Numbered from the stretch's first letter, positions 1-64,000 are shown. The stretch: 64,000 bases of DNA from Rubripirellula sp. (GCA_965216875.1 OZ244207.1:2528001-2592000), one strand, 5' to 3'. A program made the numbers and translations. Notes: generated by a model from the sequence alone, not told the origin.

Positions 1-281
1 ACGCCGCTCGATACTGCACTGAGCGTTCGCAATGTGCTGCCCGTTTCGCTGGCGATCAATTGGGCCAAAGTCGTCTTCCCAGTTCCGGGAGGACCAAACA
101 GAATGATGGAACCCAGGCGGCCCGCCTCGATCATTCGCCGAAGCAGTTTGCCGTCTCCCAAAATATGTTGCTGGCCTACGTACTCGCCCAGCGACTGCGG
201 GCGCATACGAGCAGCTAGCGGCTGAGCACTTTGCAGATGATCCTCTTCGGCATCAGCAAACAGTGAACGAGTCTCTGCCAT
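1..281 (-). CDS. rarA: Replication-associated recombination protein A (RarA/MgsA AAA+ ATPase), 5' part only; runs off the window edge
   Basis: Manual translation of the minus strand from ATG at 281 gives [10 protein letters not shown]...[22 protein letters not shown]...[16 protein letters not shown]. This is the RarA N-terminal PLAxRMRP motif plus Walker A. It is absent from the ORF track because it is truncated. Confidence 0.92.
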
Positions 282-313
282 TTTGTTTTGCATCCCTTTG
301 AGCGAACGACAAA

Positions 314-796
314 TTGCAAAAGTCGACCAAACGTCCACGCACCGTTGTGATCCTCTTTCTTTCCATTTTCGCCGTCATCATGTTGAGCATCTTTGCACGA
401 ATCGACAACTGGCGAAGAGATTGGACCGAAAACTCGGCAGCCTTGGAACCAGACCATTCTGATCCGTCACTGCGTCCGCTACTGCTCGACGCCAATTCGG
501 CCGCCATCACCGAGTTCCTTGCCGCCTGGGCGGGCGACCAAAAACAGTGGGATTTGCAATCACAATCGGAAATCGACGGAACCATCCAGATACACCTCAC
601 GCGGACCACAAAGATGCTGGGGTTTGTCGATGACGTTCAAATCGAACTCAAACACGCCGATCAAAAAACGGCGTTCCATGCCGAGAGCCAATCTCGGGTC
701 GGCAAGGGCGACCTTGGCCAAAACCCACGGAATTTGAAAGAATTGGTCACCGCGGTCTCAGCCAAATTCGCGACCGACAAGCCAACGGACGACTGA
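314..796 (+). CDS. DUF1499-family membrane-anchored protein
   Basis: N-terminal TM helix; motifs LGFVDDV and [17 protein letters not shown] typical of DUF1499. Confidence 0.8.
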
Positions 797-894
797 GAGG
801 GCCCACTGACTGGCCCAGTACGAAAGAATCAGTATTTCGCTGGCTTGGCTATCTTTCGCATAATTCCATTCACCTCTCGCAACAGGATGGAATC

Positions 895-1779
895 ATGCAG
901 CACCAACAACTCAACCCAGAAGAATGGCTCGGGCGACGTCTTGGACGTTACGAAATCACGGGCGTCCTGGGTACGGGCGGCAAGGGGCTGGTCTTCCGCG
1001 CCCACGACACATCGATTGAGCGCGACGTTGCAATCAAGGTGTTGACCGACCAATTGCTGACCGACGAAACCGAACGGTCGCGATTCATTTCCGAAGCCAA
1101 GAGTGCCGGAAAGGTCAAACACACCAACACCGTCACTGTGCATGAGATCGCTCAAGAAGGTGCCTTTTGGTACATCGTGATGGAGGTTGTCGCCGGCGGC
1201 AGCGCAAATGACCGACTCGCTCGCGGCCAAGCCTACGATCCCGCCGATGCAACGCGGATGGCGATCGAAGCGAGTCTCGGACTCAGCGCCGCTCATCAAC
1301 AAGGGTTCGTCCATCGCGACATCAACCCCTCCAATCTTCTGCTCACCGACGATGGGCGGGTGAAGGTGTCTGATTTCCGGCTCGCGAAAAAAACGACATC
1401 GACGACCACCACCACCCTGCAGAACTTGACGCTCGCTGGCCAGCTGATCGGAACGCCCTACTACATGAGCCCCGAGCAATGCGAAGGGGAAAAGGTCGAT
1501 GCGCGAGGTGACATTTACTCACTTGGCGCGACTTACTTTGCCTTGCTAGCCGGCCAGCCACCTTTCGCTGATCTCTCTAGCGATCTGCAAATCATGGTCG
1601 CTCACAGTAGCTACGAACGGCCGAGCCCCGTCGCAGTAAACCCCGATGTTCCCGATGCTTGCGCCCAAATCATTGAGCAGGCAATGGCCATCGATCCGGA
1701 CCAACGGTACCAGACGATGGAAGAAATGCGGGGCGATCTCGAGGCGGTTCACGAGGCACTGGCGGCCGGATACGTCTAG
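895..1779 (+). CDS. Stand-alone Hanks-type Ser/Thr kinase domain with degenerate catalytic motifs (possible pseudokinase or decaying gene)
   Basis: GTGGKG, VAIK, HRDINPSN (Lys to Asn), DFR instead of DFG, GTPYYMSPEQ, DIYSLG; ORF stops right after the kinase domain. Confidence 0.85.
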   Translation: MQHQQLNPEEWLGRRLGRYEITGVLGTGGKGLVFRAHDTSIERDVAIKVLTDQLLTDETERSRFISEAKSAGKVKHTNTVTVHEIAQEGAFWYIVMEVVAGGSANDRLARGQAYDPADATRMAIEASLGLSAAHQQGFVHRDINPSNLLLTDDGRVKVSDFRLAKKTTSTTTTTLQNLTLAGQLIGTPYYMSPEQCEGEKVDARGDIYSLGATYFALLAGQPPFADLSSDLQIMVAHSSYERPSPVAVNPDVPDACAQIIEQAMAIDPDQRYQTMEEMRGDLEAVHEALAAGYV

Positions 1780-1951
1780 CAACCAGGTTGTGATGGTTGA
1801 ACGTCACCGCTCGGCATACTCTCGAACTCTCGTCTTGGCCCCGATCGGGTGACTTTACTATTGTCCCTCTTAGAATGCACCGGTTGCCAGCCTTGAGGCT
1901 CGCCGTCGGTGCGCGAGATCAGTGGATGGATCCACAGCTCAGAGGGAACGG

Positions 1952-3505
1952 ATGGCCAAGCGAAGAAAACCAAGACGCGCCGACGGATGTGCTCCGATCG
2001 AACAGGCTCAAGCCATCCTTGTGCACGGTACCTTCGCAAGCAGCGAGGAAGATTCCGGCGACGCTTGGTGGCAATCAGGCAGCCCGGTTGCTCAAAAACT
2101 ACAAACCCTTGTCCCGTTTTTTGTGAAAGTGGCTGACAAGGGCAACGTCTTTCATTGGTCGGGCGAAAACAGCGACCGAGCACGCAGCAAGGCCGCAGCC
2201 AAACTCTTACGCAAACTGCAAACGCTCGAAGAAGAAGGCCAGGACTATCATCTCGTCGGCCACAGTCATGGCGGATCGGTGATTTGGAATGCGTTGCAGA
2301 TGTCCGTGCTGCTAAAACGCCCGCTCAAACACCTGCAAAGCTGGACGACGATTGGCACGCCGTTCATGCAACATCGCAGTCGCGGAAAAATGAACGTGAT
2401 GAACATCGCAGGTCTCTTACTGGGCCTGCTGTTGCTTTGGCCAGCCTTTGCGGCGCCGCGCCAACTGGTCACCGAACTGACGCACATCGCCACCGACACT
2501 CGAAAGCCCTTGACACTCAAGCCCGACGATCAAGTCGGCTACACGCACATCGTGCGTGCTCCAGTCCTCGCGACCGTGGAATGGATGGGGGTCGACGTCG
2601 AGCGCGGCCCGGACGGTGTCGTTGTTGGCGGGTTCGATCCCAAAGGCGACACAACGCTTGCTCGCTATTACCTCGCGACCCCAGAGGGCTTGTTCCTGCT
2701 GGTTCTTCTCGCGGGAATCTCGTACCTGTTCATTCACGCGAGTGTCTACTGCATCAGTCCGGCGATCGAATCGTTTCGGATACGCATCGAGAATCGCTTG
2801 CGTCGCAAGACGTTCGAAACATACGGAGAAAGGTGGCTGGGAATCTGGTCGCCGGAAGACGAAGCGATCAATGGGTTGCGTGCCACGCTTGATATGTCCG
2901 TTTCGTTCCTGAGCAAGATGGCGCCAAGCGAAGTGGTCTACTTGTCCGACATCATTGGCTTGCTCTCGCGACCCTACTATTGGGTTTTTGCTCCGATCTA
3001 CAATCGCCTCATCCACCCGGCACTCGACAGCAAGATTCGAAATATCGTCGTTCGCGCGGCTCAGGGTAGCGACCGCCCCACTGCGACACTCGTCGACGTG
3101 ATGCCCTACCCGGTCGAACTCGAAGAAGTCACGCCTCAAGCGATTCCATCGCTCTTGAATATCAAGCTGCTCTCCTACGCCAACAAGAACGCTCATGGTC
3201 TGGTTCCCAAACTACGGAACCTGATCGCGACGCCCTCGTTCACATCAAGCCTCGAGCAATTTGGAAAACAGCTCACCGGCAAAGAGCTGGTCCACACCGC
3301 CTACTTCGACCTGGAAGAGATCTTGAAACTGATTGCAGCCAACATGGCGTGGCAATCGGAGGCGCTGGAGACTTCATCAAACCTTCGCGCGATGCCACCG
3401 TGGCTCAACAAGTGGTTCGTCGGCTTCAAACAGTCGCTCAGCGACGCCAGCCCCGTCGACGTCAACACGATACCGGCAGAACGCATCTATCGTAAAGCAA
3501 GCTAG
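1952..3505 (+). CDS. Membrane-associated alpha/beta-hydrolase (lipase/esterase-like)
   Basis: LVHGTF, FHWSGEN, nucleophile elbow GHSHGG, TIGTP, likely acid DEA and His VHTAY; two or three hydrophobic helices inside the fold. ATG 1952 preferred over GTG 1922. Confidence 0.7.
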   Translation: MAKRRKPRRADGCAPIEQAQAILVHGTFASSEEDSGDAWWQSGSPVAQKLQTLVPFFVKVADKGNVFHWSGENSDRARSKAAAKLLRKLQTLEEEGQDYHLVGHSHGGSVIWNALQMSVLLKRPLKHLQSWTTIGTPFMQHRSRGKMNVMNIAGLLLGLLLLWPAFAAPRQLVTELTHIATDTRKPLTLKPDDQVGYTHIVRAPVLATVEWMGVDVERGPDGVVVGGFDPKGDTTLARYYLATPEGLFLLVLLAGISYLFIHASVYCISPAIESFRIRIENRLRRKTFETYGERWLGIWSPEDEAINGLRATLDMSVSFLSKMAPSEVVYLSDIIGLLSRPYYWVFAPIYNRLIHPALDSKIRNIVVRAAQGSDRPTATLVDVMPYPVELEEVTPQAIPSLLNIKLLSYANKNAHGLVPKLRNLIATPSFTSSLEQFGKQLTGKELVHTAYFDLEEILKLIAANMAWQSEALETSSNLRAMPPWLNKWFVGFKQSLSDASPVDVNTIPAERIYRKAS

Positions 3506-3519
3506 CGCCTTGCCGCTCA

Positions 3520-3875
3520 CCTGTGAGCCGAACGCGCCAGCGTCGGGCCTTGCACTCGATTCCACGTTGTGCGGACGGATGTCATGCGGTGCATGACCTA
3601 CGAAGAGGACGCGGAGCGTCCGAAGCGTGCGTTACCACGCGGAGCGTCCAGAGTGCGTTACCACGCGGGGCGGGGTAACGAGGACGGGCCCAAGAGTGTT
3701 CGTAGTACCGAGCTCTAGGGGGAATCTTCTCATCTGCCGCCTAGTGGCGGGACTACCAACGGCGCTGACCACGCCGAGAGGCTGCGATTCTCTGCACCCC
3801 GAGCTTCAACATCGTCGCCTTTCGCTCCGCAAAAGTTGCGATTGCGGACGCTACTTTCGCGGAGCGAAAGGCGAC
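3520..3875. repeat. Mosaic of REP-like palindromic elements (five families)
   Basis: GTGAGCCGAACGCG..CGTCGGGCC (3523), GTCATGCGGTGCATGACCTAC (3581), GGACGCGGAGCGTCC/CGTTACCACGC palindromes (3607-3683), GTAGTACCGAGC..GGCGGGACTAC (3702-3756), and GTCGCCTTTCGCTCCGC..GCGGAGCGAAAGGCGAC (3814-3875). Each recurs elsewhere in the window. Confidence 0.85.
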
Positions 3876-3931
3876 ATTCAAAAACTCTGCCGAGCATGGC
3901 GACTCGCGTTGAGCCGTGTCACAATTAGTCC

Positions 3932-5956
3932 ATGACTGACCCCAAGGCTCGAGACGATCAGCGCCCCCAGGAGCAACGTGCGGACGAGCAGCCCGCGGAC
4001 GAATTCGCGACGCAGATTCCCGAGGGGAACGATACGGTAATCCCCGCTGACGATCACTCCACAGTCGATCTGCCCGATCGCAGGCCCCCGATCAGCTCGG
4101 CTCCGATCAATGCGCCCCCGAAGCCAAACCGCTACGACGCCCTGGTGCGTGGCGATCAAATTGGCGATTTTCGCATTCAGCGTTTGCTCGGTCGTGGGAG
4201 TTTTGGCGCGGTCTACCTTGCCCGCGAACTCATGCTTGATCGTCTTGTCGCTTTGAAGGTCGTCCTTCCTGAAGGTCAACGGGCCAGTGACGGTGAGGGT
4301 CGCAATCTTGCGCGCCTAAAACACCCAAACATCGTTGGCGTCTACGGCGAATCAAAAGACAACACCAGTGGCTGCTCACTTCTTTGGATGCAGTTTGTCG
4401 ACGGCAGTAATCTGGCCGCCCTGATCGACCGTTTGCACGGCGGCAGCACACATTCGACGTGGAGCGAGAATGACCTGCGGCGTTTGATGCCCAGTGATCC
4501 AGACAAGCTCGATGACGAAGGCGACACGGTGCGTTCGACGGAAAGCGTGTGCCGGATGGGCCAGAATCTTGCCGACGCGCTCGACCACGCGCACCAAAAA
4601 GGGATCACCCATCGCGACATCAAGCCGGCGAACATCTTGGTTGATCAAGATGGAACGGCACTGCTTGCCGATTTTAACCTTGCTCAGGAAACGGAAGCCT
4701 CTTCAAAGAGTGCTGGGGGAACGATCGCCTACATGGCTCCCGAACAGCTGGCGCGCGTGATCGATCGCGAAAGCGATACAGAAGTTGGACCACGCAGCGA
4801 TGTTTACGCTCTGGGCGTTGTTCTCTGGGAACTTGCCAGCGGCTCGCGGCCTTACGAATCGCTCGAAAGCGATGTTGTAGCCAAAGGCCACCAGCGACTC
4901 AGCGAGTACCTTCGGATCCGAAGTGGCATGGTCGAACTTGATGCCTCGTCGTTGCCAATTGGGCTGGCCGTCGTGCTTCGCCGTGCCGTAATGCCCGAGC
5001 CGTGCAAACGTTACCCTTCGGCCGCTGCACTCGCCACGGCACTCCGAGGACTCGAGCAGCAACAACAAGCCAAACGCAAATCACTTGAGTGTTCGCCAAC
5101 GTCAACGTGGATCCAGCGAAACCTGTTCTGGATCATCTTGGTCGGCGGACTCTTGCCCCACTTCGCCGCCAGCTTCTTTCAGATCGCGTACAACAATGCC
5201 TGGATCACTGGGATGAACCAGGAGGCGTTTCAGAAAGCGTTCATCACGTACAACATCATCATCTACCCAGCCTGCATCACTTGGCTTGCATGGATGCTTC
5301 TGCAGTTTCGTTCTGGATATCGAAAGCTGACCAATCACATCCCCCTGACGCGATCGCGACTGAGGCGTTTGCGGCGTCGACTGTTGAGTTTGCCGCAGCA
5401 ATTCATGATCGTGTCGGCCGTTGGATGGTTTCCTGGCGCGCTTTTGTTTTCCTACCTCGTCGGCCTTTTCGATGGCAAACCGTTGTCAATGGAAGACAAG
5501 TTTCACTTCTTCGTCTCATGGACCGTCGCAGGATTGATCGCAACGACCTACTCCTACTTCGCCGTGTTGTATTTGGTTGTCTGTCACGGATATGGGAATT
5601 GTTGGCAAACGGCAACGCGATATAAAGATCGTGTGCGCAGCGAGCTCTCGGGAATGGAGCCACGGATTGGCATGCTTGCCATTGTCGCCGGGACGCTCCC
5701 CCTTGCCGCGGCTGTTCTGTTGTCGATGATCAACCTGCCCAGCTACAGCGACATCGAGTCAATGAAGAACGTCATTCTCAATATGCCGTCCGAGGAAGCC
5801 GCTGAAATCGTTGGCCACCGTGGGATCCAAATCCAAAGGCTAACCCAATTGGTCATTGCACTGATCGTGTTCGGAGTGATCGGCCTTTACGCGGTCAACA
5901 AGTTCGCGACACGAATCACGCGAACCATCCGCGCCCTAGCACTACTCGACCGTTGA
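3932..5956 (+). CDS. Ser/Thr protein kinase with C-terminal polytopic membrane domain
   Basis: GRGSFG, VALK, HRDIKPAN, DFN, GTIAYMAPEQ, SDVYALG; about six hydrophobic helices after residue ~395. Confidence 0.9.
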   Translation: MTDPKARDDQRPQEQRADEQPADEFATQIPEGNDTVIPADDHSTVDLPDRRPPISSAPINAPPKPNRYDALVRGDQIGDFRIQRLLGRGSFGAVYLARELMLDRLVALKVVLPEGQRASDGEGRNLARLKHPNIVGVYGESKDNTSGCSLLWMQFVDGSNLAALIDRLHGGSTHSTWSENDLRRLMPSDPDKLDDEGDTVRSTESVCRMGQNLADALDHAHQKGITHRDIKPANILVDQDGTALLADFNLAQETEASSKSAGGTIAYMAPEQLARVIDRESDTEVGPRSDVYALGVVLWELASGSRPYESLESDVVAKGHQRLSEYLRIRSGMVELDASSLPIGLAVVLRRAVMPEPCKRYPSAAALATALRGLEQQQQAKRKSLECSPTSTWIQRNLFWIILVGGLLPHFAASFFQIAYNNAWITGMNQEAFQKAFITYNIIIYPACITWLAWMLLQFRSGYRKLTNHIPLTRSRLRRLRRRLLSLPQQFMIVSAVGWFPGALLFSYLVGLFDGKPLSMEDKFHFFVSWTVAGLIATTYSYFAVLYLVVCHGYGNCWQTATRYKDRVRSELSGMEPRIGMLAIVAGTLPLAAAVLLSMINLPSYSDIESMKNVILNMPSEEAAEIVGHRGIQIQRLTQLVIALIVFGVIGLYAVNKFATRITRTIRALALLDR

Positions 5957-5961
5957 CAAAA

Positions 5962-6247
5962 GTAGGTCATGCTGTGCATGACACCCGCCTATTGTCATAC
6001 AACGAACCGTCATTCCTGCTGACCGGTGAGCCGAACGCGCTAGCGTCGGGCCTTACGCTCAATTCCGCGTCATGCGGATACGTGTCATGCCGAACCGTCA
6101 TTCCTGCTGACCTGTGAGCCGAACGCGCTAGCGTCGGGCCTTACCTCGATTCCGCGTGATGCGGATACGTGTCATGCGGAGCATGACCTACGAAGAGGAC
6201 GCGGAGCGTCCAAAGAGTGCGTTACCACGCGGAGCGTGGTAACGAGG
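5962..6247. repeat. REP/REPIN mosaic with an 88-bp tandem duplication
   Basis: GTAGGTCATGC..GCATGAC (5962) is inverted relative to GTCATGC..GCATGACCTAC (6171). Units 6003-6090 and 6091-6177 are near identical. 6111-6247 matches 3520-3683. Confidence 0.88.
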
Positions 6248-6254
6248 TCAGAGG

Positions 6255-6842
6255 TCAGCGAATGGGTATTGGCGCCGTTGTCGTCGGAAGTCTTCGCAGA
6301 TTCCAGCTGCCTGGGATATCGGGCGAATAGACCAAAAGCGCGTCCTCGCGAATCATGAGCCGCTGTTGATCGCTAAGTGGTGGAGCGACGCGAATCGGCG
6401 ACTTCACAAGGAAAGCCAGAGTCTTGTTGGCGAGACGTTTGACCAACTCCTCTTCACTCAGCTGATCGCCTTCAAGCGTCCAGGCCGCGATTTTGAACAG
6501 CGGTAAGGTCAATTCCATTGGCTTGGCTTCGAGCGATCGCTGGACGACCTCTTCGGTGTAGGGCATAGCGACTATGTAAGTTTGCTCCTCTTCCTTTCCA
6601 TCCTTCAACACCGTGCGTGTCCGTTTTTCCTTGCGCACCTTTACGACCGAAACGGTCTTCTCCACCGATTCAGCGCGGTTCCAGCGGATCACAGTCGACG
6701 CAACTTCCTCGTCTGCGGCTGGTTCAAGGACAGCAACATCATTGAGCGTGAACGGAAGCTCCTCAGCCGCAAAAGCTGAACTTGTTGTCGCGATACTCGC
6801 CAGCATCACCGCTCCCGCGAGAGAGGCTTTCCGAAGCCTCAT
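6255..6842 (-). CDS. Secreted hypothetical protein (planctomycete-type)
   Basis: Signal peptide MRLRKASLAGAVMLASIATTSSAFA; beta-rich RTRTV..GKEEEQTY.V..PYTE segment. The start could alternatively be 6929. Confidence 0.65.
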   Translation of the reverse strand: MRLRKASLAGAVMLASIATTSSAFAAEELPFTLNDVAVLEPAADEEVASTVIRWNRAESVEKTVSVVKVRKEKRTRTVLKDGKEEEQTYIVAMPYTEEVVQRSLEAKPMELTLPLFKIAAWTLEGDQLSEEELVKRLANKTLAFLVKSPIRVAPPLSDQQRLMIREDALLVYSPDIPGSWNLRRLPTTTAPIPIR

Positions 6843-7218
6843 CAAAACACTGCGCTGCCCATTCACTGCACTGCGCTGCGTGATCACTGCCCTGCGCTGT
6901 GCCGAGCGCACCTTCCATAAAGCTCGCATGCCTATTACCCCAATATGCGTGTTTGGTGAGCAGAAGAGAAATGCAGTCTACGGGCTTGCCGTGAGCGGGG
7001 CAAACACTGCACAGACCCTCATCCAGTTCCAGCTGTGTCGATTGGTGCAGTTTTGTCGATCTTTTCGCAGCCGGCGCGCCCGGACGAAATCAGTTTTGGG
7101 GCCTAAGTCAGAGACAATTCCGCCGACACCTCATTCCACGGTCTTGAACGCACGCGTGACAGATCATAATGGGAGTGTGCATTCGATTTGCAAGAGATTC
7201 CAAACAACAGAGACGTAA

Positions 7219-8529
7219 ATGGCTGTCCCACATTGGTCCATAGAAGTCCTCCGCCGCGGCATCAGCGACGCAGCTCGGAAGGCCAGCGACCCTCAGACCC
7301 TTGCAAAGCTGAAGACCCAAGCCACCGAGTTGTTGCAAGAGATCCCTGACACAGCGGCACGCGGGATCGACACAGTGATGCGCAGCGCCGAGTCGGGCAA
7401 GAACGCTGTCCAGCGCTGGTCGCGAAAACACACCACGCTTGCCGTTCCCGCTTTGAACGCGAGCGGTGTCCTACTGGGCGAGGGAGGCATGGGTCTTCCC
7501 GTGGCTGATCAGATCGTCGAGATTGGGTGCGAGTTTTTGCATGGAGACGTGCTGGTCAACCAAGACATCGACGATCGAATCGCCAAACGCCTTGCCAAAC
7601 GCATTCCCGGTGGCGACCAAGTCGACATCGCGATCGCATCAAGTTTTCCTGCGGCCCTGTCGGCCTTTTCGTCGCTCGTCGAGTCGACTCCCTTGGTCAT
7701 TCATCGAAATCATGCCGTGCGTTTGCCAAATGGGTTGCCGCTGCCTGAGGCCTTTGGAACGTACTTGCCAGTGATTCAGGAAGTGGGTGCCGTCGGTCAT
7801 GTCGCTGCGACCGACTTTGATGGGCTTGATGAGTTCTGCGCTGTCCTCGCCGATGGTGGCTCGCGCGAAGTCGAACTACTCGAGCTTCCGGACCGCGAGT
7901 TCCTGCAGGCGGTCGTGCTGCCAGTGGGAACGGTCTCACAATCCTGCGTCGACGCGATTCCCTCAGCCGAAGCATTGATCTCGAAGGGAGCCGATTTTGT
8001 GATCCTGCCTGGTCGCGGAATCCTTGGTGGGCCAGATTGTGGCTTGGTGGTCGGTTCCAAAGAAGGCATCGCTCAGATCAAGTCGGCCGCCACTTGGCCG
8101 TCCCTTTCGGCAAGCGCTGCAACCACGGCGATGATGACCGTCGCACTCGAACTCGCGGGCGACTCAAGCACCAATCCTTGCCTTGGACTGATTGCGGCCA
8201 GCGAAGAGAACCTTCGTAGTCGCGCCGAACGAATGGCAACGCGTTTGACCGGCAGCGATTCGATTGCCAGCTGCCAGGTGACCGCCGATGATGCGCGCAT
8301 CACTCCGGATGGTCGCTGGCGGTTCCCGTCACGCCAACTACGAATTCGCCACGCCAACCAATCGGCGTCAGATTGGACCGAGAAACTGCAGGCAGACTAC
8401 CCCGCAGTCATGGCGGTTACCGATGGCGACGATCTGAAAATCGACCTCCGCTGGATCGCTGCCGCCGATGATGGCCGGTTGGCAACCGCGCTCGGATCAC
8501 CAAAGGCCGAGCCCGAATCGGACGCATAG
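7219..8529 (+). CDS. SelA-like (selenocysteine synthase fold) protein lacking the PLP-binding lysine
   Basis: Colinear degenerate SelA motifs LNASGVLL, IQEVG, GADFV.LPGRGILGGP.CGLVVG and C-terminal IDLRWI; extra helical N-terminal ~70 aa. Confidence 0.7.
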   Translation: MAVPHWSIEVLRRGISDAARKASDPQTLAKLKTQATELLQEIPDTAARGIDTVMRSAESGKNAVQRWSRKHTTLAVPALNASGVLLGEGGMGLPVADQIVEIGCEFLHGDVLVNQDIDDRIAKRLAKRIPGGDQVDIAIASSFPAALSAFSSLVESTPLVIHRNHAVRLPNGLPLPEAFGTYLPVIQEVGAVGHVAATDFDGLDEFCAVLADGGSREVELLELPDREFLQAVVLPVGTVSQSCVDAIPSAEALISKGADFVILPGRGILGGPDCGLVVGSKEGIAQIKSAATWPSLSASAATTAMMTVALELAGDSSTNPCLGLIAASEENLRSRAERMATRLTGSDSIASCQVTADDARITPDGRWRFPSRQLRIRHANQSASDWTEKLQADYPAVMAVTDGDDLKIDLRWIAAADDGRLATALGSPKAEPESDA

Positions 8530-8532
8530 GAT

Positions 8533-8627
8533 GTAGGGTGTGTGCTTGCACGCACCACTGCTCGATTACTGCCTGGTCGCATAGGAACCGCATGGAAAGT
8601 GTCGGTGCGTGCAAGCACACACCCTAC
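8533..8627. repeat. REPIN: perfect 24-bp inverted GTAG-type REP pair
   Basis: GTAGGGTGTGTGCTTGCACGCACC (8533-8556) and GGTGCGTGCAAGCACACACCCTAC (8604-8627); same family at 36832-36881. Confidence 0.9.
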
Positions 8628-8743
8628 GCCTACGCCGATTCTGGTAAACCTTGACGGTTGGGCTAATTATTCGGGCGTGAACCGACGATGCAAAACGATG
8701 TGCGTTACACCCATGTTGTTTCACGTCATTCTTCAGTCGAACC

Positions 8744-9697
8744 ATGCCCAGAAAAGAACCACAGGATGTGCGTCGCTACGTCGACATGTGGGCCTTGCCC
8801 GGGATCCATCCCAGCAACGTTGAATTGCTTCAAAAGCTGAAGACGGCCGACACCAACCACTTCACGACCCACATGGACACGGTCGGCACCGTCTCGACCC
8901 AGGACCAGGATTCGGGCAAGTGGGAAAAGACGCACCTGATTGGCGTCCGCACCGATATTTGGAAGCCCGATGCCGAAGAGATGGCCGATGCGCTTGACGC
9001 GATGCAGCACAAGCGACGCAAAGAGCTCAAACAAACGATCAAGAAGACCGGCAAGCTGAATCGCAAGCAGGAGAAACTGCTCGAAAACCAGCTCGAGGAC
9101 GACGACATCATGAAGATGCAGTCAGGCGAGATCGAGAAACGCCGCCTGGTGCTCAAACTCTTCAAAACGACTGGAACCCGTGTGCGTTGGTGCGGCACGA
9201 TCGAGCAAGTCACCACGACCGAAGTCCACAATTCGATCGGTTCCAAACGAAGTCTCTTGACGATGGTCGTGATGCTGCCTGGCAGCGACTTCGTGACCTA
9301 TATCCAACAGAATCATCGGACCTTTCGCATCCCGTCGGTCTTTACCTTTGGGTACTACGACGACGGACGCATGCACCATTTGATGCTAAAGCGTCGCTGG
9401 GTCTCGATCGGTGCCGATTTCGACGTCGAATGCGATGGGGAGAACATCGGCGAACTCGACGGACGCCTTTTTTCGTTCGGCTCTGACAGCTACATCGACC
9501 TCGACGCCCATCCGCTGACGGCCGACACGCAATTCGTCGATCTCGTGACGCTCTTTACCGCCACCTCGGGGTACCACCGAGCGATGCGACGCAGCGTCAA
9601 ACGCCGCGTCGAAGCGGCTCTTTCTGGGCAATCACATCGCCACATCATCGAAGACGAAGAATTGCGTCTCCGGCATAACGGCCGCGCCGCAGCCTAG
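8744..9697 (+). CDS. Conserved hypothetical protein, C-terminal region resembling LURP-one/scramblase (tubby-like) domain
   Basis: 317-aa ORF with native-looking codon usage; C-terminal RRWVSIGADFDV...IGELDGRLFSFGSDSYIDL pattern. Confidence 0.6.
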   Translation: MPRKEPQDVRRYVDMWALPGIHPSNVELLQKLKTADTNHFTTHMDTVGTVSTQDQDSGKWEKTHLIGVRTDIWKPDAEEMADALDAMQHKRRKELKQTIKKTGKLNRKQEKLLENQLEDDDIMKMQSGEIEKRRLVLKLFKTTGTRVRWCGTIEQVTTTEVHNSIGSKRSLLTMVVMLPGSDFVTYIQQNHRTFRIPSVFTFGYYDDGRMHHLMLKRRWVSIGADFDVECDGENIGELDGRLFSFGSDSYIDLDAHPLTADTQFVDLVTLFTATSGYHRAMRRSVKRRVEAALSGQSHRHIIEDEELRLRHNGRAAA

Positions 9698-9703
9698 GCC
9701 CTT

Positions 9704-10176
9704 ATCGGTCCCCAGAAGAAGATGGACATGAAAATGGGGGACAAAAAGATGGGGGATGGCACGAACGCGTAGTGAGATGATCGGCAAAAAGATTGGTGGC
9801 AGAAAAATGAGGGATGTCTGCTTGTCCCCAACCTTCCCCAATCGGTTCCCAGAAGATGGACAGAAAAATGGGGGACAAAAGATGAGGGATGGCACGAATG
9901 CGTAGTGAGATGATCGGCAAAAAGATTGGTGGCAGAAAAATGAGGGATGTCTGCTTGGCTTCATAGTGCCAGAACCGATCAGCACCCTTTTTCTGCCCTC
10001 CATCTTTCTGCCTCATCTTCCCCAGACAAACAAACCGCCCTGGGGACAGAGCACCAGCCGGAATTGGTCCAACCATTTTTCTGCCCCTCCATTTTTCTGT
10101 CTCATCTTCCCCCGACTCCTGCAAACCGCGTGGAGAAAACAATCCGCGCGGGCAATCCGCGCGGGGACAGAGCACC
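9704..10176. repeat. Purine-rich repeat cluster: ~135-bp tandem duplication plus inverted copies
   Basis: 9704-9824 and 9841-9957 are near-identical and built from GRCAGAAAAATG-like submotifs. Reverse-complement copies (TTTTTCTGCCC..CCAT.TTTCTG.C) occur at ~9987 and ~10075, each followed later by GGGGACAGAGCACC. Confidence 0.85.
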
Positions 10177-10330
10177 GACGCGATACGGCTGTGGAGCTAG
10201 GTTTTCCCTTGTGCCGTTTGCGTCGCGTTTTGCTTGCGGCCCACCTACTCATTTTGCCCGAGATGGGACATAATCCTCGGTTTTTCCCAGCTTTGCTGGG
10301 CGATGTCGACTCTGCACCGGATCGCGACGC

Positions 10331-11815
10331 ATGACTGACCAGAAAATCGGGGACTTGGGCGTCACCTTTGACGACGTCTTGCTTCAGCCGCGTTACAGCG
10401 AGGTTGTTCCAAGTGAGGTGGACGTCTCTAGCCGCCTGACCGATCGCATTACTCTGCAAATCCCGCTGATTTCGAGCCCGATGGACACGGTGACGGAATC
10501 AGAAATGGCGATCGCCCTGGCCAAAGAAGGTGGTCTGGGGATTGTCCACAAGAACTTGTCGGTCAAGAGCCAGACCGAGCAGGTCCTGAAGGTCAAACGC
10601 TCAGCCAACGGCATCATCGTCGATCCAGTGACGCTGCCCCCGGATGAACGCGTCGGCCGAGCTGCCGAGTTGATGGACCAAGCCAACGTCTCGGGGATCC
10701 CGATCGTCAACCAGGACCACACCCTCGCTGGAATCCTCACGCGACGCGACCTGCGATTCCTAGAAGACCCAAACCTCCCAATTTCCAACGTGATGACGCG
10801 TGAGAACTTGGTGACGGCTGTAGGGACTGTAACGCTTGAGGAAGCTGAGCGGATTTTAACGGCAAAAAGGGTCGAGAAACTTTTGCTGGTTGACGAAAAT
10901 AGAAAACTAACGGGACTGATCACGATCCGTGACATCGACATGATGAAGCGGTTCCCCCGTGCTTGCAAAGATCCGCAGGGAAGATTGCGGGTCGGAGCGG
11001 CGATTGGCGTCGGCGATTTTGAGCGAGCCGAAAGCCTGATCGGCCAAGGCGTCGATCTGCTGGTCGTCGACTCGGCACACGGGCACAGCAAGAACGTGAT
11101 CGAGACCGTTCGAGAGATAAAACAACAAAGAAACTGGGACATCGATGTCATCGCCGGGAATGTGGCGACGGCTGATGGAGCACGCGACTTGATCGAAGCG
11201 GGGGCTGACGCGGTCAAGGTCGGAATCGGGCCAGGCTCGATTTGCACGACACGCGTGATCAGCGGGATCGGTGTTCCGCAGGTAACGGCGATCCTCGAAG
11301 CGGTCTCTGTTGCTGAACAACGAAACATACCTGTGATCGCTGACGGTGGAATCCGTTTCAGCGGTGACATAACCAAGGCTCTCGCAGCCGGTGCAAGTAC
11401 GGTGATGATTGGCAGCCTCTTCGCAGGCCTGACCGAAAGTCCCGGAAAGCTGATCCTTTACCAAGGACGGACGTTCAAGTCCTACCGCGGCATGGGATCG
11501 ATGGGTGCGATGGTCAAGGGAAGTAGCGATCGGTACCGGCAAAAAGATGCCTCAGCGGACAAGCTTGTTCCTGAAGGTGTCGAAGGTCGTGTGCCGTTTA
11601 AAGGTCCGCTCGGCGACTACGTCTATCAGTTGGTAGGCGGTCTCAGGGCAGGCATGGGCTACGTGGGTACAAGGACGATCGAGGAACTGCGACGTGATGC
11701 GAAATTCATTCGCGTCTCGGCTGCAACGGTTAGGGAGAACCACCCGCATGACATTGCGATCACTCAAGAAGCGCCGAACTACAGCCCGGATGTTCAAACG
11801 GGGGACTCTGTTTAG
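10331..11815 (+). CDS. guaB: IMP dehydrogenase
   Basis: [19 protein letters not shown] pair, catalytic [26 protein letters not shown]. Confidence 0.98.
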
Positions 11816-13364
11816 TTTGGTCCTTTGTGGCACCGGCTTGATGACTCTTTCGGCCGGCGCCCAATCGCCATATTCCACTCAGTCCAACCAGGCGCAGCAG
11901 TACTCTCGCCAACGCGCGACTGCTGCTCACTATCAACCCGCTGGACAATTGCGTCCTGTGCCGAGCATGGGCTCGCGGCACGTTGCCCCCAAACCAGCTC
12001 ACAATCCAACCCACAGCGGTTGGAACTTGAAATGGGGGCGTCCCGCCAAGCAGGTCGTCTCTGCTCCTGAGCCTGTCAGCCGTCGTCCGCTGCCTCAGCA
12101 ACCAAATGAAATCGCTCGGGTCTCGCACAGCGAACCGATTCGCGTTGCCGAACCGCAGGCTGTTCAACCGGCGGCATGGATTCAACCTCAGACCGGCACG
12201 CTCGAGTTGCCAGCTGACTTGAACGCTTCCCCTGCGGCGGCTGAACCGAATGGAGGTTTCTTTAACCCATCGAATCCGTTTGGGAATCCTCAAGCCGCTG
12301 CGCAAAATGCACCAGCCGAGCAGCTCGAAGCACCCGCGATCCAACCGGCTCAAACCGATCAGCTGGGCAACCAACTTCGCGACGAAGCGAACACCTTTGA
12401 CCTTCCGGCACCGAATCAAGAAACGGAAGTCTTGCCCGAACCGGCTCCTTCCCAACCTGAACCGGCTCAAACGGTCGAAGAAGGACCCGAGAATGCCGAC
12501 AGCAATCGCTCGCTTCGCGATTTGCTTCAACAAGAATCGCCCTCGGACAACCTTGGCGGCGATCCCGAAGTCATGCGTCCGGAAACCGGCGACGAATTTG
12601 GTAACCCGTTTGACACGCTTCGACCTGGTGCTGGCGATGACGCCACAGGGCCAGGCGAACGCAAGACGCCCTACAAGACTCGATCGATCACCTGCGAAGA
12701 CTTTCGCGAGCGAATTGCACGTGACAAGATCACGATGCTTTCCCTCGACCCAAGTCCACCGTTTCGCCCCGACGTGATTGACGAAGCAGAATTCGAAAAA
12801 CTCAAAGGCGAGTTCGATGATCGCCAAGTGATTCGGACCTGGCGCAACCCCGAAGGCCGAGAGCTTGCCAGTGGACGGCTTCGCGATCTTGCCTACGAAC
12901 GTGTGCTGGTCGAGACCGAATATGGCTCCATCGAAGAACTACCGATGGACTCGCTAAGTGAGGCCGATCTGGAATACTTGTCATCCAACTGGGGTCTGCC
13001 CAAGCAGTGCTTGCTCGAACAGGTTGCGTTCCAACCGCGCAACTGGGCGGCAACCACCATGACTTGGAAGGCATCCGACCTTTGCCACAAGCCGTTGTAC
13101 TTTGAACAGGTCAACTTGGAACGTTACGGTCACACCGCTGGCCCCGTTTTGCAACCTGCGGTTTCGTCGGCACACTTCTTTCTTAGTGTGATCGTCCTAC
13201 CGTACAAGATGGGCGTGCACACACCGGTTGAGTGCCAATACGCACTCGGCTACTACCGACCGGGTGACTGTGCACCATGGATTGTTCCACCTGTGCCAAT
13301 CAGCTTGCGTGGCGGTCTTTCGCAGGCCGCGGCCACAACCGGTTTGTTCTGGCTGGTGCCGTAG
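11790..13364 (+). CDS. Secreted planctomycete-specific protein: P/Q/E-rich low-complexity region, SHD1-like domain, conserved Cys-containing C-terminal domain
   Basis: Signal peptide from ATG 11790 (26-nt overlap with guaB); SHD1-like RTW...G....GRL...[15 protein letters not shown]-terminal [23 protein letters not shown]...LGYYRPG.CAP. Confidence 0.75.
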
Positions 13365-13457
13365 GGCGAGCTTGATCGCCGGTCAGTAGCGCCGCGGATT
13401 GGAGTTGCTGTGCCCTGAGGTGAATTGCTTGCCCCGGTTAACGCGTGCTCCAAAAAT

Positions 13458-13566
13458 CACCCTCCCGCTTGCGGGAGGGTCGGACGCAAAGTCCGGGGAG
13501 GGCACGCTCTCTGCAAGTAACCAACCCTCTCCGGGCCTTAGAGCCCGACTCTCCCAAGGGTGAGTG
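13458..13566. repeat. REP-like palindromic element
   Basis: CCCTCCCGCTTGCGGGAGGG hairpin, then CCGGGGAGGG..CCCTCTCCGG and ACTCTCCCAAGGGTGAGT; lies between convergent genes. Confidence 0.65.
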
Positions 13567-13635
13567 TTGAAATGTGCAGTTTCGAACTGCCTAGTGGAAA
13601 GGCAATAACAACCTGAAACACTTGCGCCGCGCCGC

Positions 13636-14784
13636 TCACGATGCGTCACCACCGTAGAACTCTTCGGCAATGCGTTGAAGATGAAAGCTCAGCCATGGCT
13701 GGCAGGTATAGACACCGTGACCAGCCAATTTGCGGTTGAGATGTTTGGGGTCGTCGGGATAGTCGACCAACAGGGTCTTGCCTTCTTTGGCGATACGATT
13801 GCCGAACCAATAGTTCCGCTTGAACTTCAAGGGACTGATGCGTGGTTCAAAAAGCCGGCGCAGCCAACGTTCTGATCGGCGACTTGGTAGCGCAAGGAGC
13901 GGATGTGGGAAATCGGTTCCGTTGATCCCGACATGCTGAACGTAATCGCCAGCATCCGCCTGCAGTACTTCGCAAGCTTGTCGTGGAATCACCGCCGCGG
14001 TCGGCCGCTCTTGATCGACAGTTCGATGTTGCACCACGTGCAGCAGCTTACTGACGACGCGACGGTTCCAGCCATAACGTAGCGGCGTTCCCATGGTCAC
14101 GACATCGATCCTGGGAAGCCGCCGTGTCCGATCGGGGTCTTCCAACGCCGCTTCCACTCGCTGCCACATCGCACGCTGTTCGCTATGAAAGTGCGGCCGC
14201 ATCGCTCGACAGAAAATACGCTTGCCAACCGGCCCTGCGCCGAGCATCGACGTGACCATGGCGATGACGTTGCCGCCATGGCTGTGAGCCATTAGCAACA
14301 AGCGTTCATCAGGCGTCCATTCGCTCTGAAAGAACTGGTCGAGCAAAATCACTGCCGCATGCGCTCGCCCCAGGTGATGATTCTCGCCGGACCAATGAAA
14401 CCGGCCGACTGTGACGGGCGTGCTCTCACTTGGGCTCGCATTGACGATCTGCCCGAGGTTTTCGGCATACTGCTCAGTGAAGTTACCGACTTGCCCAGCC
14501 ACCTGATCAACAACCGACTTGCCGATTTGCCGAAAGACTTCGGCGAGCGATGGCGAAACCCAGCCGATGCGTCGCATCCAGCCCAGGCCGTCGTCGCCCG
14601 CGAAGGTGCCATGCAACAGAAACACGTGGCGAACGTTGGCATTGTGAAAACGCTTCGAGATCTCGGTGGCCATTTCGAGCGGCGTCTCTTGCGCCGCGGC
14701 CTGTGACGAATTCACGAACGCACATTCCCCCTCGTCGGGCTCGGCGCAAAACTCGTGGTGGTCAAAGGGCAACTGTTCCTGCAT
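13636..14784 (-). CDS. Alpha/beta-hydrolase, soluble paralog of 1952..3505
   Basis: LLHGTF, FHWSGEN, AHSHGG, TMGTP, likely His in GHGVY. Start uncertain (14784 or 14823). Confidence 0.72.
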   Translation of the reverse strand: MQEQLPFDHHEFCAEPDEGECAFVNSSQAAAQETPLEMATEISKRFHNANVRHVFLLHGTFAGDDGLGWMRRIGWVSPSLAEVFRQIGKSVVDQVAGQVGNFTEQYAENLGQIVNASPSESTPVTVGRFHWSGENHHLGRAHAAVILLDQFFQSEWTPDERLLLMAHSHGGNVIAMVTSMLGAGPVGKRIFCRAMRPHFHSEQRAMWQRVEAALEDPDRTRRLPRIDVVTMGTPLRYGWNRRVVSKLLHVVQHRTVDQERPTAAVIPRQACEVLQADAGDYVQHVGINGTDFPHPLLALPSRRSERWLRRLFEPRISPLKFKRNYWFGNRIAKEGKTLLVDYPDDPKHLNRKLAGHGVYTCQPWLSFHLQRIAEEFYGGDAS

Positions 14785-14885
14785 CGTCGGCGCATTATCT
14801 TCGCCGCCTCCTCGCCACGTCAAATCGTTACACTTGGTAACTCTGTTTTCAGTTTGCCACTCACGTCACACGGTCAGGATTTCCC

Positions 14886-16187
14886 ATGCGTTTGTTCAGC
14901 ACTCTGTTTCTCGTCCTTGGCGTGCTGGTTGGCTCGACAACAGCCGAGCCTAATCCGGACGTTGCGACGTGGCTTGACGCCGAATTGTCGACCTTGCTGG
15001 AAACCTATCAATGGTTACACACGCACCCAGAGCTTTCGTTCCAAGAAGAGGAAACGGCAAAGCACGTTGCAGAGCACTTCCGAAGCGACGGGTTTGAAGT
15101 CTCCGAGAAGGTTGGCGGGCACGGCGTCGTCGGTCTGCTCCGCAATGGCCAGGGACCAACCCTGATGCTCCGCTGCGACTTGGACGCACTTCCCGTGACC
15201 GAGAAGACCCAATTGCCCTACGCGTCGACAAAGACAGTGCAGTTGCCCGGCGGCACATCAACCGGTGTCATGCACGCTTGTGGTCATGACTTACACATGA
15301 CGAATTTGATCGGCACAGCTCGATGCCTCTCGAAACTGCGTAGCCAATGGTCAGGCACACTGATCGTGATCGCTCAACCGGCCGAGGAGCGTGGTGCCGG
15401 CGCGCGGGCCATGCTTGACGATGGTTTGTTCACAAAATTCCCGAAGCCTGACTTTGCCGTCGCACTGCATGTCGCCAGCGACCAGCCGGCCGGTGAGGTC
15501 GCGGTGCTTGCCGGCTACGCCCTCGCCAACGTCGATAGTGTCGACATCACGGTGAAAGGTCGCGGCGGCCATGGCTCAGCGCCCCACACTGCGATTGATC
15601 CGATCGTTCAGGCAGCCGACCTGATCATGTCGCTGCAAACGATCGTCTCTCGTGAAGTCAAACCAATTGAACCGGCAGTCGTGACGGTCGGTTCCATTCA
15701 TGGCGGCACCAAACACAACATCATCAGCAACGAATGCAAGTTGCAAATCACCGTTCGCAGTTACGATGATGGCGTGCGGGCGCAAGTGATCGCTGCAATC
15801 AAACGCAAAGCAGCCGCGGTGGCCACCAGCCACAACGCTCCCGCGCCTGATGTTTCGGTGAGCGAAGGGACGCCCTCGCTCAAGAACGACGCGAAACTGA
15901 CCGAGCGTCTCGAGAAGGTTTTTCGAACCGCGATCGGCACGGAAAACGTTGTACACGCGGAGCCGTCGATGGGCGGCGAAGATTTCAGTCAGTATGGTCG
16001 CGCTGGCGTGCCAATTTTGATGTATCGCTTAGGAACCATTTCGAAACGGCGATTGCAACGGTTTGACGACCTCGGTGTGCCCGCACCGCCACTCCATAGC
16101 AGTCTGTATTACCCCGATGTCGAACCTTCGCTGCGAAGCGGTGTGCTGACGATGACCGCCGCTGCAATGGAACTGTTGCCAAAGTAG
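14886..16187 (+). CDS. M20 family amidohydrolase (hippurate hydrolase-like) with signal peptide
   Basis: HPELSFQE, RCDLDALP, MHACGHD, QPAEE, GRGGHGS.PH, MGGEDF, LHS; hydrophobic N-terminus. Confidence 0.93.
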   Translation: MRLFSTLFLVLGVLVGSTTAEPNPDVATWLDAELSTLLETYQWLHTHPELSFQEEETAKHVAEHFRSDGFEVSEKVGGHGVVGLLRNGQGPTLMLRCDLDALPVTEKTQLPYASTKTVQLPGGTSTGVMHACGHDLHMTNLIGTARCLSKLRSQWSGTLIVIAQPAEERGAGARAMLDDGLFTKFPKPDFAVALHVASDQPAGEVAVLAGYALANVDSVDITVKGRGGHGSAPHTAIDPIVQAADLIMSLQTIVSREVKPIEPAVVTVGSIHGGTKHNIISNECKLQITVRSYDDGVRAQVIAAIKRKAAAVATSHNAPAPDVSVSEGTPSLKNDAKLTERLEKVFRTAIGTENVVHAEPSMGGEDFSQYGRAGVPILMYRLGTISKRRLQRFDDLGVPAPPLHSSLYYPDVEPSLRSGVLTMTAAAMELLPK

Positions 16188-16232
16188 CGGAGCGAGTGCA
16201 ACGTCAGAACAAGGCGTCGGGATCGACGATCA

Positions 16233-16296
16233 GTTTGTAGTACCGAGCTTTGGCCGGAATCTTCACACTCATCCGCCTGAAGGCGGGACTACAAAC
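16233..16296. repeat. GTAG-type REP doublet
   Basis: GTTTGTAGTACCGAGCTT..GGAATC..CCGCCTGAAGGCGGGACTACAAAC; same family at 3702 and 50507 (reverse). Confidence 0.8.
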
Positions 16297-16398
16297 GGGA
16301 TGATCGAGCTGGTGGCAGCACCTGTGAACCCAAATTCGACACGGCTTGTCTCAGCCTCAAAATAGAAGAGACGAAATCGATACAGACAAAAGGGCCCG

Positions 16399-16686
16399 AT
16401 GAACATGGCCGAAAAAGCTTGCGAACTCTGCGGACGCGTGACGCGCCGAGGGACGACCGAACACCATCTCATCCCGCGCACATGTCACTCGAACAAGTGG
16501 TTCAAGAAACGGTACAGCCGTGAGCAGATGAACGAAACCGTTTCGCTATGTCTCGATTGCCACGGATCGATCCACAAGTTCATTCCGAGTGAAAAAGAAC
16601 TCGGACGCTACTACAACACGCTCGAAGCACTGCGAGAACACGAACAATTGGGAAGGTTCGTCGAATGGGTGAGACGGCGGCGTTAG
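16399..16686 (+). CDS. Small HNH-like zinc-binding nuclease (YisB/HlpB-like)
   Basis: CELC...EHHLIP...LCLDCHGSIH pattern in 95 aa. Confidence 0.8.
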   Translation: MNMAEKACELCGRVTRRGTTEHHLIPRTCHSNKWFKKRYSREQMNETVSLCLDCHGSIHKFIPSEKELGRYYNTLEALREHEQLGRFVEWVRRRR

Positions 16687-16889
16687 TGCTACGGATTGCA
16701 ATTGCGCTTCCACCAGCAGACATCCTTGCCCAAGCTCACACAACGGAGCCGCGATCGCGTAACCGGCCGGGCCTTGATCGCCTTCACGCTCGCTGCGCGC
16801 CGGCAAGGGCCCGAAGCCTGACGGCCAGCGGCTCACGGGCACTGCCCAAGAAGTTGCTCTGGTGGCACCGAGATCGCAATCCGTAGCAC
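16686..16889. mobile_element. Putative MITE with 14-bp terminal inverted repeats, flanked by TA
   Basis: TA-GTGCTACGGATTGC ... GCAATCCGTAGCAC-TA; perfect inverted repeat over 16684-16699 and 16876-16891; no coding capacity. Confidence 0.6.
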
Positions 16890-16940
16890 TAGGCTTCAAA
16901 TCCGAAGCCCCCACTTGCGTTCCAATCGGCGGCCCAAGAA

Positions 16941-17831
16941 TCACTCTAACAATTCCTGACGAAGTCGATCGATTTCGCCCGCACTCAAACCGAGGCCGTC
17001 GAGCAGGAATTGCTCGATCGAACCGTACTTGGTTTTGATTTCATCGAGTGCCGCATCAATGTATTCGCCTTCGAGTACGTAGAACGCGTTGAAATTGGTC
17101 ATGTCCACTTGGTCTGCCGCAATGCCCTGTTTCTCAGCCGCGAGTTTTCGAAACTGGGTGAGCCGCTTTTCGACTTCTTCTTTGCGGTAGACGTTCGAAA
17201 GCAGGTAATCTTCGCGGACCGATTCCCAGGGCACACCCAGCGCAGAGAGCAGAATGGCGGCGCCGGTCCCGGTGCGATGGACTCCGTGCGAACAATGAAA
17301 TGCGAGCGGTCGGTTCGTCGGATCGGCGATCATGCGCAACAGCTTCGCGTACTCAGCCCTCGCGGTTTGATCCGTAATCAACAACCGATGGATTTTCGAA
17401 TTGATATCGGGTGGAATGCTGCTGAAGTCGGCGGACTTGCGAGCTTCGACGATCTGTTGTGCCAGGTTGCCAACATCGCTTTCGATGGGACGGTGCACTT
17501 GGCGTACACCGTCCGGCAATCGGTCGGGGCCGTGGTACTCGATTTCGGTGTCGGTGAGGAAGTTTACGACGCTTCGTAGCTCGAGTTTTTCGAGCCGCTT
17601 CACATCCTTGTCGGTCAATTTGGGCAGCTCACCCGTGCGAAACACTTCGCCCCACTTCACGCTGCGCCCATCGACGGTTTTGTAGCCGCCGAGGTCACGA
17701 AAGTTGGGCTGGCCTTGCAGTTCAACATGCCGTAGATCATGAGCCCCCTCCTGCGCCAGGCACGTGTTCGAATTCGAGACCGTCCCCACGAAAATTGCAA
17801 GAACTAAGAGATGAAGCATTCGAATCGTCAT
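16941..17831 (-). CDS. Exported tyrosine/dual-specificity phosphatase (MptpB/IphP-like family)
   Basis: Signal peptide; NFRDLGGY, P-loop HCSHGVHRTG, DYLLSN. Start trimmed to ATG 17831 (the longer ORF overlaps surE). Confidence 0.88.
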   Translation of the reverse strand: MTIRMLHLLVLAIFVGTVSNSNTCLAQEGAHDLRHVELQGQPNFRDLGGYKTVDGRSVKWGEVFRTGELPKLTDKDVKRLEKLELRSVVNFLTDTEIEYHGPDRLPDGVRQVHRPIESDVGNLAQQIVEARKSADFSSIPPDINSKIHRLLITDQTARAEYAKLLRMIADPTNRPLAFHCSHGVHRTGTGAAILLSALGVPWESVREDYLLSNVYRKEEVEKRLTQFRKLAAEKQGIAADQVDMTNFNAFYVLEGEYIDAALDEIKTKYGSIEQFLLDGLGLSAGEIDRLRQELLE

Positions 17832-17844
17832 GGGGCTCCCCCGT

Positions 17845-18555
17845 TCAAAGGTGCGGTTTGATCTCACTGATGGTGATCGCACCGCCAAAGCAATGGTGTA
17901 CATCGCTGCCGTCGGCACGTGGTCGTGCATGAAAGTCGTAATCGAGACTGACTTCTTTGCTGGCGAACGTTGCTTGACGCTTGTGCGGCGTATGATCGAC
18001 TTCACAGCGAACGACTTGAGGGACACGATCGCTCGGGACAACGGCAGGCAGGTTCGTGTTCCACAAAATCGCTTGGCCGTTGTTGGTCGAGATCGCGTCG
18101 CGGAATTCGTGAAGCGTACCTTCCATCCAAGCGGGCACGTGGTCCCAATCGTGTGGAACGTCGGGACGGCGATAGTGCGACACCGCCATTGCCGGAACGC
18201 CTTCAATCGACGCCTCGCGCGCTGCCGCAAACGTTCCGCTGACCAACAGATCGATGCCTAGGTTCGCACCTGCATTGACTCCCGACAGTACGGCACAAGC
18301 GTCACCGGCGAACGTCGAAAGACCGACGCGCACGCAATCGACCGGCGTCCCTTTGACAGAGTACCAACCTGGCTTGACGGTCTTCCATTTGTAGGGCCCG
18401 GACGAAACACTGTGACCGCATTCGCTTCGACAGCGATCGGGCGCGACGACGATGACCTCCACCCGGTCGCCAAAAACGGTTTGAACCGTCTGCCAGAGCG
18501 CCTCGAGCCCGGGCGCGTCGACACCATCGTCATTGGTAAGCAACAGTCGTTTCAT
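17845..18555 (-). CDS. surE: 5'/3'-nucleotidase SurE
   Basis: LLTNDDG, GTPVDCV, SGVNAGANLG, SGT..AA.E; ATG overlaps upstream TGA (TGATG). Confidence 0.93.
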   Translation of the reverse strand: MKRLLLTNDDGVDAPGLEALWQTVQTVFGDRVEVIVVAPDRCRSECGHSVSSGPYKWKTVKPGWYSVKGTPVDCVRVGLSTFAGDACAVLSGVNAGANLGIDLLVSGTFAAAREASIEGVPAMAVSHYRRPDVPHDWDHVPAWMEGTLHEFRDAISTNNGQAILWNTNLPAVVPSDRVPQVVRCEVDHTPHKRQATFASKEVSLDYDFHARPRADGSDVHHCFGGAITISEIKPHL

Positions 18556-19640
18556 CAAGGAGCCGTTTGGTCGTGTAATCGAATCAGGGCGTTCGCTAAG
18601 TGTTCGTATTGTTGTTCGTTGCAAAGGAGTGCGCGTTGGTCGAGCACAAACAGCCGCTCACCGTTCCTGGCGCTCCGATCAAGTGACATCGGTTTACGGC
18701 ATCGTCGCTGACTCACACGGCTATGATCGCGAAGCCCGACACCGATCGGCAAGTCAAATTCGCTAGCGGCTGAGACGATCCGATCTCGATGATCACCCGA
18801 CTCAGCAAGCCATGCGAGCTTGTAAAATGTGGGCGTCGTCCCCTCAGCCGGAATGCTGAGCAGTTTCCAGGATGGTAGCTTGGGTTGAACGGTGTGCCGA
18901 ATGAATTCCGCGGTGCGATTCCGCGAGCCATTGATTTCGTCGAAAAGGTCGAGCTGGGGTAGCACCGCCGCTGCCTGAAGCGGCGACATGGCATAGACGT
19001 CGCCGGGGCGATCCATCAATGGACCGAGCCTGGCCGCCATCTTGTCGTCGCCCGCGACAATGACGCCGCCAGCTCCTGCGGTGATCGGCTTGCTGCCGCC
19101 AAAACTGAAAGTTGCGAAATGCCCGAACGTTCCGGCGCGTCGCTGCCCGATTTTCATCCCAGGCGTTTGGCAACCGTCTTCGATGAGGGTCCAGCCTCGA
19201 TCGTCGCACACTTGCCTGAGACGCGCGATCCCGGACGAGACCCCGAAGAGATGCGAGGCGATGACGGCGCGGACATTTTCGGAAGCGGAAAAAGAAAGTG
19301 AATCGGGATCGATCGTCAGACCATCTTCCCCCACATCGACCAAGACAGGCCTCGCCCCAAGTAGCTCCACCGACCTCAGACTAGCCGAATAGTCATACGC
19401 GGAAACGATCACTTCGTCGCCCGCGGACACCTTCGCGGCGCGAAGGGCCAGTTCAATCGCGGCTGACCCACTACTGCACAGGCGAAGCGATTGAGCCCCC
19501 AAAAAACGGCAAAACTCGGCCTCCAATTGCTCACAGACCGGGCTGTGGTAGCGCCCCCAATCGCCAGATTCGACGCATCGGCGAATCGAATCGGCGATTT
19601 CGGGCCATTCGGGGGGCCATTGGGGAGATTGGAAACTCAT
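18555..19640 (-). CDS. DegT/DnrJ/EryC1/StrS PLP-dependent aminotransferase
   Basis: SSGSAAI.LAL, GDEVI, LIED.CQ..G, SFGGSKPITAG.GG with PLP lysine. Confidence 0.88.
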   Translation of the reverse strand: MSFQSPQWPPEWPEIADSIRRCVESGDWGRYHSPVCEQLEAEFCRFLGAQSLRLCSSGSAAIELALRAAKVSAGDEVIVSAYDYSASLRSVELLGARPVLVDVGEDGLTIDPDSLSFSASENVRAVIASHLFGVSSGIARLRQVCDDRGWTLIEDGCQTPGMKIGQRRAGTFGHFATFSFGGSKPITAGAGGVIVAGDDKMAARLGPLMDRPGDVYAMSPLQAAAVLPQLDLFDEINGSRNRTAEFIRHTVQPKLPSWKLLSIPAEGTTPTFYKLAWLAESGDHRDRIVSAASEFDLPIGVGLRDHSRVSQRRCRKPMSLDRSARNGERLFVLDQRALLCNEQQYEHLANALIRLHDQTAP

Positions 19641-19932
19641 CGAGCAACTCTTGGAGGATGACAGCATTCCGAGACCACGATCGGGTGCCTGGGACAACCG
19701 GAGTCGGGGCGCCGGCAGCCTTTGGAACGGCCTCTCGCTGGAAATCGTTGAATCTGCTGGGCTTGTGACGTTTTTTTCGCTTCCATATCATGCCGCATTC
19801 AAGCCATTGGCCCTAGATGGGCCCAAGGACCGTTTCCCCCTCCCTTATCGGACTCCCGCAGGCTCCGAAAGGTCGGGAATTGGTCCGGCAAATTGATCGA
19901 CCCAAACGGCATCATCGCCAGGTAAATTCCCG

Positions 19933-20403
19933 TTGTTCACCGCTGATCTCATTAGTTTCGCAGCCGATCTGCACACCGATTTGCTGGCAAGTTTTCCCTT
20001 GGGTGACTTCGTCTCGGTGCTCCTTGCGGAAGAGGAAGCGGCGGTCCCGGCCGAAGACCTCAACCTTTTTCAGAAGATTCTCAGCAGTCCATTTATTCTT
20101 CCTGCTGGGCTCTTCATGCTCTTCTACTTCATGTTCATTCTGCCCGAGCGGCGGCGGAAGGCGGAAGAGTCGAAACTGATGTCGGCGATGAAAAAGAACG
20201 ACCGCGTCGTTACCGTTGGCGGAATTCACGGCACGATCGTTGCCGCACCTGCCGAAAGCAATGTGATCACGATCAAGATCGACGAAAACAGCAACACGCG
20301 CATCAAAGTTAATCGCAGTGCGATTGCGACGGTGCTTGGCGACAAGAAAGAAAACAAAGACTCAAGCGGCAAGGAAACGGCATCAGACGCGAAGGACAGC
20401 TAG
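19933..20403 (+). CDS. yajC: Preprotein translocase subunit YajC
   Basis: FYFMFILPE, KNDRVVTVGGIHGTI; directly upstream of secDF. Start uncertain. Confidence 0.92.
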   Translation: MFTADLISFAADLHTDLLASFPLGDFVSVLLAEEEAAVPAEDLNLFQKILSSPFILPAGLFMLFYFMFILPERRRKAEESKLMSAMKKNDRVVTVGGIHGTIVAAPAESNVITIKIDENSNTRIKVNRSAIATVLGDKKENKDSSGKETASDAKDS

Positions 20404-20535
20404 CGACTTTCTGATGCAAATGTTTCCGCGACACGATTCACGACCACTTCGTTACCCGAACATCCACTCCGATAGCGTTGACTAGCCATGACGGCGACGC
20501 ACGCTAACGAAAACCTCTGATTCAGAAATACGACG

Positions 20536-23500
20536 ATGGACTGCTCCTTATTCACTGACCTACTAGCAAACTCGATGTTACTGGCCCAAGGGGCCGCCGA
20601 GGGTGCTGGCCAAGCAATCGAGCAACAAGAGCAAGGGATTTCTTGGGCACAGATCCAAACGATCCTGATCGCGCTGGCCGTGATGGTCTTGCCGTTTGTG
20701 GTCGGGAACTTCCTGGCAAAGTCGCTCAAGATGCCAACGCATGGGCTTCGCTTCGGCTTCGTCCTGTTGGCGTTGGTCTCAAGCGTCGTTGTTCTCGTCA
20801 GCGGTCAGATTGGCCTCGGCGTTGACCTCCGCGGTGGAACGATCCTCGTTTACGAAATCGAACCGGGCAAACTCAAAGACGACGTCGACCCCGTCAAGCC
20901 GATTCATTTGGTCAAGCCTCTGACTCAACGAATCAATCCCAGCGGTACTCAAGAGATCGTGATTCGCCCCTATGGCGATTCGCAAATCGAAATCATCGTG
21001 CCTGCAGTTGATGATCGCGAAGTCGATCGCATCAAAGGCAAGATTGAAGAAGCGGGTATCCTTCGCTTCGCAATCCTGGCCAACCAACAAGACCACCAAC
21101 GCGAAATCGACCTCGCGCTCGCCCAAGCGGAATCGAAGGTCAAAGGGGTTCGGACTCAAGAAACCGTCGAGGATGTCGACGGAAAAACGATCGCAATTTG
21201 GGCACAGGTCCCTCGTGAATCGGGTAGCAAGCCTGGTGACCTGAAACCGCTCCGAGTTGATGTTTCGGGAGCGATCATTCGCAATCCAGAAACGGGCGCC
21301 TTCATCAGCCTGCCACCGATGCTGCGTGGCGAGAACTCAGAGCAGAAGGTTTCGAACTGGATTGAACAAGAAGGCCTTCGTGGCATCGAAACCTTGATGA
21401 TCATCGACCCCGATCTCGACATCAAAGGGGAAGACCTCGCCTTCGCTTCGAGCACCTGGGACCAAAATGGTAACCCCGCGGTCGCCTTCAACCTGACCGA
21501 TGCCGGCTCAGGTCGCTTCTTTGCTTTGACCACCAACAACTCACCAACCGGTACTTTCCAACGTCAACTTGGGATTGTTCTGGACGACAACCTGCTGTCG
21601 GCACCAAACATCCTGCAACCGATTCGCAAAGAAGGCCGCATCACGGGACGTTTCACTCGCACCGAAGTCGAAGACCTCGTGGCGATCTTGAAAGCCGGCC
21701 AACTGCCCGCTGCTTTGACCAAACAACCAATCGCCGAAAACGCGATCGACGCAACACTGGGTGCCGACACGATCGACAAGGGCAAGAAAGCGATCGGTGC
21801 TTCGCTGATCCTCGTCTTGGTCTTCATCCTGCTTTACTATCGGTTCTCGGGCGTCGTCGCTTGTTTGGCTTTGATGCTGAACCTGGCAATGATCTTGGCA
21901 ACGATGGTGCTGATCAACCAACCGCTGACGCTGCCTGGTTTGGCAGGCCTCGTGTTGACCGTTGGTATGTCGGTCGACGCGAACGTTCTGATTTTTGAAC
22001 GGATTCGCGAGGAACTGAAAAAGGGCGCGGCCGCGCGAATGGCGATTCGAAACGGATTCGCCAAAGCAACCGTCACCATTGTCGACGCCAACTTGACAAC
22101 CTTGATCACCGCGATCGTGCTCTACGCGATTGGTACCGACCAGATTCGCGGTTTCGCCGTCACGTTGATCCTGGGCATCTTGTTCTCGATGTTCACCGCG
22201 ATCTACATGTCTCGCGGCTTGTTCGACATTGCGGAACGCCACGGCTTCTTGTCGCTCAGCATGGCCGATGGCGTGAATTCGATTCGCCACGCTCTTTCCG
22301 GCGAAGGAAACTTGGACTTCATCGGCAAGGGTCGCATGACTCTCGCCTTCTCGGCCGTGCTTGTTTGCGTCGGTATCGCCGCGTTGTTCTTACGTGGCAA
22401 AAGCATCTTTGACATCGACTTCGCTGGCGGTGCTTCCGTGCAGTTCCGTCTGGAAAGCGATTTGACCACCGACGAAGTACGCGACATCGTCAAAACCGCC
22501 ATGAAGGATGACGAAGGCGAAGACATTCAATTCACCGTCAACGGCGTTGAGATGGCTGACGTTCCTCCAGGAACCGTCTACAAGGTCGACTCAGGAATCG
22601 ACGACGTGAATCGCCTCAAAAACGCCATCGCCAAAGCGTTCTCGGAATCGGGAACGGGGCTGGTGACTTACAACGTCATGGTCTCGCCGGTCGGCGGCGC
22701 ATCGCTTGCACCGGCCAACAACGGTGTGATGCTGACCGCCGCTCGAGCCCAGGAAGAGGGCGACGATGCGGCCCCTACTGAAGAGACCGAAACTGAAGCC
22801 GAAGAAGCTCCAACCGCTCCGACCGATGTTGTGACGACGCGGAAAGTCACCTTTGGCATTGAAGGGGATGAAGGGGGCGCAGCGATCAACGCAGCAACCC
22901 TGAAAGAAACACTCGTCAAGGCTGCCAAGAAGGTCGACGTTCCTTTGTCCGAGCGTTTGATCGGCCTGACCCCAAGTGGCGAGGGCGCAGACGAATGGAA
23001 AGTGGAATCGTCGCTGCCGTTCTCCGTTTGGACGATCGAGCTGCCCGTTGACGAATCTGCGGCCAACATGGTCATGGCCGAAGTGAAAAGCAAAATGGAC
23101 AGCGATCCGGTTTGGATCAGCAGCAGCATGGTTGGTTCGCGAGTTGCCGATGACATGATTCGCCGTGCATTCGGCGCTCTGTTTGCCAGCTTGCTCTGCA
23201 TCATCGGATACATCTGGTTCCGTTTCCAACGAGTCATCTACGGCCTCGCTGCGGTTGCCGCGTTGCTTCACGACGTGCTCGTCACCCTGGGTGCGATTGC
23301 AATCAGTGCTTGGCTTGCCGGTGCCCTCGGATTCCTGTTGATCGACCCTTTCAAGATTTCGCTCACCGTGGTCGCCGCATTGCTGACCATCATCGGTTAT
23401 TCGCTTAACGATACGATCGTTGTGTTCGACCGAATTCGCGAAACCAAAGGCAAGGCACCACGCCTGACGGGCGAGATGATCAACGTCAGCATCAACCAAA

Positions 23501-23700
23501 CGCTGAGCCGTACATTGCTGACATCGGTCACCACGTTGATCGTGGTCTTGCTGCTGTACTTTTTCGGCGGCGAAGGCATCCACGCCTTTGCGTTTGCGTT
23601 GGTGGTAGGCGTGCTGGTCGGTACTTACAGCTCGATCTTTGTCGCCAGCCCGATCTTGTTGATGCTGCTTGAGAAACGCGACAACCCCGAGTCGGCCTAG
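20536..23700 (+). CDS. secDF: Fused protein translocase subunit SecDF
   Basis: LGVDLRGG, GMSVDANVLIFERIREE, IDFAGG, GYSLNDTIVVFDRIRE, GTYSSIFVASP. Confidence 0.97.
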   Translation: MDCSLFTDLLANSMLLAQGAAEGAGQAIEQQEQGISWAQIQTILIALAVMVLPFVVGNFLAKSLKMPTHGLRFGFVLLALVSSVVVLVSGQIGLGVDLRGGTILVYEIEPGKLKDDVDPVKPIHLVKPLTQRINPSGTQEIVIRPYGDSQIEIIVPAVDDREVDRIKGKIEEAGILRFAILANQQDHQREIDLALAQAESKVKGVRTQETVEDVDGKTIAIWAQVPRESGSKPGDLKPLRVDVSGAIIRNPETGAFISLPPMLRGENSEQKVSNWIEQEGLRGIETLMIIDPDLDIKGEDLAFASSTWDQNGNPAVAFNLTDAGSGRFFALTTNNSPTGTFQRQLGIVLDDNLLSAPNILQPIRKEGRITGRFTRTEVEDLVAILKAGQLPAALTKQPIAENAIDATLGADTIDKGKKAIGASLILVLVFILLYYRFSGVVACLALMLNLAMILATMVLINQPLTLPGLAGLVLTVGMSVDANVLIFERIREELKKGAAARMAIRNGFAKATVTIVDANLTTLITAIVLYAIGTDQIRGFAVTLILGILFSMFTAIYMSRGLFDIAERHGFLSLSMADGVNSIRHALSGEGNLDFIGKGRMTLAFSAVLVCVGIAALFLRGKSIFDIDFAGGASVQFRLESDLTTDEVRDIVKTAMKDDEGEDIQFTVNGVEMADVPPGTVYKVDSGIDDVNRLKNAIAKAFSESGTGLVTYNVMVSPVGGASLAPANNGVMLTAARAQEEGDDAAPTEETETEAEEAPTAPTDVVTTRKVTFGIEGDEGGAAINAATLKETLVKAAKKVDVPLSERLIGLTPSGEGADEWKVESSLPFSVWTIELPVDESAANMVMAEVKSKMDSDPVWISSSMVGSRVADDMIRRAFGALFASLLCIIGYIWFRFQRVIYGLAAVAALLHDVLVTLGAIAISAWLAGALGFLLIDPFKISLTVVAALLTIIGYSLNDTIVVFDRIRETKGKAPRLTGEMINVSINQTLSRTLLTSVTTLIVVLLLYFFGGEGIHAFAFALVVGVLVGTYSSIFVASPILLMLLEKRDNPESA

Positions 23701-23725
23701 TCCGCTCGGGCCTGTGTTTTTGAAA

Positions 23726-23940
23726 CCTCGTTACCACGCTCTGCGTGGTAACGCACGCTCGGACGCTCCGCGTCCTGTGCAGGTGAGCCGTACGCGCTAG
23801 CGTCGGGCCCTGCGAGATCGGCAAAATGAATGTAGGCCCCGACGCTAGCGAGTTCGGCTCACAGAAGTCTCACATCACCACGCTCTGGCGAGCGTAGCTA
23901 CGTTGGTTGTAAGGCCCGACGCTAGCGCGTTCGGCTCACG
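23726..23940. repeat. REP mosaic between convergent genes
   Basis: CTCGTTACCACGCTCTGCGTGGTAACG and GGACGCTCCGCGTCC, three GTGAGCCG..GCTAGCGTCGGGCC copies (23783 forward; 23834 and 23912 reverse), and CCACGCTCTGGCGAGCGTAGCTAC (23878). Confidence 0.88.
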
Positions 23941-23974
23941 GGGAAATCGAGCCCCGACGCATGTTGGTGAGTTC

Positions 23975-25651
23975 TTACGCTAGACCTGGCAACACTGCGT
24001 TGATCGCTGCGTAGCTCGCTGGCAAGCAGAGCCCCTTGTCGCTCGCACCATAAAACTCGGCGTCTTCTTTGCTGCAAACCAAGCTCACCTGAGCGTCACC
24101 AGGATTGCCGAGTGCCTTCTTGGCATCGTCATTCTTGACTCCGAGGCAGTTCATCAGCAGCTTGTCTTCCGTCCCGCTCGGGTCGATGCACTTCCTTAGG
24201 TCGATGTTCATCGAGGCGATGATCGCGTGCAACGCATCGAACTCACACGTTGCCGCCTCAAAGTACTTCAAAGGCGTCGGTGCTTTCGATTCGGCCTTAT
24301 CGTCCTGCAAGCCTTTTCCCTTGGCCATTTTGTTGATGCACTCGGTATTCAGCCGCGTGTCGCCAATCACCGTTGGCAGTGATTCAATGTTCAGTTCGCT
24401 GATGATCGAATCATCGGGGATCTCTACGGCGTCCCAAGCGTTCCACCGACCAATCGCAAGGTCAGCGACAAGTCCCGCGAGCCGAACCAGCAAGACCTTG
24501 GTCCGCAGCGGCTTGTCCAACTTGGCGATTTCACCGTAGCTGAGGTGAACGTGGTGAAGAGGACGGAAGGGCGTGTCGCTAATTCCCCAACCACCCAAGA
24601 GCTCGGTGATCGCGTGTGATTGCGGGTCAGGAAGAAAGTCCGCTTCCAATTCAGCCAGCGATTTCCGTTGCGCTTTGCAAAGCGCGATCATGCTCTTGTA
24701 TTGATCGCGATAGAGTTTGGCCAGCGCGACCCGGCCAATGTTCTGCAACGAAGCGCACAGGACCAAGCCTTCGGCGATGTCAAAGTGATCGCCAGCTTTG
24801 ACAAGCATCTCAACAGCCAAACCGGCGGCGATACTGCGTTGCCAAGTCAATTCAACGTCGAGTGGGCTTTCTTCGTCCGCAACCAACGATGCGCGCGCCG
24901 CACAGGTCAGGGCGAGTTGGCTGACGCGTTGCAAACCGACCTGCATGATTGCTCGATCAAGGTCGCTAAAGTCCACACGTTTCGGATTGAAGAATGGACA
25001 ATTCGCGATCTGCACCACTTCTTTCGATAGCTCAGCATCCTTGGCAATCGATTCGGCCATGTCTTTTGTGTTGAACGATCCCGACTGAATCATGCGGTAA
25101 GCGTCCAAGGCAGGTTCCGAGACCTCGATCTCTTGCACCGCACGACTTAACGAGGCGCTCATCGCTTGTGCATCAATCGACTCAGGCGGTGCGGAGGGAA
25201 CTGGCTCACCCGCGGCGTCGGCACCACCGGCGCCAGGCACACCGGTACCGAGTTCGTCCTTGCTGATCGATTGTGCCAAGCGTTGAAACGTGAGTTCGGT
25301 GACCCGCTTAGCCAGTTCTTGATAGTTGACCGGCTTGAACATGATCTCATCCACGCCCCGTGCCTTGAGATCATTGGCGATCTTCGGCTCGAGCAGCCCC
25401 GTCATCACGATGATCAACGGACGCTTGGGCATTTGCAACAGTTCAACGGCGAGCGCGTGGCCGTGTTTGTTCGGCATCTTGATGTCGGTGATCACGACGC
25501 CGTAGTTCTCTCGACTAGCCAACGTCAGCGCTTCATTGCCATCGACAGCGGAGTCACACTTATAGCCTTCCAATCGAAGCGCTCGGATCGTCAGGTTTCG
25601 CACCAGTGGTTCGTCGTCGACCACCAGGGCGGTCATGTTGGTTTTGGGCAT
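23975..25651 (-). CDS. Response regulator with receiver and HDOD domains
   Basis: VVDDE...TDIKMP...TG...KP receiver; HDOD motifs IAKD..LS..V..IANCPFF, AIMQVG, W..SIA, LQNIGRVAL. Confidence 0.85.
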   Translation of the reverse strand: MPKTNMTALVVDDEPLVRNLTIRALRLEGYKCDSAVDGNEALTLASRENYGVVITDIKMPNKHGHALAVELLQMPKRPLIIVMTGLLEPKIANDLKARGVDEIMFKPVNYQELAKRVTELTFQRLAQSISKDELGTGVPGAGGADAAGEPVPSAPPESIDAQAMSASLSRAVQEIEVSEPALDAYRMIQSGSFNTKDMAESIAKDAELSKEVVQIANCPFFNPKRVDFSDLDRAIMQVGLQRVSQLALTCAARASLVADEESPLDVELTWQRSIAAGLAVEMLVKAGDHFDIAEGLVLCASLQNIGRVALAKLYRDQYKSMIALCKAQRKSLAELEADFLPDPQSHAITELLGGWGISDTPFRPLHHVHLSYGEIAKLDKPLRTKVLLVRLAGLVADLAIGRWNAWDAVEIPDDSIISELNIESLPTVIGDTRLNTECINKMAKGKGLQDDKAESKAPTPLKYFEAATCEFDALHAIIASMNIDLRKCIDPSGTEDKLLMNCLGVKNDDAKKALGNPGDAQVSLVCSKEDAEFYGASDKGLCLPASYAAINAVLPGLA

Positions 25652-25708
25652 GGTAGTAAATCTTTCTTTTCTCTATCGAGAATGAAACTCAGTCAGCAAG
25701 TCAATGTG

Positions 25709-27514
25709 TCAGTTAATCAGTGCGTCGATGTCGAGAAGAGCCGAGTCGTCAGCGCCAACCGCAGCCGGCGCCGCCGTTGATTTCGCTTGGTCCAAGACTC
25801 GACGCACCATCTTCAGCAGTTCGTCACGGTCGACCGGTTTGCGTACGACGATCGTTCCTTCGAGCTCAGGAGTATTCAGCTTCATCGCTTCAGGGTCGTA
25901 TCCCGTGCAGAACACGACCTCGATGCCAGGTTGTTTCTCGCGCAACCGTTGAAAGACTTCATGCCCGCTGAACTTTGGCATCACCACATCAAGGATCGCC
26001 AGCTGCAGCGAGTCGCCGTGTTCTTCGATTGCGTCAAACGCCTCTTGACCGTCGGTAGCAACGATGACCTCATAGCCCGCTTGACGTAGCGTCCTCAGGG
26101 AAACATCACGAACGGTCTCGTCGTCTTCGGCAAGCAGCACTTTTTCGACTCCTTTTGCCGCGCATCCATCGCTATGGTTTGTGCTGTGCGTTGGCATCTC
26201 TTCCTCATCTGCGACGATCGGTACAAGGATGCTGAAGGTCGAACCCTTGCCAACTTCGCTGTCGCACAGGACCATTCCGCCGTGGTCATGGATGGCCCCA
26301 AAGACCATGGCCAACCCCATTCCTGTTCCTTTGCCGACTTCTTTCGTCGTAAAGAACGGCTCAAAGATTCGCTCCTGCACTTCGTCACTAATACCCGACC
26401 CTGTGTCGGTGACCGAAATCAAGGCGTAGTCACCGTCAGCAAGGTTGGCGATTCGAGCGTCACGGGGCTGTCCGGACTCAAGCGTTTGGCGCGAGGTTTG
26501 GATGGTCAGCGTGCCCGATTCAGACATCGCATCACGAGCGTTGATGCATAGGTTCAGCAATGCCTGCGAAAGCAATTCGGCATCGGCCGAAACACAGCCG
26601 ACATCACCTCCGAGCACGGTATCGACATCGACATTGGCGCCCAACAACGGCCGCGCCATGTTGAGTGTCATGTCAACGATTTTGTTCGCTTTGAGCAGCG
26701 CCTTTTTGGGCGGGTTCCGTCGGCTGAAACTCAAGAGTTGCCCCGTGATCCCGGCTGCCCGGTCGGCCGCTTCGATCACGTGGGTCAAGTCGTCGTAGGC
26801 TTGGTCGGATTCAGCCAGTTGGTCCATGGCGAAACGCGTGTAGCCGCTGATCGCTTGCAGCAGGTTGTTGAATTCGTGAGCCACCCCACCGGCCAAGGAA
26901 CCGATTGCCTCGAGCTTCTGTTTCTGCCGCAAGGCTTCATCCATTTGCTTGAGCTTTTCGGTGCGTTCGTCGACCAGCTTCTCGAGCTCGTCGCGTCGCA
27001 TGGCCGCTTGTCGTTTGAGGTTCCACTTTTCGGTCAACGCGAGTGCAAGCTGGCAGACTTCTGCATTGTCAAAAGGCTTCTTCAAAATCAAAAGACGATC
27101 GGTGCTTCCCAAACGACGACAGATGTCGGCCCACGATTTGTCGCTGTATGCCGAGCAAATCACGACCTGCAGGTTCGGGTCGGCTTCCCAAAGATGCTCG
27201 ATGGTGGTCAAACCGTCCCAACCGGGAGGCATCCGCATATCAACAAACGCAACCGCGTAGGGGTTTCCCGAAGCAACTGCGGCTTTAACTTTCTCGAAGC
27301 CTTCGCGTCCTTGATCGGCGGTATCGAGTTCGATATCAAGCCGTGGCCTCGAGTCGGTAACTTCACCAAAGAACGAAGCTTCCATCTCGTCCAACGCCGA
27401 TCCACCGTCGTCAGGAACGAGGATCTTTCGAAAATCATCGTGAATCGAGGGATTGTCGTCGATCACAATCACACGTCGATTCGAATTTGCAATTCCACTC
27501 ATGACTGCCCTCAC
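25709..27514 (-). CDS. Hybrid histidine kinase REC-HisKA-HATPase-REC
   Basis: N-terminal receiver (DDN..IH, DMRMPPGWDG, KPFD); H-box AHEFNNLL; NARDAM, DTGSG, FFTTK..GKGTGMGL; C-terminal receiver (DVVMP). GTG start overlaps upstream TGA. Confidence 0.95.
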   Translation of the reverse strand: MRAVMSGIANSNRRVIVIDDNPSIHDDFRKILVPDDGGSALDEMEASFFGEVTDSRPRLDIELDTADQGREGFEKVKAAVASGNPYAVAFVDMRMPPGWDGLTTIEHLWEADPNLQVVICSAYSDKSWADICRRLGSTDRLLILKKPFDNAEVCQLALALTEKWNLKRQAAMRRDELEKLVDERTEKLKQMDEALRQKQKLEAIGSLAGGVAHEFNNLLQAISGYTRFAMDQLAESDQAYDDLTHVIEAADRAAGITGQLLSFSRRNPPKKALLKANKIVDMTLNMARPLLGANVDVDTVLGGDVGCVSADAELLSQALLNLCINARDAMSESGTLTIQTSRQTLESGQPRDARIANLADGDYALISVTDTGSGISDEVQERIFEPFFTTKEVGKGTGMGLAMVFGAIHDHGGMVLCDSEVGKGSTFSILVPIVADEEEMPTHSTNHSDGCAAKGVEKVLLAEDDETVRDVSLRTLRQAGYEVIVATDGQEAFDAIEEHGDSLQLAILDVVMPKFSGHEVFQRLREKQPGIEVVFCTGYDPEAMKLNTPELEGTIVVRKPVDRDELLKMVRRVLDQAKSTAAPAAVGADDSALLDIDALIN

Positions 27515-29223
27515 GATTTTTGCGGATGCGACGAAGCGCCCGTGTCAGCGGCGACATCACCTTGCGTTATGGATTGATGTGTTTGATGGTTGAGTTGGCT
27601 GTCGTCCGACTTCGTTGTCATCGGAATACGAAGGGTGAACCGAGCCCCGTGTCCGGCGCCATCACTGTGTACCGACAGCGTTCCGCCCATGTCCTCAGCA
27701 GCCAACGCACAACTGTGGAGGCCGAAACCGTGCCCGTCTTTCTTGGTCGTGAAACCATGCTTGAAGACTTTGCCGAGGTGATCGGGCTCGATACCGATGC
27801 CGTTGTCGGTCACCTCGACGACGGCAAAGTCGGCTTCGGATCGAACCGTTAGCTTCAGCTCTTTGGATTCTTGATTTGCCTTGGTGACCGCGTATTTCGC
27901 GTTGCTGATCAGGTTGATCAGGATCTGCAGCACTTTGTGGCGATCACTCATGAATTCAGGTAGGTCTTCGAACTGGCGAATCACCTTGACCTGATGACGC
28001 ATTAGCGCGCTGTCGTTGATGCCCAACGAATCTTCAACAAGCTCCTGAAGCGACAACAACTCGACCATCCCGCCACCACGAGTGAGCGACTGCTGCATTG
28101 TCACAATGTCCTTGACGTGCGCAATGTTCTTGACCAGAGAGGCAAGCTCGTCGCGATAGGAGTCACGTTCGTTCGAAAGGTGCAGCGCCAACTCGCTCAA
28201 CAGATCTGGGAACTTCATCCCGCGGCGATCCGTGCTTACGAACGCGCCAAGATCGTCGCGGTGTTCATCGATCACCTGCGAGGCTTTGACGAGACTTCCA
28301 ACGCGGCTCGATTCAATCCGTTCGGCGATCAAATTGGCCGAAACGTTAATGCTGTTGAGAACGTTGCCTACGTTATGCAGCACGCCAGTGGCGACTTCAG
28401 CCATCCCGGCCTGTCGCGACGCGGTCGCTAGCTCGACGTAAAGCCGTTCTCTTTCTTCCTGAGTGGCAAGGTGCTTTGCGAATTCCTGCTGGAGCGATGA
28501 TTGTGCTTGTTCCAGTTGGCTCGTTCGCTCCCGCACTCGGTGTTCGATTTCGAGGTTCGTCAGCTCGAGGACGGCGCGCCGTTGACAGATCTCGCGAACT
28601 TCGCGTTGACTGCGAACACACGAAAAGATCAAGAAGACGTCTTCGAATAGAACCCAGAGCGTATGCTCGATCCAACGATAGCTGCTTTCAATGACCACGC
28701 CGTAGACCGATTGTGGCCACATGACGCCGCGCACCAAGTGGTCCGTTGCAACGACGGCACTCGCCGTGATCAACACCTTCCAATCGCGGTAGAACGCGAG
28801 AAATGCGAGTGATCCGAAGACGTGAAAATGTGTTTCAATCCGGCCTCCAGACAAATGAATCAACAGCGCTGACCATGTCGCCTGGGCGACCGCAATGACG
28901 TGCCGCGTTGCGATCGTTCCCGGAAAAAACACCGCCATCGCGATGGGCGCGAGCGATACCAGCCCTCCCAGCACGATCGCCGCCCAAACATGGACGTGGA
29001 CGTAGGAAACATCGCCAATCCATGTGCGCGGCGAAACAGAAATCGCAAGGATGATCGCGCCGGCCCATTGCAGAAGCATCAGCACAACGAACAACCGATC
29101 ACACTGACATGCGTGGCGATCCTGGTGTTCTTTCCTTATCTCGGCTGTGCGCTGTTCCAGATGGTTGCGAACATCCTCGGAGGCCTGGGTGACCTTGGTT
29201 TCGTCGCCAATCGGGTTAGTCAT
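27511..29223 (-). CDS. Membrane sensor histidine kinase (RedC-like TM domain)
   Basis: About six TM helices with SGGRIETHFHVFGSLAFL..YRDW; H-box VLHNVGNVLNS; NLISNA, DNGIG, GFTTK..GHGFGL. Start ATG 29223. Confidence 0.92.
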   Translation of the reverse strand: MTNPIGDETKVTQASEDVRNHLEQRTAEIRKEHQDRHACQCDRLFVVLMLLQWAGAIILAISVSPRTWIGDVSYVHVHVWAAIVLGGLVSLAPIAMAVFFPGTIATRHVIAVAQATWSALLIHLSGGRIETHFHVFGSLAFLAFYRDWKVLITASAVVATDHLVRGVMWPQSVYGVVIESSYRWIEHTLWVLFEDVFLIFSCVRSQREVREICQRRAVLELTNLEIEHRVRERTSQLEQAQSSLQQEFAKHLATQEERERLYVELATASRQAGMAEVATGVLHNVGNVLNSINVSANLIAERIESSRVGSLVKASQVIDEHRDDLGAFVSTDRRGMKFPDLLSELALHLSNERDSYRDELASLVKNIAHVKDIVTMQQSLTRGGGMVELLSLQELVEDSLGINDSALMRHQVKVIRQFEDLPEFMSDRHKVLQILINLISNAKYAVTKANQESKELKLTVRSEADFAVVEVTDNGIGIEPDHLGKVFKHGFTTKKDGHGFGLHSCALAAEDMGGTLSVHSDGAGHGARFTLRIPMTTKSDDSQLNHQTHQSITQGDVAADTGASSHPQKS

Positions 29224-29875
29224 CGAGGACCTCCTGGTTTGCCAAGTCCGAACCAGCAGGAAGATGATTGATGGGACAGCCAAACACAGCAAAGTCTCGC
29301 TGAGACGTTTCGCTTCCATTGACCGCCGCAACAAGCGCTTGGCGACCTGGATTGTCGCCCTCATGACCGCGACCGTTTGAGATCCCACCACTAAAGACAA
29401 GTTGCCCCGCGGGTGTGTACACCAACACATGCCCAGAGGTTTGCACGCCGAAGCGTTTCGCCTCGAGCCCCTCTCGATCAACAACCGGTGCTTCTTGATC
29501 AAGCGTCGTCAGCCGTTTCCAATGATTCGTTCGAACCCAGTCTTCGTCGCGCCCTGCTGGTTGATAAAAGAGGGCTTTGAATTCAACGCGGCGCGTCCCG
29601 TCGGGAAAAGCGCGAGCAAGTTCGCTGATGCTCGCCTTGCTGCAAACGCACTGTGGATGCAGCAACATCACTACGGTCGGCTTGGTAGCCGACAATTTCA
29701 AAGCGGTGGTCGCGGGCCATTGCGTCGCGACCTGCCCCGGCTCGCAGGGCCGGGTCGAATAGTCCGATAGCGCAATCATTCCAGTCGCTACCAGTGACAG
29801 CCAAACCACAATGCCTGTCACGGTCAGCGCCCTGGACTTCAAATTGCGCGGATGCGCAGGCGTCACAGCGCCCAT
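29216..29875 (-). CDS. RedB-like thioredoxin-fold membrane-anchored protein
   Basis: TM anchor; HPQCVCSKAS, FGVQTSGHVLVY...G.LVFSGGI...RGHEG.N.G, terminal VFGC. Resembles Myxococcus RedB and AhpC/TSA-like proteins. Confidence 0.7.
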   Translation of the reverse strand: MGAVTPAHPRNLKSRALTVTGIVVWLSLVATGMIALSDYSTRPCEPGQVATQWPATTALKLSATKPTVVMLLHPQCVCSKASISELARAFPDGTRRVEFKALFYQPAGRDEDWVRTNHWKRLTTLDQEAPVVDREGLEAKRFGVQTSGHVLVYTPAGQLVFSGGISNGRGHEGDNPGRQALVAAVNGSETSQRDFAVFGCPINHLPAGSDLANQEVLDD

Positions 29876-30181
29876 CGAACTGCCCCTATTACTGATTGTT
29901 TTGCCCTAGAGCTTCTATCCCTGACAAAGCTCCGAACGAACATTAGCTCGCGAAAGCGCCCTCGGACGGGGGATTCCCGCAATCTAGTGGTTTCCCTTAT
30001 CAGCCCCCGCGACAATCTGACGAAGTAGCAACCAGGGGCAAAACGGACGGCGAGGGGCATGCCGTCCGATGCGCAGGGTGACTCGCCACCCTGCGGCCCC
30101 GTAATACACAGTCCTAGCAACAATGAGCTTCAAAACGGCTCCACCGGTGCTAGCGACGTTAACCGTTTTGGGGGCAAAGCG

Positions 30182-30862
30182 ATGGACGCACCATCATCGC
30201 GCTATTATCGCATCGATCCGGCTGAACAGTCCGGCACGCCAGCACAGCCGGTTGATCCCGTCGTTCATCTGATTGACGATGATCCCGAAATTCGAACTGC
30301 ACTGGGGCGAGTGCTTGTTCAAGAAGGCATCAAGGTTCGCGAGTACGATTCGCCAACCGACTTTCTTACCGCGTTCGACCCTCATCTCCCGGGATGCTTG
30401 GTCATCGACCTCGAGCTACCCGAAATGAGTGGCCTTGAGCTCCACCAGCGCCTTGTCTCTCGAGGATGTCAGTCGCCCTTCTTGATCATCAGTGGCCATG
30501 GGGAAGTTCCGGACGCGTGTGAAGCGTTCCGAAAAGGCGCGGTCGACTTTATCAGCAAGCCGTTCACATGGGACTTCTTTGTTGGTCGCGTTCGCGAGGC
30601 ACTCCGCAAGGATCATCAATCGCGAGTGCAGCGTCAACGGCGTGAAGATGTCGCGCGTCGGATCGATCGCTTGACCGACCGTGAACGCGAAGTCCTCAAC
30701 CTTGTCCTTCAAGGCCGGCTGACGAAACAGATTGCCAGAGAACTCAATATCGCCATCAAGACCGTCGAGTCGCATCGTAGCAACATCACCAAGAAGCTTG
30801 GCTACGAATCGGTCCTGAAGATGGTCAGCGTGCTCAGCCAACATGATCGCATCGCTGGCTAA
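30182..30862 (+). CDS. FixJ/TtrR-type response regulator (REC and LuxR HTH)
   Basis: IDDD, GCLVID..LPEMSG, ISGHG, GAVDFISKP, LTDREREVL...KQIARELNI..KTVE.HR. Start uncertain (30059 or 30182). Confidence 0.93.
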   Translation: MDAPSSRYYRIDPAEQSGTPAQPVDPVVHLIDDDPEIRTALGRVLVQEGIKVREYDSPTDFLTAFDPHLPGCLVIDLELPEMSGLELHQRLVSRGCQSPFLIISGHGEVPDACEAFRKGAVDFISKPFTWDFFVGRVREALRKDHQSRVQRQRREDVARRIDRLTDREREVLNLVLQGRLTKQIARELNIAIKTVESHRSNITKKLGYESVLKMVSVLSQHDRIAG

Positions 30863-31017
30863 ACTCGCCTGCGTCTTGCATCGCTATCCGACCTATCGCA
30901 ATCCGGAGCTGATGGCTGTGGCGTCAAAGCGGGCGGCTATGCTCACCGTTACAACGCCCAGCTTGGCGTAACATAGCCATCAGCTCTCGATTGCATCCAC
31001 CGCAAGAGCGCACTCCC

Positions 31018-31185
31018 ATAGCTACCTTCGCCAGAAGGTGGAATGTGCATTGTAAGCTGATCTACCCCACCAAGCTCTGGCGAGCGTCGCTACGGTTCAT
31101 CGTTGCGTAGGCCGGATCAAGGAGCGACAGCGACACAGATCCGGCATCTTCAGTTCTCCAACACGCTCTGGCTAGCGTTGCAACG
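31018..31185. repeat. REP mosaic
   Basis: AGCTACCTTCGCCAGAAGGTGG, CTCTGGCGAGCGTCGCTAC, and CGTAGGCCGGATCAAGGAGCGACAGCGACACAGATCCGGCA (31106-31146). Confidence 0.85.
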
Positions 31186-31307
31186 GTGATCAGCCACGCG
31201 ACGCGTGACAGGGTATCATGATCACCCACGGGACCACCTGCGATTCGTTGGTTGTCATGCCCACCATGCCCCACGGGTTCGTCCATCGATCAAGTCAACG
31301 GCGGAAG

Positions 31308-32222
31308 ATGATGAAATTGATTCGCTTGTTTCTTATTGCTTCTTTTATTTCGCTATTCATGTCAGACGCCGGCAACGCCCAGCAACGTGCTCGTTCGCCC
31401 AAAATCCCGGACGATGTCGAAATCGTTCGTGATGTCGTCTTTGGCAAAGGTGGCGACCGTGAATTGAAGCTGCACCTTGCCTTTCCCAAACAACGCGCGG
31501 ACAAACCACTGCCTGTCTACGTCTGGGTGCATGGGGGTGGTTGGCGAAAGGGAAGCAAAGAGAGCGGGATCGGACACTTGGTCCGTATGACGCGCCAAGG
31601 CTATGCAGGGGCCACCATTGAATACCGACTTTCCGGTGAGGCAACGTTCCCGGCGCAGATCGAAGATTGCAAGTGCGCCATTCGTTTCTTGAGAGCACAT
31701 GCCGACAAGTACGGAATCAATCCCGATCGGATCGCCGTCGGCGGCAGTTCCGCTGGAGGTCATCTTGTCGCGTTGCTCGGAACGACCGGCGACGTCAAGG
31801 AACTCGAGGGAAGCGGAGGTTGGCCAGATCAATCGAGTCGTGTCCAAGCGGTCGTCGATCTCTACGGCCCCACCGACTTGGTGAAATTTGTTCAGACATA
31901 CAAGTCGCATGCAAAACCAGATTCGCCCGAATCGCATTTGCTCGGCGGACCTGTACTCGATCATTTGGACCGCGCCAAACGCGCCAACCCCATCACCTAT
32001 GTTGACGCCAGCGCCCCGCCGTTCTTGATCTTTCATGGCAGCGCCGATGGTGTCGTGCCGCCCAACCAAAGTGAGTTGTTGCATGCCGCGTTGGGCAAGG
32101 CTGGCGTCAAGAGCGAGCTACACATCCTTGAGGGTGCTGGCCATGGAGGTCGCGCGTTCGCCGCCCCCGCGGTCCTGCGAAAGCAACATGATTTTTTGAA
32201 GGAAGCGTTCCGTTCGGATTGA
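31308..32222 (+). CDS. Secreted alpha/beta hydrolase (BD-FAE/HSL-like carbohydrate esterase)
   Basis: Signal peptide; VHGGGW, GSSAGGHL, HGSADGVVP, GAGHG. Confidence 0.9.
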   Translation: MMKLIRLFLIASFISLFMSDAGNAQQRARSPKIPDDVEIVRDVVFGKGGDRELKLHLAFPKQRADKPLPVYVWVHGGGWRKGSKESGIGHLVRMTRQGYAGATIEYRLSGEATFPAQIEDCKCAIRFLRAHADKYGINPDRIAVGGSSAGGHLVALLGTTGDVKELEGSGGWPDQSSRVQAVVDLYGPTDLVKFVQTYKSHAKPDSPESHLLGGPVLDHLDRAKRANPITYVDASAPPFLIFHGSADGVVPPNQSELLHAALGKAGVKSELHILEGAGHGGRAFAAPAVLRKQHDFLKEAFRSD

Positions 32223-32316
32223 GTGGAACGCGCCGCTTGTGGATCTCGATCGCGTGCTGCCTACGAGCTTCCCGCATGAGTGCGTCGACTTTTCAGGCAA
32301 ACATGATCCATTTCGA

Positions 32317-35300
32317 TCACCCCAGATGCAGCGCAACTCTTGCCAGTCGAAGCCAACTGGTACCGACCGCATCCATATTCATGTCATAGCCCTTCGTTGG
32401 AATATAGGCTCGCGTGCGGTCAACGATGCGAATCGGAATCGAACTGTGTTTGGCAAGTTGGTCGACACGACGTCGATCGCTGTAGTGCAGAACGATGAAC
32501 CGGGCGTCCGCTGTGATGGCTGCAATCTGCCACGCGGCAGCATCCAATCGCAACTCGGCAAGCTCGAGCATCCGTTTTGCGGGTTCGGGAACCGGTCCAA
32601 ATCGGTCCCGCAGCTCTTCCTGAACTGCTTTGATTTCGTCGCCGCTGTTGATCTTTGCAATCCGTCGGTACAGGTCGATCTTGTGCCTGAGGTCCGGTAC
32701 GTACGATTCGGGCAAGTACGCTTCGATCGGCAAGTCGATATCGACATCGGCTGACAATTTGGGTGGCAGGTTTTGAACCTGACGAACCGCCTCTTCAAGC
32801 AACTGGCAATACATTTCGTAGCCAACCGCAGCGATATGTCCACTCTGCTGACTACCGAGCAAATTGCCGGCACCGCGGATTTCGAGATCGCGCATCGAGA
32901 TCGCGAATCCGGCACCCATCTGGCTGAATTCTTCGATCGCCCTGAGACGCTTCGATGCCTCAGGCGACAAGTGTTTGTGTTGAGCGATCATCAGGTAACA
33001 GTGAGCCTGGTGCTTGTACCGCCCAACGCGGCCTCGCAATTGATGCAAGTCACTCAAGCCATAGCGATCCGCGTCGTCGATCAAAATCGTGTTGGCGTTC
33101 GGAATGTCGAGGCCACTTTCAACAATTGTCGTCGCCAACAACAAGTCGAACTTGTGCTCGATAAAATCGACCATGACTTGCTCGAGTTCGCCTTCGCCCA
33201 TCTGGCCGTGACCGATCCCAATCCGCACTTCGGGAACGATGCTGCGAATCGTGTCGGCGACCTCATGCATGTCGCCGATGCGGTTGTGGACAAAAAAGAT
33301 TTGGCCGCCGCGGTTGAGTTCGCGCACAATCGCGCTGCGGATCACTTGCTCGTCCCAGCGAACGACTTTGGTTTCGACGGCGCGTCGTTCGGCAGGTGGC
33401 GTCTCGAGGTTGCTGATATCACGAACACCGACCAGTGCCATGTGCAGCGTTCGAGGAATCGGCGTCGCTGACAAGGTCAACACATCGACGTTGCTGTGTA
33501 ACGTCTTGAGACGCTCTTTGACGGCGACCCCGAAACGTTGTTCTTCGTCGATGATCACCAAGCCGAGGTTACTGAAGTCGACATCCTTGCTTGCCAGACG
33601 ATGAGTCCCGACGACGATGTCGACTTTGCCGCGTTTGAGATCCTTGACCGCTTCCCGTTGCTCGGCGGCGGTACAGAAGCGGCTGAGTTTTGCGATCTCG
33701 ACCGGAAACTCGGCCATCCGCGTTCGAAAATTGTGATAGTGCTGTTCGGCGAGCACCGTGGTCGGCACAAGCACGGCGACTTGAAACCCGCTGGTCACCG
33801 CTTTGAAAGCCGCTCGCATGGCGACTTCGGTTTTGCCGAAGCCAACGTCACCGCAAATCAACCGGTCGGTCGGCTTGGAAGATTCCATGTCGACCTTGCA
33901 GGCATCGATCGCCGTGACTTGGTCCGGCGTCTCGACGTAGGGGAAACTCGCGTCAAACTGTCGTTGCCACTCGTTGTCGCGGTCGAACGTGATGCCGCGT
34001 CGCGTCGAACGCTCGGCTTGCATCTCGAGCAACTCGCAGGCCATGTCGGTGACAGCACTCTCGGCCGCCTTTCGCTGCTTGACCCACGCTTGTCCGCCGA
34101 TCTTGGCGAGTCGGGGGCGTGTCTTGGTTCCACCCACATAACGCTGGACCAATCCGATCCGCGATGCCGGCACATAAACCTTGGTCCCCCCATCAAACTC
34201 AAGGGTCAAGTGTTCAATGTGCTGGCCATTCTTTTCGATATGTTGCAAGCCGCGGTACAGTGCGATGCCGTGGGAAAGATGCACCACCAAGTCGCCCGGT
34301 TCGAGCTGCATCAGGTTGCCAATCGGCTTCCCTTTGGCTCGCGAGCGACCGCGCCGCACCGGACTGCGGTGGAACAGTTCGGCGCCGGTCAGCACCAAGA
34401 CTTCGGCAGATGCCAACCGAAAGCCACCGCTCAGTTCGGCAACCTCGAGGTGCAACCGACCATGTTTCGCAGCTTCGGTGTCGATCAACAGCTCCGACAA
34501 CCGCTCACTGTCGGCCGCGGTATCGCCAACCAAGATGACTTCGTGACCCGCCGCAACGCTATCGATTCGCGTTCGTGTTTCGTCAAGAGATGATGCAAAG
34601 GCGTCCGCGGTGCTGGTTTGCAAGTCGACGATTTCGCCCTTTGCCCCTTCCGCAAGCGTGGTCGCCGTGACGACGCGATGACCATTGAAACTGGCCATCA
34701 ATTCTTCGAACGAAAGAAACCGATCGCTGCCGGACATGCGTTTGAGCAATGCGTCAGCCGATTGCTTGCAGTCATGTGGGTCGACAAAGACGACAATCGT
34801 GTCTTCGGGCAGGTAGTCGGTGATTGGTCCGAGTGCGGCGTCACGAACCGGTTGCGCGTCGCCATCGCCAAGATCGGCCACTTGTTGGTCAAGCGAGATG
34901 GCGGCGATCTCGACATGCTCAAGCGATTCGATACTCCGTTGACTGCCAAGATCGAACCGTCGGATCGATTCGATTTCGTCGCCAAACCATTCGATGCGGA
35001 TCGGATTGGGCTGGTCTGACGAATAGATGTCGAGCAGACCGCCACGCGTGGCGAATTCGCCTGGAAGTTGAACCGCAGTCGTTGCAACAAAACCCGCTTC
35101 GGCAAGCCAGCGGCGAATCGATTCGGGGTCGATCTCGTCGCCAACGCGAATACTACGCGTCGATTCCGAAAGTTTTTCAGGCGTCGGCACGACTTGCAGC
35201 GCACCGCCGATGTAAGCGGTCACCAACAGCGGCTCTGGCGATTCGCTGTCACGCTGCATCAACTGCTGAAGAACCTGCAGTCGCTCGGCATAGTCGTCGT

Positions 35301-35610
35301 CGCGAACAGCCGCCTGAGTGCCGTCACCGGCCGAGAGGGGCAGCGGGATCGATTGCGACAATCCAAACGCCATTGCGTCGCCAGCCACGATGTCCGCATC
35401 GGCGGCCTGCGGCAAAATCATCAAGACATGCGGGGCGTGCCTGGCAACGGCGGCAGCAAAGACACCGCGAACTGCCCCCCAAACACCAGAAAACGCGAGT
35501 CGATCGCCTGGATCGTGCTCTCGTAGGCGCGCACCGACACCGGCCGATTCGTCCAGCAGACGTGGGACTTCGGTGAGCGTTTTGTCGGTTCGAGTGGTGG
35601 TACTTGCCAA
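32317..35610 (-). CDS. mfd: Transcription-repair coupling factor
   Basis: GDLVVHLSHGIA (RID domain), ETPDQ, GDVGFGKTE, DEEQRFG, SATPIPRTL, QLRGRVGR, DLEIRGAG, TRCF C-terminus. Confidence 0.98.
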   Translation of the reverse strand: MASTTTRTDKTLTEVPRLLDESAGVGARLREHDPGDRLAFSGVWGAVRGVFAAAVARHAPHVLMILPQAADADIVAGDAMAFGLSQSIPLPLSAGDGTQAAVRDDDYAERLQVLQQLMQRDSESPEPLLVTAYIGGALQVVPTPEKLSESTRSIRVGDEIDPESIRRWLAEAGFVATTAVQLPGEFATRGGLLDIYSSDQPNPIRIEWFGDEIESIRRFDLGSQRSIESLEHVEIAAISLDQQVADLGDGDAQPVRDAALGPITDYLPEDTIVVFVDPHDCKQSADALLKRMSGSDRFLSFEELMASFNGHRVVTATTLAEGAKGEIVDLQTSTADAFASSLDETRTRIDSVAAGHEVILVGDTAADSERLSELLIDTEAAKHGRLHLEVAELSGGFRLASAEVLVLTGAELFHRSPVRRGRSRAKGKPIGNLMQLEPGDLVVHLSHGIALYRGLQHIEKNGQHIEHLTLEFDGGTKVYVPASRIGLVQRYVGGTKTRPRLAKIGGQAWVKQRKAAESAVTDMACELLEMQAERSTRRGITFDRDNEWQRQFDASFPYVETPDQVTAIDACKVDMESSKPTDRLICGDVGFGKTEVAMRAAFKAVTSGFQVAVLVPTTVLAEQHYHNFRTRMAEFPVEIAKLSRFCTAAEQREAVKDLKRGKVDIVVGTHRLASKDVDFSNLGLVIIDEEQRFGVAVKERLKTLHSNVDVLTLSATPIPRTLHMALVGVRDISNLETPPAERRAVETKVVRWDEQVIRSAIVRELNRGGQIFFVHNRIGDMHEVADTIRSIVPEVRIGIGHGQMGEGELEQVMVDFIEHKFDLLLATTIVESGLDIPNANTILIDDADRYGLSDLHQLRGRVGRYKHQAHCYLMIAQHKHLSPEASKRLRAIEEFSQMGAGFAISMRDLEIRGAGNLLGSQQSGHIAAVGYEMYCQLLEEAVRQVQNLPPKLSADVDIDLPIEAYLPESYVPDLRHKIDLYRRIAKINSGDEIKAVQEELRDRFGPVPEPAKRMLELAELRLDAAAWQIAAITADARFIVLHYSDRRRVDQLAKHSSIPIRIVDRTRAYIPTKGYDMNMDAVGTSWLRLARVALHLG

Positions 35611-35774
35611 ATCAATGCTGACCGGCGGTGGTACGAATCAGCAAAAAACGTATCGTGATGTCCCGCCAATGGAAACACCACCTTGGCAAAGTTTATGATG
35701 GGCCGCCTAATCACGACCACTTGTAACCCACCTCACACCTCGCTTACCAACCTCAACCACGTCACAAGAACAAC

Positions 35775-36815
35775 ATGAGCATCGGAATCGGAATCGTCGG
35801 CTGCGGCATGATCGCTAATTTTCACGCCAAAGCGATCAAGGACGCCCAAGGAGCCGCATTGGTGGGATGCACCAGCCGCAATCCAGAGGGTGCCGCTGAG
35901 TTTGCCAAAACACACGGCTGCAAGAGCTTCGCGAGCCTCGAGGAAATGTTGGCCGACCCCGAAATTGACGCGATCACCATTTGTTCGCCGAGTGGCGCAC
36001 ACCTTGATCCCGCACTCGCGGCAGCCAAGGCGGGTAAGCACGTGATGGTCGAAAAACCTCTCGAAATCACCACCCAACGGTGTGACCAAATCATCAAGGC
36101 TTGCGAAGAAGCGGGCGTAAAACTGGCCGTCACCTTCCAGAGCCGATTCCATGAATCGAGCCAACTGATGAAAAAAGCAGTCGACGATGGCCGCTTTGGC
36201 ACCGTCACCATGGGCGATGCTTACGTCAAGTGGTATCGCAGCCAAGAGTATTACGACAGCGGCGCGTGGCGCGGCACGTGGTCCCTCGACGGCGGCGGGG
36301 CGCTGATGAACCAAGCGATCCACTCCGTCGATTTGTTGCTTTGGTTGATGGGACCGGTCGATCAAATCAGTGCCATGACCGCCACGATGACACACGAGCG
36401 CATCGAAGTCGAAGATGTCGCCGTCGCCAACCTCAAGTTCAAATCGGGCGCTCTCGGCGTGATCGAAGCAACGACGACGGCCTACCCCGGAGCGCTTAAG
36501 CGGATCGAAGTCAGCGGAGCCAAAGGAACGGCGGTCCTCGAAGAAGAAGACATCCACACCTGGCAATTCGAAGACGAAACCGACGAAGACGCTGCCATAC
36601 GCGAGAGGATGGCAGGAAAGACCGACACCGGTGGTGGTGCGGCCGATCCGGCCGCGATTGGTCACCACGGCCACACGATGGTCTTTGAAGACTTTGTCCA
36701 AGCAATCAACAACGACACGCAACCGCTGATCAATGGCCATGAAGGTCGCCGCAGTGTTGAGGTGATCTGCGCGATCTACGAAAGTGCCAAGACGGGAACA
36801 ATCATCCAGTTGTAG
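35775..36815 (+). CDS. Gfo/Idh/MocA family oxidoreductase
   Basis: GIVGCGMIA, KHVMVEKP, GGGALMNQAIH..D, EVED. Confidence 0.93.
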   Translation: MSIGIGIVGCGMIANFHAKAIKDAQGAALVGCTSRNPEGAAEFAKTHGCKSFASLEEMLADPEIDAITICSPSGAHLDPALAAAKAGKHVMVEKPLEITTQRCDQIIKACEEAGVKLAVTFQSRFHESSQLMKKAVDDGRFGTVTMGDAYVKWYRSQEYYDSGAWRGTWSLDGGGALMNQAIHSVDLLLWLMGPVDQISAMTATMTHERIEVEDVAVANLKFKSGALGVIEATTTAYPGALKRIEVSGAKGTAVLEEEDIHTWQFEDETDEDAAIRERMAGKTDTGGGAADPAAIGHHGHTMVFEDFVQAINNDTQPLINGHEGRRSVEVICAIYESAKTGTIIQL

Positions 36816-36831
36816 TTGGCAGATTGGTTGT

Positions 36832-36881
36832 GGTGCGTGCAAGCACAGCACCCTACATGTAGCGTGTGTGCTTGCACGCAC
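36832..36881. repeat. Back-to-back GTAG-type REP pair
   Basis: GGTGCGTGCAAGCAC.GCACCCTAC-AT-GTAGCGTGTGTGCTTGCACGCAC; same family as 8533. Confidence 0.85.
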
Positions 36882-36902
36882 GACAAGTCTATCTGGCGAT
36901 CG

Positions 36903-37514
36903 TTACCACAGCGTCTTGTTGGCGCGCTGCGGCCACTCGTCATCGTAAGCTTGGCCACCGACTCGATCCCCCGATAGATTCGCGAGGATCTGCCCGGCCG
37001 TTGGTAGTGTTGCGGGGTCGATGTGCTTGTCTGAGTTCCACAAATCACTCCGGACAATCGCGCGAGCACACTGGAAATAGACTTCGTCGACCTTGGCGAC
37101 GATCACACACCGCGGACCTTTACCGTCGACTTCATAGGACGCCAATAATTCCTCATCGACGCTGAGTGTTGCCTTCGCGTTGACGCGCAGCGTGTTTCCG
37201 CATCCTGGCAAAAAGAACAGCAGCGCGATCCGCGGATCACGAACAATGTTCCTTAGCGAATCAACGCGATTGTTGCCGCGCCGATCAGGCAGGTGCAACG
37301 TTTTGTCGTCGACAACACGCACGAATCCTGCAAAGTCACCTCGTGGCGAACAATCGAGTCCTTCCGGCCCGCAAGTCGCCAAGGCGAGGAAAGGGGACGC
37401 ATCGATGTACGTCCGATAGTCGTCGGTAACATGTGCGGTAACCTTAACCGTCGACGTCTCGCCCGGCGCTCCGTAGATCTGTTCAAGTTGTTCAATCGAG
37501 TCAATCGTTGGCAT
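36903..37514 (-). CDS. Pyridoxamine 5'-phosphate oxidase-family flavin-binding protein (MSMEG_1061-like)
   Basis: DCSPRGD..GFV, PDRRGNNR.DSLRNI, TLRVN, YFQCARA..RS.LW. Confidence 0.9.
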   Translation of the reverse strand: MPTIDSIEQLEQIYGAPGETSTVKVTAHVTDDYRTYIDASPFLALATCGPEGLDCSPRGDFAGFVRVVDDKTLHLPDRRGNNRVDSLRNIVRDPRIALLFFLPGCGNTLRVNAKATLSVDEELLASYEVDGKGPRCVIVAKVDEVYFQCARAIVRSDLWNSDKHIDPATLPTAGQILANLSGDRVGGQAYDDEWPQRANKTLW

Positions 37515-37663
37515 AGCTTACGTGTTGCATCGTTGGGCAAAGTGGGTCCGCTATCGAACACCGAGACCAAACATTCTACGCGGGTTCGCACTCAAAACAG
37601 CCGCTATCGTCGACGAATGTTTAGCGGCACGATCAATGCCCCTAAACGCGCCCAATGCACTCA

Positions 37664-37861
37664 GCGTAGGCCGGATCAAGGAGCGACAGCGACGCGGATC
37701 CGGCATCTTCACTCTTCGCAGCCACCTCCGCCAGAAGCTGAATTCCATCGCCACCCCGTATCTAAAACGCACCACGCTCTGGCGAGCGTAACTACCAACG
37801 CACACGGCGTAGGCCGGATCAAGGAGCGACAGCGACGCGGATCCGGCATCTTCACTCTTCG
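37664..37861. repeat. Two identical 55-bp REP copies around another REP pair
   Basis: GCGTAGGCCGGATCAAGGAGCGACAGCGACGCGGATCCGGCATCTTCACTCTTCG at 37664-37718 and 37807-37861; CCACGCTCTGGCGAGCGTAACTAC in between. Confidence 0.9.
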
Positions 37862-37876
37862 TCACGTGTCGCGTTA

Positions 37877-38521
37877 CTAGCCGAGCTCGCCCAACTGCTG
37901 GCGCAGCCTTCGCAGCACTCTGCTTTTGGCCTGCCGAACGGAAGCTGCCGAAATGCCTAGCTCCTCGGCAATCTGAGCTGTGGGCTGGCCAAGCACCGTC
38001 GCTCGCCAAAACGCATCCCAGGTCGTCGATCGAAACTCGACCCGGACCATTGCCATGGCTCGGTGCAGCAGCGCCGCCGTTTCACTGGCTTCACTGGGGG
38101 CCTCATCGGGCAAGAGCGGATCGGCCACTTCGGCAAGGTAGCGCATTGCCGTGGAACCACCGCGACCATCGGTTTCCGCACTGGCCGCGCGAAAGTGGTC
38201 TCGAATCTTGTTCTTCGTGATCATCCAAACCCAACCGCGAAATCCGGCCGTTTCGTGGCGATATTCAAAACGATCGATCGATCGATGAATCGCTAAGAAC
38301 ACGTCCTGCAACACATCAGGGATTCGATGCTCAGGGACCTGACATTGCAAACACCACGACCGAGCAAGCGGTGCATAAAGATCCACGAGCCGCTGCCACG
38401 CGTCATCGCTACCGCCGCGCAGCTCACACAACAGACTTTCGCTTGATCCATGTTCCTGAGCGTTTGCGGTCGATTCCAACGTGTTTTTCTCGGTTTGAGG
38501 CGTGCACACAGTATGCACCAT
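37877..38521 (-). CDS. ECF RNA polymerase sigma factor
   Basis: AWQRLVDLYAPL, DVLQDVF, FRGWVWMITKNKIRDHFR, sigma4 IAEELGIS..SV..AKSRVL. Start 38521 or TTG 38479. Confidence 0.93.
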   Translation of the reverse strand: MVHTVCTPQTEKNTLESTANAQEHGSSESLLCELRGGSDDAWQRLVDLYAPLARSWCLQCQVPEHRIPDVLQDVFLAIHRSIDRFEYRHETAGFRGWVWMITKNKIRDHFRAASAETDGRGGSTAMRYLAEVADPLLPDEAPSEASETAALLHRAMAMVRVEFRSTTWDAFWRATVLGQPTAQIAEELGISAASVRQAKSRVLRRLRQQLGELG

Positions 38522-38621
38522 TTTTTTGTCACACGTCGCCGTTGTTACGTCTGGCGAGAATTAGACCCGCCCTGCGACAACCCCTTTTCCTCCGAACGTC
38601 CATTACCGTCGAGAGACAGGC

Positions 38622-41600
38622 ATGATTTGCTTGACCCGAGAAGAGATCGCCGACTATGTCCAAGGCAGATTGCCCGAACCCGAATCCGAATCGGCCGAAA
38701 GCCACTTGGAAAACTGCCCCAAATGCCAGCAGACCGCCGAGCAGCTGGACGCCCACAGCGACTCACTCTTGCGCCACTTAAAGGTCGCGCCCGAACCAGC
38801 CCCCAGCAGCGACACCTGGCGCGCCTGCCTGGCAAACCTCCGCGACCTGCCAAGCCAAGGTGATGCCGTCCAAGAGCCCGCCCCGTCGATGGACGAAGTC
38901 CTGCGGCCAACCGAGGTGTATCACTATCGACTCGAGCAGCCCCTTGGCCGGGGCGGAATGGGAGTGGTCTATCGCAGTTGGCACCCGCAACTGCATCGCC
39001 CGGTCGCGATCAAAATTCTGAACGCATCACGTTCGGCCGACGAAGCGTCCATCGCGCGGTTCCAACGTGAAATGCGCGCCGCAGGCGGCCTCGATCATCC
39101 AGGCATCGTTCGTGCTGTCGATGCCGGCTATTGGAAAGGGACCTACTATCTCGTGATGGAGCTAATCGATGGCGTCGATCTCTCACGATTAGCTCGCCAT
39201 CTCGGCCCACTTGATGTCCGCGATGCTTGCGAGATCATCGCGCTGGCTGCCGATGCAGTCGAGTTCGCCCATCAACACCAAATCATCCATCGCGACCTCA
39301 AGCCTTCTAACCTCATGCTTGCCACCGATGGCAGTGTCAGAGTGCTCGACTTTGGATTGGCACGCTTTCAATCGAGCGGCTTCGGCGCCGACGCAACCAC
39401 CGCCGGCCGATTGGTTGGAACGCTCGACTACTTGTCGCCCGAACAAGCTTCTGGTGACGGCCAGCTCGACGCACGCAGCGATCTCTACGCACTCGGTGCA
39501 ACTCTCTTTCGATTGCTCGCTGGACGCCCACCCCATGGTTCAAGCAAGAACCGACCGGTCCTTCAACATCTTCAAACGGTCGCAACCTGCGAACCGCCAC
39601 GGCTAACCGAGATCCGTTCCGACCTTCCCGAAGAATTAGTCGAACTGGTTGCAAACATGCTCGCAACCGATCCCGACGCGCGTCCGAAAACCGCTGCCGA
39701 AGTGGCGAAATCACTTCGAGCGTTTTCCAACGACGCCGATCTTGCCAAGCTCGCAACCGAAACAATCGCGAATGCGCCGACCGGTGCCCCAACTCCCTTT
39801 CCCTCCGACGTTGTTTCGGAGGTCAATCCTCCATCTGCCCCCGCAAAAGCACCGCCGGGCTCCAAACGCGGGCTGTTGGTTGCCTGCGCGAGTCTCTTCG
39901 TTGGGCTTGCGATCGGCTTGGGCGCGATCACGCTGTTCCTGAAAACGGGCGAGGCAACCGTCGAAATCGAATCGGACATCGATGACGTCTCACTTGAGCT
40001 GATTCGGGATGGAAAGGTTGCCCAATCCGTCGAACTAAAGACAGGAACCAACACGTCGGTCGTTCGCGTCGGCAAATATGAACTCAAAATCGGTGCCGGC
40101 AGCGACCGAGTACGTTTGGATCAAGAGTCCTTCGAACTCATGCGAGGCGATCACCGCATCGTTCGCGTGACGATGGATCCATTGAACGAACCAGCGTCGC
40201 CCCCCCTTATTCCCGACGCAAAGGCGGTTGCCCTCGATTCAGCTGCGACCGTTGCCGCTTACCTTGAGCAATCACAAAAGACGCTCGACGCATTGCTGGA
40301 GCAGTTTCCTCCTGATCATCCGACCGTCGTCTCAGAAAAACGCAAGTTGGAATCAGCGCAAAACGAACTGATGCAGATTGTCCTGGGTCAGGAACCGGAC
40401 GAAGAGACAAGTCGAGGGCGCACCTACAAGGAATGGACCAACATTGTTCTCCGCGAAACGGACCCTCGCACGATTGTCGACGCGATCGGCTCCCTGGCAT
40501 CGCTAAGCAAACCTTCGCGGCATGACCAAACCATCGAAACGCTGATCAAAATCGCGGCGTCCAACGAACAACGAACCGAAAAGCTTATCGAGTCCTACAT
40601 CGCCACCGTCGCTCCCGATGCGAACTCGTACATTTGGGGACAGCTCTTTCCTGCACCGTCGAATGAATGGGCACTGGTAACCGATGCGATCATCGATGCG
40701 ATCGAAGGCTTGCCGTACGAAACGCAACAAGCGGCCTATGCCAAAGCGGCCTTTGGCAACGACGCGACCGCGAAGCGTTTGCTCCTCATGCTCGCGATCC
40801 GCAACGTCAGCCTCGAAAAGCAACGTTACCTTCCGCATGTTCAGCGACTTTGTGACAGCGAACAACCCGATGACGTTGCGGCGCTGGCACACTTTGCTTC
40901 ACTTCACGCCTATGAACAACCTGTCGGCGACCAGCAAGTCGTCGCGATACAGAGCGACAACATGATGCTTAAGAAAGTTGTTGCTGCGACCATGTTAAAA
41001 ACATCGCGAATCGGCAGTGGCGCCGAACTCGGTCGAGCCTGCGCCGAATTAGAATTCGCGGGAGCGCACATGGGATACCTGATCGGGAACTTGGTTCAAC
41101 TCTCTGTCTCCGATCCCAACGCATTTGATGGTTCGTCAGAAGCGGTCTTGCTCGAAGTGATGGCCAGCGAAACCATTCGCAGATGGGAAGACGCTGAAGA
41201 TGATGCCGATGCGATCAAGGTTGGCGGCATTAGCCCTACCGGCATCAACTATGTGCAGATGATCGCGACAGCCGATCTTCTTGAATCCGAAACGGTTGCA
41301 CGTGCGAGTAAGTTTTTGCACCAACATTTAAACAGGCAACTCAATAAACGCGCATCCCTTCCCAACCCCGAAGCATTCGGCGACGATTCGCCTTGGCTTC
41401 TCTACACAGTCAAGACGCTCGCAGCACTTGACGGCAAGCTCCCCGCGCAGCTCGAGGCCCAACGGATCGATCTGAAATCGAAGCAGGGACAGGCGTTTGC
41501 GAGCTGGTCGGAAAAACTACGCAGTGGAGATGCCGACGCGTCCGACAAAACATCCATTTGGATCGTTCAATTCCCCCTTGAAGCGTTCGAGGTGATCGCA

Positions 41601-42554
41601 GAGGCCTCTGGCGAAAAGCTCAAGACCGATGCTCCAAGACAATTCTTATTGGCGATGCGAGGTTCACGAACACGCATTCGCATGCTCGACGCGGTCGACC
41701 TCGGACTGGCCATTCCGCTTCTCGCCCACATTGCTTCTCGGGCTGACAGTGCCCCTTCCGATCCCGAACGAGCCAACCCGCTTGAATCAGCCGGTCGGGT
41801 CGGCGCGTACCTCTTCGAAAACGCGATGGACCGTGGGATCGACCAATTGTCCGTCGAGCTGCCCGTCAAACAATTTTCGAGCCAACTTCTTGCCATCGCC
41901 GAAAACGACAGTTTCTACCCAGCGCGCGGTATGGCGCTTCGATTGGCTCAAACGGGAGGATCCAGCAACGCTGAAATCGTTGAAGTCGTACGCAAACGTT
42001 TCCTCAGCACCGACGTCGATCCTGAGACGCCATTGAAATGGTCCGACTCGCACGAGTTCGCCTGGATGGTTGACTGCCTCGCCGAAGCGAACCCGTCAAA
42101 CCTTACCGCAGAAGAACTCTCCGCGCTCAGCACGCTTACGCTTAACGCAGAATTCCCACCGGTCGGGGGCAAAGATATCGAAAGAACCTACCTCGCAATG
42201 CTCAAGCTGCACCACGAAGGGAACAATATCGACTCGTCAGTGATCATGGCCGCCTTGGGCCAGCGAACAGGAAAGTCGCGACCGCGATGGCCATCCACCA
42301 GCGTCCGTTCGCGTCAAGCGAGCTCAGGCCCAACCGCACTCGCCGTCATTTCATCAGGCGTTCCCGTTCCCGTCGTGGCCGCAGCGCTAGAGGCGATCAT
42401 CCAGAACCCGCCGAGAAGCGAGCCGCTTCGTGACCTTTTGATCTCGAAGCAAAAGCGAATGGTGAGTCTGAACTTCACCGATTTCGAAGTTTCAGAAACG
42501 CTGATTCGTGCGATCAATCGAATCGAACGCGAACTAGCCCGAAGCAAGCCGTAG
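38622..42554 (+). CDS. Transmembrane Ser/Thr kinase with N-terminal zf-HC2 (ZAS) motif and large extracytoplasmic domain
   Basis: [41 protein letters not shown] at ~aa 418-440; ~870-aa mostly helical C-terminus. Confidence 0.93.
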
Positions 42555-42639
42555 GCCGGATCAAGTAGCGACAGCGACGCAGATCCGGCAGCTCCATTTC
42601 ACATAGCTAAGCGACCACGTTCTGGCGAGCGTAGCTACG
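42551..42639. repeat. REP mosaic overlapping the kinase stop codon
   Basis: GTAGGCCGGATCAAGTAGCGACAGCGACGCAGATCCGGCA, then CCACGTTCTGGCGAGCGTAGCTAC. Confidence 0.88.
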
Positions 42640-42657
42640 GGTGGATCATCTCAGCAC

Positions 42658-43410
42658 CTAGCTCGCGCCGTTGAAAATCATGATGCACGAAACGAGCACC
42701 AGCGACGCGGCGACGATACGTTTGAATCGTTGGCCCTTGATGTAGCGGCTCGCCCACGCGCCAAGTTGAACGCCCACGATCGCAAACGGAGCGGCGAGGA
42801 GTGATTGTGTCACCATTTCGCCAGTCACAAGCTCGTCATCCAGAAACATCACGACCGCCTTGTAACAGGCGATGACGAGCAAACATTGAGTCACGAATGC
42901 TTTGAACTGAGCCTGAGACCAATCTTGTTTGAGAGCGAAAGCGGCAACCGGTGGTCCAGCGATGCTGACGGCGCCGGCAAGAAAACCACTCGCTGCTCCG
43001 GCAGCAAAACAAGACAACTTCGAAGTCGATTCCTGTTTCGCGTCCGCCGTCTTGCGAAGACTCAACAAAACCATGGCCAAGATCGCGACGCCCGTTCCAC
43101 GCACCAAGAGGTCGAGTGGAGCGTGCAAAAAGGCCCACAGACCGGGTGGCAGGAAGAGCAGCGCACCCAACATCGACAACCGTAGCGATGGCCACTGGAT
43201 GCCTTCGCGGTACGCCCATGCAGCCATGATCAACATCGGAACACTCGAAAGACTGATCACGACATGCGCCGCCTTGATGTCCAACAGGAAAGGCATCACC
43301 GAGAGAGCAACGATACCAAACCCGAAGCCGATGGCGCTGTGCACGAAGCCAGCGGCAAACGCAACGACGGCGATTCCAGCGAGTGTGGTGAGGGTTTCGC
43401 CGTCAAGCAC
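42658..43410 (-). CDS. TauE/SafE (TSUP) sulfite exporter-family membrane protein
   Basis: About eight TMs; AGFVHSAIGFGFG and SGFLAGA.SI.GPP repeats; start overlaps the MFS stop by 1 nt. Confidence 0.88.
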   Translation of the reverse strand: MLDGETLTTLAGIAVVAFAAGFVHSAIGFGFGIVALSVMPFLLDIKAAHVVISLSSVPMLIMAAWAYREGIQWPSLRLSMLGALLFLPPGLWAFLHAPLDLLVRGTGVAILAMVLLSLRKTADAKQESTSKLSCFAAGAASGFLAGAVSIAGPPVAAFALKQDWSQAQFKAFVTQCLLVIACYKAVVMFLDDELVTGEMVTQSLLAAPFAIVGVQLGAWASRYIKGQRFKRIVAASLVLVSCIMIFNGAS

Positions 43411-44801
43411 TACTCAGGCAGCTCCGCGCCACGCGTTTCTTTCGCAAACAGGACGACGATCACACCGAGCAGGAAGAGCCAGCTCAGCAGCGACGCCGCT
43501 TCTTCGAGCGAGTAGCCAAGCCCGCCATCTGCTTCAGGCCGCTGCATCCAACCGGTCAACAGCAACATCGGAAACGTGACCAATCGGCCCATATTGAAAC
43601 AGAAACCAGCGCCCGTTCCTCGCAAACGCGTGGGATACAACTCGGGAAAGTAAACGGCGTACCCAGCATGCATCCCCAGTGTCAGGAAACCAAAGATCGG
43701 CAGCGTGATCCAAATCAAAGCGAGCGACGCCCCGCCGCCAACGATGTACTTGAAAAAAACGAGGGCAACAATCAACGCTCCCAGGTGATAGAAGACGAAG
43801 GCGCCTTTTCTTCCCAACCGATTCGAAATCCATCCGAACAGCAGCAGCCCAATCCCGCCGCCGGTCGTGTTGACGAACATACTCAGCATCTCGGCCCGTT
43901 TAATGTCGCCCGCTTTCTCCTTGAACACCACTTCCTTTTCTTCGTCTGTCGCATCAACCCCGAGCCCCGCTTCGGCCAAGACTTCGGCCCGTTTCTTCGA
44001 CATCAACGCGTTCTTGCCGTAGATGTGCGCGCCCCAAAACGTGGCCAAACCGATCGTCGCAAGCGAAACACCCACGAGCGTGTTGCGGAGATTCTGTGAG
44101 TTGAAGAGCTCGATGATGCTGCCCGTCTTCTCCTGCGGATTCTCCGCCGCCCGTTCCTTCGCTTTGACCCATTGCTCGGGTTCATGAAGTTTCCAGCGAA
44201 TCCAAACAGTAAGCAGCGCCGGGACAACACCGATCAAGAAACCGAGCCGCCACGTGTTTTCGCCCCACGGGCTCGCTGCAATCACAAAGAAACCGACCAA
44301 CGTTGCCAGGTAAGTCCCAAACACACTTGATGCGTGAAAGATGGATCCCATCACCGCGCGAGACCGTTGCGGCATCACCTCGGCAACCATCGCCGACGCG
44401 ACCGCCCATTCACCGCCAACGCCCATGGCGACAAAGAATCGAAGCACAACCATGTGCCACGCTTCGCCCGCAAACGCGGTGACGCAAGTGAACAACGAGT
44501 AAAACAAGATCGTGATGATCATTGTCTTGGAGCGCCCAATCCGGTCACTTAGCATGCCAAAAAAGACACCACCAATGGCACCGCCCAGCAAGAACGATCC
44601 GAGTGCGACGTTATTCCAAAAACGAACGATTCCATCCTCGGCATCGCCGAGCAATTGCGGCATCGCATCACGCATGGACGCGACAAAGATCTGGCCTTCG
44701 AAAACATCAAAGACCCAGCCGAGCGATGCGATCAGAAGCACCAGCCATTGGTACTTGCTGATCCCTTCATTCCATTTCAGAGGTTGCGAATCGTTGCTCA
44801 C
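43410..44801 (-). CDS. MFS transporter
   Basis: GWVFD, G.LSDRIGR, LRFFVAMGVGGEW, PELYPT.LR.TG.G; about 12 TMs. Confidence 0.93.
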   Translation of the reverse strand: MSNDSQPLKWNEGISKYQWLVLLIASLGWVFDVFEGQIFVASMRDAMPQLLGDAEDGIVRFWNNVALGSFLLGGAIGGVFFGMLSDRIGRSKTMIITILFYSLFTCVTAFAGEAWHMVVLRFFVAMGVGGEWAVASAMVAEVMPQRSRAVMGSIFHASSVFGTYLATLVGFFVIAASPWGENTWRLGFLIGVVPALLTVWIRWKLHEPEQWVKAKERAAENPQEKTGSIIELFNSQNLRNTLVGVSLATIGLATFWGAHIYGKNALMSKKRAEVLAEAGLGVDATDEEKEVVFKEKAGDIKRAEMLSMFVNTTGGGIGLLLFGWISNRLGRKGAFVFYHLGALIVALVFFKYIVGGGASLALIWITLPIFGFLTLGMHAGYAVYFPELYPTRLRGTGAGFCFNMGRLVTFPMLLLTGWMQRPEADGGLGYSLEEAASLLSWLFLLGVIVVLFAKETRGAELPE

Positions 44802-44877
44802 GGGACAAGTTTTGCCAGGTAGGAGTGGGTGGTTGGGAGGGCGTCGCTCGCGGCAGCGAACTGAGACAGGTTAACCG

Positions 44878-45903
44878 CTACGGCGACGGCGTGAAGGATT
44901 GCATCTGCATTTCTGCCAGAGAAGCGACCACCTTCCGCTGGCCGCTGAACGGGCGCCGCGCATGCATCGCAATGGTGTTGTCGACGATTGCAACGTCTCC
45001 AGGTTGCCACTGCAAATCAAACGCAATCTCCTCGGCAAGCGTCACAGCAACGCCCACCGCATCGGCATCGAGAGGCGAACCGTCGCCGTGGCAAATCGAC
45101 TTTGAGGGATCATTTCGCGAGTCTTTCCAACCACAAAACGCGGCAATGAGCTGGTTGAAAAAGACTTTGCGTCCCGGCTGAACTTCGACCACAGCGGGCA
45201 AGGGCGGGGTGGTCGCACGCAAACATCCATCCTCTTGCCACTGCCACGTGTATCCAAGTTCGCCCAAGCGTGCCTCGGCTTCTTCTCTGGTCGTCACACC
45301 GAGCGTGCTTTTCCAGCTGCGCCCCATCCCCGATTTTGCATCATCGCTATCGGGCATCACGTTGCTGTAGCAGAGACCAAGTCGCTCACACTTTGCAGCA
45401 AATTCAGGATTCGCTTCGACGAGTTTCTCGAACAGAACGTCGGAACGACAAAGCGGCGTCGCACCACCGGTCTCGGGCGCGACTTCACACGAGAACATGA
45501 TCCACTTCGGGAACAGGGGCGTTTGAGCCATCTCGTGATGAAAGAAAATTTGAACGTTCGCCGGAGCCTCGTTCGCTGAAAAAACGCGTTCCGTCCGATT
45601 CACGCGAACCGCATTGGACAGCGACTTCTTGTAAGGAAAATTTGCCAGCTGCAGAGCCTGGATGATCCGATCGAACCCCTCAGCGCCATCAACCGGAAAG
45701 TCACGCAACAAAATCGCCCCATGCTCGGTCGCATGTGCCAATAGAAGCTCGCGTTTCGCTTCCACCCAGCCTGCAGCGTCGTCAATCGAGATTGAATCAT
45801 CGCGGTTGACCATCACGTACGGAAAGACGCTGCCGCCGTATCGCTGCTGGCCATCAACCGCAACCGTCTCGATCGCCAATGAATCTATGTCGCTAGTGGT
45901 CAT
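44878..45903 (-). CDS. Fe(II)/2-oxoglutarate dioxygenase, TauD/CAS superfamily (SyrP/At3g21360-like)
   Basis: HGAILLR.F, VFSANEAP...IFFHHEMAQ (HxE), GGATP, FFNQ, WQ.GD..IVDN...MHAR.PF.G.R. Confidence 0.9.
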   Translation of the reverse strand: MTTSDIDSLAIETVAVDGQQRYGGSVFPYVMVNRDDSISIDDAAGWVEAKRELLLAHATEHGAILLRDFPVDGAEGFDRIIQALQLANFPYKKSLSNAVRVNRTERVFSANEAPANVQIFFHHEMAQTPLFPKWIMFSCEVAPETGGATPLCRSDVLFEKLVEANPEFAAKCERLGLCYSNVMPDSDDAKSGMGRSWKSTLGVTTREEAEARLGELGYTWQWQEDGCLRATTPPLPAVVEVQPGRKVFFNQLIAAFCGWKDSRNDPSKSICHGDGSPLDADAVGVAVTLAEEIAFDLQWQPGDVAIVDNTIAMHARRPFSGQRKVVASLAEMQMQSFTPSP

Positions 45904-45913
45904 GCCGAGCCGC

Positions 45914-46891
45914 CTACTCGTAAATGGGAAAGAAAGTGTTGAACGCCGCTTCGCAAAAGTCACCGGGATCGTTGAAACGACGATTTCGATTGAGCGCCGA
46001 GATCGATTGCATCTGTTGATCGGTCAATGCAAAGTCAAAGATGGCAAGGTTCTCTTTGAGTCGTTCAGTGCTTGTCGTCTTAGGAACAATGGAAGTCCCA
46101 CGCTGAACGCCCCAACGCAAAAGGACCTGAGCCGCAGTTCGACCGTGGGCCGACGCGATTTCGTTGATCACCGGATGCTGCATCAACGACTCGTTCTGCT
46201 GAGCCATGTTCAATTGAAAGTAGGATTGCGCTCCTAGCGGCGAAAACGCCGTCACCGCGATCGAAGACTCGCGACAAAACCGAACCAGCTTTTCCTGAGT
46301 CAGATAAGGATGCATCTCGACTTGCAACACGGACGGAGCAATGTCCGCCTGATTAATCAGATCTCGCAACAGCGAACACCCAAAGTTGCAAACTCCGATT
46401 TCCTTTACCAAGCCGGCGCGAACCAACTCTTCCATCGCTTGCCATGTCTCGATGATCGGAACACGATCGGGAACCATCACCGGATTGTCCGCATCCGGGT
46501 CGGTAAACCAGCCCGGCGGGTAGCGTTGTTCGAAAGGAACGAACTGCGATGCAATCGGAAAATGCATCAGGTAAAGATCAAGGTAATCGAGCTGGAGATC
46601 GGCCAGCGTCTTTTCGAGTGCAGGACGCACATGCTCGGCACGATGGTAGGTGTTCCAAAGTTTCGAAGTGATCCATAAATCATCTCGGGACACTTTGCCC
46701 GAATGGATTGCGGCCGAGAGCCCGGCGCCCGCTTCGGTTTCGTTGCCATAATCACAGGCGCTGTCGAAATGGCGATACCCACAATCGATGGCGTCTTGAA
46801 CGACCTGGGTCACTTTTTCGTTTTCGATCTTCCAAAGGCCAAGGCCAACCGAAGGAAGCTGGCGACCACTGGAGAGTGTGAGAGAATCCAT
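45914..46891 (-). CDS. Aldo-keto reductase (xylose/aldose reductase-like)
   Basis: GLGLWK, D.A.DYGNE, TSKLWN, LYLMHFP, IGVCNF, QVEMHPYL.Q, PK.., RFNDP. Start ATG 46891. Confidence 0.93.
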   Translation of the reverse strand: MDSLTLSSGRQLPSVGLGLWKIENEKVTQVVQDAIDCGYRHFDSACDYGNETEAGAGLSAAIHSGKVSRDDLWITSKLWNTYHRAEHVRPALEKTLADLQLDYLDLYLMHFPIASQFVPFEQRYPPGWFTDPDADNPVMVPDRVPIIETWQAMEELVRAGLVKEIGVCNFGCSLLRDLINQADIAPSVLQVEMHPYLTQEKLVRFCRESSIAVTAFSPLGAQSYFQLNMAQQNESLMQHPVINEIASAHGRTAAQVLLRWGVQRGTSIVPKTTSTERLKENLAIFDFALTDQQMQSISALNRNRRFNDPGDFCEAAFNTFFPIYE

Positions 46892-46970
46892 TGTCTCGTC
46901 TTGCTGAGGGGTGGGTGGAAGGTGTAGCTGTGGTGGGATTTTAGCGGACCGGATTCTAGCGAACTCGACC

Positions 46971-48113
46971 CTAGCGTTCAGGCGTCTCGGGTTGCCATGA
47001 CTGGACGGCGCCGCCGGCGGCACCAAGGGCCCCGACGTCCTCTTGCAGGGTCGACGCGACAACCTCGGCAGGCTGTCCAAGGTGTTCGGGCGAAAGTGAT
47101 TGAAAGGTGCTTCGCAGTGGTTCAAGGAACTGAGTTTCAAGCGTTGCCAGGGGCCCAGCAACGATCACGCGTTTTGGACGCAACAACATCGACGCCTGTG
47201 CCACAACGCTGCCAACCGCCGCGGACGCTTCGCGAAGCAATCGACAAACGAGAGCATCCGACTGTTGCGCAGCCAGTAACAACTGCCGAGTGCTCACCGT
47301 CCCGTGACGCACTTTGGCGATCGATTCCTTTCCATTGGAAATCGCATCCGCGACTCGGTCGCAGATCGCTCGTGTCGAAGCGGCCTCCTCAAGCGTCGAC
47401 TTTCGCACCGGCCAACAACCGATTTCGCCCGCCGTGTTTCCCGTTCCCCGGTAGAGCTTGCCGCCAACAAAGACGCCCGAGCCGATGCCGCTGCGGATGC
47501 CCAAACAAAGAAAATCTTCAACGTCACGGCCTTGGCCAAACCAGCGTTCGGCCAGCGCGATCGCGCGGATGTTGTTTTCCAAAAACACAGGAACACCAAA
47601 CCGCTCGCTTACCGAATCGACCACCGGTACATCATCCCAGTCGCGAATGAAACGGTAGTTTCGCGCGGTACCGCCTGCCAAATCAATGACGCCCGGGACG
47701 GCAACGCCGATCCCGAGTAAAGGTCGCGAGCGGCGGCGGACGGCAGCGATCAGGCTGCGAATATGACCGAGCACGTCCGCCGACGTCGCGTTCTTTCGGA
47801 GCGTTTGGCTTGCGCTATGGAGCGGTTGCTGTGCAAAATCGACTGAAATCGCGCGGACCTGCTCGGCGTCCAAATCCACGCCAATGAACTGGCCAGCCTC
47901 GGGATTGAGTTCCAACAGCGTTCGCGGCCTTCCCGATCCAGCCTTCGCTTGCGCCCCCTCTCGCAAATACCCGCCACGCACCAATCGATCGACGTGAATG
48001 CCGATCGTCGATGGTGCAATCTGCAAACGCCTGGCAAGGTCGACGCGCGAAATGCCATCGCACAATCGAATCTGATGGATCACTGATGATTCAACAGCCA
48101 GCTTCACGTTCAC
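46971..48113 (-). CDS. ROK family transcriptional regulator
   Basis: HTH ISRVDLARRL..APSTI, GSGRP, GIGVAVPG, ENNIRA.ALAE, GIGSG, AGEIG; the Cys-rich zinc motif is missing. Start approximate. Confidence 0.9.
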   Translation of the reverse strand: MNVKLAVESSVIHQIRLCDGISRVDLARRLQIAPSTIGIHVDRLVRGGYLREGAQAKAGSGRPRTLLELNPEAGQFIGVDLDAEQVRAISVDFAQQPLHSASQTLRKNATSADVLGHIRSLIAAVRRRSRPLLGIGVAVPGVIDLAGGTARNYRFIRDWDDVPVVDSVSERFGVPVFLENNIRAIALAERWFGQGRDVEDFLCLGIRSGIGSGVFVGGKLYRGTGNTAGEIGCWPVRKSTLEEAASTRAICDRVADAISNGKESIAKVRHGTVSTRQLLLAAQQSDALVCRLLREASAAVGSVVAQASMLLRPKRVIVAGPLATLETQFLEPLRSTFQSLSPEHLGQPAEVVASTLQEDVGALGAAGGAVQSWQPETPER

Positions 48114-48146
48114 CAAGCCGCTTGAGGGAGAAACTCGTTGCCCACT

Positions 48147-48175
48147 ATCTTTATTTCGATTTCGAAATATGTCAA
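48147..48175 (-). promoter_or_regulatory. Sigma70-like promoter with a palindromic ROK-type operator in the spacer
   Basis: Minus-strand TTGACA at 48170-48175; palindrome TATTTCGA-TT-TCGAAATA at 48152-48169; weak -10 AAAGAT at 17-bp spacing. Confidence 0.65.
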
Positions 48176-48240
48176 GATGGCGAGACGTTTTTTGTGGTCT
48201 CGTGTAGGCTTTGCCGTTTTGCACAATGAGGGTCAAAGGG

Positions 48241-49287
48241 ATGAGCGACGCGCCATTGCGATTTGGTTTGGTTGGTTTCGGTGCTTGGGGCGGCCATCAC
48301 GCCAACGCGATCACGGTCACGGAAGGAGCCGAGTTGGTTGCGATCTCGGCCCAGAGCGAATCGTCACGAACCCGCGCGCAGGAAACCTATCCCGACGCGG
48401 ACGTCTATGCCGACTTTCGTGAATTGGTCGCACGCGAGGACTTGGATTTTGTGGATGTGGTGGTGCCAAGTCATCTGCATCACGAAGTTGCGATGGCGGT
48501 CTTGGCCAGCGGCAAAAACCTGATGCTCGAAAAACCGATGGGCGTCACTCTTGGGGAGTGTGACGACATGATCCGGTTGGCACGAGAAAAGAACGCCTTG
48601 TTCGCGGTGGGCCACGAGCTTCGACTTTCGTCGATGTGGGGCAAGGCCAAAGCAATGATTGACGAAGGCTTTATCGGCACACCCCTTTATGCTCTCGTCG
48701 AGCTTTCGCGGAATCCCTATCGGCAGGGCGCTGACGGGTGGCGTTACGACATCGACCGTGTCGGCAGCTGGATCTTGGAAGAACCGATTCACTTCTTCGA
48801 TTTGGCACGCTGGTATTTGTCAGCCTCAGGCGATCCGACCTCGATTTACGCGACCGCGAACTCACGGCAGCCAGATCACCCGGAATTGCACGATAACTTC
48901 AGCGCGATCATGCATTTCGAAAAAGGAGCTTACGCCGTCGTTTCGCAAACGCTGGCCGCCTTCGAACACCACCAAACGATCAAGGTGACTGGAACGACCG
49001 GTGCTCTTTGGGCATCGTGGAGCGGTGCGATGGACCGCACGCGACATCCCACCTTTTCACTGCGCGCCTTTGACGGCGACCAAGTCACCACTGTCCCGAT
49101 CGACAAGCCCACCGGCGAATTGTTCGAGCTGGAGGACCAGATCGCTCAGCTGGTTGCCGCGGTGCGTCGCGGCGAACCCCTTCACTGCAGCGGCGAAGAC
49201 GGTCGCTGGTCGGTTGCCATGTGCCTGGCAGCCGAAGATTCAGTCAGGTCGGGTGCAACGGTCGCGATGAGCGAGTATCTTGCTTAG
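48241..49287 (+). CDS. Gfo/Idh/MocA family oxidoreductase
   Basis: GLVGFGAWG, LEKP, VGHELR, ILEEPIHFFD. Confidence 0.92.
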   Translation: MSDAPLRFGLVGFGAWGGHHANAITVTEGAELVAISAQSESSRTRAQETYPDADVYADFRELVAREDLDFVDVVVPSHLHHEVAMAVLASGKNLMLEKPMGVTLGECDDMIRLAREKNALFAVGHELRLSSMWGKAKAMIDEGFIGTPLYALVELSRNPYRQGADGWRYDIDRVGSWILEEPIHFFDLARWYLSASGDPTSIYATANSRQPDHPELHDNFSAIMHFEKGAYAVVSQTLAAFEHHQTIKVTGTTGALWASWSGAMDRTRHPTFSLRAFDGDQVTTVPIDKPTGELFELEDQIAQLVAAVRRGEPLHCSGEDGRWSVAMCLAAEDSVRSGATVAMSEYLA

Positions 49288-49464
49288 GACCTTTCGCATC
49301 CCCAAAATCGTTTCGTCCAAGAATTTCGTAGGGGACGAAGCCACGGGTCCATCAGCACCATCATCCCGAGACTCCCGGCTCCTTCAAACCAACACGGATC
49401 TTGCCTGGCAAGAACTCGTAGCCTAGCCCACGACATCCTTTCCCTCCCTCGTTGCGACGCCCCC

Positions 49465-50385
49465 ATGAGACCGTTCCTCGCCCTCCTGATCCTGTTCGGT
49501 GTTTCCGCAAACCTCGTTGCAGAGCCGATCGCCAAAAAGAAACTCATCCTCGTCGCTGGCAAACCGTCTCACCCGCCGCGAATGCATGAATTCAACGCGG
49601 GCGTCCAATTACTTACCAAGTGCCTCGCCGAAAACGAGGCGGTCGAGACCACCTTCGTTTTGAATGGTTGGCCAAAGGACGAAGCGATTTTCAATGATGC
49701 CGATGCGGTCGTCTTTTTCATGGACGGAGGCAAGCGACATGAAGTGGTCCAAGAGGACGGTCGACGTCTCAAACTGCTCGACCAATGGGCGAAAAAGGGC
49801 GTTGGCTTGGGTTTCATGCACTATGGCGTCGAAGTGTTGGCCGATCAAGCTGGCTCTGAAATGAAACGCTGGATCGGCGGTCACTACGAGCACATGCACT
49901 CCTGCAATCCGATTTGGGAACCGAACTTCGCGGTGCTGCCAGACCATGAAATCACTCGGGGCGTCAAACCCTTCCAAATCAAAGACGAGTGGTACTTCAA
50001 CATGCGGTTTATTGGCGACTCGGCGGGCAACCAAGTGGACAACTTTGACAACGACATGAAGTTCGTTCCGATCCTGTTGGCAGTTCCTTCCCAGAAAGTT
50101 CGCAACGGCCCGTACGTGTACCCGAAAGGTCCCTACGCACACATTCAGGCATCCAAAGGTCGCGCCGAGGCGGTGATGTGGACGGTCGAACGTGCCGATG
50201 GCGGTCGCGGACTCGGTTTCACTGGCGGACATTTCCACGACAACTGGGGCAACGATGACTATCGCAAAGTGGTCCTCAACGGTCTGGTCTGGTTGACCGG
50301 CGCCAACGTTCCCGATGGCGGCGTCGCATCGAACGTCGATCAAGCGGATCTCGACGCCAACCTCGACAAAAAGAACCGTCGCTAG
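49465..50385 (+). CDS. Secreted ThuA-like (class I glutamine amidotransferase-fold) protein
   Basis: Signal peptide; AGKPSH...HE, MHY, DEWYF, GGRG.GFTGGH.H.NW. Confidence 0.85.
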   Translation: MRPFLALLILFGVSANLVAEPIAKKKLILVAGKPSHPPRMHEFNAGVQLLTKCLAENEAVETTFVLNGWPKDEAIFNDADAVVFFMDGGKRHEVVQEDGRRLKLLDQWAKKGVGLGFMHYGVEVLADQAGSEMKRWIGGHYEHMHSCNPIWEPNFAVLPDHEITRGVKPFQIKDEWYFNMRFIGDSAGNQVDNFDNDMKFVPILLAVPSQKVRNGPYVYPKGPYAHIQASKGRAEAVMWTVERADGGRGLGFTGGHFHDNWGNDDYRKVVLNGLVWLTGANVPDGGVASNVDQADLDANLDKKNRR

Positions 50386-50398
50386 GGCGTTGCGTCAC

Positions 50399-50537
50399 CG
50401 TAGGCCGGGTCAAAGAGCGATGCCGATCCGGCACTTCCATTCTTGGTGCATTTTTTGTCGCCTTTCGCTCCGCGAAAGCAGCGCCCGAAAACGCGCCGTC
50501 TGCAGCAAGATTCCGGCTAAAGCTCGGTACTACGAAC
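50399..50537. repeat. REP mosaic (three families, partly degenerate)
   Basis: CGTAGGCCGGGTC..GATCCGGCA (50399), GTCGCCTTTCGCTCCGCGAAAG (50457), AAGATTCCGGCTAAAGCTCGGTACTACGAAC (50507). Confidence 0.8.
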
Positions 50538-50547
50538 GCCAATTCCG

Positions 50548-50913
50548 CTACGGCTTGCGGAGGATCTTTTCCATCTTGCGTCCTTTGGCAAGCTCGTCAA
50601 CGAGTTTATCGAGGCAGCGGACTTTCTTCGTCAGCGGCGTTGTGATTTCTTCGATCCGATAGCCGCAAATGGAACCTGTGATCAAACTTGCGTTCGGGTT
50701 GAGCGTGGCCTCGGCAAAGAACGCCTCGAAGGTCACCTCCGCATCACGCAAACGCTGTAGATCGTCTGGCCGAAACCCAGTCAACCACTCAATGACTTCG
50801 TGCAGTTCCTCAATGCTCCGCCCTTTCTTTTCCATCTTGGTAACGTAGTGAGGGTAAACTGAAGCAAAGGTCATCTCCGCGATCCGTTGGTCATGTTCTT
50901 TCGTTGTCGTCAT
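50548..50913 (-). CDS. DUF2200 family protein
   Basis: [45 protein letters not shown]. Confidence 0.93.
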
Positions 50914-50961
50914 GAATCTTCCAAATGCAAGCGGAGTTTGGCCACTGTCTTGCCGTTACCT

Positions 50962-52998
50962 CTAAGGCGTCACCAACAGCACAGGCTTTCCGGGAACGCG
51001 GGCGTTGCCAAACAAGGCGATCGGCCTGAGGCGGATCGGGCCATCGCCATATTTCTTGCGATCCACCTTCAGCGTTCCGCGATTGCCCTCGAGCGTGCCC
51101 ACGATTTCATCATGATGTGCAAGGAGAATCTTGTCTGCATCAGCCATGACCGAAAGCGAAACTTCTGATTCACCCGAAGCGACCGTTGCAATGGGAATTC
51201 GCTCGGTCTCGCCGATGGTGACCAGCTGAGCGAACGAAACGCGAGGCTCAGTCGAATCGAATCCAACCAACGAAGTACGAATCGCAAGCTCGCCGCTGAA
51301 GGCCAACTGTTCGCCCTCTTTTTGGCGGAAGTTGATCTCCACGCGTTTCGTCGCTGCGGAACGATGCACAAGTTTGCCTTCGATAAAGGTTTCAACAAAC
51401 CTTAGGTCCGATGTTTCTCGTTCTGGCTTTTGCCCCTCTATCAGATCCGTTCGAAACTTACCCGCCTCGACGTCCAATTCCGTTCGTGCGCGAAGGCTTG
51501 GCGCACGCGCAAAGGGTTGGGCAAGTGGGTCACCGACCATCAGCAATTGGTATGGCGACGTGATGGAGAGGTAATACGCCTCGATCGCTGTCGCACCCGA
51601 TGCGTAAAAGCCGTACATGATCGGCATCGGAAACTTTGGCTGCAGCGAATAGGGCTCTTCAACCGGTCCCGAAGCCATCGCCGCCCCCGCGTGCAAGAGG
51701 TCCGTTAACTTGGCTTGACTGCTGGTTCCAAAATGGCCGTTAAGGCTGGTCAAGTTGTCGGCGATCGCTCCAGGAACAAACGACCAATCCCTCGGCTCGA
51801 GCCTTGGATTGGCGCTACCGAGCATGAGCCCAACGCAACGACCGGTCCGATTGGGGACATCGGCGTGGATCAGTTCAGCCTTTTGTTCGAGATCGGCGAG
51901 CCAGAGCAGCGCATCACCCACCAACGGGAACCTTGTCGTTGTTCGAACGTCATTGGTGCGAGTGAACCAAAAGTGCGCGTCGGGAAACGTGCGATCGCCT
52001 CGTTTGGCACGGGCCAACACGTCCACCGCTTGATCCACGGTGCTTCCCCGCTCATGAACGACAGCGAGCATGCATGAGAGCATGTAGGGGACGCCTTCGC
52101 CGATTCCCTCGATTGCGTACCCATTGCCAGTCCAACCACGTGTGGCCGAAAACCCAACGGGCAGCTGCGCGATCATTGGCGCATCGGTAAGCCCGCGTAG
52201 AAGCACGCCGTACTCGGGGTTCGACTTCAGTTCCGAAAGCGACTCGGTTTCGGCCAAGTAGGTCGCTGATGACCAACCAGCTCGAACCCCCGCCTTGATC
52301 CACTCCATGGCTCGATCAGCATCCGCCCGTTTCATTTCGGCTTCCGCAGCCTTGATCGCCAGCGGTGCGAGCGGGTATTTCTTGAACAGTGTTTCAAACC
52401 CGTTGAGAGCGTCGGAAGGCTCGTCCTTTGCCAGCGCGTCGAGCGCGTCTTGATAGAGCGTGCGATTGTCACCCTGAAACGGATTGCTGAAATCGCGTTC
52501 GAATTTCCCTCTCGCATAGAGGTTCGAAATCCAATCAAGGTACTGGGCATTGTCGGCCAGAACGAAGCGATACAGGTAAGTTAGCCCGTTGATTGATGCG
52601 ACGGGCCTTTGATACTTGATCTGATTTGGGTCCGTCAGCTGTTTGGTGTGCTCAGAAACATCGACCGAGGTCGGGAAGTCGGCCGAATACGCGATCACTC
52701 GCGCATGACGCCCCAGTCCCCGCGAATTGATCGCTGCAAAAACGGGCTTCAGGATCTTCTCTTTGAAATCACTCAGCCCAATGCGGAGCTCACCTGTCGC
52801 AATGTCATCCAGCACCACCACGTTGGTCGAGGGGATTTGCCGGATTTCGACATAGTGGTTGGCAACCGTTCGGGAGATGTGTGAATCGCCATTGACGACA
52901 ACAATCACGTTTTCGCCACTGAGTCCAGCACATGCCGCGGTCGGCACCATGCTCGCGACCAGGCAAGCGGCAATCCATCGGCAAAGGGCTGTGATCAT
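50962..52998 (-). CDS. Secreted TIGR03790-like protein with TPR-like insertion
   Basis: Signal peptide; V.VVVN..S..S..VA.HY...R.IP..N; FVPGAIADNLTS; GP.EEPY...KFP; VGDPL..PFA. Confidence 0.72.
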   Translation of the reverse strand: MITALCRWIAACLVASMVPTAACAGLSGENVIVVVNGDSHISRTVANHYVEIRQIPSTNVVVLDDIATGELRIGLSDFKEKILKPVFAAINSRGLGRHARVIAYSADFPTSVDVSEHTKQLTDPNQIKYQRPVASINGLTYLYRFVLADNAQYLDWISNLYARGKFERDFSNPFQGDNRTLYQDALDALAKDEPSDALNGFETLFKKYPLAPLAIKAAEAEMKRADADRAMEWIKAGVRAGWSSATYLAETESLSELKSNPEYGVLLRGLTDAPMIAQLPVGFSATRGWTGNGYAIEGIGEGVPYMLSCMLAVVHERGSTVDQAVDVLARAKRGDRTFPDAHFWFTRTNDVRTTTRFPLVGDALLWLADLEQKAELIHADVPNRTGRCVGLMLGSANPRLEPRDWSFVPGAIADNLTSLNGHFGTSSQAKLTDLLHAGAAMASGPVEEPYSLQPKFPMPIMYGFYASGATAIEAYYLSITSPYQLLMVGDPLAQPFARAPSLRARTELDVEAGKFRTDLIEGQKPERETSDLRFVETFIEGKLVHRSAATKRVEINFRQKEGEQLAFSGELAIRTSLVGFDSTEPRVSFAQLVTIGETERIPIATVASGESEVSLSVMADADKILLAHHDEIVGTLEGNRGTLKVDRKKYGDGPIRLRPIALFGNARVPGKPVLLVTP

Positions 52999-53128
52999 CT
53001 CGATATCGCGGTCGCCACGGGGGTTCGTTTGACAGGAATCGACGGCGTCTACGCACTCGCTGTCGAATCCGCTAGGGTGCTGTCAGATCGATGCAACTAC
53101 CAATCCTCTGGCCAATTCTAGTCATTCT

Positions 53129-53794
53129 TTGCCTGACCCACCGCCCAAGCCGCTGATCAACCCGACGTTCTTGTTTCGGTTCGAAGTCCCATTGCGTCGC
53201 AACGCGTGCAAATGGACGGCCAAGGGGTTGAAGCTTCCCGAGGAGTGTCAGGTGCGATCGTTCGCCGTGCTGAGCGGCGGGCGACCCTTTGCAGACCTGC
53301 GGATGGCCTGGAATCCGGACGGAATCGGCCTGCAACTGTCAGTAAAAAACAAACGCAAATCGCTTTGGTGCCGCGACACGCGGCCAGAGGCAAGCGATGG
53401 GCTGAAGCTGTTCATCGACACGCGATGCAGCCCCAACATTCACCGAGCCACCCAGTTTTGTCATCAGTTCATGTGGATGCCAACGGGCGCAGGTTCGCGT
53501 CGGGACCAGCCATTTGCCGACTTGATTCCGATCGAACGAGCTGGCGGACACCCCAAACCGATTGGCGGAAACGTCCTCAAAATTGCGGCCACACCAAGGC
53601 ATGACGGGTACGAGATGTCGGGCTTCATCCCCGCCGCGGCATTGACTGGCTTTGATCCGACCGACCAACCACGAATCGGACTGTTTTACGTCGTTGCCGA
53701 CCAGGAGTTTGGTTGGCAGATGATGGCCCTCGATGGCGATTACCCATTTGCGGTCGACCCCAGCATGTGGGGTGAAGCTGTCTTGGAGCCGTGA
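53129..53794 (+). CDS. DOMON/CBM9-like beta-sandwich protein
   Basis: AW..DG..L...V, DG..LFID, GY....FIP..AL.GF pattern; TTG start, no signal peptide. Confidence 0.62.
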   Translation: MPDPPPKPLINPTFLFRFEVPLRRNACKWTAKGLKLPEECQVRSFAVLSGGRPFADLRMAWNPDGIGLQLSVKNKRKSLWCRDTRPEASDGLKLFIDTRCSPNIHRATQFCHQFMWMPTGAGSRRDQPFADLIPIERAGGHPKPIGGNVLKIAATPRHDGYEMSGFIPAAALTGFDPTDQPRIGLFYVVADQEFGWQMMALDGDYPFAVDPSMWGEAVLEP

Positions 53795-53982
53795 GCAACG
53801 CGACAAAAGCGGGGCGGTTTTCTTGCCCAAATTCGCTCATTTGGCCCGGGCAGGCCGTTACGGAATGGGGTTCGATTTATAGAATTTCGGTAAGTTGTCA
53901 TCGCTGGATGATCGATACAACCCCTACAGCCCCACCACGACCCCTGCTTTGCGGTGCAACTTGAGGCACCGGCGATTCTCAT

Positions 53983-55869
53983 ATGACGGCCCAAACCACT
54001 TCGAAAAACGTCCAGTCGGTCTCAGGAATTACGGTTCGACTCGCGGGCGACTCTGGGGACGGCATGCAATTGCTCGGCACCCAGCTGACCAACACCAGCG
54101 CGCTTGCCGGCAACGACGTCGCCACGTTTCCTGACTTTCCAGCCGAAATTCGAGCTCCGCGCGGCACCCGTGCCGGCGTCTCGGGCTTTCAGGTCCAATT
54201 CGCCAGCGAAGAAATCTTCACGCCGGGCGATATCCTCGATGCGCTGGTGGTGATGAACCCTGCCGCGATGGTCACCAACCTTGGTGATTTGCGCAAGGGA
54301 GGCATTTTGATCGCCAACGAGGACGGCTTTAACGACAAAGAATTCAAGCTGGCCAAGGTCGAGAGCAACCCGCTTGAAGACGAAGTCCTCGAGTCGACCT
54401 ACCGCGTGGTCAAAGTCCCGATGACTCGATTGACCCGCGATGCGGTGGCCGAGTTCGGATTGGGCTCGAAGATCGCCGATCGCTGCAAGAACTTCTTTGC
54501 CATGGGAATGGTCTATTGGCTGTTCGGCCGTTCCCTCGACCCAACCCTTCGCTTCATCAACCAGAAGTTCGGCAAGAAACCCGAGGTCGCTGCGGCAAAC
54601 GAAGCAGCCCTCCGCGCCGGATGGGCCTACGGTGAAACGACCGAAGAGTTTGGCGAGAGCTACCAGGTGACCGCGGCCCAACTCGAGCCTGGCACCTACC
54701 GCAACATCATGGGCAACCAGGCACTTGCCTGGGGACTGATCGCAGCATCCAAACTGAGCGACAAGGATCTCTTTTACGGGACCTACCCGATCACGCCTGC
54801 CAGCGACATCCTGCACGAACTGACCAAGTACAAGAACTTTGGCGTTCGCACCTTCCAAGCCGAAGACGAAATCGCGGCGGTCTGTGCGACGATCGGTGCA
54901 GCGTTCGGCGGAACGATGGGCGTCACGGCCAGCAGCGGACCTGGCATCGCGCTCAAAGGCGAGGGCATGGGTCTGGCGATGATGCTCGAGCTTCCGATGA
55001 TCGTCATCAATGTCCAACGTGGTGGTCCCAGTACCGGCTTACCGACCAAGACCGAACAGAGCGATTTGCTTCAAGGCATGTTTGGCCGCAACGGTGAAGC
55101 GCCGATGCCGGTGCTTGCACCTCGTTCGCCTGGCGATTGCTTTGACATGGCCATCGAAGCTTGGCGAATCGCAACCGAGTGCATGGTTCCGGTCATGCTG
55201 CTTTCGGACGGCTACATCGCAAACGGAAGCGAGCCATGGCGAATCCCGCAAATGGACGAACTGAGTAAGATCGAGGTCAAGCACCCTGAAGGGACAGATC
55301 CCGACGAACCGTTCATGCCGTACGCACGCGACGAAAACCTCGCGCGACCTTGGGCGATCCCTGGCACACCTGGGCTGATGCACCGAGTCGGTGGCCTCGA
55401 AAAAGAAGACGGATCGGGTAACGTTTCCTACGACCCCGACAACCACCAGCACATGACCAACACACGTGCTGACAAGGTTGCCAAGATCGCCGACCGAATT
55501 CCCGAGCAGGACATCTTCGGCGATTCCAGCGGCGACGTCCTGGTCGTTTCTTGGGGCGGTACCTATGGTGCCTGCCACACGGCGGTTCGGCGCTGTCGCG
55601 AAGCAGGGCACAGCGTTTCGCACGCCCACATTCGCTACCTCAATCCCTTCCCCAAGAACCTAGGCGAAATGCTCCGCTCGTTCGACAAAGTCGTCGTGCC
55701 CGAGTTGAACACGGGACAATTGCGAATGCTGCTGCGATCCGAATTCCTGGTCGATTGCATCGGCTTCAACAAAGTCCAAGGCAAACCCTTCCGCGTGACC
55801 GAACTGGTCGAAGCGATTGAATCGCACGTTAAGCCAGCGACCGTCAAGCAAACCAGCAAAGCAGGCTGA
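53983..55869 (+). CDS. korA: 2-oxoacid:ferredoxin oxidoreductase subunit alpha (gamma-alpha fusion)
   Basis: AGDSGDG.Q, PAEIRAP.GT, YPITPAS, QAEDE, SGPG, QRGGPSTGLPT. Confidence 0.95.
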   Translation: MTAQTTSKNVQSVSGITVRLAGDSGDGMQLLGTQLTNTSALAGNDVATFPDFPAEIRAPRGTRAGVSGFQVQFASEEIFTPGDILDALVVMNPAAMVTNLGDLRKGGILIANEDGFNDKEFKLAKVESNPLEDEVLESTYRVVKVPMTRLTRDAVAEFGLGSKIADRCKNFFAMGMVYWLFGRSLDPTLRFINQKFGKKPEVAAANEAALRAGWAYGETTEEFGESYQVTAAQLEPGTYRNIMGNQALAWGLIAASKLSDKDLFYGTYPITPASDILHELTKYKNFGVRTFQAEDEIAAVCATIGAAFGGTMGVTASSGPGIALKGEGMGLAMMLELPMIVINVQRGGPSTGLPTKTEQSDLLQGMFGRNGEAPMPVLAPRSPGDCFDMAIEAWRIATECMVPVMLLSDGYIANGSEPWRIPQMDELSKIEVKHPEGTDPDEPFMPYARDENLARPWAIPGTPGLMHRVGGLEKEDGSGNVSYDPDNHQHMTNTRADKVAKIADRIPEQDIFGDSSGDVLVVSWGGTYGACHTAVRRCREAGHSVSHAHIRYLNPFPKNLGEMLRSFDKVVVPELNTGQLRMLLRSEFLVDCIGFNKVQGKPFRVTELVEAIESHVKPATVKQTSKAG

Positions 55870-55956
55870 GCCTGATCGCAAACCAATTCACGCCGCTCAC
55901 GACGTGAATGCAAGCCACCAACACACCTCTACTTCCCAAGACTCGCGCTCAATCCG

Positions 55957-56967
55957 ATGACTCTGCCCGTCCTGAAAGCTGCTGACTTCGCCTCTGACCA
56001 AGACGTCCGTTGGTGCCCCGGTTGCGGTGACTATTCGATCCTCGCTCAGATGAAGAAGGTGCTGCCCGATCTCGGCGTCCCACGCGAAAAGATCGTTTTC
56101 ATCAGCGGCATCGGCTGCAGCAGCCGCTTCCCGTACTACATGAACACTTACGGGATGCACAGCATTCACGGCCGTGCACCTGCGTTTGCGACCGGCCTCA
56201 AGTCGACGCGTCCCGACCTGATGGTTTGGGTGATCACCGGCGATGGCGACTCGCTGTCAATTGGCGGCAACCACTTCATCCACGCTTTGCGGCGTAACCT
56301 GGACATCAACATCGTCCTGTTCAACAACCGCATCTACGGTTTGACCAAAGGCCAATACAGCCCAACCAGCCGCGAAGGACAAGTGACCAAGAGCACGCCG
56401 ATGGGATCGATCGACCATCCGCTCAGCCCGCTGTCGGTCGCGCTCGCCGCGGAGGCCACCTTTGTTGCGCGCAGCATCGACGGCCATGTCAAACACTTGG
56501 GCGAAACACTCAAGCGAGCCGCCGATCACAAAGGCGCGTCACTCGTCGAGGTCTATCAAAACTGCAATGTCTTCAACGACGGCGCGATGGCCTACGCCCA
56601 AGATCGTAAGCAGCGTCCGGAGAACGTGGTCGAACTTGAACACGGCAAGCCGCTGATTTTCGGAACCAACAAAGACAAAGGCATCCGCTTGGTTGGCACT
56701 CGGCTTGAAGTCGTCAATACTGCGGATGTCCCCGCCGACGACCTGTTGATTCATGACGAGAAGGAGCCGAATCCTTCGATCCACATGATGATGGCTCGCA
56801 TGTCCCATCCTGAAATGCCCGAACCGATCGGCGTCCTGCGGGCGGTCGAAGGCGTCGCAACCTACGACGACCAAATCAACGCGCAAGTCGAACAGGCCAC
56901 CGAAGCCAAAGGTGAGGGAGACCTGCAAGCGTTGTTCAGTGCTGGCGACACCTGGGACGTCGCGTAG
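55957..56967 (+). CDS. korB: 2-oxoacid:ferredoxin oxidoreductase subunit beta
   Basis: WCPGCGD, SGIGCS, IHGR, TPP-binding GDGD...NN, YGLTKGQ.SPT. Confidence 0.96.
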   Translation: MTLPVLKAADFASDQDVRWCPGCGDYSILAQMKKVLPDLGVPREKIVFISGIGCSSRFPYYMNTYGMHSIHGRAPAFATGLKSTRPDLMVWVITGDGDSLSIGGNHFIHALRRNLDINIVLFNNRIYGLTKGQYSPTSREGQVTKSTPMGSIDHPLSPLSVALAAEATFVARSIDGHVKHLGETLKRAADHKGASLVEVYQNCNVFNDGAMAYAQDRKQRPENVVELEHGKPLIFGTNKDKGIRLVGTRLEVVNTADVPADDLLIHDEKEPNPSIHMMMARMSHPEMPEPIGVLRAVEGVATYDDQINAQVEQATEAKGEGDLQALFSAGDTWDVA

Positions 56968-57009
56968 CGTTGTTGCCCTGCTCGTAGCACCAAGCGTTGG
57001 CCGGAAAAA

Positions 57010-59517
57010 CTACGCAAGGGCGACTTTCCCACGTTTCTTGCGCCAGACGCTGGCCGCGAACACCAAGATCGCAATCCATCCGATGCCGCAAACCGGAAGC
57101 GCCCAACGCACCCATTTCGGCTCATACCGGAATCGCAGTTCCCAATCTCCTGGCGGAACAACGACGCCCTGTTTCAAGTAGTCGACCGCAAAAACCTCGG
57201 TTGGCTGCCAAGCCTCGGATTCGCCCCTGGTTCGATAGCTTGCGATCCAGTTCCCATCTTGGAACACCGTTCGCTCGACAAGCATCGGGCGCGCCGAGCC
57301 CACCTCGATCACGCAGGATTCGGCGCGCGACTCGGTCACCTCAAAGCCCATCGACTCGTCGTCACTTTCGATCGGTTTGGGAGCGTCCGCAGGAAGGTTC
57401 GGCAGCAATTCGCCACCACCCACGCGACGCAAGAGCTCTCCCATTCCCGACTCACCAACGAGTTCACGGTTGCTCCACAGCAGATGAACGCGTACCGGTT
57501 CGGGAATGTCGACTTGATGGCTTTTTGCATCAACCAGGACCCTCGTCTTACCATCGATGTCGACGCGTTGACTCTTGTCTGTTGTATGCAACACGCGATC
57601 GACCCCAAGCCAGCGACGAACGTTGTGCCAATAGCGATCGATCTCGTGTTGAGGTCGACCACGCGTCACCGCCGCACTTTGTCGCCAAAACCATTGCATC
57701 GGACGACTTTGGATCGATGTCATGTTGTTGAGTACCCGTTGACGCTGCTCAAGGTGCCAGCGTCCAAACCACACGCCGCGAACACTCGCTTCGACATCAG
57801 CAAGTCGATCATCCGAACGGGTTTCTCGCCAGTCTTTCGGCCATCCACCCTGCGATTGGGTCCGCATCCAAAGCGACGACTCCGAACCAGGCTCGACTTT
57901 GATCGCGTCGACGAGTGCGATTTCAGATTGGGTTGGCACGCGATAAACCAACCGCCGTGCGGAAAGGGCAAGGTCAAGCAAGACGACGCCAAGCAGCAGA
58001 AGCTGGAGCGTCCGTAATGCGGCCGAGCCATGGAAACGACGTATCACAAGTAGCATCAGCGAGATCGCAATCGACGATTGCACCAGCGAAAGTGCAACCT
58101 CGCGGAACCCACCTGCAACATCAAGCGGTCCCCAAAAACGATCGTAAGGAACGGCGCTGACCCTGCCCAAAACGCCATCGGTTCGCATCGCAAACACCGC
58201 AGCCAAGCACGCAGCTGCCGAAAGTGAAAGCAGCAAAACGAGGTTCACCGATCGGAACAATCGGAGGTCGCGGCGGAGCCCCCGATCGAGCCAGGTTGCC
58301 GTCGTGACCGCACCACCCAACGCAACAAAGGGCAACCATTTGGTGGGATAGCGAAAGGCTTCGTAGCCTGGCAGAAACTGATTCAAGAACCAGTAGGGAC
58401 CTCCCACCGCGCTGTCCGCGCCGTCAAGGACTCCGACGGTATTTTGAAGCAACCAAACCAAGCCAAAATGGCCAAACGAAGCGAGCAGTCCGAAGGCGGC
58501 GATGCCCAGCCACAGATCAACACGGTCTCGACGAATTCGAATGAACCGCACCAACATGACTGCGGCAACCAAAACGCTCATGTAGATGGTCGGTGTCCAC
58601 ATCCGTCCGTCACCAGGCACGAGCCCGCTGATGCGGCGACTCTCTGGCAACAGGCTACCCGAAGCGTTTGGTGTCAAGAGTTCGGCGGCGTGCCAGGGCG
58701 GTAACGAGAACTGATAGGCTTCGTGCCGACGGCTATCCACGCGCGGCGGGCCAAAACGCACTCCCACATCCTTGCCGACTCGATCGCTCTGCCGACTCCA
58801 ATCGATCGACGCACAAACCTGAGGCAAGGACAGAACCATCGCGATGACCGGAACACTAAGGAGCACGAGCAACTGACGGCCGGTTTCGGGTTGCCGCTTG
58901 CAACAGCGGATCAGCCATGCGCCGAAGACGACCAACATCGCGTGCAGTGCGATTTGGGGGTCGCCACCGAGCACCATCATCGCCATCGCCAAACTTGGCC
59001 ACAAAACGCGAACCGACGGCGTGAGCATTCGCGTGCACAAAAGAGGTCCAAGCACCAACGGCAACCAAGCGGCCCCCACCAGAAAAGGCGGGTTCGTGTA
59101 AAGAAACAGGACCGAGCCTGAAAGCGGATAGATGGCTGCCGAAAAGTTGGCCGCAAGTTTTGACGCACCGGCCAGACGCGCGCAGTGCCTGGCTGAAGCT
59201 GCGGCAAGCACAAGGTGAATGGCCACGTACAACGCCATCGCCGAGCCGGCCGACATTGGCATCATGTAGACAAGGATCCGTAGCGGATAAAAGAACGCCG
59301 TGGTTGATTCGCCAACCAACGGAACGCCGGTTTGATCAAGCGGGTTCCAAAGTGGCAACCACTGCTGCGACGCACGATCGGCAATGTAATCGTACAGCGG
59401 AGTGTAGAAATGACTGACGTCCCGGAACGCCAATCGTTCAATCCCCAGAATACTGCCGGCAAACAGAAAGCCGATGACAACCGGGGCCGCCAGGACGCTT
59501 GTGCGAGAGAAATGCAT
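57010..59517 (-). CDS. YfhO-like polytopic membrane protein (putative GT-C glycosyltransferase)
   Basis: RD...FY.P, PLWNP....G.P, FYP, LGGDPQ, FRYP.KW; C-terminal W.A...G..V..G....RF.Y.P plus TM. Confidence 0.72.
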   Translation of the reverse strand: MHFSRTSVLAAPVVIGFLFAGSILGIERLAFRDVSHFYTPLYDYIADRASQQWLPLWNPLDQTGVPLVGESTTAFFYPLRILVYMMPMSAGSAMALYVAIHLVLAAASARHCARLAGASKLAANFSAAIYPLSGSVLFLYTNPPFLVGAAWLPLVLGPLLCTRMLTPSVRVLWPSLAMAMMVLGGDPQIALHAMLVVFGAWLIRCCKRQPETGRQLLVLLSVPVIAMVLSLPQVCASIDWSRQSDRVGKDVGVRFGPPRVDSRRHEAYQFSLPPWHAAELLTPNASGSLLPESRRISGLVPGDGRMWTPTIYMSVLVAAVMLVRFIRIRRDRVDLWLGIAAFGLLASFGHFGLVWLLQNTVGVLDGADSAVGGPYWFLNQFLPGYEAFRYPTKWLPFVALGGAVTTATWLDRGLRRDLRLFRSVNLVLLLSLSAAACLAAVFAMRTDGVLGRVSAVPYDRFWGPLDVAGGFREVALSLVQSSIAISLMLLVIRRFHGSAALRTLQLLLLGVVLLDLALSARRLVYRVPTQSEIALVDAIKVEPGSESSLWMRTQSQGGWPKDWRETRSDDRLADVEASVRGVWFGRWHLEQRQRVLNNMTSIQSRPMQWFWRQSAAVTRGRPQHEIDRYWHNVRRWLGVDRVLHTTDKSQRVDIDGKTRVLVDAKSHQVDIPEPVRVHLLWSNRELVGESGMGELLRRVGGGELLPNLPADAPKPIESDDESMGFEVTESRAESCVIEVGSARPMLVERTVFQDGNWIASYRTRGESEAWQPTEVFAVDYLKQGVVVPPGDWELRFRYEPKWVRWALPVCGIGWIAILVFAASVWRKKRGKVALA

Positions 59518-59556
59518 GGCGAACGGCGTGGAGCAAAAAGAGACGACGTAGAAGGA

Positions 59557-59991
59557 CTAGCGAGGGGCGGTGACGACTCCCGCTTGAGACTGCAGCCGCA
59601 GGGCATCGGCCCGCTGCATCACGGCGTCGGTTGGCTCCATGGTTTTGGGCACGAGTTCCACATCGATGATCCGCTCGTCACGAATCTCGCCAGGCCAAAG
59701 GGTCTCGGCGACAAAGTCGATACCGGGGTATTGGTACCAGGGAGGATTGATCCGGCGGCGAATGGTTTCCGTTCGATAGCCTTCCTTCTCGATCCGAATC
59801 TCGCGAGTCCCATAGTAAACGAAACTTGACGCAGCGGGAGTCGTACCGATGACTTGATTGTCGATCGACACCACCGCTCCAGGTGGGTTGGTTCGAACCG
59901 TCATCCGCCGACGCACGCACCCAACCGAACTGAGCAACATCGTTGCGATCAGCAGCAGGAACGGAGATCGGAATCGGCGACAAAAACTCAC
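59557..59991 (-). CDS. PEGA-domain lipoprotein
   Basis: Lipobox SVGC; V.TNPPGA.V.ID...IGTTP; GTREIRIEKEGY. Start inferred at GTG 59991. Confidence 0.8.
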   Translation of the reverse strand: MSFCRRFRSPFLLLIATMLLSSVGCVRRRMTVRTNPPGAVVSIDNQVIGTTPAASSFVYYGTREIRIEKEGYRTETIRRRINPPWYQYPGIDFVAETLWPGEIRDERIIDVELVPKTMEPTDAVMQRADALRLQSQAGVVTAPR

Positions 59992-60141
59992 GCGGGGTGG
60001 CTCCCGTGGTCTGGCGAGGAATTCGAATTCAGGCGTTCTGGATGAAGTAACAAGCCGCCGCCCGCCGTCGCCAGACCGTTTTGCCACCTTTCGAGTTTCA
60101 CGCCCAATCGCGCCGAAGGGCGAGACAACAAACGGTGAAAA

Positions 60142-60181
60142 TGCCGGATCAGCGTCGCTGTCGCTCCTTGATCCGGCCTAC
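60142..60181 (-). repeat. REP copy (GTAGGCCGGATCAAGG family)
   Basis: Reverse complement of the 37664 element. Confidence 0.85.
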
Positions 60182-60201
60182 CGCGATCACCGCGTGACGA
60201 A

Positions 60202-61929
60202 TCACGACGTCTGGTTCAGCTCGGCGGTGAGCTGTTCGCGAAAGATCTTGCTGTTGTGGCGAATGTCGACCGGAAGCGGTGTGTCGCGTATCACCACTTC
60301 TTCGATGCACCGAGTCAGTGGATTGCGAGATGCGAGTTCCAACAACTCTTCTCGCAGCTGTTGCCGCTCGCCTTCCGTGTTTGGTCGTTTTTCTTCAAAA
60401 GGCTGGACGATCACGACCGGAATCTGGTTTGGCCGCTCACCTCGAGGGACAAGTGCCGAGCGGTAGACCGACGGGTGATTGTTGAAAATCGCTTCGCACG
60501 GAACGGTGAACAAGGTTCGCTTGCCCATTTCGACGCGATGCGCTTTGCGGCCGCAAAACCAAAACCGATCGCGTTGATCCAGATAGCCGACATCACCCAT
60601 ACGATGCCAAACTCGCTCGCCATCTGCGACCTTGTGCATCGGGTTTTGGTCTTCGCGAACGACATACTTGCGAGTCACCATCGGACCGGTGACCATCAAT
60701 TCGCCAATCTTGCCCCGGGCCACTTCTTTGGTCTGACTGATGTCGGTGATTGGTCCATCTTCGATTTCAATCACGCGCCAAACAACATCATCAAACCGCG
60801 TTCCCACGCAGGTCCCCTTGCCTTTTCCGGATGCAGGCCCCGTTTCGGCGATAATCTCGCGTGATTCGATCGAAGCGATCGGCAATGCCTCGGTCGCTCC
60901 ATAGGGTGTCACGATCATCGCGTCCTCGGCAACGCGCGTCCGCAAGCTTTCAAGCGTCACCGCCGGCACAGGCGCTCCCGCAGAGAGCACACGCTCGAGG
61001 GTCGGAAAGGGTGGCGTATCCGATTTCCAATGCTTGTCACACCAACGAACGACCGTGTTCCAAAGCGCCGGTGAACCGAACGCTTGATCAATCTCCCACT
61101 GCTGCGCCGCTTCAATCAAACGTTGCGGGTTCACATCCGCCGGTCGCGTCGGATCCATATCTGGAATGATCGTCGTGACCCCCATCACCGCATCGAACAA
61201 TCCGAACAACGGAAAGCAAGCGAGGTCACGACTACCACGATGAATGTCGTACCGCTCGCGAATGCGATCGATTTGCGCGTGAAAGGTTTGATGAGTGTAC
61301 AGCACGCCTTTGGGCGGCCCGGTGCTGCCAGTGGTGAAGATCACCGCCGCATCATCGCTCCGCTGGACTTCCGGAAACTCAACATTCGATTGAGCCCCCA
61401 GCTGTTGAAGTTGCGAAAGCGTCTTCCCACCCCAAAACCAACGGCGACCAACAGTGACATTCCACTTTGCGTTTGGAAACCGTTTCCGAAGCACCGTTCG
61501 AATCGCTTGCGCTTTAGGAATCCCAACAAAACCATCTGGCTTGGCGTCCGAAATGCACTTCACCAAGTGCTTGCGTCCCATGCCTGGGTCGACCAAGACC
61601 GCGACAACGCCCGCTTTCAGCAACGCAAAGACGATTTCGATGAAGCCTGCACCAAAAGGAACAAGCATCACGAGCCGCATTCCGGGCTTCACGCCCCACT
61701 GCAACAAACCCTTGGCAATTTCGTCACTGCGCTGATCCAAACTGCCAAAGGTCGTCAGCGAATAGCTGCGAGCGCCATCAAGCTGTGGCGGCCCATCAGG
61801 CTGTGCAATCGCAACCGCACCTGGTGCCAGCGCGGTCACGACACGCAATCGTTGGGCAACGTTGCCGTCGGAAACAACAGAGCCAGCCTTCGAAATGCCG
61901 CCGCCCGCTGCAGGTGCCGGATCGCTCAT
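60202..61929 (-). CDS. AMP-dependent ligase, OleC-like (beta-lactone synthetase / fatty acid-CoA ligase family)
   Basis: DPGMG, FTTGSTGPPKG, FP.FGLF, PDMDPTRPA, SAGAPV, TPYGATEALP, HRMGD, FCGRK, PVDIRHNSKI.RE, a motif set typical of OleC. Confidence 0.82.
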   Translation of the reverse strand: MSDPAPAAGGGISKAGSVVSDGNVAQRLRVVTALAPGAVAIAQPDGPPQLDGARSYSLTTFGSLDQRSDEIAKGLLQWGVKPGMRLVMLVPFGAGFIEIVFALLKAGVVAVLVDPGMGRKHLVKCISDAKPDGFVGIPKAQAIRTVLRKRFPNAKWNVTVGRRWFWGGKTLSQLQQLGAQSNVEFPEVQRSDDAAVIFTTGSTGPPKGVLYTHQTFHAQIDRIRERYDIHRGSRDLACFPLFGLFDAVMGVTTIIPDMDPTRPADVNPQRLIEAAQQWEIDQAFGSPALWNTVVRWCDKHWKSDTPPFPTLERVLSAGAPVPAVTLESLRTRVAEDAMIVTPYGATEALPIASIESREIIAETGPASGKGKGTCVGTRFDDVVWRVIEIEDGPITDISQTKEVARGKIGELMVTGPMVTRKYVVREDQNPMHKVADGERVWHRMGDVGYLDQRDRFWFCGRKAHRVEMGKRTLFTVPCEAIFNNHPSVYRSALVPRGERPNQIPVVIVQPFEEKRPNTEGERQQLREELLELASRNPLTRCIEEVVIRDTPLPVDIRHNSKIFREQLTAELNQTS

Positions 61930-62885
61930 GAGCAACTCACTTGGCTGTTTGAATCTGGACTGTTCGATTCAGGGCTATTTGATTGGCGGACATCCAAACC
62001 AGCGCGTTGAAACAGCAGGCGGATGATTTCGTCAGCGATCGACTGGTCGCAAGCACGCTGGGCTCCTTTCCAACCGGGAATCGCATTCACTTCGAGGACG
62101 CGGTAGCCGCCATCTTCGGTGTGAAGGAAGTCGACCGAAGCAAAATCGAGTCCGATCTGTTCGAGAATTCGTTTGGCCATCGCAACCTGTTCGTCCGTCG
62201 GCACGACCTCTTTTGCGGTGCCGCCACTGATCACGTTCGTCCGAAAGTCGTTTGCATTGCTCCTCTCAACCGCGATCACACGATCGCCAATCACCAGCAG
62301 CCGAGTGTCGATACCACCGGGGGCAATGAATTCTTGCAGGTAGACAACCGCACCGACCTGTTCAAGCGTCGAAAAGGTGTACCAAGCGAGTTCGCGATCG
62401 GTCACTCGCATGACTCCGCGTCCTTCGCCCCCGAAAATGGGTTTGACAACAACATCGCCGCCCAGCGATTCGAACGCCGTCATCGCATCGGCTCGAGATT
62501 GGACAACGATCGTTCTTGGAACGGGATAGCCAAGCTTCGAGACGCGAGCGAGGGTCGCGTATTTGTCGATTGCAATCTCCAAAGCCGCCGGCTGATTGAC
62601 AATCGGTGTGCCACGCAGTGCGTGCAGGGTCGCTAACCGAAACGTGATCTGTTCGAGCGAACCGGCCGGCATCGTTCGCGTGAGGATTGCGTCAAAATGG
62701 TCGAGCGGCCCCGCCTCGCAAACGATTCCCGACTCGACGTCGCGGCCACACGAAAACACTTCCCCCTTGATCGACTCGTAAGTCGCGTAGGCGAGCTCAC
62801 TGCCAGCGGCTTCGGCTGCAGCGCGAAGTTGGTTCGAATGCCAACCTTCGCCACCACCGAGAACGAGGAATCGCGGTTGACTCAT
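61926..62885 (-). CDS. RimK-family ATP-grasp ligase (Orf5/MptN-type H4MPT glutamate ligase)
   Basis: GSLEQI.FRL, DKY, VVKPIFG..GRG, LQEFI, D.R..V, FRTN...GG, LEVNA.PGW; coupled to mch. Confidence 0.85.
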   Translation of the reverse strand: MSQPRFLVLGGGEGWHSNQLRAAAEAAGSELAYATYESIKGEVFSCGRDVESGIVCEAGPLDHFDAILTRTMPAGSLEQITFRLATLHALRGTPIVNQPAALEIAIDKYATLARVSKLGYPVPRTIVVQSRADAMTAFESLGGDVVVKPIFGGEGRGVMRVTDRELAWYTFSTLEQVGAVVYLQEFIAPGGIDTRLLVIGDRVIAVERSNANDFRTNVISGGTAKEVVPTDEQVAMAKRILEQIGLDFASVDFLHTEDGGYRVLEVNAIPGWKGAQRACDQSIADEIIRLLFQRAGLDVRQSNSPESNSPDSNSQVSCS

Positions 62886-63829
62886 GACAGGAACGATTGC
62901 CGCAGGACTTCCGTCTCGATACTGCCGTTGTGCCAAGTCTTGCCCGACCGCAAATTGTGAATGATCACGACAGCGGGGCTGAACAACAGCGGATCGACTT
63001 TGTAAAAGTCATAGTCATATTGTTTGAAGATCTTTGCAAACGGTTGACCATGATCCGAGGACGACGAACTCGGAGCCTGACTTGCAACGGCATCGATTGC
63101 ATCATCTTCACAATCGACCCACAGCGTCACGGTCGCTCCATAAAGCATCGCGTCGTTCGTGCGACCGATCCCACCGACCATGTCGCCTGGTTTTGCCGGC
63201 GGTGGCAGAGGAGCCGAGCCGGTTGCCGTGACAATCGACTTGACGTCAAACTTCAACTCATGAAGTTTATGCATCGCCGTTTCGACGCTTCGCGCGACGA
63301 CTTGCAGACTTCCTGCAATCGAAGTGCTCGGTGCGACCGCAATCGAGATTTGGTCTGTCGCGACTTTGCAATGTTCGCCGATCAATGCGATCGCCGACTC
63401 ACTTGGCAACTTGTCTGATTCGAGAACGCCGACGACATGACCGGACTGTTCGCAAAGCCCGAGCTCTTCGAGCGTTTCCTCGCGACCGCGCACAGCCCGC
63501 ATCGGACCACTTCCCATCGCGAAAAAGTCATCCGTTTGAACTGGCCAGCCGGCATATTGTGACGCCAAGCAAGCTCGTAGCGGATCGTCTGTAACCACAT
63601 GCACCAAGTTGCTTGCCGCAAGTTCATCAAACGATGCTGGCACAACTGACACTTGGCCGCGATCAGCCAAACACAATCGGGCGAGCATCAGTCCGGCGCC
63701 GATTGAACCGGGCGTCTTGATGCCAACATCCGCGATCGTCGCGCCGCCGACCGTCGACACCGTTGCCCCAAGTGACTCGGCGCGGCCGACCAATTCTTCG
63801 AATGTTCTTCGTGCAAGTTCGTTTAGCAT
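62882..63829 (-). CDS. mch: Methenyltetrahydromethanopterin cyclohydrolase
   Basis: ACLASQYAGW, MGSGP.RA, S.AGS.Q..ARS.E...HK, GRTNDA.LYG, DFYKVDP.LFSPA. Start ATG 63829. Confidence 0.96.
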   Translation of the reverse strand: MLNELARRTFEELVGRAESLGATVSTVGGATIADVGIKTPGSIGAGLMLARLCLADRGQVSVVPASFDELAASNLVHVVTDDPLRACLASQYAGWPVQTDDFFAMGSGPMRAVRGREETLEELGLCEQSGHVVGVLESDKLPSESAIALIGEHCKVATDQISIAVAPSTSIAGSLQVVARSVETAMHKLHELKFDVKSIVTATGSAPLPPPAKPGDMVGGIGRTNDAMLYGATVTLWVDCEDDAIDAVASQAPSSSSSDHGQPFAKIFKQYDYDFYKVDPLLFSPAVVIIHNLRSGKTWHNGSIETEVLRQSFLS

Positions 63830-64000
63830 GCGAAAAATGTCGTAAATACTGTCGTCGCTGGCAACCGGGGCAGCATTTTGACCTTTCAGGCGTTCCAGAT
63901 TGCCATTCGAGCCGCGACCTTTGGCGGTGCAACGCGGTTCGCAGTGTCCCTCCCCCTGCCCAAAAAGGGTCCGATCGGTCATCCTAGCGGGGTCGTTTCC

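Follow-up and report, generated by a model that had tools for sequence, protein, structure and literature searches.

A gene cluster of the Planctomycete Rubripirellula sp. probably encodes a variant of the sulfoquinovose dioxygenase (sulfo-SDO) pathway

Introduction

Sulfoquinovose (SQ) is a sulfosugar that abounds in the membranes of algae and plants. A 64,000-nucleotide stretch of the Rubripirellula sp. genome (GCA_965216875.1 OZ244207.1:2528001-2592000), referred to here as the window, contains a minus-strand run of genes for a ROK regulator, an aldo-keto reductase (AKR), a TauD-family dioxygenase, an MFS transporter and a TauE protein, along with a Gfo/Idh/MocA gene that diverges from them across a palindrome. 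The locus raises the question whether these genes serve the desulfonation of a sulfosugar and whether they represent a new pathway, as the first-pass annotation had proposed. The sequence comparisons described below indicate that the six-gene cluster is probably the form that the published sulfo-SDO pathway takes in a Planctomycete.

Results and discussion

Genetic organization of the cluster

Open reading frames and profile searches yielded the following features of the window:

42658..43410, minus strand: TauE/SafE-family membrane protein of 250 aa, predicted sulfite exporter (PF01925, E 2.4e-28)
43410..44801, minus strand: MFS transporter of 463 aa, predicted importer of an anionic sulfosugar (PF00083/PF07690)
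44878..45903, minus strand: SqoD-family Fe(II)/2-oxoglutarate dioxygenase, 341 aa from ATG (PF02668, E 1e-26)
45914..46891/46900, minus strand: AKR of some 325-328 aa, predicted to reduce 6-dehydroglucose with NADPH (PF00248, E 4.6e-53)
46971..~48113, minus strand: ROK-family regulator with N-terminal winged helix-turn-helix (PF00480, E 1.5e-37, and HTH_24/MarR_2)
48152..48169, no strand: palindrome TATTTCGA-tt-TCGAAATA with 8-nt arms of 100% complementarity, predicted ROK operator between divergent promoters
48241..49287, plus strand: NAD(P)-dependent oxidoreductase of the Gfo/Idh/MocA type, 348 aa from ATG (PF01408, PF22725, PF02894)
49465..50385, plus strand: ThuA-like protein of 306 aa (PF06283, E 2.3e-12)

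The ORF coordinates and Pfam matches bear out the five co-oriented genes with gaps of 79, 10, 76 and -1 nt listed in the first-pass annotation, and both the divergent gene at 48241..49287 (+) and the intervening palindrome (48152-48169) are present. The ROK and AKR genes are separated by 79 nt, given an AKR start at 46891, the AKR gene lies 10 nt upstream of the dioxygenase gene, 76 nt separate the latter from the MFS gene, and the tauE gene, the last of the operon, shares 1 nt with the stop of the MFS gene. The start codons of the ROK, AKR and Gfo genes are uncertain by a few codons; the longest ORFs reach 48236 for ROK and 45963 for the dioxygenase, and that of Gfo begins at 48211. The N-terminus of the ThuA-like protein resembles a signal peptide, as judged by eye, and an orthologue adjoins the Gfo gene in five related loci (L008, L009, L012, L013 and L033); the protein is possibly an accessory to the cluster rather than part of its core.

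By its sequence, the deduced regulator belongs to a repressor family with a winged helix-turn-helix and a sugar-binding domain, and a palindromic predicted operator lies nearby. It is NagC/Mlc-like, with scores below the NCBIfam cut-offs, and its orthologues (45-58% identity) are located upstream of the dioxygenase gene in 8 of 41 loci and also in L063 and L064. With up to three mismatches allowed, the palindrome has no second match in the 64 kb of the window, but since one or more matches also turned up in 29 of 100 shuffles, the single copy is not significant. It becomes credible because it recurs in five distant related loci: an identical palindrome precedes the ROK gene in L010, L038, L039 and L042 and a central variant in L012, while none was found in L024, L035, L044 and L061.

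Assignment of the dioxygenase to the SqoD family by sequence

Comparison of 44878..45903 with known enzymes, an analysis suggested by the first-pass annotation, assigned the deduced protein to the SQ dioxygenase (SqoD) family on the basis of sequence. The best PDB match is MaSqoD (9YUT, E 2.2e-74), the PDB codes of which are confirmed by Lee 2026 (PMC12951627). Identity to MaSqoD amounts to approximately 40% by a hand count on the alignment. The Alteromonas macleodii protein P0402 is 53% identical over 324 aa with zero gaps; it serves as a stand-in of the AmSqoD type, with the triad numbering H121/E123/H313 as published and about 14 positions, counted by eye, that differ from the AmSqoD sequence in the supplement of the paper. 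The dioxygenase gene is present as a single copy in the genome. The values obtained for TauD and AtsK are E > 0.04.

The triad H122/E124/H314 as well as Q127 and W259 are invariant in all 19 of 19 aligned relatives. The published iron-binding triads are H115/E117/H308 in MaSqoD and H121/E123/H313 in AmSqoD (Lee 2026 PMC12951627; Nat Commun 2025 PMC12780224), and in the MaSqoD complex 9YUW the sulfonate is contacted by Gln120 and the C1/C2 hydroxyls by Trp253 (Lee 2026 PMC12951627), to which Q127 and W259, respectively, can be aligned. Since the Arabidopsis protein At3g21360 also keeps this Gln and Trp, the two residues are necessary but not discriminating and are no proof of SQ specificity. 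At3g21360 (PDB 1y0z, E 1.8e-70, 37% identity) further shares the HHEMAQ and GW motifs and the fold (TM 0.89 to the dioxygenase model, which has a pLDDT of 91.6), but it differs in its MaSqoD-type GGAAPR loop, its placement in the opposite half of the tree and its lack of a gene-cluster context.

In MaSqoD, the main-chain amides of Ala89 and Ala90 in the active-site loop 84-93 face the sulfonate (Lee 2026 PMC12951627). The corresponding sequence PYKKSLSNAV is unlike PYIGGAAPRS of MaSqoD and matches the loop ESLSNAVRIN of the active AmSqoD, the SLSNAVR segment being common to both proteins. AmSqoD frees sulfite from SQ and is 58-fold up on SQ (Nat Commun 2025 PMC12780224). In a quick tree of 101 rows, a 35-row clade (SH-aLRT 98) holds the dioxygenase of the window and the AmSqoD type. 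MaSqoD is represented by P0440 (E 7e-132 against 9YUT), which is placed in the opposite half, so that SQ activity is known on both sides of the family tree. The dioxygenase of L060 is nested in a 12-row Planctomycete clade (SH-aLRT 99). Clearly distinct is a sister clade that has an HHEQA motif and lacks the Trp. The moderate identity to MaSqoD and the deviation from its sulfonate-binding loop are counterpoints to an SQ pathway.

These features bear on an alternative in which the chemistry is the same and the substrate another one: an SQ glycoside such as sulfoquinovosyl glycerol taken directly, a different 6-sulfonated sugar, or a sugar 6-O-sulfate ester as in the case of AtsK, with the AKR again reducing the aldehyde. 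The loop is unlike that of MaSqoD, the one SqoD whose complex with SQ has been solved, the genome yielded no sulfoquinovosidase (see below), the TauD-family enzyme AtsK cuts sulfate esters according to the title of PDB entry 1oij, and sulfatase genes are located near the dioxygenase gene in L010, L034, L047, L049, L052 and L060. However, sulfatases are abundant in Planctomycete genomes of this kind, and their adjacency in a few loci is therefore weak evidence. Moreover, AmSqoD works on free SQ with the same SLSNAVR loop, related dioxygenase genes adjoin those of GH188 enzymes, which release free SQ, and the similarity to AtsK is negligible (E 0.046). We consider a different substrate improbable, and SQ is retained as the preferred one.

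Reductase, importer and exporter

The best PDB match of the AKR is xylose reductase of Candida tenuis (1jez, E 1.9e-94), and the motifs of the Asp/Tyr/Lys/His tetrad are visible in the alignment of the two proteins. The SmoB structures 7BBY, 7BBZ, 7BC0 and 7BC1 were not among the best 60 PDB matches, all of which have E <= 8e-70. Among PDB entries the nearest counterpart is a fungal xylose reductase, and the protein is probably not of the SmoB/SquF type, to which the AKR of the Agrobacterium Smo pathway cited in the first-pass annotation belongs. The MFS transporter matches best the NCBIfam model of aromatic acid/H+ symporters (TIGR00895) with 157 bits, under the cut-off of 418, and reaches only 69 bits with the sugar-porter model. 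The TauE protein, one of three paralogues in the genome, scores 99.9 bits with PF01925 against a cut-off of 32.6; proteins of this family transport various anions. A SorA-type sulfite oxidase domain (PF00174) was not found in the genome, which fits sulfite export.

Conservation of the gene neighbourhood

The order of the cluster is conserved in related genomes, where 53 usable loci were compared. The AKR gene is found directly upstream of the dioxygenase gene in 41 of these loci and is missing from 12, and an MFS gene is located downstream in 37/53. TauE orthologues follow downstream in 26/53, counted over loci with at least 3 kb of downstream sequence; the co-conservation of TauE with the dioxygenase, anticipated in the first-pass annotation, accordingly holds in roughly every second usable locus and does not in the others. 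The recurrence of the gene order in dozens of related loci puts it far above chance. Gfo orthologues (59-85% identity) are present in 31 of 41 loci and GH188 genes in a further four, and in a sample of the phylum no Gfo orthologue was found at E <= 1e-80 in 5 of 12 dioxygenase-bearing genomes. In four other genomes (L054, L055, L056 and L060), a GH188 sulfoquinovosidase gene lies directly upstream of the same type of AKR and/or dioxygenase gene; the L055 protein matches ArSqgA with E 2e-95.

This operon link to sulfoquinovosidases also speaks against a cluster unrelated to sulfur. In such a cluster the substrate hydroxylated by the dioxygenase would be a neutral sugar or some other small metabolite, the interconversion of sugars would fall to the AKR and Gfo proteins, and TauE would carry anions in general. 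Such a function might be considered because the family includes plant and bacterial members without an assigned function, the HHEQA clade lacking the Trp differs clearly, ROK regulators mostly sense neutral sugars and every NCBIfam match of the cluster remains under its curated cut-off. It is nevertheless very unlikely, as the two family members tested biochemically, which come from opposite sides of the tree, both proved to be SQ dioxygenases, TauE is co-conserved to the extent given above and the MFS protein is closer to organic-anion symporters than to sugar porters.

The Gfo protein and the missing sulfoquinovosidase

The lack of a GH31 sulfoquinovosidase gene, noted earlier for the window, extends to the whole genome: PF01055 had no match in the complete 8.26-Mb sequence, with controls matching in 6 of 14 cases. 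A true GH188 was likewise not found in the genome, the best GH188-like match (26% identity, E 3e-23) being the Gfo protein of the cluster itself, and five other dioxygenase-bearing Planctomycete genomes also yielded neither GH31 nor true GH188. Free SQ is a minor natural species, and a genome without either type of enzyme is in this respect a counterpoint to an SQ pathway.

The divergent Gfo gene, previously regarded as an extra dehydrogenase, belongs to the system and is, with its presence in 31/41 loci, a highly conserved core component. It is the paralogue closest to GH188 in its own genome as well as in G190 and G207. Catalysis by GH188 depends on Tyr136 and His321 and sulfonate binding on Arg166/Lys172 (ArSqgA numbering; Kaur 2023 PMC10755693). 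The Gfo protein keeps the equivalents of Lys107, Arg166, Glu189 and His193. Its assignment to GH188 was rejected: in all 15 aligned orthologues Tyr136 is replaced by Leu and Lys172 by Gly, and the His321 segment is deleted. The best matches by sequence and fold are 1,5-anhydro-D-fructose reductases (E 7e-24, TM 0.84).

Our preferred guess is that the Gfo protein handles the glycoside end, either oxidizing C3 of an SQ glycoside or reducing a 3-keto-SQ product, and that it would thereby stand in for the sulfoquinovosidases GH31 and GH188 missing from the genome. More tentatively, it may be the key to an undescribed third way of opening SQ glycosides, in which 3-keto formation and cleavage are separate steps assisted by DUF1080 hydrolases, TIM-barrel lyases or ThuA, and which would replace GH31 and GH188 in Planctomycetes. 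A chance short of even is given to the alternative that the protein does not process glycosides and is simply a dehydrogenase or reductase, dependent on NAD(P)H, that acts on the sugar product, for instance by reducing 6-dehydroglucose where the AKR is missing or by oxidizing C1 of glucose. This role would agree with the reductase matches, the loss of Tyr136 and His321, the gene order ROK, dioxygenase, Gfo, MFS and TauE without AKR in G190, and the tblastn rows of L035, L038, L039, L042, L061 and L064, which likewise contain Gfo without AKR within the examined stretch. On the other hand, most loci have both AKR and Gfo, so that the two are not simple substitutes; Gfo takes the place of GH188 in L055, L056 and L060, its similarity to GH188 exceeds that of all its paralogues, and some loci add a flanking 3-keto-disaccharide hydrolase or a Gfo protein with a Tat signal.

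Comparison with known pathways

The closest published counterpart is the SQ-induced sulfo-SDO cluster of A. macleodii ATCC 27126 (AmSqoD, MASE_17990-18035; Nat Commun 2025 PMC12780224). Besides the dioxygenase with its SLSNAVR loop and HHEMAQ motif, the core order of regulator, reductase, SqoD and anion exporter is alike. The A. macleodii cluster differs in its GntR regulator in place of ROK, in a YeiH 'sulfate exporter' and a two-subunit sulfite dehydrogenase in place of TauE, and in a TonB receptor and the GH31 sulfoquinovosidase SqgH, whereas the Rubripirellula cluster has an MFS gene for a predicted importer; no Gfo/Idh/MocA gene is reported in the available part of the description.

The sulfo-ASDO systems of Marinobacterium aestuarii and Marinomonas ushuaiensis, with MaSqoD and SquF (Ye 2023 PMC10507154; Lee 2026 PMC12951627), share an Fe/2-oxoglutarate dioxygenase with a His-Glu-His triad and SQ-contacting Gln and Trp, and an NADPH reductase is encoded beside it, as is predicted for the AKR. 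SquF is 52% identical to SmoB, whereas the AKR is xylose-reductase-like, and a TRAP transporter, GntR and GH188 contrast with MFS, ROK, TauE and a non-GH188 Gfo protein. In Agrobacterium tumefaciens, the sulfo-SMO pathway (SmoA-I; Sharma 2022 PMC8795539) follows the same logic, with oxygenolytic C-S cleavage of SQ to 6-oxo-glucose and reduction to glucose by a member of the AKR superfamily, but uses the flavin monooxygenase SmoC with a flavin reductase, an ABC importer and the GH31 enzyme SmoI. The NAD+-dependent GH188 sulfoquinovosidase SqgA (Kaur 2023 PMC10755693) resembles the Gfo protein in its Gfo/Idh/MocA fold (TM 0.85 to 8qc5/8qc6) and in its position beside AKR and dioxygenase genes in related loci, although the identity is only 24-27%.

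The 3-keto-glycoside routes, of which BT2156-BT2160 from Bacteroides thetaiotaomicron and rhizobial ThuAB are examples (Liu 2021 PMC8121099), employ families that also surround the Gfo gene in related loci. Among them are Gfo-type dehydrogenases, one of which carries a Tat-like signal, a 3-keto-disaccharide hydrolase with DUF1080, TIM barrels resembling xylose isomerase, and ThuA. Only a minority of loci have such neighbours (6/41, 8/41 and 15/41), and ThuA alone is adjacent in the window. Since these families are very numerous in Planctomycetes, adjacency by chance is possible.

Proposed pathway and biological role

From family memberships, residue conservation, synteny and clade position we infer the following chemical steps. 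The MFS transporter would import SQ or an SQ glycoside, and the dioxygenase, using O2 and 2-oxoglutarate, would introduce a hydroxyl group at C6, whereupon sulfite leaves and 6-dehydroglucose is formed. Reduction of this aldehyde to glucose would be the task of the xylose-reductase-like AKR with NADPH, and the sulfite would leave the cell through TauE. Both divergent transcription units would be under the control of the ROK repressor, bound to the palindrome at 48152-48169. The import, oxidative desulfonation, aldehyde reduction and sulfite export envisaged in the first-pass annotation are, as far as sequence goes, supported by the SqoD family, the co-conservation of AKR and TauE and the GH188 operons of relatives. 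The claim of a new pathway is not upheld, as the combination of SqoD and a reductase, with or without an exporter, is that of the published sulfo-ASDO and sulfo-SDO systems (Ye 2023; Lee 2026; Nat Commun 2025). The cluster is probably a variant of sulfo-SDO that differs in transporter, exporter, regulator and the xylose-reductase-like AKR. No literature report of sulfo-SDO in Planctomycetes was found, the reports so far being confined to marine Proteobacteria.

The cluster likely lets a Planctomycete cell desulfonate SQ by the dioxygenase route, and it holds a conserved dehydrogenase at the point where the marine Proteobacteria possess a sulfoquinovosidase. If the split glycoside-opening route suggested for the Gfo protein were true, algae-associated Planctomycetes would be an overlooked consumer of sulfolipid head groups.

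Genetic organization of the gene cluster

The six genes named in the first-pass annotation are all present at 42658-49287 of the window and form two divergent units:

within 42658-49287, minus strand: ROK regulator with winged helix-turn-helix, aldo-keto reductase (AKR), TauD/TfdA-family dioxygenase, MFS transporter and TauE/SafE protein
48241-49287, plus strand: Gfo/Idh/MocA gene, divergent from the minus-strand unit

The intergenic distances assigned to the cluster in that annotation were likewise recovered, as 76 nt, 10 nt and the 1-nt overlap were read directly and the gap of 79 nt applies if the AKR gene starts at 46891. All matches of the six proteins to NCBIfam fell below the curated cut-offs, and therefore none of them represents a named equivalog. 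The genome consists of a single 8.26-Mb contig that is 99% complete, and the dioxygenase gene is present as a single copy. The remainder of the 64-kb window encodes kinases, Sec proteins, two-component systems and a 2-oxoacid:ferredoxin oxidoreductase but contains no additional genes for sulfosugars. A promoter scan detected no sigma-70-like promoter, and the terminator-like matches were all located inside genes and were disregarded. The Gfo gene is followed by a ThuA-like gene, just past which a TIGR03790-family protein is encoded (50962-52998, minus strand); a homologue with 46% identity is located directly after the dioxygenase gene of the related locus L020 (L020:11068-13047).

Assignment of the dioxygenase to the SqoD family

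Judged by its sequence, the dioxygenase of the window is an enzyme of the family of sulfoquinovose (SQ) dioxygenases, SqoD. The top match among solved structures was 9YUT (E 2.2e-74), followed by Arabidopsis At3g21360 (E 1.8e-70), and TauD-type sulfonate and sulfate enzymes were matched at E > 0.04 only. The entries 9YUT-9YUX represent MaSqoD, the SQ dioxygenase of Marinobacterium aestuarii, in which H115/E117/H308 form the Fe triad, SQ is contacted by Gln120 and Trp253, and residues 84-93 make up a gating loop (Lee 2026, PMC12951627). The equivalent residues H122, E124, H314, Q127 and W259 are invariant in an alignment of 19 relatives, whereas the gating loop reads SLSNAVR in the window enzyme and GGAAPR in both MaSqoD and At3g21360. 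The SLSNAVR loop is present in the supplementary sequence of AmSqoD from Alteromonas macleodii, a second proven SQ dioxygenase with 34% identity to MaSqoD that releases sulfite from SQ and is up 58-fold on SQ (Nat Commun 2025, PMC12780224). The family representative P0402 comes from A. macleodii, has its triad at the positions published for AmSqoD and differs from AmSqoD at about 14 N-terminal positions as counted by eye. It shares 53% identity with the window enzyme over 324 residues without gaps.

A quick IQ-TREE run with SH-aLRT support was based on 83 sequences (295-420 aa) out of 150 listed 50%-cluster representatives, 19 locus sequences and four named proteins, of which 101 rows remained after removal of five for low coverage. 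The main split of the family received a support of 99. A clade of 35 rows with the SLSNAVR loop (support 98) contains the window sequence and the AmSqoD type, and P0440, which represents MaSqoD (E 7e-132 to 9YUT), falls in the opposite half. Documented SQ dioxygenase activity thus exists on each side of the split. The dioxygenase of locus L060 is nested within a Planctomycete clade of 12 rows (support 99).

Some further members of the tree deserve separate mention. At3g21360 (1y0z) has kept the HHEMAQ and GW motifs along with the GGAAPR loop of MaSqoD, was grouped on the MaSqoD side and may be a plant SQ dioxygenase. A sister clade comprising P0451, P0454, P0455, P0466, P0475 and P0481 (SH-aLRT 100) is characterized by an SLS(Y/F/L)AVR loop, by HHEQA replacing HHEMAQ and by the lack of Trp at the SQ-contact position, and its members likely act on a different substrate. 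The dioxygenase frame of locus L052 (about 7806-8795) contains an internal stop and that of genome G300 (G300:C45:27363-28334) one TAG, which may indicate pseudogenes or sequencing errors.

Conservation and genomic context of the cluster genes

A total of 61 related loci were fetched, and the conservation of the cluster genes was counted only for loci with a contig extending far enough.

Table. Conservation of cluster genes relative to the dioxygenase gene
AKR, directly upstream: 41/53 loci
MFS, downstream: 37/53 loci
TauE, downstream: 26/53 loci
Gfo of the window type, at most 6.5 kb upstream: 31/41 loci
GH188 replacing the window-type Gfo, at most 6.5 kb upstream: 4/41 loci
ROK, upstream: 8/41 loci

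The first-pass annotation had named a lack of co-conservation between TauE and the dioxygenase as an observation against the pathway; given the 26 of 53 loci, this objection therefore falls away, with TauE being kept in Pirellulaceae-type loci and missing from many others. Among 301 genomes sampled evenly across the phylum, the dioxygenase was detected at E <= 1e-60 in 12 genomes concentrated in two families, and a Gfo orthologue at E <= 1e-80 in 10; both occurred together in seven genomes. Counts from related genomes are not independent of each other. A Planctomycete-type cluster was additionally observed on a contig filed as a Nitrosopumilus MAG (L019; Gfo 76%, AKR 71%, dioxygenase 64% and MFS 60% identical to the window), and this assignment is probably a binning error.

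The gene context, as predicted by homology, ties the dioxygenase clade of the window to SQ. A different Gfo/Idh/MocA gene is located directly upstream of the dioxygenase gene in L054, L055 and L056 from Gammaproteobacteria MAGs and in L060 from a MAG labelled Myxococcales, with an AKR of the same type in between in L055, L056 and L060 and without AKR in L054. The L055 gene matched the NAD+-dependent sulfoquinovosidases ArSqgA and FlSqgA (PDB codes in Kaur 2023, PMC10755693) at E about 1e-94, and its counterparts in L054, L056 and L060 are 62-96% identical to it. Moreover, the SQ-induced cluster of A. macleodii comprises GntR, the 'SquF' oxidoreductase, SqoD and an exporter and thus shows the same core order as the window. 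Next in the compact GH188-AKR-dioxygenase operon of L055/L056 is a gene of the sodium:dicarboxylate symporter family (PF00375; L055/L056:11167-12474), whose product is a candidate carrier of 2-oxoglutarate/succinate or of a sulfosugar.

The aldo-keto reductase and the Gfo/Idh/MocA protein

In the PDB, the AKR was matched best by xylose reductases of fungi (E 1.9e-94), and it has the motifs of the catalytic tetrad. The same outcome was obtained for the AKR of L055, one of the loci with GH188. SmoB, the 6-oxo-glucose reductase of Agrobacterium, belongs to the AKRs, and its structure was solved with 4R9O as the model (Sharma 2022, PMC8795539); it was not among the 60 best PDB matches, and orthology to SmoB is not supported. 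Since the enzyme resembles xylose reductases, retains the tetrad motifs and did not retrieve SmoB, the predicted reductase step is plausible but would be catalyzed by a different AKR branch.

The Gfo gene is the most conserved of the set (59-85% identity). In the closest family member, G190, the operon order is ROK, dioxygenase, Gfo, MFS and TauE, without AKR. Neither GH31 nor a true GH188, the two sulfoquinovosidase families, was found in the genome of the window, where a GH188 query matched 22 Gfo paralogues, the best being the cluster Gfo (26% identity, E 3e-23). In G190 and G207, too, the Gfo of the cluster ranks first among the GH188-like paralogues, which is not the case in G156. No match to this query at E <= 1e-20 was obtained in G285 and G043, and GH31 is absent from all five genomes. 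The GH188 residues Tyr136, Lys172 and His321 are not kept in the cluster Gfo, and membership in GH188 was rejected as the catalytic Tyr136 and His321 are missing.

A fold search left GH188, 1,5-anhydrofructose reductase, RgNanOx, DgpA and inositol dehydrogenases inseparable (E 1e-24 to 1e-26, TM 0.73-0.87). 1,5-anhydrofructose reductase ranked first in both sequence and fold searches, which do not discriminate. At a minority of loci the neighbours of the Gfo gene include a DUF1080 3-keto-disaccharide hydrolase (6/41), a second Gfo (8/41) or xylose-isomerase-like TIM barrels (15/41). DUF1080 hydrolase, Gfo, TIM barrels and ThuA all occur in 3-keto-glycoside routes described before (Liu 2021, PMC8121099), and because the neighbours match such parts, a putative role of Gfo at the glycoside entry step is favoured, but with a role as a simple reductase being almost equally probable.

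The DUF1080 hydrolase gene lies between Gfo and AKR in some loci, and it or the second Gfo was observed in L004, L012, L013, L015, L041, L043, L058 and L038 (L038:7264-8604). The hydrolase of L013, the single one inspected, has a signal-peptide-like N-terminus when read by eye; the second Gfo carries PF19051 in ten loci, and the single one inspected, from L038, starts with a twin-arginine-like motif (TRRDVL), also read by eye. DUF1080 hydrolase and PF19051 Gfo are parts of a periplasmic 3-keto-glycoside route.

A candidate operator of the ROK regulator

The two divergent units are separated by the palindrome TATTTCGA-tt-TCGAAATA (48152-48169). It occurs once in 64 kb, and at least one match was also obtained in 29 of 100 shuffles, so that the lone copy is not significant by itself. 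The identical 18-nt palindrome is located upstream of ROK in L010, L038, L039 and L042, and a central variant upstream of ROK in L012; the ROK proteins of these five loci share just 45-54% identity with that of the window. The palindrome was not found in L024, L035, L044 and L061. The 10-nt core with two mismatches yielded 45 matches versus a shuffle mean of 34.7, a number reached by 3 of 100 shuffles, and was rejected as no more frequent than in shuffles.

Relation to known pathways and possible ecological significance

So far, only Oceanospirillaceae, Alteromonas and a small number of further Proteobacteria have been credited with the dioxygenase route, and a 2026 review lists Oceanospirillaceae, Alteromonas, Dinoroseobacter and Marinomonas for this sulfo-SDO route. 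In the library searched, papers naming both sulfoquinovose and Planctomycetes contained nothing on this pathway in title or abstract. The names Planctomycete, Pirellula and Verrucomicrobia do not occur in five of the six supplementary files of Nat Commun 2025 (PMC12780224), and the 2026 FEMS review, with no occurrence of Verrucomicrob*, is not among the papers with both sulfoquinovose and Planctomycet*. A 2023 survey found the pathway only in Oceanospirillaceae because it began from SmoB-like proteins, and a 2025 ocean survey applied a cut-off of 60% identity to AmSqoD; clusters of the present kind were missed since either approach would miss them. In comparison with the published sulfo-SDO route, the key chemistry is predicted to be the same, and the phylum, transporter, exporter and regulator would be new, joined by a different AKR branch and an unexplained conserved dehydrogenase.

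The contigs of run X5, labelled 'algae metagenome', cover 30 of 30 bins of 42658-49287, with 14 differing letters out of 1714 and 61 out of 4624 (about 99% identity). A strain almost identical to the present one is thus associated with algae, organisms that produce sulfoquinovosyl lipids. SQ production amounts to about 10 billion tonnes per year (Ye 2023, PMC10507154; Kaur 2023, PMC10755693). If the assignment is true, Pirellula-like Planctomycetes would mineralize SQ completely to glucose and sulfite, and the cluster would provide a new type of SQ importer (MFS) along with TauE as an exporter and ROK as a regulator for which an operator is defined. In these genomes, which lack any known sulfoquinovosidase, access to SQ glycosides may involve the conserved Gfo.
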